This document shows, in pieces, positions 1-64,000 of a DNA stretch of 64,000 bases (positions within the stretch are counted from its first letter, which is position 1; every line of letters begins with the position of its first letter). The stretch is taken from contig NC_079171.1 in the NCBI RefSeq assembly GCF_947568905.1, positions 10,788,001 to 10,852,000 of the forward strand, written 5' to 3'. The position numbers and the translations under genes are program-made. The notes beneath the pieces are model-generated. The model made no database searches. It saw only the letters and a program-made list of their open reading frames with translations, and had not been told where the DNA came from. The stretch comes from Ostrea edulis. Taxonomy: Eukaryota.

Positions 1-118
1 TTTATGAAGGTCGTTAGAAATTAAACATACAGACTAGACCTATATGTATACACAGACAAGGGAAGGGTCATTATCGGACCCTTGGGGTTCCGACCCCTTT
101 TTATAAAGTGAAGTGCAC

Positions 119-383
119 TCCCGTGGGGATCCGGGTTAGAATAGGTCCTCAGAACCTCTTGCTTATCGTAGGAGGCGACTAAATGGGGCGGTCCTTCGGA
201 TGAGACTGCAAACACTGAGGTCCCGTGTCACAGCAGGTGTGGCACGACAAAGATCCCTCCCTGCCCAATGGCCGTAAGCGCCGAGTATAGGCCTAAAATT
301 TGTAGCCCTTCACCGGCAATGGTGACGTCTCCATATTAGTGAAAATTTACGAGAGGGAAGTTAAACAATATAAAAATCAATCA
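119..383 (+). mobile_element. SINE-like element family A (non-tRNA head), full length
   Basis: Head CCCGTGGGGATCCGGGTTAGAATAGGTCC, central GGTCCCGTGTCACAGCAGGTGTGGCACG, tail GGTGACGTCTCCATA...CAATCA; about 11 homologous copies elsewhere in the window. Confidence 0.85.
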
Positions 384-1639
384 TCATAAAGTGTAATATC
401 AATAATAATTTTTAATAAATGATCTAGATTATACATCATCACGTAAAGACAGAAGTTATCATATGTTTACATGCCTAAACGGAAAAAATATATATAAATG
501 ACAAACGCATGTGGAAAATAAATTTCAAGTCATTTTAGGGACAATTGAGCCCATGATTTGTTTGAAATTTATACAAATAAGTGAATAGATATGTCATTAG
601 TGTTACAGCTTATTTTACAACAATGATTAAACGCCGGAGTACGTACATATCCATGGTTTGATGCAGGGTAAAATTTCCTATACTTGTGTGCAATTTTATT
701 TTCATTTTATGATTTCCTTTTATCAATATAATTTCATTTTCTTATTCATTTTTTTTAATCCGTTGAAGATAGTTTACTTATTGATGGAAATTTGGCTCAC
801 ATGAGCAGATCGATACATGGCATTTAAAATTCTAAAATGTAATTCTTTTATGTTTTTTCTTATATCACCCCCCCCCCAACCCAATTTTAGTTACATGAAA
901 GTCAATAAAAAATATTCTATCAATTGTTTAAACATTCTAGGAATTTTCTTTACGTTACACTAGAGATCGGGCTCAAAATTTCCATTATTTTTGTTGACAA
1001 CTTGCATGGGTTACTGCAGACGATAAGGATATGTTTAAAACCATGAAGAAATAATGAATGAATATTTCTTTCCATTATAGGATTAATTTTAAATCTACCT
1101 CCATAGAGAAAAGAGTTCTAAAAAGTCAGACGTAAATCGCAATCGTAAGTGTTACGACTACGTTAGGTTTCGTGAAACGCTCGTATACGTGCGAGTCAAA
1201 TGATCTTAAACGTAATCGTACGTTTACGATCTACGATCGCTTAGTGAAACGGCCGCCTGGTTCCTAACTTTACGTAACAATTGTTCATGTGATACCTATA
1301 GCTATGATTTCTATATTGCTTCGACAATGCTTTAGGTTTGCACTCCGTCCGTCTGTCCATTTGTCCGTATGTCCGTCAGATCAATATTCCGCACGTTTTT
1401 CTCTCTTCTTGCAGATGAGTTTTGTATATTTGGTACATTGTTTTGCCATATTTAGTATCGGTCCTTTGATTAAAGTTATGTCCCTTGGACTCAAAAAACG
1501 AGCATGGACCTTTAGTTTATATCCAGGTTTCTTATTTCTGTAGATAAGAGTACTACACTCATTTTAATTTCTAGCATAGTTAATACAATAAAGTAGCTAA
1601 ATTATTCGTGATCACTTACATTTCACAGTTCATTGGCAA

Positions 1640-1930
1640 TTTGAATGTCAGTTGTCGAGGTATATGGGAGATACAGGCCTCACTTTTTTTGTTTGTTATG
1701 TAAACAAGGTTCGTGTCATGTGTATGTTTACATAGGTTGGATAAACTAGTAAATGTTTCGTTTAATGTAGATTTTCCAGTGTTTGACACCTCTCGTTTTC
1801 TTTTACACATTATATTTTCTGTTGAGCAATCTATATGTAAACAAAAACATGACACGAGCCTTGTTTACATAATAAAGAATTGCGAGTGCTGTATCTCACC
1901 TGTAACTCAACAACTGATACTCAAATTGTG
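1640..1930. mobile_element. Degenerate MITE/foldback with about 100-bp inverted arms
   Basis: TTATGTAAACAAGGTTCGTGTCATG near 1696 is the reverse complement of CATGACACGAGCCTTGTTTACATAA near 1847; similarity extends outward to AATTTGAATGTCAGTTG / CAACTGATACTCAAATT. Confidence 0.7.
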
Positions 1931-2515
1931 GTTGACCATTAGATATACTTTAGTTACGCGTTGTAAACAATAAAAATGGCAAAATAAAATTAGAAAAAAT
2001 TTCCAGCTCAAATCGTGTCCATGTGCCTTTAAAGACTGAAACCTAATTATAAATGTGTCTTTTTCAGGTCTAGTTTTTGTACCTGAAGAGTAGTTGATTT
2101 CCAACCACCCCTATCCCGGTTCTCCAACACACACACCCCCCCCCCCCTTTACCATAACCTGCATAATGAATTTTGAATATGGTTACGCCCCAGTAATTCT
2201 GCGAGCGGTAGGAGACTATGTATTACCATGCTCTCAACATGTCTGTTCCTTGAGACACTTTTTACTGATTTGCACCAAATGACTGCATATATTTTCTTTT
2301 TGTGTTGTAATATTGCAATGCATTTCTTTGCATCCGTCCTAAATTCTAATAATTCAGTTAAACTTCTAAAATGATAGACGAATTGTTAACATACACCTCG
2401 ACACAATTATACATCTAGATACCGCCATTGAATTAGACACCACCACACACATCAACGCAAACACATCAACAGTCATTAACATTGACACCTCTATACACCT
2501 AAATACACGAATGTA

Positions 2516-2812
2516 AGTGAAGATAACGAACAGTGATCAATCTCGTAACTCCTGCAATCAATACAAAATAGATAGTTGGGCAAACACGGACCCCTGGACA
2601 CACCAGAGGTGGGATCAGGTGTCTAAGAGGAGTAAGCATCTCCTGTCGACCGGTCATACCCGCCGTGAGCCCTATATCCTGATCAGGTAAACGGAGTTAT
2701 CCGTAGTCAAAAGCAGTGTGCGAAGAACGGCCTCACAATCGGTATGAAACACGTCAGACAGCATTTAATCAACTGAGAGGTTGTATTGTTAAGCTAGATG
2801 TACATCGTAATA
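2516..2812 (-). mobile_element. Penelope-like element 3' end (family B)
   Basis: GTGAAGATAACGAACAGTGATCAATCTC...CCAGAGGTGGGATCAGGTG...GGAGTAAGCATC matches the other family B copies. Confidence 0.85.
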
Positions 2813-3092
2813 ACGATATAACGCTACATGTGTGCATATAGACACACATAAACATACACCTAGACACAGGAAACTATCATTAACATTATGTATTATTTAA
2901 TACAAAGTTGCAATCTGATTTTAATTAGATTCTATGATCCGCTCACGTTGATCGCTATACTAAGGATCCCTAGATCCGTGTGGTCGTATCCTACAGGGTC
3001 TGATTTTAATCATATTGTGCAAAGTTGTTGGCAAGAAGATTCCGGAAATTCCTTTGATTATCATTGTTTTTGTATTATCTCATTTTCCTTAA

Positions 3093-3593
3093 AGGAACTG
3101 GTTCACGATTTAAAAAAAAATGTTTTGCATTTTTGATGTTAAACATTTAAAATATACCTCATTTAATGTTGACGGCCAAAATTTTGACCTTCTGAATGCA
3201 AGGATGAAAGCACAATTTTAGCCTTAAATCTCAATCATAGGCTCGAGTCTTTTTATGTATAGAAACACACCATAGAAATATTAATTTTGTACTATAAAGC
3301 ATCTTGATTTTCCCTAGTCACAAATTTTAAGTTTTAGGTGACACATTCTACCCTTAGAATGCTTGAAATGTGAAAGATATAATAAACTTCGATCGATAAC
3401 CATTTCTTTTGAAAATTTCTTAAACAATAACATACTGCAATCTTTGTTTACAAAACAAATAACAAACTCTTTAAAAAGTGAGATTCTGTGATCATGGATA
3501 ACCTTAATTTATATGGTAAATCTTTTAAGTAGTAGGTTTTGATCATTAAAAGTAAAAAACAAAATGTTGGGGGCAAATCGTGAATCAGTCCCT
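3093..3593. mobile_element. Kolobok-like non-autonomous DNA transposon (MITE)
   Basis: TIRs AGGAACTGGTTCACGATTT and AAATCGTGAATCAGTCCCT (17/19 match), flanked by TTAA at 3089-3092 and 3594-3597; TTAA TSD with purine-purine termini is the Kolobok pattern. Confidence 0.75.
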
Positions 3594-5279
3594 TTAATAC
3601 GAATAATTATCAAAAATATATTTTCTAAAATAAAAGTCAGAACCACGAATCATGACAACCATGATTTACGATATTTTCTAATTATCTAATTCCGTTGATG
3701 AGTATATAATGTTTGATAATCATAACTTCCCGATAACATTTCACTGTCCACGAATTCATATAACATGATGTCGATATTTTTATTTTTTTTTTTAGTTTGT
3801 GTTAATGTGAACAAATATTCTGTTTTTCACTCGTATTTGATAATAAAACGGTCATTTATGATTTACAGAAATATTAAAATAAAAACTTCACGAAGAAAGC
3901 TAACTTATCATAATAAGAAATTATGTAATTCTCGTCGGTTTCCTCGAAGAACCTTTATTTTTTTTAACAAAACCACTTTAGATATATTTCTAAGTATAGT
4001 CATTCTCTGTGATAAATCGTTATTTATTAACTGCGTTACATATTTTTCTCTCTCACTTCACCACGAAATGATAAATCACGGATGCTAATTAACTCCCTCG
4101 TAAAACCAAAAAGCTACAGATCTAATTAACTCCCTCGTAAACCAGAAAGTTACAAATACACCGTGTTGATTGCATACGTGTAATTGCGGTTCCCCCGATT
4201 ATAAAATATGCCTTTTGTAATACCACCACATTGACCTCGAACTACAAATGGCATGTCATGGTGTGACCTTTTAACATAGTGGGGAGACTATTCTTTCAAA
4301 CAAATATGTTATTGAATGGAGAATGGATCGGTTATGATAATTGGGATATATATATTATTTTATATTTATAGCGATTAAAATTCAGCTTGACTTCCCTCCC
4401 CCTCCCACTCGGGGGACAACAGAGGACATTACAATTGCAAAAAAACCTTTCAAGGTGCGTTAGGTGTAAACAGACAGAGAATTTGAGCCCCGTGCTTTGC
4501 ACTTGGTGTCGCACAATGTTTTTCTTCATGGAAAACACTCCTAAATTCGTCCATTTTCTTCAAGTAGAGGTACATGTTGTCGTAAAATAGAGTTAGTGTG
4601 TATTTGTGTCTTGCAGTTTTTACGAAACTATGCCCGCTGTTAGCTCTGTTAAAATCACACATTACTAGCGACATCTACATATGAAAAAAAAAATTATCAA
4701 AAGTTTGATATTTTCGGAACCCCTACATGCATTTCGTTATAATTCAGTTTAAAATATTTCAGGTTTCGCTATCAGGTTTTTTGTTTTTTTTTTTGTTTTT
4801 TTTTATACAGTTTTTATAAAGTTTTTTTTTCCTGCCGATCTAGACAGACGTCCGCCATGGAAGTTACGAACATTGACAAAACTTACTGAAGGTCCATCTA
4901 TGTTGAGATCAAGTTCCTGAGGTCATTTCTGCTTCCGGTCCACAAGAAAATGTATCTCCCTTTATTTTTAAATTTTTGTTTTGGAACACTCAATGTTAGT
5001 ATAGTCCTCTTTTGCCTCTACTGAACGAATTGTATCAATAAAGTCTACACCAATGCTATCATTAGTACCGCGAGTCACGAGGTATTACCGTGGAATCATA
5101 AAGTGGTGGCTCCATTTTCGAAAAGGTTATAACGACAGTTAAATCGCAACGAAATATACAATTTTCATGATGTTACGGTATACAAAAACAAAATCACAAT
5201 TCATCGGAACTGGAAAATCTCCACAATTCATTAAAATTGGCTCCCTTAAATTCCCATCACGTTACAGTATATGTTTCAA

Positions 5280-5460
5280 TCAGGGCTCATGGAGGATGTG
5301 ACCGGTCAACAGGGGATGAGGCTTACTCCTCCTAGGCTCCTGATCCCACCTCTGGTATATCCAGAGGTTCGTATAAAAAATTGCCCAACTCTTTATTTTG
5401 TTTTCCTTAAAGGAGTTGTGAGATTGATCAATGTTCGTTATTTTTCGCCTTTTCATTATA
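5280..5460 (+). mobile_element. Penelope-like element 3' end (family B)
   Basis: GTGACCGGTCAACAGGGGATG...CTTACTCCTCCTAGG...GAGATTGATCA. Confidence 0.8.
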
Positions 5461-6704
5461 TCAAAACAATTTTAGTAAGATTTAAGCTCTGATATATGTA
5501 AGTTTAAATTCAGAATTAAAGAATACGGGTGTTAATTATGTATTTGAAATGAATGTTTGTACGTTACGTTAACTCTATTAATCATCAAAATATCTGTCAG
5601 GAAACGCAAGTTCGCGCAATTTCATTTTAACTCAAGTTTATTTTTGTTCAAGATCTCGGTAAATTGCTTTCTATTAATGGACGCCGTGTGAAAACACACC
5701 GTTTGTACTCATGAAATACGATGTCATGTTTGTAATCATCTTCCGGTCATTCATACATTTTTTAAGTTTCAATTCCTATTTCAATCAGTGAAATCAACAT
5801 TGACGTGTTTCACAACGGATATTAGGCATGTAAATTGCTTTCTTTTTTCACAGACGCGCAGAAGAGAAGAAAACGCATCGTTTGTTTCCTTTCTTCGGAA
5901 CTCCTAGGTAATTAATGGCGATGTTTTTGTATGTTTTTCATTTGTTGAATAAAACCAAAAAATCATTGGACATGACCGTCTAAGACTCATTGTTCATGAA
6001 CGGGGAGAGCCATCACGTGACCTCGTCCGTTACAATACATCGCGCCAAGCCGTGGATTGTCACGTGGTTTGTCTTTCTTCAGTTGAAGTTTACGAATTCT
6101 TTCAATTTTATTAAATAATATAAGACCAGAATTTGATAACTTATTATCAAGTCTTTATCTCTTTTTTTTTAAAATTTTATTTTACATAATTGAACTACCT
6201 TCCCTTGTAAATTGGTTGTTCGGGCACCTGCTGAGGTGTGTACCTATATAAAAAAAATATATTAATGAATATTAACGAAAATTAAATACGGTTATATTAT
6301 AAATGATAATAATAATAAGACTTTATATATACAACTTTACCCGATCAGTGTATTTGTAAGACATAACATATTTACAATATGCATACATGTATAAAAAGCA
6401 GATTTTAAAATGTGTATCAGAAGTATAAACTTTAAACGCTATACAACGAATGGATTAGAACATTGTGATTTTATAGCCATGTAGAGCTAAGCATGGTATA
6501 CATGTCATGTAAAGCTAAACATGGTATACATGTCCACATGTATAAACTTTTCAATGTTACATTTAGACATTGCACGACATTGGGCTTGTCTTATACTAAT
6601 AAACAACTCGTTCCTGATAATGATTCCTGAAAACTGCAGATAATTTTAAAATGAGTTTGTTTTGTGTATCGGGAGAAAAAGTTCTGAATTCGAATCCCAA
6701 GTGT

Positions 6705-6960
6705 AAAACATATGAATCCGGATTTTTAAATTTAAAAACATCACGAATATAATGAAGAGGTTTTGAACAATGGAATACTTTTCTGTGAATAACGTAATTC
6801 ATAAAGAAAAATTAACTTTAAAAAAAAAAACATGTATGAAATATGTATGAATCCGGATTTTTACATTTAAAAACATCGTGAATATAATCAAAAGACATAC
6901 CATGAAATTTAAACAATGGAATACTTTCCTGTAAATAAAGTAATTTATGGGGAAAAAATT
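6705..6960. repeat. Two-copy tandem duplication, about 136 bp
   Basis: TATGAATCCGGATTTTTA...AAAAACATC...AACAATGGAATACTT occurs at about 6711 and 6847. Confidence 0.75.
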
Positions 6961-7007
6961 TACAATTCTTTTTTTTTATACTTAAAAGCATACTTTTTAA
7001 ATTATTT

Positions 7008-7172
7008 AAGAAATAAATTCCAGTTCGAAAAATACACGAATGCATGAACTGCAATGTTTCACGCCGACATAGGTCATGGAGTGCGGTCGAGTTACCTTAA
7101 TGAATAATACTGAAGTGAAGCATCGTAGTTTATACCTTCATGTATTTTTTTTTTTTAAATGAAATTTATTTT
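7008..7172. mobile_element. Short hairpin MITE (family H)
   Basis: Left arm AAAATACACGAATGCATGAACTGCAATG, right arm GCATCGTAGTTTATACCTTCATGTATTTT; homologues near 39805, 44008 and 56608. Confidence 0.6.
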
Positions 7173-7926
7173 TCATATTTACATTCCACATTCATTTCTG
7201 TCGTTATTCCTAGTCTGTAGGATAGACACACTAAATGTCTGTAATCCATACGCGGGCCGTTTACAACTACAGCGCGTTAATGGGAAAATGTATACATGTA
7301 TCACTTTTAATTTGTAAAGATATCATAGGCAAATGAATTGAATACGTAAATATTTTTGAAATATAATTAGCAAAAGCCCAGTTAAATCTGGAAGGAAACA
7401 ATTTTAAATTCAAATTCAACAACTTTACTGAAAAATGTAGTAATATTATTATTATATTCTTACATTTAATAGTATTTTGAAATTTTGGGGCAATTTTCCA
7501 AACTAAGATAATCTTTCATAGCATTACAAAGGTATTTATACTTATATGTATTTACACCTCAATGTTATCAGAACGTCTCCGTCTCTCTCTATATATATAT
7601 GTAGAACGGCCCTGTGGAAAATTATAAAGGAAAACACTTAATGAAATGCACATGTTGTTAACAATGTTTGAAAAATCTGTTTGGCTGTCTAAAATTGTGC
7701 AGACTTCTTCCATTATGTGGGCCTTATGTACGTTATAATTTGTTTATGTCGTTTTTGTTTGTATAATTTTATTTTCATTTGGCAGTTTCAGGTGTATCCA
7801 TGATTTTTACATTTTTTGTTGATAACTCCATTTCATACTCAGACTCAAATTGAAGTGCCCTTATTTAAAACATAAAACTGCGAAATTTTAATTTATCTTA
7901 ATGTGAAATTAGAACGACAGCAAAAC

Positions 7927-7927
<1 letters not shown>

Positions 7928-7997
<70 letters not shown>
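7928..7997. repeat. (CT)n microsatellite, about 35 units
   Basis: Directly visible. Confidence 0.98.
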
Positions 7998-8000
<3 letters not shown>

Positions 8001-8477
8001 TTTGAGATCCACTAAAATTTCTTAAGGAATTTATGCTATGAAGTTTGCTTTTTCACATTACATTCTATTATCGTAATAGTATGTGTATTGCATCAGTCCA
8101 CAAAGAATATACCGTATACACACAACTTCTCGATATTATTCCGCTTACCTTATTAAATGTTTCATCGATTATGATAAGAAAGATTTTTTTGCTAGTTTTC
8201 CATCGTATTAATCACATAAAATCACTCCGATAATCACAGCACTGTGGGCGTGTCTATCTGAGTGGTATCTGATAATTGACATGCATATTTTATGTGAATA
8301 AATCAAACTTCAAACCTAAATCCGAAAGACAATTACTATTTTTGAGACGCCCCAGCTAAAGAAAAAAAAATGAGGAGGTTTTTGAACCACCCCCCGTGAC
8401 GGAGAAGAGAATAAAAGTCAAAAGTTGGACCATTGTGTAATAGTGTTAGTAAAGAGTTGCTTAAGAAACTTAAAACC

Positions 8478-8588
8478 ATGAACACAGTTTTGTTAATTTC
8501 TTGCTTTTCCATATTGGAAGTGACCTCCTTATCACTATTTAAACGGTCATGTACCGTGACAATAGATTCGGACTTTGTGACCGATCGG
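8478..8588 (+). CDS. Lipocalin-family protein, coding exon 1 (putative signal peptide; MNTVLLISCFSILEVTSLSLFKRSCTVTIDSDFVTDR)
   Basis: AAAACC-ATG context, hydrophobic N-terminus, C-x5-D-x-F-x3-R segment preceding the lipocalin GxW motif, donor CGG|GTGAGT, phase 0. Confidence 0.8.
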
Positions 8589-9139
8589 GTGAGTAGTTTT
8601 TGCAACAATATGTTTGCATCTTTTTATTTTTCTTTGTCTGCAAATGTTAAGTAATAGGGTGAGGTCAATGTAACGTTATCTTATTTTTATTTTAATCACG
8701 AAGTACTTAAAGTTGATCCAGAAATTAAAAAAATAATCATCTTGATAGCGGATGATAAAATAAAATTTTAATAAAAAATGAGGCACTAAATCATAAAAAC
8801 GTATTATGATAAAAAATTGCGTCCTTTCAGCAAGGAGATTAAAATCGTTATAGGTATAGATATGTTAATTATAATTAATAATAATACAATGCAATAATGA
8901 TAATAAAACGACCAAATTGTGGCTTGTCAAGGTTTGACACCAATCCATTTCTCGACTTCAATGCTTGTCAACAGACACATAGAAACATGCACTGGGGATA
9001 CTTACGTAAGGCATTTTGTTGTAGTCGGCAGGTATCGTATACTCGTGTGATAGAAAATTCATACCATCGAAAATACGTGATAATCTTAGAGAAATGTATA
9101 CCGTATTCGATAATGAATCTGAATTTGACTGTTTTTTAC

Positions 9140-9172
<33 letters not shown>

Positions 9173-9473
9173 TTGGCATTTTAAAACAAATGTAAAAAAA
9201 AAAAGAAAAGAAAAAAAAAGAAAAGAAACAACTATCTCGATAGGTTTTTAAAAAATGTAATATTTTTTTTGGGGGGTGGGGGTAAAGTAAACTGTAAGAC
9301 TTCATGGTAATTGATAGTTTACCTGATATAAGCGTGAGCGTGCGAATATTTCAACAATTGAATCTCGTAACAACACCAGGTCTCTATTAGAACTTCAAAC
9401 ATCTTCATAAAACCGCAGATACTAGCTGGATTTTTTTTTATCCGTCACAGCCACGCATAAGACATACGTAACA

Positions 9474-9790
9474 TTGTTATTGACCGTCCAGATACAATAT
9501 AATTATGTTATTCACCGTCCAGATACAATATAATTATGTTATTGACCGTCCAGATACGATATAATTATGTTATTCACCGTCCAGATACAATATAATTATG
9601 TTATTGACCGTCCAGATACGATATAATTATGTTATTCACCCTCCAGATACAATGTAATTATGTTATTGACCGTCTCGATACAATATACTTATGTTATTGA
9701 CCGTCCCTATGCAATATACTTATGTTATTGACCGTCTCGATACAATATAACTATGTTGTTGACCGTCCCGATACATTATGTTTATGCTAT
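9474..9790. repeat. 31-bp minisatellite, about 10 copies (lipocalin intron 1)
   Basis: Unit TTATTGACCGTCCAGATACAATATAATTATG, period 31. Confidence 0.92.
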
Positions 9791-9799
9791 TGATCTTGG

Positions 9800-10280
9800 C
9801 GCCTCACTGTGGCTCGTTATGCCATTGTGTTGTGAATTGTAGTATCGCATCATTGTACCACCTCGTGGCTCGTTTTGCGGCCTCGTTCTGACTTGTTGCA
9901 CCTTGCTTAGCCGCCTCGTTGCGGTTCCCTTTGCCGCCTCGCTCTGACATGCTGCTCCTTATTGTTGTTCGTTTAGCCGCCTCGTTGCTGTTCGTTTAGC
10001 CGAGGCTTGTTGCACCTCGTTTATAGCCACCTGGTTGTGGTTTTTATTTTGCCGCCTCGTTGTGGCTCCTTTTGTCGCCTCGTTGTGGTTCGTTTTCGCC
10101 TCGTTGTGCTTTGTTTTGCCGCCTGGCTCAGGCTTGTTGCACCTCGTTTAACCACCTGGTTGTGGTTTTTATTTTGCCGCCTCGTTGTGGCTCCTTTTGT
10201 CGCCTCGTTATGGTTCGTTTTCGCCTCGATGTGGTTTGTTTTGCTGCCTCGTTCTGACTTGCTGCACCTCGTTGTGGCTC
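9800..10280. repeat. Degenerate about 20-bp GCCTCGTTGTGG repeat with a 127-bp internal duplication
   Basis: Recurring GCCTCGTT(G/C)TGG; GGCTTGTTGCACCTCG at 10004 and 10131. Confidence 0.8.
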
Positions 10281-11957
10281 GTCATTGTGGGATGTCCAGG
10301 AAGGTGCATTCTACAGCGTGTAACGTGGAATGTTTGACACCATGTGGATGTGTCAACAACGACAAGTGTAAATGAATTGAATCCTAAAATACTTCACAAT
10401 GCATGTGCCTCACACACCTTTAATTGTCAATGCCAAATATAGCGACCAGCTGACATTACTCAGAGCTCTATGACCCGTGTTATATTTTGTGCTTAATCTC
10501 GTATCCACACACTTCTTAATTCATAATGACACGAATTTATGGGCTCGCTGTAGTGTAACACATATCTTGTTTTATTTCCTGTTATATTTTTCCCTTCCCT
10601 TAGAATAAATGAGCGAAAATTTCTAATGTGAAAGGTATTTTTTCTGCACAAAATTAGATTATCCTTGATATGGAATCAAGTGACACATTTTGCCTGTATA
10701 TTATATCATTTTTGACATGCTTGTAATCAGAAACTTTCAGTGAATATTACAATATTACGCAGACTTTCTCATTGCACTCTTTTCAAACTAATGAGTTTCA
10801 AAAATTACGCTAATAATGTTTGACGACGTATCTGAAAGTCTAAAGTTTTACAAAATGTATACCCATTTGAGAGCGACTAGGTGGTTTTTTTCTTTCTTTT
10901 TTATGTACATTTTTTTTCATTCTATTTATCTATTTCTCTATTCTAATTTTTTTTTAATCATTTGGTATTTTGATGAACACTCAAAAACCGCGTGTCGTAT
11001 TCTTTATAAATCGGCGTCTGGAAATTCAGTCACGAAATCAAAACAGTTCACCTGATGCGTTAAATAAGACCGGCAGTTTATGACATGCATTAATGCTAAC
11101 CTACAAATATCGTGCTAACAGGCTGTCAAATTATAAAGCCTGACTACACCACGGCATCGCATCGCTTGTTTCATATTTCATTAACACCCAGACTCCGCTG
11201 TGTGTGGCTCGTCTGCTAACCTGAATCTACTATTTTAGTTTTTAAAAATGTTCATTGTCTGCCGTCTATTTATAAATCGACGAAAACAACCTCAGTTATT
11301 TTTAATCACACATTTCCTTTACCTTTTTAAATATATTTTTTATCTTCATGTTTGCGGAACTCTATTTTGAAATTGATGTGTCTTTACAAATCAACATTTT
11401 CGAATGGCTCATCACTTTTGTTAAGATATTTTGATAACTTTTAGAATATCCCCAGGGTCCTATTCGCCCGCAGTATCATTTTCTATAACCGCTTTCTTGA
11501 TTAAGGACATATTTTCCAGTTCCTATATCTACATTTGGTGACATGGAATAAGATAAATTAAACCAAAATAATTAAAATCAAACTACTTATCGCCATTAAC
11601 CAATGAAAAACTCAGTTCCCCTGCGTCACACACACACTAATCTTATTAGTAAGACAATATTGTCCTGTATAGTATAAAACCATAAATTACATGAATTATT
11701 TTTGGCAATATTTTCTATTTCTAAATTACAAAATACCATAGATTCTCAACAAAACCGTCAGGAAACTTTCAATCGCAAACATATATAATATGTCATTTAA
11801 ATCAGAAAAAACCCATGCATTTTTTATTAATTAGAAAATAAGCAGATTTATGGCTAAATATATAATACTTCTACTTTTAGTATAGCACAAATCATGTTAA
11901 TTCTCTCGTAACACAATTAGAACTAATTAATTTTCACGGATCATTTCCTGTATTTAG

Positions 11958-12082
11958 TTTCTCGGGGACTGGTACATGGTGAAAAGGAAGCCAACCGGAG
12001 CCAATAAAATATCCGTACAGAAGTATGCATGGCACGTGACCAGGGGCCAGGGCAACGTCCTCAACGTCCGACAAACGGGAAG
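11958..12082 (+). CDS. Lipocalin exon 2 (FLGDWYMVKRKPTGANKISVQKYAWHVTRGQGNVLNVRQTG)
   Basis: Acceptor TTTCCTGTATTTAG|, lipocalin SCR1 motif FLGDWY, donor AG|GTAAAG, phases 0 to 2. Confidence 0.88.
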
Positions 12083-12189
12083 GTAAAGCGTTATTTCTGT
12101 CAAACGTAAAATTAAGTCTTCTCTCCATTGGGTTTAATAATGGACTTCAAAAAAATGAGATTTTCAACCTTCAATCTGGCTTTCATTAT

Positions 12190-12852
12190 GCAATTCTTAA
12201 ATTCGGATTTTACTACGCATTCTTAAATCTAAAGCTTGAATTTTAAAATGCATTCTTAAATTTGGAACTTGAATTTTAAGATGCATTTTTAAATCTAGAA
12301 TTTAAATTTTAAGATGCATTCTTAAATCTAGAGTTTGGATTTTAACATGCATTTTTAAATATAAAGTTTGGATTTTTAAATGCATTCTTAAATCTAAAGT
12401 TTGGATTTTAAGATGCATTCTTAAATCTAGAGTTTAGATTTCAAGATGCATTCTTAAATCTAGACTTTGGATTTTAAGATATATTCTTAAATCTAGACGT
12501 TGGATTTTAAGATACATTCTTAAATCTAGAGATTGAATTTTAAGATGCATTATGAAGTATAGACTTTGGATTTTAAGATACATTCTTAAATCTAGAGGTT
12601 AGATTTTAAGATGCATTCTTAAACCTAGAGTTTGGATTTTAAGATGCATTCTGAAATGTTGAATTTGGATTTTTTATGTATTCTTAAATCTAGAGGTTGG
12701 ATTTTAAGATGCATTATTAAATCTAGAGGTTGGATTTTAAGATGCATTCTTAAATCTAGAGGTTGGATTTTAAGATGCATTCTTTAATCTAGAGGTTGGA
12801 TTTTAAGATGCATTCTTAAATCTAGTGGTTGGATTTTAAGATGCATTCTTCA
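12190..12852. repeat. 33-bp minisatellite, about 20 copies (lipocalin intron 2)
   Basis: Unit ATCTAGAGGTTGGATTTTAAGATGCATTCTTAA, period 33 (12721 to 12754); more diverged toward the 5' side. Confidence 0.92.
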
Positions 12853-13022
12853 AAAATCGACACATATATATCTTATAAGCAACGAGAACGTTTTACTATT
12901 ATTTATTTTTTTATTACAGATTTACCATTGACGGAGTACGCAAACCTTTATTTATCTTTATATTTATTTATTTATTGTTTTTTTTATTCATTTATTGGTT
13001 TTTATTTATTTATTTATTACAG

Positions 13023-13120
13023 ATTTACCATTGACGGAGTGCACAAACCTTGCTTTAATAAGAGCGCAACACTGACCCCAGGGGCGAACAACGGGGAATT
13101 TATCTGGCAATCCAAGACGA
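13023..13120 (+). CDS. Lipocalin exon 3 (R-FTIDGVHKPCFNKSATLTPGANNGEFIWQSKT)
   Basis: Acceptor TTATTACAG|, donor GA|GTAAGC, 98 bp, phases 2 to 1, in frame with exons 2 and 4. Confidence 0.85.
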
Positions 13121-13175
13121 GTAAGCACCTATTCATTCTAGCAACTCTAGTGAAAATAACATACTTATTCCAGTG

Positions 13176-25246: not shown

Positions 25247-25814
25247 TGTAATATTGCCTTACCGTACCGGCATACAATAGAAACGCCCCATACTCAGCGT
25301 GAGACTGTTTTCGGAAGTTTGGATTCATTGACTATGACAAAATTAGTCTCTGTTTTCTGGTCGCCATATTTCGTTCGTTTGTGTTCCACTATGTCCCAGT
25401 TACATTTAAGATTTGATTGTGAACTGCAAAGACATTTCTGAACACTGCAATCCGCTCTTACATGACAAGAGTACGGCACCTACCTAATGATCACGTATTG
25501 ACCTTTGAACTTGGTCATGATATGACGGCACACTGTAAGGCTTAACACAATTATATGCTTCCGGTAACCCAACCAACCTTACTTTATAGCCCCCGACCCT
25601 AATTTCTCTATGGGTGGACAGAGAAAAAAATATAAGTCCATAATTCGGGGGTTTTCGACATCGGTTTCACTTTGGAACCGATGTGGAGGCTAAAAAGCTA
25701 TACAAAACAAACGTCATGTCTATCGCCAGCTCAATATTGATTTGAGACTCCTCTGACTCTTACCACCACTATCATAATGTGACATGTGCGGGGAGATACC
25801 GAGAGGACTCCATA

Positions 25815-26207
25815 TTGAGAAGTGGGAATTTCAGCGACACCAGTTGATGTTGGTTTGTCTACCTTTTACAACTTTATTTCGCGGGTCTGCCTTCCAAGAT
25901 CTGGTGATTCAGTACCCGGATGATCAATCTACAAGTTAACAATGACTAATATCAAGCTATCGCTGTTTACGTAACACTTAACACCAACAAATGAAGCATC
26001 ACTTTGACTTAGGTTCGATTTGTTTGCGCATGACGTCAGCACGCAAATGCACACAATTCCAATCGTTGTCAAAGTCAGTATGATAATCCGACAGCTGAGT
26101 CCTCGCGTCTTGGAAGGTAGATATAGATCCGCGAGGGAAAACAAAGTTTGTAAAAGGTAGGCAAAGCAGCGACAACAACCGGTGTAGCTGAATTTCCATT
26201 TGTCAAT
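25815..26207. mobile_element. Degenerate foldback/MITE with about 85-bp inverted arms
   Basis: GAATTTCAGCGACACCAGTTG...TCTACCTTTTACAACTTT...GCCTTCCAAGA versus TCTTGGAAGGT...AAAGTTTGTAAAAGGTAG...CAACCGGTGTAGCTGAATTTC. Confidence 0.6.
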
Positions 26208-26929
26208 CTGAGCACCCTAACTCCCCCATGTCACAATATAAATACGGGGATAAGAGTCAAAAGAATCCCCGATTAGCTCGATATTCGCAATCAAAATTGC
26301 AAAATGTATTTAAGCAGCTAGAAACTGAAAACGTGCTTACACCGGTATATGCTGAGAGCACCGTCAAAGTTTGACAGACGTCTTTGAGGAAGAACATGAG
26401 AACTTCGCACGATGAAATGTTTCAGGGAGTTTCAGATGCATTTTTTCTACCAAAAAAAAAAAATACCGATCCAAATTTTGAAGATGTTATCGGAAACAAA
26501 GATATTTTTAGGCCTAATGAAAGTCATGCATTACAAAAAGAGACTCAATGGCATGAGCTTACTAGTGTGGATGCGATTAACTCATTGATTACCAAGAATG
26601 ATCTTTTTCACAGAGCACAATATGAAATAATGTTTGTGAGGACTTTTGTGAAGTTATCGTGGGGGCATTGACTATCTCAATACCTGCGTTCGACTGGTCC
26701 TCAAACACCCCGGGTCTACGAACCTAACGGAGTCTCGAGGTGACAGATTTCCGCAAAATTCAGTGAACGCGCGTGCACAAAAAAACCCAGCTTGTGAGAA
26801 TGTCAATTTTTAAAACCAAGGCAGGCAATTGACAAGTCAATAAGTTAATGTCACAAGGGTTTTAACTTTCTCGTTTAAAGTCATCATTTTGCGAATTCTA
26901 GTCATTCTGTTGATCTAATTTGCTATCAC

Positions 26930-27170
26930 AGGGTTGAATGCTGCCTGACGTGTTTCATACCGATTGTATACTAATTTTGACTACGGATTACTCCGTTTAC
27001 CTGATCAAGTTATAGGACTTACGGCGAATGTGACTGGTCAACAGGGGGTGCTTACTCCTCCTAGGTACCCGATTCCATCTCTAATGTTTCGAAGAATCCG
27101 TATTTGCCATACTCATCATTTTATATTTATAAGAGTGGTCACTGTTCGTATTTCTTAATTCTTTCATGTT
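26930..27170 (+). mobile_element. Penelope-like 3' end (family B)
   Basis: CTGACGTGTTTCATACCGATTG...GACTACGGATTACTCCGTTTACCTGATCAAG. Confidence 0.8.
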
Positions 27171-28148
27171 TAAAATCGTGATATTGCGTTGAACGTCAAT
27201 CATGCTTAAAAAGACCTCACTTGACCATTTTGCCAATGTGTAGTTTGTGCAAGCCATGACGCTGCAAAGGAGTTTATCATGTCCAAATATATATTCATTA
27301 TCAACGCCTTAATTAATCCGAACATGGTGTTTGGCGTGTCAGCTATATATTTCGGTGTCAGCTGTATATTTCGGTCTGAAGAGATTGACACCACCGTCTC
27401 CTGATACAAACGAAATCATGTTAATTACCACACATAAATAGGGTCACATCAGGAAAAGACCCTGTTAATTTCAACATTTTATATTGTTTTATTTCATGTC
27501 GATTTCCTGCTTCATGCCATGATCAGGAGAGATTCGCAAGCCGTGGCGTACTTTTCAAAGAAACTTACTAATAAGCACAGGCTCATTAAATCTCCTTGAC
27601 AATATAAAACATCATCTTCTGGGATTGGTAGTATTTTTCATGGAATAATTAACACACTATTATCTAAAGAAACCTACAATTATATATCATTTATTAATGG
27701 TGTATCGGTAATAAATCTATGTATTATATATCATTTATTAATGGTGTGTCGGTAATAAATCAATGTATTTTATTTCTTGATATAGGAGCTGACATTTTAC
27801 TTCACTTGAGAACATCTATACTACAAAACATCACTTTAGTAAATAAAAGTGTAAACTTTATTCGTATTACTAATTACAGAAAATTATTCTTTCGCCTTCG
27901 TTGACCGTGAGCGAATATAAAACTGTAAATTTAAAACCTCTGGACTATAATTGCTATAATTCCCTGTGTTTGGGCGAATTCAAAACGGAGTGGAGCAGTT
28001 TACACGTGTAGAAAGGCAAAATAAAACAAGAGGCGAAAATAACTGTATACTTGAAATCAAAACTATGGGGACATGTAGCGGTTTTTTGCGTAGTCTGTTA
28101 AACAATAATGTTACTTGCCCGTATTATGTGTTTATACCTCTGCAATAT

Positions 28149-28417
28149 GTAGCTCAGTGGTAGGGTGTTCACTTCGTAACCGGGGAGGTCTTAAGTTCAA
28201 GCCTCGCTACTGCCTACTTTTAAGACGTAAACATAGTGATTGGTCCTTTGCCAAACGCTTGGCATTAAGAAGTGAAAATCACGGATCTTTCGGGTATGAC
28301 ATTTTAAAAAAACGGAGGTCCCGTGTTGCGGTTGGCGTTGGCACCTTAACGAACACTCACTGCTACGACCCTGAGCGCGAAGCATCGGTCTAAATATGTG
28401 GTACTTCACCAAGAGCT

Positions 28418-28448
<31 letters not shown>

Positions 28449-28478
28449 AACGAGACGTAAAACAAACAGAACACAACC
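28149..28478 (+). mobile_element. tRNA-derived SINE family D
   Basis: GTAGCTCAGTGGTAG...CTTCGTAACCGGG...AGTTCAAGCC head and shared body/tail. Confidence 0.8.
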
Positions 28479-28944
28479 CATAAATTTGTGTTTAGAAAGA
28501 GTTTTGACCGACATTCTTTTTTTTTTTTTTTGGTACAGATCTAGTTTTTTTGTTTTTTTTATTAAATTCTAAATATCAAAATTTTTTTAAACAGTGAGTT
28601 TTACTTGTCAAACATGTTACTTTGTCAGTTAATTAAGTATAGTTCGTAAAGATTAACAAGAATAAACATAAATAAGAGTGAAGGTGTCGTCTGCAGACAG
28701 AATTAAGTCAAACATCGCCTTCAGCTTTCAATTTACATGTACACATTGATTACGAACGCTTAATTGGTTGCGATATTCAAGGCAATATTTAAAACGCATT
28801 GTGGTACAAAACTCTCAAAAGTTGGTTATGAAAATATGAATGCTTAATACGCTGATTATTGTGGTAACTAATATAAAAGAACTGTGAAATTACACTGAAA
28901 TATGGGCTTAAATTACTTACTGGATCTCTAGAGGTTCGTAGTTT

Positions 28945-29208
28945 GTATATTGTTTAATATAGGTCGCTCGAGAATTTTCCACCCTTTTGGAGACGTCACC
29001 ATTGCCGGTGAAGGACTGCAAAATTTAGGCCTATGCTCGGCACTTGCGGCCTTTTAGCAGGGAGGGGTCTTTATCGTGCCACACCTGCTGTGACATGGGA
29101 CCTCGGTTCCCCCCCCCCCCAGTTTCATCCGAAGGACCACCCCATTTAGTCGCCTCTTACGACAAGCAAGGGGCACTGAGGTCCTATTCTAACCTGGATC
29201 CCCACGGG
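28945..29208 (-). mobile_element. SINE family A, full length
   Basis: Ends in CCTGGATCCCCACGGG. Confidence 0.88.
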
Positions 29209-29302
29209 ATCTTGCAAGGATGAATGTATCGTATATCTCAACAAAAATCGTCAAAAAGAATGTTATCAATTACTATTTATGAAAATTCAAAGCAAAGTGG
29301 GA

Positions 29303-29608
29303 TTGATTGATTTTTAATTGTTTTACATCCCGTCGAGAATTTTTCACTCATATTGATATGTCAGCAGCTGTAGATGAAGTACCGCAAATTTAGACCTATG
29401 TTTAGCGCTTACGGCAATAACAGTCAGTCTTCTTTATCGTGCCAATGCCTGCCGCGACACGGGACCTCTTATGTGTGTCTCACTTCTAAATGCCGAGCAT
29501 TTGGCGCAAGAGCAATCACTGCCTTTGTTAACGTGTTCGGTTGAAAACGACCATGGCACGAGCGGGTCTCGAACTCGCGACCTCCCGGTTACGAACGCTC
29601 TACCACTC
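29303..29608 (-). mobile_element. tRNA-derived SINE family D with internal deletion
   Basis: CCATGGCACGAGCGGGTCTCGAACTCGCGACCTCCCGG...CGCTCTACCACT is the reverse complement of the family D head. Confidence 0.8.
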
Positions 29609-30144
29609 ATTTACTGGTAAAATCATGTAGTCCTGAAAGCGAGAGTTGAGGAGAAGAACTGTTAAAAGGGGCGTGACCACGATCTTGATGCCAACAATTC
29701 CAGAGATATTAGTATTTGTTTAAAACTTGACAACAAATCCAAATTTAAAAAAAAAACTGCCACAAACTGTATTTCAGACATTCACATATCAATTTCAAAA
29801 CAAGACGTATTTTTATATATCACGTGTCTCAACTTCTGGCCTCGATGAGGAAAAAAAATTCAACGAACATCTGTCCCTTATTCTTTGTGATTTCTCCAAT
29901 GCTTTTTAAATCTTGGTGTTTCCCTTTCCGCTCGTGGGATCCTGGCTATGACAAGCGTGCTGACAAACTCGATTTAGGCAGCCGGATTTTATGTAAATAC
30001 AAAGTATATCTAATTTAGAAATATTCTTAATTCACTTATTCATAAAATATCTTTATTTTATAACAAAACACATGTACTGTCAATTTCAATCGATCAACAA
30101 CCGTGGACATGCCCCTGTAACATGTTCACTTAAAACATTCCATT

Positions 30145-32486
30145 AAACAAGAGGCCCAAGGGCCTAGAATCGCTCTTCTGATAAATTGTACAACCCCACC
30201 ATTTCTATTCTTAGCCTCTTAGTATTCTAAATCTTTAGTTAAATCCTAAGAATTCAAAAAAAGTAGGTCAATGTGACCTACTTTTTGGTTTAAACATTTC
30301 GAGAACCCAAGAAATATTAACTGACAAAGTTTGATGATTTTAAGCCAATTAGTATCTGAATATTGAAATATAGCTGTCAAATTCCAATCGTAGGTCATGG
30401 TGACCTACTTTTTGATCAGCGTACTCCGAACATGCAAGACCCATCAACTGACAAAGTTTGATGACTGTAGGTCAAATAGTATCTGAAATATATAAATATA
30501 GCCGTCAAATTCCAAAAGTAGGTGAAGGTGACCTACTTTTTGGTCAACACCCTTCAAACATGCAAGACCCAACAACTGACAAAGTTTGATGACTGTAGGT
30601 CAAATAGTATCTGAATTATATAAATATAGCCGTCCAATTCCAAAAGTAGGTCAAGGTGACCTACTTTTTGGTCGAAACCCTTTGAACGTGCAAGACGCAT
30701 CAACTGACAAAGTTTGATGACGGTAGGTCAAATAGTATCTGAAATATATAAATATAGCCGTCCAATTCCAAAAGTAGGTCAAGTTGACCTACTTTTTGGT
30801 CGAAACCCTTCGAACATGCAAGACCCAACAACTGACAAAGTTTGATGACTGTAGGTCAAATAGTATCTGAAATATATAAATATAGCCGTCCAATTCCAAA
30901 AGTAGGTCAAGGTGACCTACTTTTTGGTCGAAACCCTTCGAACATGCAAGACCCATCAACTGACAAAGTTTGATGACTGTAGGTCAAATAGTATCTGAAA
31001 TATATAAATATAGCCGTCCAATTCCAAAAGTAGGTCAAGGTGACCTACTTTTTGGTCGAAACCCTTCGAACATGCAAGACCCATCAACTGACAAAGTTTG
31101 ATGACTGTAGGTCAAATAGTATCTGAAATATATAAATATAGCCGTCCAATTCCAAAAGTAGGTCAAGGTGACCTACTTTTTGGTCGAAACCCTTCGAACA
31201 TGCAAGACCCATCAACTGACAAGTTTGATGACTGTAGGTCAAATAGTATCTGAAATATATAAATATAGCCGTCAAATTCCAAAAGTAGGACAAGGTGTCC
31301 TACTTTTTGGTCGACACACTCCGTAGACTCAAGATGCATCAACTGTCAAAGTTTAATGATTGTAGGTCAATTAGTGACTGAAATATATAAATATAACTGT
31401 CAAATGCCAAAAGTAGGTCACAGTGACCTACTTTTTGGTCGATACACTCCGAAGACTTTAGATGCATCAACTGACAAAGTTTGATGATTGTAGGTCAAAT
31501 AGTGTCTGAAATATAGTAATTTAGCTGTCAAATACCAAAAGTAGGTCACGGTGACCTACTTTTTGGTCGACACAAACCGAAGACTGAAGACACATCAACT
31601 GACAAAGTTTGATGATCCTAGGTTTTACAGTGCCCAAAATATGCATCTAAAATTGAAAATGTGAAATTTGAATATCTGCAAAATTCAAAAAGTAGGTCAC
31701 TGTGACCTACTTTTTTTATAAATATGTTTCAAGGCCTCAAGATGCATCAACTTACAAGATTTGATGATTCTAAACCTCTCGGTATTTGAAATAACAACTT
31801 AAAATATATCTATAAATGATAAGCCATAAAATTCAGAAAGTAGGTCACGGTGACCTATTTTTCAGTTGACGCATTTCAAGGTCCCATGATCCACCAACTG
31901 ACAAGTTTTGATGATCATAGGCTTCAAAGTGTCCAAGATATGCATCAAAATTAATTTTAAAATAAATACCTGCAAAATTCAAAAAGTAGGTCACCGTGAC
32001 CTACTTTTGAGACAACTTGACACAAGGTCCTAAGATGCATCAACTGTCAAAATTTGATGATCCTAGTCCTTATAATGACTAAAATATCAAAGATTTAAGG
32101 AAATATAAATTTAGTTCAACTTTGAAGTGACCTTGAGACCACGCCCTTTGCCCCAGGGTAATGCCTTGAAGAATTTTTAATCTACAACATATCCTCATCC
32201 TTATGTGTAAGTTTGGTGATAATCTGCCCAGTGGTTCTTGAGAAGAAGATTTTTTAGCAACCACTACTTTTGTTTGTATTTTCCTGATTATCTCCCCTTG
32301 TTAAAGGGTCACATCCCTCTATTTAGTATGTATGAAAGCCCTTGGGCCAATGATACCCTGTAAGAAATTTGAAAAAAAATGGCCAAGGGGTTCTTGAGTT
32401 ATAGCCCTTTTTCTAAAAAGTTTACGCACAACGCACAAATGGCCATAGTATTAGCTCTTTGAGCCTTCGGCTCAGAAGAGCTAACA
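30145..32486 (-). mobile_element. Non-autonomous Helentron/HINE (DINE-1/Pearl-like) carrying a 128-bp satellite
   Basis: Minus strand: 5' subTIR TAGCTCTTCTG with adjacent IR (GAGCCGAAGGCTCAAAGAGCTA), 3' subTIR CAGAAGAGCGA, terminal hairpin AGGCCCTTGGGCCT, T-rich flanks. Confidence 0.85.
30265..32085. repeat. 128-bp satellite, about 14 monomers, inside the HINE
   Basis: GACCT at 30786, 30914, 31042 and 31170; each unit has AAAAGTAGGTCA-AGG-TGACCTACTTTT. Confidence 0.92.
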
Positions 32487-33422
32487 AGCAGCATCTGGTA
32501 AAAAAAAAAATTAAAAACTTTTTAAAAAAAAAATTAAGAGTTTTTTGCGCTAAGTAATGACTAACAGAATTAAGACTATCATCGTTCAAGGGCGAAATCA
32601 AATAAAAGATCGATGTCGGGTAAAGAATAAAAACTTAAGGTTGATCGATCCTTGTGTGATGTCATAGGTTTTAGTAAACAAATCTTTATTAAATTAACTT
32701 TGCGTATGATAGAAGCTTATGTGTTCTAAGGATTTTATTCACTGTTTAAAATAAAAGAAAAGTGGTGTATTATTGATAGTGAAAAGGTTCATACCTCCCC
32801 TAATAGATAATCAATTATTTATAATAAAAAATGTTGTCAAGGGCAATAACTCCTATACTGGTATTTCCTCTACTTTATGTCTATCATACAATGTTTTCCC
32901 TAACATCCAATTTATACATATTCATAACTATGACGTAAATTTATAAATAATTATAATTAATGATTTTCTTTAGGGGGGGGGGGGGGGGGGGGGACTGCCA
33001 TCTTAAAAAAGGTGGCAACATACACATTTTCTTTGGTTACTAATCAAATCAAATTATATTCAACTAGTTCGTATAGGGAGTGGTGTGAATAAAAAATATA
33101 GAAACAATTTGTCCGACATCCTTTCACACGATTTATTTCTATAGAAAATGAATTTTTAATGTACATTGATGTGATATTTAAAAATATATACACACGAGTA
33201 TATGGAGTGACATAACAATAGAACATGTTCATTTACATTTATGTACAGGGTACTGAAAATGTTTTTGGATCAGGATTCATCCTATCTAACTTTAAAAATG
33301 TATGTCTTAATCAAAACTGTATCGATTTAGTTTTGTCAGATATTGAGCTGCTCGTCTTGTCCAATTTCTTAAATACGTTTCGGTTTCCAAGCATTGTTAA
33401 AAAAAATACGCAAAGAAACCCA

Positions 33423-36400
33423 TAAAAACAGACGACGATAGTGAGTAAAACAGACGATGATAGTGAATAAAACAGACGATGATAGTGAGTAAAACAGACG
33501 ATGATAGTGAGTAAAACAGACGACGATAGTGAGTAAAACAGACGATGATAGTGTATAAAACAGCCGATGATAGTGAGTAAAACAGACGATGATAGTGGAT
33601 AAAACAGACAACGATAGTGAATAAAACAGACGACGATAGTGAGTAAAACAGACAACGATAGTGGATAAAACAGACTATGATAGTGAGTAAAACAGACGAC
33701 GATAGGGAGTAAAACAGACGACGATAGTGAGTAAAACAGACGATGATAGTGGATAAAACAGACAACGATAGTGAATAAAACAGACAACGATAGTGAGTAA
33801 AACAGACAACGATAGTCGATAAAACAGACGATGATAGTGAGTAAATCAGACAACGATAGGGAGTAAAACAAACGATGATAGTGAGTAAAACAGACGATGA
33901 TAGTGTATAAAACAGACGATGATAGTGAGTAAAACAGACAATGATAGTGGATAAAACAGACAACGATAGTGAATAAAACAGACGACGATAGTGAGTAAAA
34001 CAGACAACGATAGTGGATAAAACAGACGATGATAGTGAGTAAAACAGACGATGATAGTGGATAAAACAGACGATGATAATGAGTAAAACAGACGATGATA
34101 GTGAATAAAACAGACGACGATAGTGAGTAAAACAGACGACGATAGTGTATAAAACAGACGACGATAGTGATCGAGTAAAACAGACAATGATAGTGAGTAA
34201 AATAGACAACGATAGTGGATAAAACAGACGACGATAGTGATCGAGTAAAACAGACGATGATAGTGAGTAAAACAGACAACGATAGTGAATAAAACAGACG
34301 ACGATAGTGGATAAAACAGACGACGATAGTGATCGAGTAAAACAGACAACGATAGTGAATAAAACAGACAACGATAGTGAATAAAACAGACGATGATAGT
34401 GAGTAAAACAGACAACGATAGTGAGTAAAACAGACAACGATAGTGAATAAAACAGACGATGATAGTGAGTAAAACAGACGATGATAGTGGGTAAAACAGA
34501 CGACGATAGTGAGTAAAACAGACGATGATAGTGTATAAAACAGACGATGATAGTGAGTAAAACAGACAACGATAGTGGATAAAACAGACGATGATAGTGA
34601 GTAAAACAGACGACGATAGTGAGTAAGACAGACGATGATAGTGAATAAAACAGACGATGATAGTGAGTAAAACAGACGACGATAGTGGATAAAACAGACA
34701 ACGATAGTGAATAAAACAGACGACGGTAGTGAGTAAAACAGACAACAATAATGGATAAAACAGACGATGATAGTGAGTAAAACAGACGACGATAGTGAAT
34801 AAAACAGACGACGATAGTGAGTAAAACAGACGAGGATAGTGGATAAAACAGACGACGATAGTGATCGAGTAAAAAGACAATGATAGTGAATAAAACAGAC
34901 AACGATAGTGGATAAAACAGACGACGATAGTGAGTAAAACAGACGACGATAGTGAGTAAAACAGACGATGATAGTGAGTAAAACAGAAAGCGATAGTGAA
35001 TAAAACAGACGACGATAGTGGATAAAACAGACGACGATAGTGAGTAAAACAGACAACGATAGTGAGTAAAACAGACGATGATAGTGAGTAAAACAGACAA
35101 CGATAGTGAATAAAACAGACGATGATAGTGGATAAAACAGACGACGATAGTGATTGAGTATAACAGACAACGATAGTGAATAAAACAGACAACGATAGTG
35201 AATAAAACAGACGATAATAGTGAGTAAAACATACAACGATAGTGAATAAAACAAACGATGAGAGTGAGTAAAACAGACGATGATAGTGAATAAAACAGAC
35301 AACGATAGTGAGTAAAACAGACGACGATAGGGAGTAAAACAGACGACGATAGTGAGTAAAACAGACGACGATGGTGAGTAAAACAGCCGATGATAGTGAA
35401 TAAAACAGACGACGAAAATGAGTAAAACAGACGACGATAGTGGATAAAACAGACAACGATAGTGAATAAAACTGACGACGGTAGTGAGTAAAACAAACAA
35501 CGATAGTGGATAAAACAGACGATAATAGTGAGTAAAACAGACGACGGTAGGGAGTAAAACAGACGACGATAGTGAGTAAAACAGACGATGATAGTGTATA
35601 AAACAGACGATGATAGTGAGTAAAACAGACAACGATTGTGGATAAAACAGATGATGATACTGATTAAAACAGACGACGATAGTGAGTAAAACAGACGATG
35701 ATAGTGAATAAAACTGACGATGATAGTGAGTAAAACAGACGACGATAGTGGATAAAACAGACAACGATAGTGAATAAAACAGACGATGATAGTGAGTAAA
35801 ACAGACGATGGTAGTGAGTAAAACAGACGACGATAGTGAGTAAAACAGACGACGATAGTGGATAAAACAGACGACGATAGTAATCGAGTAAAACAGACAA
35901 TGATAGTGAATAAAACAGACAACGATAGTGGATAAAACAGACGACGATAGTGATCGAGTAAAACAGACGACGGTAGTGAGTAAAACAGACAACGATAGTG
36001 GATAAAACAGACGATGATAGTGAGTAAAACAGACGATGATAGTGAATAAAACAGACGACGATAGTGAGTAAAACAGACGACGATAGTGGATAAAACAGAC
36101 GACGATAGTGATCGAGTAAAACAGACAATGATAGTGAATAAAACAGACAACGATAGTGGATAAAACAGACGACGATAGTGATCGAGTAAAACAGACGATG
36201 ATAGTAAGTAAAACAGACAACGATAGTGAATAAAACAGACGACGATAGTGGATAAAACAGACGACGATAGTGATCGAGTAAAACAGACAACGATAGTGAA
36301 TAAAACAGACAACGATAGTGAATAAAACAGACGATGATAGTGAGTAAAACAGACGACGATAGTGAATAAAACAGACGACGATAGTAATAAAAACAGACGA

Positions 36401-39296
36401 TGATAGTGAGTAAAACACACAACGATAGTTAGTAAAACATACAACGATAGTGAGTAAAACAGACGATGATAGTGATTAAAACAGATAACGATAGTGAGTA
36501 AAACAGACGACGATAGTGAGTAAAACAGACGACGATAGTGAGTAAAACAGACGACGATAGTGAATAAAACAGACAACGATAGTGAATAAAACAGACGACG
36601 GTAGTGAGTAAAACAGACAACAATAATGGATAAAACAGACGATGATAGTGAGTAAAACAGACGACGATAGTGAATAAAACAGACAACGATAGTGAGTAAA
36701 ACAGACGAGGATAGTGGATAAAACAGACGACGATAGTGATCGAGTAAAAAGACAATGATAGTGAATAAAACAGACAACGATAGTGGATAAAACAGACGAC
36801 GATAGTGAGTAAAACAGACGACGATAGTGAGTAAAACAGACGATGATAGTGAGTAAAACAGAAAGCGATAGTGAATAAAACAGACGACGATAGTGGATAA
36901 AACAGACGACGATAGTGAGTAAAACAGACAACGATAGTGAGTAAAACAGACGATGATAGTGAGTAAAACAGACAACGATAGTGAATAAAACAGACGACGA
37001 TAGTGGATAAAACAGACGACGATAGTGATTGAGTATAACAGACAACGATAGTGAATAAAACAGACAACGATAGTGAATAAAACAGACGATGATAGTGAGT
37101 AAAACATACAACGATAGTGAATAAAACAAACGATGAGAGTGAGTAAAACAGACGATGATAGTGAATAAAACAGACAACGATAGTGAGTAAAACAGACGAC
37201 GATAGGGAGTAAAACAGACGACGATAGTGAGTAAAACAGACGACGATGGTGAGTAAAACAGCCGATGATAGTGAATAAAACAGACGACGAAAATGAGTAA
37301 AACAGACGACGATAGTGGATAAAACAGACAACGATAGTGAATAAAACTGACGACGGTAGTGAGTAAAACAGACAACGATAGTGGATAAAACAGACGATGA
37401 TAGTGAGTAAAACAGACGACGGTAGGGAGTAAAACAGACGACGATAGTGAGTAAAACAGACGATGATAGTGTATAAAACAGACGATGATAGTGAGTAAAA
37501 CAGACAACGATTGTGGATAAAACAGACGATGATACTGATTAAAACAGACGACGATAGTGAGTAAAACAGACGATGATAGTGAATAAAACTGACGATGATA
37601 GTGAGTAAAACAGACGACGATAGTGGATAAAACAGACAACGATAGTGAATAAAACAGACGATGATAGTGAGTAAAACAGACGATGGTAGTGAGTAAAACA
37701 GACGACGATAGTGAGTAAAACAGACGACGATAGTGGATAAAACAGACGACGATAGTGATCGAGTAAAACAGACAATGATAGTGAATAAAACAGACAACGA
37801 TAGTGGATAAAACAGACGACGATAGTGATCGAGTAAAACAGACGACGGTAGTGAGTAAAACAGACAACGATAGTGGATAAAACAGACGATGATAGTGAGT
37901 AAAACAGACGATGATAGTGAATAAAACAGACGACGATAGTGAGTAAAACAGACGACGATAGTGGATAAAACAGACGACGATAGTGATCGAGTAAAACAGA
38001 CAATGATAGTGAATAAAACAGACAACGATAGTGGATAAAACAGACGACGATAGTGATCGAGTAAAACAGACGATGATAGTAAGTAAAACAGACAACGATA
38101 GTGAATAAAACAGACGACGATAGTGGATAAAACAGACGACGATAGTGATCGAGTAAAACAGACAACGATAGTGAATAAAACAGACGACGATAGTGAATAA
38201 AACAGACGACGATAGTAATAAAAACAGACGATGATAGTGAGTAAAACACACAACGATAGTTAGTAAAACATACAACGATAGTGAATAAAACAGACGATGA
38301 TAGTGATTAAAACAGATAACGATAGTGAGTAAAACAGACGACGATAGTTAGTAAAACAGACGACGATAGTGAGTAAAACAGACGACGATAGTGAATAAAA
38401 CAGACGACGATAGTGAATAAAACAGACAACGATAGTGAGTAAAACAGACGACGATAGTGAGTAAAACAGACGACGATAGTGGATAAAACAGACGACGATA
38501 GTGATCGAGTAAAACAGACAATGATAGTGAATAAAACAGACAACGATAGTGGATAAAACAGACGACGATAGTGATCGAGTAAAACAGACGACGGTAGTGA
38601 GTAAAACAGACAACGATAGTGGATAAAACAGACGATGATAGTGAGTAAAACAGACGATGATAGTGAATAAAACAGACGACGATAGTGAGTAAAACAGACG
38701 ACGATAGTGGATAAAACAGACGACGATAGTGATCGAGTAAAACAGACAATGATAGTGAATAAAACAGACAACGATAGTGGATAAAACAGACGACGATAGT
38801 GATCGAGTAAAACAGACGATGATAGTAAGTAAAACAGACAACGATAGTGAATAAAACAGACGACGATAGTGGATAAAACAGACGACGATAGTGATCGAGT
38901 AAAACAGACAACGATAGTGAATAAAACAGACGACGATAGTGAATAAAACAGACGACGATAGTAATAAAAACAGACGATGATAGTGAGTAAAACACACAAC
39001 GATAGTTAGTAAAACATACAACGATAGTGAATAAAACAGACGATGATAGTGATTAAAACAGATAACGATAGTGAGTAAAACAGACGACGATAGTTAGTAA
39101 AACAGACGACGATAGTGAGTAAAACAGACGACGATAGTGAATAAAACAGACGACGATAGTGAATAAAACAGACAACGATAGTGAGTAAAACAGACAACGA
39201 TAGTGAATAAAACAGACGACGATAGTGAGTAAAACAGACGACGATAGTTAATAAAACAGACGACGATAGTGAATAAAACAGACGACGATAGTGAGT
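33423..39296. repeat. 22-bp minisatellite/satellite array, about 265 monomers, with higher-order duplications
   Basis: Unit AAAACAGACGACGATAGTGAGT with -GAAT, -GGAT and 25-bp -GATCGAGT variants. Confidence 0.97.
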
Positions 39297-39804
39297 AGAA
39301 GAGCTGCATATCTCGTTGTTATTCTGCCGTGTGATTACGAATTCTGCAATCGATCACGTGACAGATATAGTGAATTTTTATGTGCAATTCCAATCATCAT
39401 CAGATATAAAAAATGATTACAAAAATTGAAAATAATTACAAAACACAATCTGATTATAATTAGACTTGCAGATTGCCTTCGTTTAGAGGAATGGAATGCA
39501 TCACACGTCTGATTTTGATTGAACTATTACATTAGCAGGGTGGAGTGATGGAAACTAGAATGTTGACTTAGAAGAGTATTGTTGATTACAGATATTTTAT
39601 AAGATTGTTACGCGTTGAAAACGATGATGATATAAACAAATATTCCCGAAGAAAAAGTCCGAGGGGTTAAATAAATCGAAAGTCAATTGAACGCATCTGA
39701 CTGCAACTCAGACGGTAAATTATGACGTCAAACGTAATAGTTCTACGTCACACGGATTACGTATCTATTGCTGATGTCTAAAAATACAGTTCATTTTTGA
39801 AATT

Positions 39805-39895
39805 GCATAAGGGAATCAACTGCAACACTTCGCGCCGACATAAATTTCATGAAGCTTAAAACATACCGACGTGGAACGACGCAGTTCATGCCCTC
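39805..39895. mobile_element. Hairpin MITE family H, right arm interrupted by a SINE
   Basis: AAGGGAATCAACTGCAACACTTCGCGCCGACATA versus TACCGACGTGGAACGACGCAGTTCATGCCCTCG. Confidence 0.55.
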
Positions 39896-52144: not shown

Positions 52145-52352
52145 TAGATAGATAAAAAAATGAAACACGAAGACGTTTAGTAAAGCTTCAGAAGCTTTAC
52201 ATTTAGTTTCTACACTAAATGTAAAGCTTCTGAAGATTTGAAATGAAAGCGCTGAAGTTTTACTAAACGTCTTCGTGTTTCATTTTTATTCTTTACCTAT
52301 ACTTTTACCGATCATTGCGAAAAGTAACTATTTATCTATCTATCTATCTATC

Positions 52353-52370
<18 letters not shown>
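52095..52370. mobile_element. Foldback element embedded in a (TA)n/(GATA)n microsatellite
   Basis: Arms AAAAATGAAACACGAAGACGTTTAGTAAAGCTTCAG / CTGAAGTTTTACTAAACGTCTTCGTGTTTCATTTTT; inner perfect dyad CTTCAGAAGCTTTACATTTAGT-TTCTAC-ACTAAATGTAAAGCTTCTGAAG. Confidence 0.75.
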
Positions 52371-52384
<14 letters not shown>

Positions 52385-53245
52385 TATCATAAACGCTGAT
52401 TATGCTCAGCCTATACTTTAATACTCTGTTAATGTTAAGAAGTTTTTTTTTTACGTATTTTAAAGTATGATTTTGTTTCTTTCAGCCGACGCAACAAATG
52501 TATCTCAAAATATCTCCCATAAGTACGAAGTCTTTACCATATCTGTGACGTCAGAAATGAGCCATCGTAAGTCCTTGATTTCACCAACAATTTTGTAACA
52601 ACTTAAAAACTTCGCTCATGAAATCGCTCTGTATTTTTTGGGAAAGAAAACCATACAAATTTTTGATGAACATTTTTCTATGGAAAACATATAATAGAAA
52701 AAAAAAAAAAAATAAGGCTGTGCTTGATCCCATTAAAATAACGAGAACTGTGAAAGTCGGAGACAAAAGGGTTCTTTTCTCGGAATTTAAACAGATAATT
52801 TTTTTTTTCAGGTTTGCAAATATTTTCCAGATGCGTTGTTGTTATGACACAGAAACACCATGTATTATACATGAGAATGTTCATTCAAGTCACACGAAAT
52901 TCAAATGGAGCGACCCTTTATTTTTTCTGAAAACAATCTAGGTAGAAATTTGGTACTTTTCCGTGGTTTTCTAAAAGTCAGACAGGGCGTTTATCAGTTC
53001 ATTACCGTGTACAAAAAAAAAATATAAAAAAAACCCCCCAAAACAAAACAACAGAGCAGGTGATTCGCCACTTCCAGAGATTGAAACTTTGATGACAAAA
53101 ACCGAACGATGATTTACCTAAATCTCGTCATCTAAAGCCATCAAGGAATAACGGCCTATTGTGACTGTATTTCAGAGAACGAGAGTTACAGTTTCAAATA
53201 AGCATCATATTACCAGCTAATCACAAAAGGCCCGTAAGTCTTAAT

Positions 53246-53421
53246 CGCCGCGGTGGTCTAGAGGTTAGAGCGTTCGCCCCGCATGCGGAAGGCCGGGGTT
53301 TGAATCCCGGCCGCGACAGACCTAAGTATTTAAAGCAGGTAGTGACAGTTACATCGCTAAACGCTCGGCATCAGGTGTGAATGTCACGGGTCCTCGGAGA
53401 TGACCTTAAAAATGGATGTTA

Positions 53422-53456
<35 letters not shown>

Positions 53457-53577
53457 CACTGCTCAATGGCCGTTAGCCCAAGCATAGACCTAAATTTAAA
53501 GCCCTTCACAGGTTTTCTTGACGTCTCCATACGATTGAAAAATGATCGAGAGGGACGATACAATCAATCAATCAATC
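53246..53577 (+). mobile_element. tRNA-derived SINE family C, full length
   Basis: A box GTGGTCTAGAGGTT, B box GGTTTGAATCC, shared body, (CAAT)4 tail, CTTAAT on both flanks. Confidence 0.88.
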
Positions 53578-53799
53578 CTTAATGGAGAAAATTTGTTACT
53601 CATCTTAATAAAAGAAGACAACAAACAGAGGGGCGTGGTCAGACTCCCCGATGTCCTGTATCTGCGGACTCCACACCGGACATTATTTTACAGAAAGTTT
53701 CTCTTAACCTACATCTTTCTGAAAATAAACCGATACTTGGCCGTAAGCGCCTAAATGCTTCACACTCCGATAACTGGGTGTAACCATTCCTTATTATCT

Positions 53800-53935
53800 A
53801 TAGTCGATCAACAGGGGATGCTTACTCCTCCTAGCACCTGATCCTCCCTCTGGTGTATACAGGAGTCCATGTCTGCCTTCTCTATTCTTCATAGGAGTTA
53901 TGAGATTGATCACTGTTCGTTATCTTCACCTTTAT
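53800..53935 (+). mobile_element. Penelope-like 3' end that seeds the 43-bp array
   Basis: CAACAGGGGATGCTTACTCCTCCTAGCACCTGATCC...ATAGGAGTTATGAGATTGATCACTGTTCGTTATCTTCACCTTT. Confidence 0.85.
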
Positions 53936-55391
53936 AGGAGTTATGAGATTGATCACTGTTAGTTATCTTTACCTTTATAGGAGTTATGAGATTGATCACT
54001 GTTCGTTATCTTCACCTTTAAAGGAGTAATGAGATTGATCACTTCATTATCTTCACCTTAATAGGAGTAATGCGATTGATCACTGTTCGTTATCTTCACC
54101 TTTATAGGATTTATGAGATTGATCACTGTTCGTTATCTTCACCTTTATAGGAGTTATGAGATTGATCACTGTTCGTTATCTTTACCTTTATAGGAGTTAT
54201 GAGATTGATCACTGTTCGTTATCTTCACCTTTATAGGAGTTATGAGATTGATCACTATTCGTTATCTTCACCTTTATAGGAGTTATGAGATTGATCACTT
54301 CATTATCTTCACCTTAATAGGAGTAATGAGATTGATCACTGTTCGTTATCTTCACCTTTATAGGATTTATGAGATTGATCACTGTTCGTTATCTTCACCT
54401 TTATAGGAGTTATGAGATTGATCACTGTTCGTTATCTTTACCTTTATAGGAGTTATGAGATTGATCACTGTTCGTTATCTTCACCTTTATAGGAGTTATG
54501 AGATTGATCACTATTCGTTATCTTCACCTTTATAGGAGTTATGAGATTGATCACTTCATTATCTTCACCTTAATAGGAGTAATGAGATTGATCACTGTTC
54601 GTTATCTTCACCTTTATAGGAGTTATGAGATGGATCACTGTTCGTTATCTTCACCTTTATAGGAGTAATGAGATTGATCACTGTTCGTTATCTTCACCTT
54701 TATAGGAGTAATGAGATTGATCACTGTTCGTTATCTTCACCTTTATAGGAGTAATGAGATTGATCACTGTTCGTTATCTTCACCCTTTATAGGAGTTATG
54801 AGATTGATCACTGTTCGTTATCTTCACCTTTATAGGAGTTATGAGATTGATCACTGTTAGTTATCTTTACCTTTATAGGAGTTATGAGATTGATCACTGT
54901 TCGTTATCTTCACCTTTAAAGGAGTAATGAGATTGATCACTGTTCGTTATCTTCACCTTTATAGGAGTTATGAGATTGATCACTGTTCGTTATCTTCACC
55001 TTTAAAGGAGTAATGAGATTGATCACTGTTCGTTATCTTCACCTTAATAGGAGTTATGAGATTGATCACTGTTCGTTATCTTCACCTTTATAGGAGTTAT
55101 GAGATTGATCACTATTCGTTATCTTCACCTTTATAGGAGTAATGAGATTGATCACTGTTCGTTATCTTCACCTTTATTAGAGTTATGAGATTGATCACTG
55201 TTCGTTATCCTCACCTTTATAGGAGTTATGAGATTGATCACTGTTCGTTATCTTCACCTTTATAGGAGTTATGAGATTGATCACTGTTCGTTATCTTCAC
55301 CTTTATAGGAGTTATGAGATGGATCACTGTTCGTTATCTTCACCTTTATAGGAGTTATGAGATTGATCATTGTTCGTTGTCTTCATTTTTT
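53891..55391 (+). repeat. 43-bp tandem array (about 35 copies) of the Penelope-like terminal sequence
   Basis: Unit ATAGGAGTTATGAGATTGATCACTGTTCGTTATCTTCACCTTT; a 41-bp variant recurs at 54041, 54297 and 54553 (256-bp higher-order period). Confidence 0.95.
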
Positions 55392-55479
55392 CGTATGAAC
55401 ATTATCCCCTGTTAAGTAACGTTTTTATTAATAACCCTGACCTTGGCCAGATAGTATCAGAAAAATAGAGGAATGCCGG

Positions 55480-56165
55480 CTGGTGTGACCAGTCAACATG
55501 GGAGTATTTCAGTCTTTTAGACACCTGATCCCACCTCTGAGATGTTAAGGGCTCTGTGTTTGCTATATCCTTACCCTCTTATTCGTTGTATTATATATGA
55601 GATTGATCGCTTTTCATTATCTTCACTTTTTCATCAATGACCTTCATATTGGCCAACTGCCCTCAATCCAAGGCAAACAAAAAACAAAACAAAACAAAAA
55701 AACACCAAAAAGAAAACCACAAACAAAACTGATTCATCATGAACAACTACGAACTCTGCTATCATTCCATTACCGCGTTATAGCTCCTGGGTCGGGGACG
55801 TGTGGTATTGCTAGCAAATTCGTACTTGGAATCATTGTCTAATATAATTTCATTACAAAACTTGAAGAAATCTATAGTCGTTCTTCTGATCTTAGGTCGA
55901 ATACTAAATGTATCTGACGAGTTTCATACCAATTGTTAGGCCGTTCTATACATACTGATTTTGACTACGGATAACTCCGTTTACCTGGCCAACTTATATG
56001 ACTCACGGTGGGTGTGACAGGTCGATAGGGGATGCCTCCACTCCTCCTAGACACCTTATCCCACATCTGCTGTGTCCAGGAATCCGTATTTGACCCTCTA
56101 TTAATGTTGCATTCTTTATTGTGTTCATGAGATTGATCACTGTTATTTGTCTTCACTCTTCATCT
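55480..56165 (+). mobile_element. Two further degenerate Penelope-like 3' ends (55480-55635 and 55905-56165)
   Basis: GGCTGGTGTGACCAGTC...ACACCTGATCCCACCTCTG; TTTCATACCAATTGTTAG...GAGATTGATCACTG. Confidence 0.75.
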
Positions 56166-56351
56166 AACAATTCTATCGATGACTATGGTCAATCGACCTT
56201 GTTTCCGCATGAGTAAACATCAGCCTTAGGGCCCGAGTAGTCCGTGACCCGGAACCATTGAAATGCGGAGATTCGGCAGAGGCTTTCATTGGTTGCGAAT
56301 GCATTGATCACCATGGTTACACGTAAGCGTATGTCAGTCGTCTTGTTTTAG

Positions 56352-56553
56352 GACTCACTGTCATTCACCTAAGACCGCGGGTGTTCCTGATACCCCATAT
56401 ACTAAATCTGGTTTAAAATTGGCACTAGATCTGAGAAAATGTTCAACTGTGAATTCACAAGGCATGGTACACACCGGTAGTTCTAATGTGTTTACCTTCA
56501 ACATCTCTACCGGTACAAACTGTGAGGATAGCCATATCCTCACGAGGAAAAAT
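56352..56553 (+). CDS. Candidate internal exon of an unidentified gene (THCHSPKTAGVPDTPYTKSGLKLALDLRKCSTVNSQGMVHTGSSNVFTFNISTGTNCEDSHILTRKN)
   Basis: TCTTGTTTTAG| acceptor, |GTGCGT donor, one open frame of 67 codons, raised GC; no family recognised. Confidence 0.3.
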
Positions 56554-56607
56554 GTGCGTATTTATTTTGGAAACAAAAATGACTGGGAATTCAGACAGAA
56601 ATTAAAG

Positions 56608-56755
56608 TAAGAAATGAATTTCATTCAAGTACACGAGGGTATGAACTGCAAAGCGTCACGCCGGCATAGTTTTCATGAATGAAAAACGCTGTAGTAATGC
56701 TTCTCAGTTCGTGCCTTCATGCATATTCAAAATTGAAATTTATTTCTGAAGTATA
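56608..56755. mobile_element. Hairpin MITE family H
   Basis: AAGAAATGAATTTCATTCAAGTACACGAGGGTATGAACTGC...CAGTTCGTGCCTTCATGCATA...TGAAATTTATTTCT. Confidence 0.6.
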
Positions 56756-58381
56756 TTTCAAAAATCCTTATACCTGTCATTAACAAATTGATGTAACATA
56801 TTTCTGAAAAGAAGATGTAATTGGTTTCCATTACGGATTTTTAAACCTCTACCAAGATACAAAGAACACCGATCCCGAACAAAATTGTATACATTGGAAA
56901 ATTTATTAACATTAAAATCCATGCTACAATGACATGGTGGCTTGTCTCTCACATGTTATAAACAACCGTAACACACAGATGGTGTTTCAGACAATTCTAA
57001 TGCTCTAACATATTGCATAACATTGGAAAAATTTTACATAAGTAATATTTGAGTAATCATTATTCTACAAAATATATTTTAACTGAAACATTTATATTTC
57101 TATGTACATATATCTTTGATTGAAATGATTTTCATAGTAAATATGCTAGTAAATATATCAAAAAAATAAAACTAACAAAAGCTGACTCTTCCTAAACGCA
57201 TAATTATATATTTTGTTTTTGTTTGAAAATTTAAAGAATAATAATTAACTAACAAGTATTTCCCCTACTATTCTGGTAACACAAAGACTTTAAATTTTCG
57301 ATATTCATAAGAGTGCGTACTAATGTGGAAAACACTAAAATCATTCAAATCACGTGATGAATGGACAACTGGTACTCGGGAATTACGGGGGTTCTCTCAG
57401 AACACCCTCCGCAGTGTGGCAGCTCAAACGCTAAACACTAACAAATTTTACTGGAAGTGATGACACTTTGAATATAATTATTCCATTTGTATATACATAT
57501 TTTTTGTGGATCGAAAAATCACGATTTCACGAAATAGATATTTTGGTGTGGATCAAAGAATTCACGATTTCAAGTTTATGTGTTTATGTTTTGGTGTGGA
57601 TCCAAGAATTCACGATTTCAGGTTATACATATTTTAGTGTGGATCCAAGAATTCACGATTTTTGGTATATATATATATAAATTTTGGTGTGGGATGGAAG
57701 AATAATTCAAAAGATGTATATGTTCACCCATTTTAATACGTGAACTACAAGAGTACATCTACATTTTATCAGGAAAAATGATTTAACATATCACTACGCG
57801 TTGGACTACTTTGCGAATGACTAAAAATATTCGTGGTGTGTGATTGAACCATAAGTAAATTAAACACGCACAAAGAACAAAGGGGAAAGCAATACACTAC
57901 CCGCTACACTAGATATAATAGATTATAAAGTCTAGTTCGGTCACACTAATGGGTGTCGATGTCTATTGAAAAGCATGTAGTTATCGATTATCTGCCCTTG
58001 TCTCTATTACGTCACAGTTCCTCAAGTGTTCACAAAGATATATACAAATGTTCATTTTTCTGGGTTTTAAATTTTATGATTTCATTATCATATTTTTTTT
58101 CTTGTCAAAGTTCTACTTTGGAAATATTGGAATAATGGCGTCCGCAATGTTCAGTTTCAGATTTTAATAACTTACGTCATTCTGGAAATAAATTAATATA
58201 ATTTGAATTGAATCGAATGGGCATAAATATTCCTAACATTCATATGCAATTCAGTGTCTTGATGTACAAGATACTCATTGTAAAATTTAATTCCGAAAGC
58301 AGAACAGTAGGGATATTTGCACTTAAACATATCATCAAAGATGACCACATGGAAAGAGAGTTGGGGAGAAGCAAGATCTCG

Positions 58382-58714
58382 TGTAGAAAACGAGAGTAGA
58401 GAGCTCTTCACGTCACTACAGCGAGAACATCCGTGTAGAAAACGAGATATTCACGTCACTACAGCCAGAAGTCGGTGTAGAAAACGAGAGTAACCGAGCT
58501 CTTCGCGTCACAACGCGAGAAGTCGGTGTATAAAACGAAAGTATAGAGCTCTTTACGTCCCAACGAGAATTCAGTGTAGAAAACGAGAGTAACCGAGCTC
58601 TTCGCGTCACTACCGCGAGAAGTCGGTGTATAAAACGAAAGTATAGAGCTCTTTACGTCCCAGCGAGAATTCAATGTAGAAAACGAGAGTAAAAAGCTCT
58701 TCGTGTCACTACAA
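58382..58714. repeat. About 50-bp tandem with alternating monomer types, 7 units
   Basis: GTGTAGAAAACGAGAGTA..GAGCTCTTC.CGTCAC alternates with GTGTATAAAACGAAAGTATAGAGCTCTTTACGTCCC. Confidence 0.85.
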
Positions 58715-58796
58715 GTAATTACAAATTAAACATGAAATGCGATTCCCCCATTATTCTATTTACATGTGTCTCTATGAAACAAAACTGTTGATGACA

Positions 58797-58950
58797 GAAT
58801 CTACAGATATGACAGAACCTACAGGTATGACAGAACCTACAGGTATGACAGAACCTACAGGTATGACAGAATCTACAGTATGACAGAACCTACAGGTATG
58901 ACAGAACTACAGGTATGACAGAATCTACAGTATGGCAGAATCTACAGGTA
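58797..58950. repeat. 18-bp minisatellite GACAGAACCTACAGGTAT, about 9 copies
   Basis: Directly visible. Confidence 0.9.
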
Positions 58951-59968
58951 TGCATTAGACAAATCATTGTTCGTATTGTGCCCATGTGCGTTTCAAACTG
59001 GTAAACATGAAGGCTAGGGTTAATGGATTTACGGGGAAAACTGGGCGTGGCAACACTTGGTACATGGTATTAATCGGTGCACGGAATTAATAGATGCACG
59101 GTGCTCATAGATGTACGGTATTCATTGGTACATGTGTTGGGAATTAAAAGGTACACGGTATTTATAGCAGCGCAATGCCCATGGACGCACGGTATACATT
59201 GGATCAGAGTAATTAATAGATGTACTGTATTGATAGGTGCACGGTATCTATAAAATAGTACCATAAATGCACGTTAATCATAGGTGCATGATATTTATAA
59301 GTGCACGGTATCATTAGGTGGATTTTTAGAAGGCGCAGTACTCTACACGCATGACATTAATCGGTGCACGTTATCAAATAGATGCAGGGCATTCATTGGT
59401 GCATGGCATTGATAGGCACGCGGTTTCATTGGTGCACGTTATACATAGGTGCACATTATACACAGGTGCATGTTATACATATGTGCACATTATACACAGG
59501 TGCATGTTATACATAGGTGCATGTTATACATAGGTGCACGCTATAAAGGTGTATTGAATTAATAGGTGTACGGAATTTAAATGTGCACGGTACTCATAGC
59601 TGCAATGTTCGAGACATTCGATGCTGCTGTATCTCTCCACTCATTGTAGACCAATCGCTATTCCCGATATATATTTTGTAAACCTGTCGTAGATGTAAAA
59701 TGTTGAATGGGGGAGGGAACAGTTTTAACGTCCGCCTTTCTTGAGGCCCCCTGCGGGTCCAGGACAAAGATTTTAGGGGTCCCTAAGGGCAATGCCCCTG
59801 AAAATACCGAGCTTTATAACAGTTGAATCATAGGGGGGGGGGGGGTGGGGGGGGGGGGGGGGGGGGGGGGGGGTGGGTCTGGTGTTGGATCTACCACTGT
59901 AAATCGTCAATTGATATACCGTGACTACTTACATACTAGAACTTGATATACTGTGTCGATTCCTATAG

Positions 59969-60183
59969 GCGATCTACACGGTATTTTGTCGTCATCCGGG
60001 TCTCTGGGTACTGTCCCTTCAGTCACAAAGAACAACCGAAGTGAGCATTCCCTAACCGTAGCCACTTCAATCAATCTTATAAAAACTCAGACATATGTGG
60101 AAAACACACACCGACTGATGAAATTTAAATGCAATGACATTTATACAGTGCGACTACCAGACCAGTGCTGTGAAGGACGGGAA
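59969..60183 (+). CDS. Candidate pair of small exons (59969-60040 and 60149-60183), product unknown
   Basis: TTCCTATAG| ... GAA|GTGAGC, 108-nt intron, TTATACAG| ... GAA|GTAACT; frame undetermined. Confidence 0.25.
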
Positions 60184-60754
60184 GTAACTCGGGTAATTGT
60201 TAGAACTGTTTTTCGCTATAAGAGTTATCGTCCCTCATTCAATAACGCCTTAACATCATAGCCTCAGACGAAGTACAGTTAGAATAGTAACTTTAAACTC
60301 TGGTCTAGATTTCTCGAAATAAACCAGTCAAAACTTGGACAGATATTTTACTCAGATAACCGGAAGTCTGGCGACTTAGTTCAGGGTCTTATTTCTTGAA
60401 AATTCTCAGACTTAAGTTTTGGTTTAAACATTTTGTATGTACATGTATATATGGAATCGTTTCTGATTATAATTAACCACGTTCAATATAATGACCTGAG
60501 TGATATTTATCTGAAATAGTTTAACGTACTTCTATCTGCCAAAAAACAGTATATTACAACATAATACAGCCACTACTATCAGCGCATGCGTTAGAAGTGT
60601 GAGTTCCGGTGTCCTGTGTTTACAGCACAATCACAGCGCTTTTCTGCAAAGATAATATAATAACAATGATAATGATACTATATTTAAAAAAGGTAAACCA
60701 GTTAATACAATCTCTATTCTTCCCAGGTGTCTTTCGATCCATAAACATAATAAA

Positions 60755-61715
60755 AATAAGAGGCCCTGGGGTCACATCGCTCACCTGAGTCACCTTGGTT
60801 CATATTTAATGATTTTCCCTACATATTTGTATGCAAAACTTTGATCCCCTATTGTGACACCATCCTACCCCTGGGGGCCATGATTGTAATAAACTGAAAT
60901 ATGAAATATGTCAGAAAGCTTTCATGTAAATATCAGCTTTTCTGGCTTAGTGGTTCTTGAGAAGAAGATTTTTGAAGATTTTTCCTATATATTTGTATGT
61001 AAAACTTTGATCACCAATTGCGGCCCCATCCAAACCCCGGGGGTCATGACTTGAACAAACCTGAATCTGCATTATGTCAGGAAGCTTTTGTGTAAATCTC
61101 GCTTTTCTGGCTCAGTGGTTCTTGAGAAGAATATTTTTTTTTTTAAAGATTTGTCCTATATATTTGTATGTAAACCTTTGATCCCATATTGTGGCCCCAT
61201 CCAACCCCGGGGGCCATGATTTGAACAAACTTGAATCTGTACTATGTCAGAAAGCTTTCATGTAAATTTCAGCTTTTCANNNNNNNNNNNNNNNNNNNNN
61301 NNNNNNNNNNNNNNNNNNNNNNNNNNNNNNNNNNNNNNNNNNNNNNNNNNNNNNNNNNNNNNNNNNNNNNNNNNNNNNNNNNNNNNNNNNNNNNNNNNNN
61401 NNNNNNNNNNNNNNNNNNNNNNNNNNNNNNNNNNNNNNNNNNNNNNNNNNNNNNNNNNNNNNNNNNNNNNNNNNNNNNNCATGTAAATTTCAGCTTTTCA
61501 GGCCCAGTGGTTCTTGAGAAGAAGATTTTAAAATGATCCCACCCTATTTTTGCATTTTTGTGATTATCTCCCCTTTGAAAGGGACATGGCCCTTCATTTG
61601 AACAAACTTGAAAGCCCTTCATCCTAGAATGCTTTGTGGCAAGTTTTGGTTGAAATTGGCCCAGCGGTTCTTGAGAAGAAGTCGAAAATGTGAAAGGTTT
61701 ACGACGCCGACGACA

Positions 61716-61757
<42 letters not shown>

Positions 61758-61775
61758 TGGCTCAGGTGAGCTAAA
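60755..61775 (-). mobile_element. Non-autonomous Helentron/HINE with about 165-bp satellite monomers (resembles the oyster 166-bp family)
   Basis: Minus strand 5' TAGCTCACCTGAGCCAAAGGCTCAAGTGAGCT, GTC-rich microsatellite, 3' CAGGTGAGCGA and degenerate hairpin; CTTTTCTGGCT.AGTGGTTCTTGAGAAGAA recurs about 165 bp apart. Confidence 0.85.
61280..61479. other. Assembly gap (200 N)
   Basis: Run of exactly 200 N. Confidence 0.99.
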
Positions 61776-62084
61776 AACATCAATCATACAATCGAACATA
61801 ATTACAAATCATTTCGACATTGTATTACATGTTTTTATCTTATTGCTTAAAAGCATTTAGTGATGGTGAACAGATAAAGCATTCCATAAATTGATAGCAG
61901 AGTTTTGAAAAGCTGTCCATTTGTGCGATGGCGCACACAAATCAGAATCAGATCGTAGATTGTACTGATTTTTTGCATCGGAAATGAAACATGAAGTTTG
62001 GATAAGTCGGGCTGTTATGTTGTTCCCTTATTGTAACTTTCTCTCTTACTGCTACAATTTGAGGCTGTTTCTTATCATTACATG

Positions 62085-62655
62085 AAAAGGTGAAAATAAC
62101 GAACAGTGTATAAGGAATACAAAAGTAAGAACTGGGTAAATACCGACCACTGGGTATACTAGAGGTTAGATCTAGGAAGAGTATGCTTCCCCTGTACACC
62201 GGTCACACCCACCCTAAGCCCTATATCTGGATGAGGTAAACGGAGTAATCCGTAATCAAATTCAGTATGTAAAGAACGATCTAACATTGGAATGAAACAC
62301 ATCCTACAGCATTTGACCTAATGACAGGATATATTGGTAAATTAAATCGTTATAACGACCATATACTTTGCGAAATGCTGGCTTTAAACGAGACTGTTGG
62401 AACTCATATAACATCAACTTGTTTGTCAATTGTCTTTCTCGATTAAAAATAAAACCCTGATCATACGCAGAGGAAGCTCTCGCATATCGAATCAGATGAG
62501 AGGCATAAAAACCATATACAGGTGATGATGGAATATTGCTCTATAAATATGTGGAGCTGACAATGAAGAAGCAGAAGTCATCCCGTTTGTCATAAAATTG
62601 AGCTTTTAGTTTGCCATTAACATCTATGTTCAATAAAATATCTAAGTACGAAGAA
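62085..62655 (-). pseudogene. Penelope-like RT thumb remnant plus 3' UTR
   Basis: Minus strand SYLDILLNIDVNGKLKAQFYDKRDDFCFFIVSSTYL*SNIPSSPVYGFYASHLIRYARASSAYD. Confidence 0.85.
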
Positions 62656-63265
62656 CCCTATATCAGATTAACCCCCCCCCCCCCCCACTATACTGTATGT
62701 ATACAATATTTATCAATAAGTGTAAAAACGTGCAGTATATGATAAACAGAATATTACATGCTAAAATCCATATTGTATGTCATATCAGCCCGAGTGGACC
62801 CATATCAGCCTGAAGCCCATACATTCTATTAATTCAAAAATTAATTTTCAGGAAGAAGCAATGCGTGTAAATTACTTCATCATACATACTTTTTCTGAGG
62901 TAGTTCTGAAGTTTTGGAATGTATTCGTTCCAGAATTGGCAATAACTATGTTTCAGACCCCTATCGTACACACTCTCGTATGGACCGACTGCCGTTTGTA
63001 ACTTCCGGTACTCCTCGTTCTCAAACGAATATGGTGGCCAGTCACTCGACGGCGTACTAAAAAAATCATAATCGAATTAATATTTCTTAAAATTTCAAAT
63101 CATAATATTAGGTATATATTATTTGAAAATTCTTCTCTAAATCTTATTTTAAAAAACAATACCCAGGTTTTTAGTAAGTATAAATGAGGGATCTGCATTA
63201 TTACACATCGCAAACCGTGCCGAAAAACTGTTTCCCCAATTACTGGTAAAGTACCATTTTATTTC

Positions 63266-63888
63266 ATACCGGTACCACTGTCAGTATTTTATCAATCTTC
63301 CACATACCTGTACATTGTACCACTGTCAGTATTTTATCGATCTTCCAGATACCGGTATCAATGTCAGTAATCATTCACACACCGGTACCGCTGTCAGTAT
63401 TTTATCAATCTTCCACACACCGGTATCAATGTCAGTAATCATTCACACACCGGTACCGCTGTCAGTATTTTATCAATCTTCCACACACCGGTATCAATGT
63501 CAGTAATCATTCACACACCGGTACCACTGTCAGTATTTTATTGATCATTCACACACCAGTACCGCTGTCAGTATTTTATCAATCTTCCACACACCGGTAT
63601 CAATGTCAGTAATCATTCACACACCGGTACCGCTGTCAGTATTTTATTCATCATTCACACACCGGTATTACTGTCAGTATTTTATTCATCATTCACACAC
63701 CGGTATTACTGTCAGTATTTTATTCATCATTCACACACCGGTATTACTGTCAGTATTTTATCGATCTTCCACACACTGGTATTACTGTCAGCATTTTATT
63801 CATCATTCACACACCGGTATTACTGTCAGTATTTTATTCATCATTCACACACCGGTATCGCTGTCAGTATTTTATTCATCATTCACAG
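63266..63888. repeat. 38-bp minisatellite with interleaved about 29-bp monomers
   Basis: Unit CACACCGGTATTACTGTCAGTATTTTATTCATCATTCA, period 38; shorter ACACCGGTATCAATGTCAGTAATCATTC units in the 5' half. Confidence 0.9.
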
Positions 63889-64000
63889 CAGAGGTGACTC
63901 AGTACACCACGATTTTATTTAATGGCTCGTTATAACACTTAATATAAAGTATGATTTCACCATCGGAAGATCTCAATTATTTTGTTATCAAAGTTTTGTG

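What the first reader, a model, noticed from the sequence alone, without database searches (positions are those of the whole stretch)
53800..55391. A satellite born from reiteration of the last 43 nt of a Penelope-like retroelement
Seen: an ordinary family B end runs directly into about 35 head-to-tail copies of exactly its terminal 43 nt; each unit ends at TTATCTTCACCTTT, where stand-alone copies end (for example about 17715, 24250, 46265). The junction CCTTT|ATAGGAG mimics the parental context (GCTT|ATAGGAG at about 24400 on the minus strand), a short microhomology. A 41-bp variant every 256 bp shows a later six-monomer higher-order repeat. Established: PLE RTs are the closest relatives of telomerase RT. 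Inference: either telomerase-like repeated re-priming on the RNA 3' end during insertion, or DNA-level slippage/rolling circle. If such arrays recur only at PLE termini, this would be a little-described RT-driven route to satellite DNA.
Basis: partly seen in the sequence, partly recalled or inferred. Interest (0 to 1): 0.8.

Follow-up and report, generated by a model that had tools for sequence, protein, structure and literature searches.

The report
Minisatellite from a Penelope-element tail
A 1.5-kb run of 35 copies of a 43-base piece from near the end of an oyster jumping gene (a Naiad-type Penelope-like element) is one of roughly a thousand such runs in this genome; it behaves like a repeat carried by one sub-lineage of the element and enlarged by ordinary DNA slippage, and gives no clear evidence of telomerase-like copying.

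Summary
The array is real: window 53891-55390 holds 35 head-to-tail units of 43 bp, with a 256-bp six-unit higher-order repeat in 54020-54790. The parent is a Naiad-type Penelope-like element (N-terminal GIY-YIG, CxC, DKA, RT).

Two corrections. The unit is sub-terminal: solo copies end 3 nt further on, in CAT, and arrays are also followed by CAT. The adjacent copy is old and privately mutated, whereas the units match the family-wide unit, so the array was not copied from that copy's own end.

The locus is not unique. There are at least 8,720 unit-unit junctions, about 630 array starts and about 550 array ends, on all ten large contigs.

The decisive control is a sister 3'-end subfamily that differs only at unit positions 1 and 43. 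It has about nine times more pristine ends and a longer microhomology, yet only one array and a few doublets. Reiteration is therefore a lineage trait, not a general property of the RT.

Paralogous loci differ in unit number, which shows growth at the DNA level.

Verdict: a transposon-borne dispersed minisatellite, a new member of a known kind. RT-driven genesis is not excluded (about 0.15). Other first-reader notes in this scan report similar terminus-derived satellites elsewhere in this genome.

The parts
53805..53890 (+). Old, 5'-truncated 3'-UTR body of a Naiad-type Penelope-like element ('family B'), privately mutated, with a roughly 10-bp deletion
   Evidence: BLAST to 16 solo copies gives 70-81% identity from 53805 on. 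No other genomic copy lies within 3 mismatches in 48 nt. 20 of 45 alignment columns differ from the family majority.
53891..55347 (+). Units 1-34 of the 43-bp array. Unit 1 is identical to the family-wide unit, and interior units differ from it by 2.2%.
54020..54790 (+). Higher-order repeat block: three 256-bp periods (five 43-bp units plus one 41-bp variant unit at 54020, 54276 and 54532)
   Evidence: Identity at lag 256 is 97.3%, against 85% at lag 43. The unit code string shows GBADHC twice.
55348..55390 (+). Last unit, with 4 private changes, all at unit positions 23 or later. It is probably the original terminal unit of the old copy.
   Evidence: Reads from the family at large carry the consensus base at 55370, 55379 and 55386-87.
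55391..55394 (+). TCGT, a degenerate form of the element's terminal (T)CAT that follows the unit in solo copies
   Evidence: Solo ends read ...CACCTTT(T)CAT. The sequence here is shown.
55480..55633 (+). Second, separate old 5'-truncated copy of the same element end (TCAT type), about 90 bp downstream of the array. It is a neighbour, not part of the array.

Best explanation
The array is one locus of a dispersed minisatellite. I estimate on the order of 1,000 loci (1,000-2,000), with at least 8,700 unit-unit junctions, about 0.04% of the genome. It is built from a 43-nt sub-terminal segment (nt -46 to -4) of the 3' UTR of a Naiad-type Penelope-like element of an oyster.

Shown: the parent's identity, the fixed phase, the CAT that follows arrays, the many independent loci, the restriction to one 3'-end subfamily, the locus-specific higher-order repeats, and the changes in unit number between paralogous loci.

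Inferred: the first duplication (1 to 2 units, across a TT junction) is a rare event. Once present in transcribed copies of one subfamily, it was inherited by their 5'-truncated retrotransposed progeny. Tails with two or a few units then expand and contract locally by unequal exchange or replication slippage, up to 35-40 units.

In this window the young units lie in register between an older copy's body and its old terminal unit. They were therefore acquired by a homology-guided event, not by reiteration of the neighbour's own end. That event could be homology-primed reverse transcription of array-bearing RNA at an old tail, or ectopic recombination or conversion.
For: Parent: a GIY-YIG domain scores 26.4 bits against a cut-off of 22.6, and lies upstream of a KR-rich block, CxC, DKA and RT. 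The ORF stops about 250 nt before the 3' end. No hammerhead ribozyme is found. The family gives 26,661 first-look candidates.

Recurrence: 8,720 junction hits; 630 body-unit-unit starts, 59 of them exact; 552 unit-unit-CAT ends, 83 exact. These lie on all ten large contigs. Six independent loci have different 5' truncation points of about 42, 46, 86, 116, 122 and 430 nt.

Lineage restriction: exact solo ends number about 100 per 103 Mb for the array-type subfamily, against 100 per 11.7 Mb for the sister subfamily. Sister-type junctions number 11 hits, which is one 42-bp array plus doublets. There are 0 TTG|G junctions and only 42 TTT|G junctions, mostly inside ordinary arrays. Array edges are about 98% of the array-type subfamily.

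Sizes: paired exact starts and ends give 2,2,2,2,2,2,3,5,5,7,11,13 units, all exact multiples of 43.

DNA-level growth: paralogous loci with 93-94% identical flanks carry 3 vs 11, 10 vs 6 and 16 vs 5 units, with conserved edge units and different interiors. Higher-order repeats are locus-specific.

Young array in an old copy.
Against: All six independent arrays I could inspect have a body upstream. If templates carried long arrays, many insertions should be truncated inside the array. The heritable state must therefore be short (2-3 units), or this is a sampling effect.

No array-bearing copy with an ORF, and no transcript, was demonstrated. RNA-library contigs with junctions may be DNA.

In 3-4 of 5 loci the body or edge units are more diverged than the interior. 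Simple co-insertion does not predict this.

Loci were ascertained through exact junctions or subfamily-specific patterns, which biases towards young arrays.
Confidence: 0.55

Rival explanations
1. RT-driven genesis at each insertion. The Penelope-like RT copies the terminal roughly 43 nt, realigns on the RNA and copies it again, telomerase-like. Each array is then born with its insertion.
For: All arrays share phase and length. They sit at the end where cDNA synthesis starts and are followed by the canonical CAT. Penelope-like elements are known to start reverse transcription internally at two sites 30-40 nt apart, and to form partial tandems (PMC11167929, PMC8557442). A LINE RT does reiterate terminal 5-nt repeats (PMC1636434). 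At C1:3.073 Mb the body, array and end are all young, in an A/T-rich target.
Against: The unit excludes the terminal CAT. The sister subfamily has a better (4-nt) microhomology and about 9 times more pristine ends, yet has at least 100 times fewer arrays. The size distribution is over-dispersed for one re-priming rate. In this window and at C1:1.106 Mb the array is younger than the copy it is fused to. Unit number changes without RT between paralogues.
Confidence: 0.15
2. Independent DNA-level birth at each locus. Replication slippage or unequal exchange duplicates the segment after insertion, and the arrays are unrelated to each other.
For: DNA-level change of unit number is directly seen between paralogues. 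Higher-order repeats are locus-specific. Edge units are more diverged than interiors, as in classical satellites.
Against: A 2-nt microhomology cannot explain about 9% of pristine ends of one subfamily carrying a repeat while the sister carries about 0.05-0.1%, at matched (pristine) age. It also cannot explain one fixed phase at on the order of 1,000 loci. No tandem array of period 10 or more was found in 66 kb of internal element DNA. Interior units here match the family unit, not the private state of the adjacent copy.
Confidence: 0.1
3. Spread of pre-formed arrays as DNA. Extrachromosomal circles or ectopic recombination or conversion move array units into pre-existing solo ends by homology.
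For: In this window, young consensus-like units lie in register between an old body and an old terminal unit whose changes are all in its 3' half. No CAT lies between them, as expected for a crossover inside a unit. C1:1.106 Mb has a sister-type, diverged unit 1 followed by consensus units.
Against: Random invasion of solo ends should give mostly sister-subfamily edges among pristine arrays, since those solos are about 9 times commoner. Observed edges are about 98% array-type. No circular or junction evidence is available.
Confidence: 0.15

Closest known systems
Transposon-borne dispersed satellite-like repeats of bivalves (Helentron/MITE-carried arrays in Crassostrea gigas and Donax; oyster satellitomes dominated by TE-related satDNAs: PMC7492417, PMC3879986, PMC8268682, PMC11136912)
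   Same: Many short arrays are scattered over all chromosomes, physically joined to a mobile-element part. Copy number varies between loci, and spread is attributed to the element with local expansion afterwards.
   Different: The carrier here is a retroelement (a Naiad-type Penelope-like element), not a rolling-circle DNA transposon. The unit is a piece of the element's own 3' tail. Arrays sit 3 nt from the element's end. I found no published record of this unit. The supplementary lists of the Ostrea satellitome paper were not available.
Penelope-like element 'tail' and pseudo-LTR partial tandems (PMC8557442; PMC11167929)
   Same: This is a reiteration of 3'-end material of a Penelope-like element. 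The segment is of about tail size (43 nt against 30-40) at the end where reverse transcription starts. Such elements are reported to nick and insert into their own copies, which would fit young units sitting in an old copy.
   Different: The described tail is a single optional extension between two RT start sites, and pseudo-LTRs are hundreds of bp. Neither is a 2-40-unit array. I have no evidence for tail-less ends in this family, so the equation of unit with tail is untested.
Template slippage on 3'-terminal repeats of stringent LINEs (eel UnaL2 (UGUAA)n; PMC1636434)
   Same: It is an RT-driven, telomerase-like reiteration of the template's 3' end at initiation, and it needs a pre-existing repeat.
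   Different: There the unit is 5 nt and strictly terminal. Here the unit is 43 nt, is followed by a conserved CAT, is restricted to one subfamily, and demonstrably changes at the DNA level.
Non-LTR retrozymes as tandem derivatives of Penelope-like pseudo-LTRs (bioRxiv 10.64898/2026.07.22.740005; PMC4209133)
   Same: These are tandem repeats derived from non-coding terminal regions of Penelope-like elements, and are dispersed and non-autonomous.
   Different: Retrozyme units are longer and carry hammerhead ribozymes. No hammerhead is found here, as expected for Naiads, and the unit shows no stable fold.
Satellites born from hypervariable 3' UTRs of LTR retrotransposons in plants (Macas 2009; Vondrak 2020; seen only as references in PMC11136912)
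   Same: A tandem repeat arises inside a retroelement's 3' UTR, is carried by the element, and can then expand into satellite arrays.
   Different: The element class and host differ. Those arrays can reach megabases, whereas these stay at about 2 kb or less. This comparison rests on reference-list titles and my own knowledge, and was not tested here.

Membership tests
Naiad-type Penelope-like element (parent of the unit) | GIY-YIG endonuclease with cysteines inside the core, placed N-terminal to the RT | tested here: met
   L071:3272-3460:- hits Pfam GIY-YIG at 26.4 bits against a cut-off of 22.6. The C-x2-C lies between the GIY-like and YVG motifs. It is upstream of the REDHWIRTLG...N block and the RT, and is separated from them by a frameshift in the copies seen.
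Naiad-type Penelope-like element (parent of the unit) | CxC motif between EN and RT, and DKG motif changed to DKA | tested here: met
   PPTCSCSSS and PADKASNN are in the ORFs of L067 and L073. The diagnostic features are as given in PMC8557442.
Naiad-type Penelope-like element (parent of the unit) | Reverse transcriptase domain | tested here: inconclusive
   Pfam RVT_1 scores 22.8 bits, below its cut-off of 29.6. RT-like motifs (YDFSTLY, IPMGT, RYIDD) are visible. No phylogeny was made.
Naiad-type Penelope-like element (parent of the unit) | No C-terminal endonuclease, no canonical hammerhead ribozyme, and frequent 5' truncation | tested here: met
   The ORF ends (...HTDC stop) about 250 nt before the 3' end. 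Rfam finds only a tRNA in a 64-kb window that holds about 15 ends. Copies are truncated at 30 to more than 1,500 nt from the end.
Naiad-type Penelope-like element (parent of the unit) | A/T-rich or (TA)n target; partial tandems (pseudo-LTRs); insertion-in-fingers domain | tested here: inconclusive
   The read consensus beyond CAT is A/T-rich at low agreement. Three RT matches lie at a 4,330-bp period at C8:36.00 Mb, but the junctions were not inspected. The insertion-in-fingers domain was not examined.
Transposon-derived dispersed satellite / minisatellite | Head-to-tail units at many loci, derived from and joined to a mobile-element sequence, with local homogenisation | tested here: met
Penelope-like 'tail' (optional 30-40-bp extension between two RT start sites) | The same element ends at two alternative positions one tail-length apart | not tested
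   All roughly 45 solo ends seen carry the unit plus CAT. Ends lacking the unit could not be searched for without an anchor. The unit is 43 nt, not 30-40.
RT template-slippage terminal repeats (UnaL2 type) | The repeats are the very 3' end of the template, and repeat number rises as a general property of the RT on that end | tested here: not met
   Arrays are followed by a conserved CAT. The sister subfamily, with a near-identical end, almost never reiterates.

The most novel reading that the evidence does not exclude
The 43-nt unit is the functional 'tail' of this Naiad element. Its RNP homes to tail sequences in existing copies and adds units by repeated short, homology-primed reverse transcription. 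Arrays are then built and refreshed by the RT, with more units making more targets. This would be an RT-driven, self-reinforcing route to satellite DNA, specific to the RT/RNA pair of one subfamily.
Probability: 0.15. Interest if true: 0.75.

Novelty: new member of a known kind. Interest (0 to 1): 0.4.

Why it matters
Bivalve genomes are known for satellites carried by DNA transposons. This adds a retroelement case, in which a Penelope-like element's own 3' tail seeds on the order of 1,000 short arrays.

The system includes a built-in natural control: two end-subfamilies that differ at two bases, one forming arrays and one not. That makes 'birth versus inheritance versus growth' of a young satellite testable with population long reads.

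It also gives Penelope-like element biochemistry a concrete substrate pair for asking how the RT start site and the tail work. If the RT-driven reading were true, it would link telomerase-like RTs to satellite genesis. My evidence leans against that as the main cause.

Tried and rejected
(1) Hammerhead or other RNA family in the element end: Rfam finds only a tRNA at 53247-53318.

(2) Hairpin-driven slippage: the last 140 nt as RNA gives z = +0.35, and three units as DNA give z = +1.19, so there is no stable structure.

(3) 'Family A' (53316-53577) as the upstream part of the same element: rejected. It is a separate tRNA-derived SINE with a (CAAT)n tail, and its order relative to family B differs elsewhere.

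(4) Shorter bodies in array-bearing copies as evidence that the array was part of the cDNA: dropped. Solo copies as short as 30-35 nt exist, and my solo sample was length-biased.

(5) A preferred 5' end at about -138: rejected. The truncation points differ.

(6) Nested insertion of a young array into the old copy: rejected, because there is no CAT between unit 34 and the last unit.

(7) Subfamily explanation for the odd body: rejected. The body variant is unique in the genome.

(8) The totals at 2 mismatches or fewer for the two subfamilies (15,853 and 14,488) overlap, because the subfamilies differ by only 2 nt. Only densities of exact matches were used.

The right junction laid at about 1.5x coverage was too thin to show presence, absence or length polymorphism at this locus.

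(10) Literature: there is no hit for the unit sequence. The Ostrea satellitome supplements are not held.

No full-length element was examined, and no consensus of the element was built. A majority-rule reference for 133 nt of non-coding 3' UTR was used in memory only, to count differences.

Full report
OBSERVATION. The window holds a clean tandem array. TRF reports a 43-bp period, 35.0 copies and 94% matches at 53887-55385. My segmentation places it at 53891-55390, made of 31 units of 43 bp, 3 of 41 bp and 1 of 44 bp. A 29-nt core of the unit matches 36 times in the window, against 0 in 100 shuffles. The array is joined in register to a 5'-truncated copy of a dispersed repeat at 53805-53890. 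The 41-bp variant lies at 54020, 54276 and 54532. Within 54020-54790, self-identity at lag 256 is 97.3%, against 85% at lag 43. The 3' half of the array has no higher-order structure.

WHAT THE PARENT IS. About 15 copies of 'family B' lie in the window, and their 5' ends vary. In the genome (G000, 895 Mb; the window is C8:10788001-10852000) homology runs upstream into coding sequence. Copies are truncated at many points, and a protein search gives 26,661 first-look candidates.

Natural ORF pieces show a CxC motif, PADKA (the Naiad form of DKG), RT motifs and a KR-rich block. Upstream, in another frame, lies a GIY-YIG core with C-x2-C. It scores 26.4 bits against Pfam's cut-off of 22.6. RVT_1 itself is sub-threshold at 22.8 bits against 29.6. 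The ORF stops about 250 nt before the 3' end with no C-terminal endonuclease, and there is no hammerhead ribozyme.

TWO CORRECTIONS. First, solo copies do not end at ...CACCTTT. They continue with a conserved CAT (TCAT in older copies). A 58-nt 'body + unit + CAT' pattern has thousands of hits. The repeated piece is therefore nt -46 to -4 of the element.

Second, the copy next to the array is not ordinary. Its body has private substitutions and a roughly 10-bp deletion, and no other genomic copy lies within 3 mismatches in 48 nt. Unit 1 is identical to the family-wide unit, and interior units differ from it at only 28 of 1247 positions.

The last unit (55348-55390) has 4 private changes, all at positions 23 or later, followed by TCGT, a decayed old-type TCAT. 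Reads from the family at large carry the consensus bases at exactly those places. There is no CAT between unit 34 and the last unit. Young units therefore sit in register between an old body and an old terminal unit. The array was not made by reiterating the neighbour's own end.

RECURRENCE. The unit-unit junction (34 nt, up to 2 mismatches) occurs 8,720 times. The pattern 'body-unit-unit' occurs 630 times, 59 of them exact. The pattern 'unit-unit-CAT' occurs 552 times, 83 exact. These are found on all ten large contigs, with zero hits for the reversed controls.

There are 23 loci with an exact junction in the first 9.2 Mb of C1. Array ends in that stretch are roughly twice as dense as the genome average. 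Allowing for that, I estimate on the order of 1,000 arrays genome-wide (1,000-2,000).

Pairing exact starts and ends gives 2,2,2,2,2,2,3,5,5,7,11,13 units, all exact multiples of 43. Nine fetched loci amount to six independent events, with 5' truncation points of about 42, 46, 86, 116, 122 and 430 nt. This window's downstream flank is single-copy. The locus is therefore not unique, and the phase is fixed.

THE DECISIVE CONTROL. Solo ends fall into two subfamilies that differ only at unit positions 1 and 43: GCTT|ATAGGAG...CACCTTT|CAT and GCTT|GTAGGAG...CACCTTG|CAT. Exact 58-mers of the first type number about 100 over 103 Mb of C1. Those of the second number 100 within 11.7 Mb, roughly nine times more. 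The totals at 2 mismatches or fewer overlap and were not used.

All arrays are of the first type. The second type would have a 4-nt microhomology (CTTG) and a 42-bp unit. That junction gives only 11 hits, which is one array at C7:87599041 plus doublets. The TTG|G junction gives none. The TTT|G junction gives 42 hits, mostly variants inside ordinary arrays.

About 9% of pristine ends of the first type are preceded by another unit (83 against about 850). The figure for the second type is about 0.05-0.1%. Both sets are matched for age because both are pristine. Reiteration is therefore neither a general consequence of this RT acting on this end, nor of microhomology, nor of elapsed time. It is a trait of a lineage.

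Array edges are also about 98% of the first type. This argues against random recombination of arrays into solo ends.

GROWTH. Three pairs of paralogous loci, with flanks 93-94% identical, carry 3 vs 11, 10 vs 6 and 16 vs 5 units. Their edge units are conserved and their interiors differ. Higher-order repeats are locus-specific. Unit number therefore changes at the DNA level.

The size distribution also fits this. Half of the arrays have 2 units, with a long tail beyond. It suggests rare birth and easy growth once two units exist, not one constant re-priming rate.

As a small control, TRF finds no array of period 10 or more in 66 kb of internal element DNA from 38 loci. The unit has no stable fold.

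MECHANISM. My best reading (0.55) has four steps:
- A rare first duplication.
- Inheritance of tails of two or a few units by retrotransposed, 5'-truncated progeny of one subfamily.
- Local DNA-level expansion.
- In this window, a homology-guided acquisition by an old copy.

The last step could be homology-primed reverse transcription at an old tail. Penelope-like elements are reported to recognise their tail and to insert into their own copies (PMC11167929). It could equally be ectopic recombination. I cannot separate the two.

The rivals are per-insertion RT stutter (0.15), independent DNA slippage at each locus (0.10) and DNA-borne spread of arrays (0.15).

Several points count against my reading. 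All six inspected arrays have bodies. No array-bearing transcript or ORF-bearing master copy was shown. Interiors younger than bodies in several loci remain unexplained (notebook).

COMPARISON AND NOVELTY. The closest known relatives are:
- transposon-borne dispersed satellites of bivalves (PMC7492417, PMC11136912);
- the Penelope-like tail and pseudo-LTR tandems (PMC8557442, PMC11167929);
- LINE terminal-repeat template slippage (PMC1636434);
- retrozymes derived from Penelope-like pseudo-LTRs (bioRxiv 2026).

I found no published record of this unit. I rate it a new member of a known kind, of moderate interest.

Other first-reader notes in this scan (s1-307086, s1-279259) report similar terminus-derived satellites elsewhere in this genome. 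I did not check them.

LIMITS. 

Noticed in passing
window 53247-53577: A tRNA-derived SINE: Rfam tRNA at 53247-53318 (36.3 bits), a body of about 250 bp and a (CAAT)n tail. About 15 relatives lie in the window. It is unrelated to the array.
   Followed up: partly
window 53585-53738: A low-copy repeat with 18 copies at about 90% identity on C8 and C10, spaced 100-250 kb apart. It looks like part of large segmental repeats. Homology stops 67 bp before the element copy.
   Followed up: partly
G000 C1:25.69-26.01 Mb and C3:40.52-40.88 Mb: Array starts recur every 48-58 kb or so with identical sequence. This suggests large tandem segmental duplications (or uncollapsed assembly copies), each carrying an array.
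   Followed up: no
G000 C8:36004612-36013724 (L074-L076): Three RT matches of the element on one strand at an exact 4,330-bp period, with identical 471-aa open frames. This is a head-to-tail partial tandem, as described for Penelope-like elements.
   Followed up: no
G000 C7:87599041-87599199: An independent array of the sister end-subfamily with a 42-bp unit (four exact junctions at 42-bp spacing). It is the only one of its kind found.
   Followed up: partly
window 24115-24257 (+) and 24500-24362 (-): Two 3' ends of the element face each other about 105 bp apart (a convergent pair). This may be one of the inverted arrangements typical of Penelope-like insertions.
   Followed up: no
window about 22531 (-) and 51759 (+): Extremely short 5'-truncated element ends (30-35 nt, cut inside the unit). 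Homopolymer runs lie just upstream (C and A runs at one, G-rich at the other).
   Followed up: no
window 33425-39297, 13179-14234, 12205-12850, 40138-40762 and others: The window is crowded with other minisatellites, for example 22 bp x 263, 49 bp x 22, 33 bp x 20 and 37 bp x 17. Whether they also derive from mobile-element ends was not examined.
   Followed up: no
runs X18/X19 (organism B) and X20 (RNA library), laid on window 55215-55600: Contigs of a differently labelled organism and of an RNA-seq library contain unit-unit junctions and unit-CAT ends. The satellite may therefore be shared with another taxon or label, and may be transcribed. Contaminating DNA is not excluded.
   Followed up: partly
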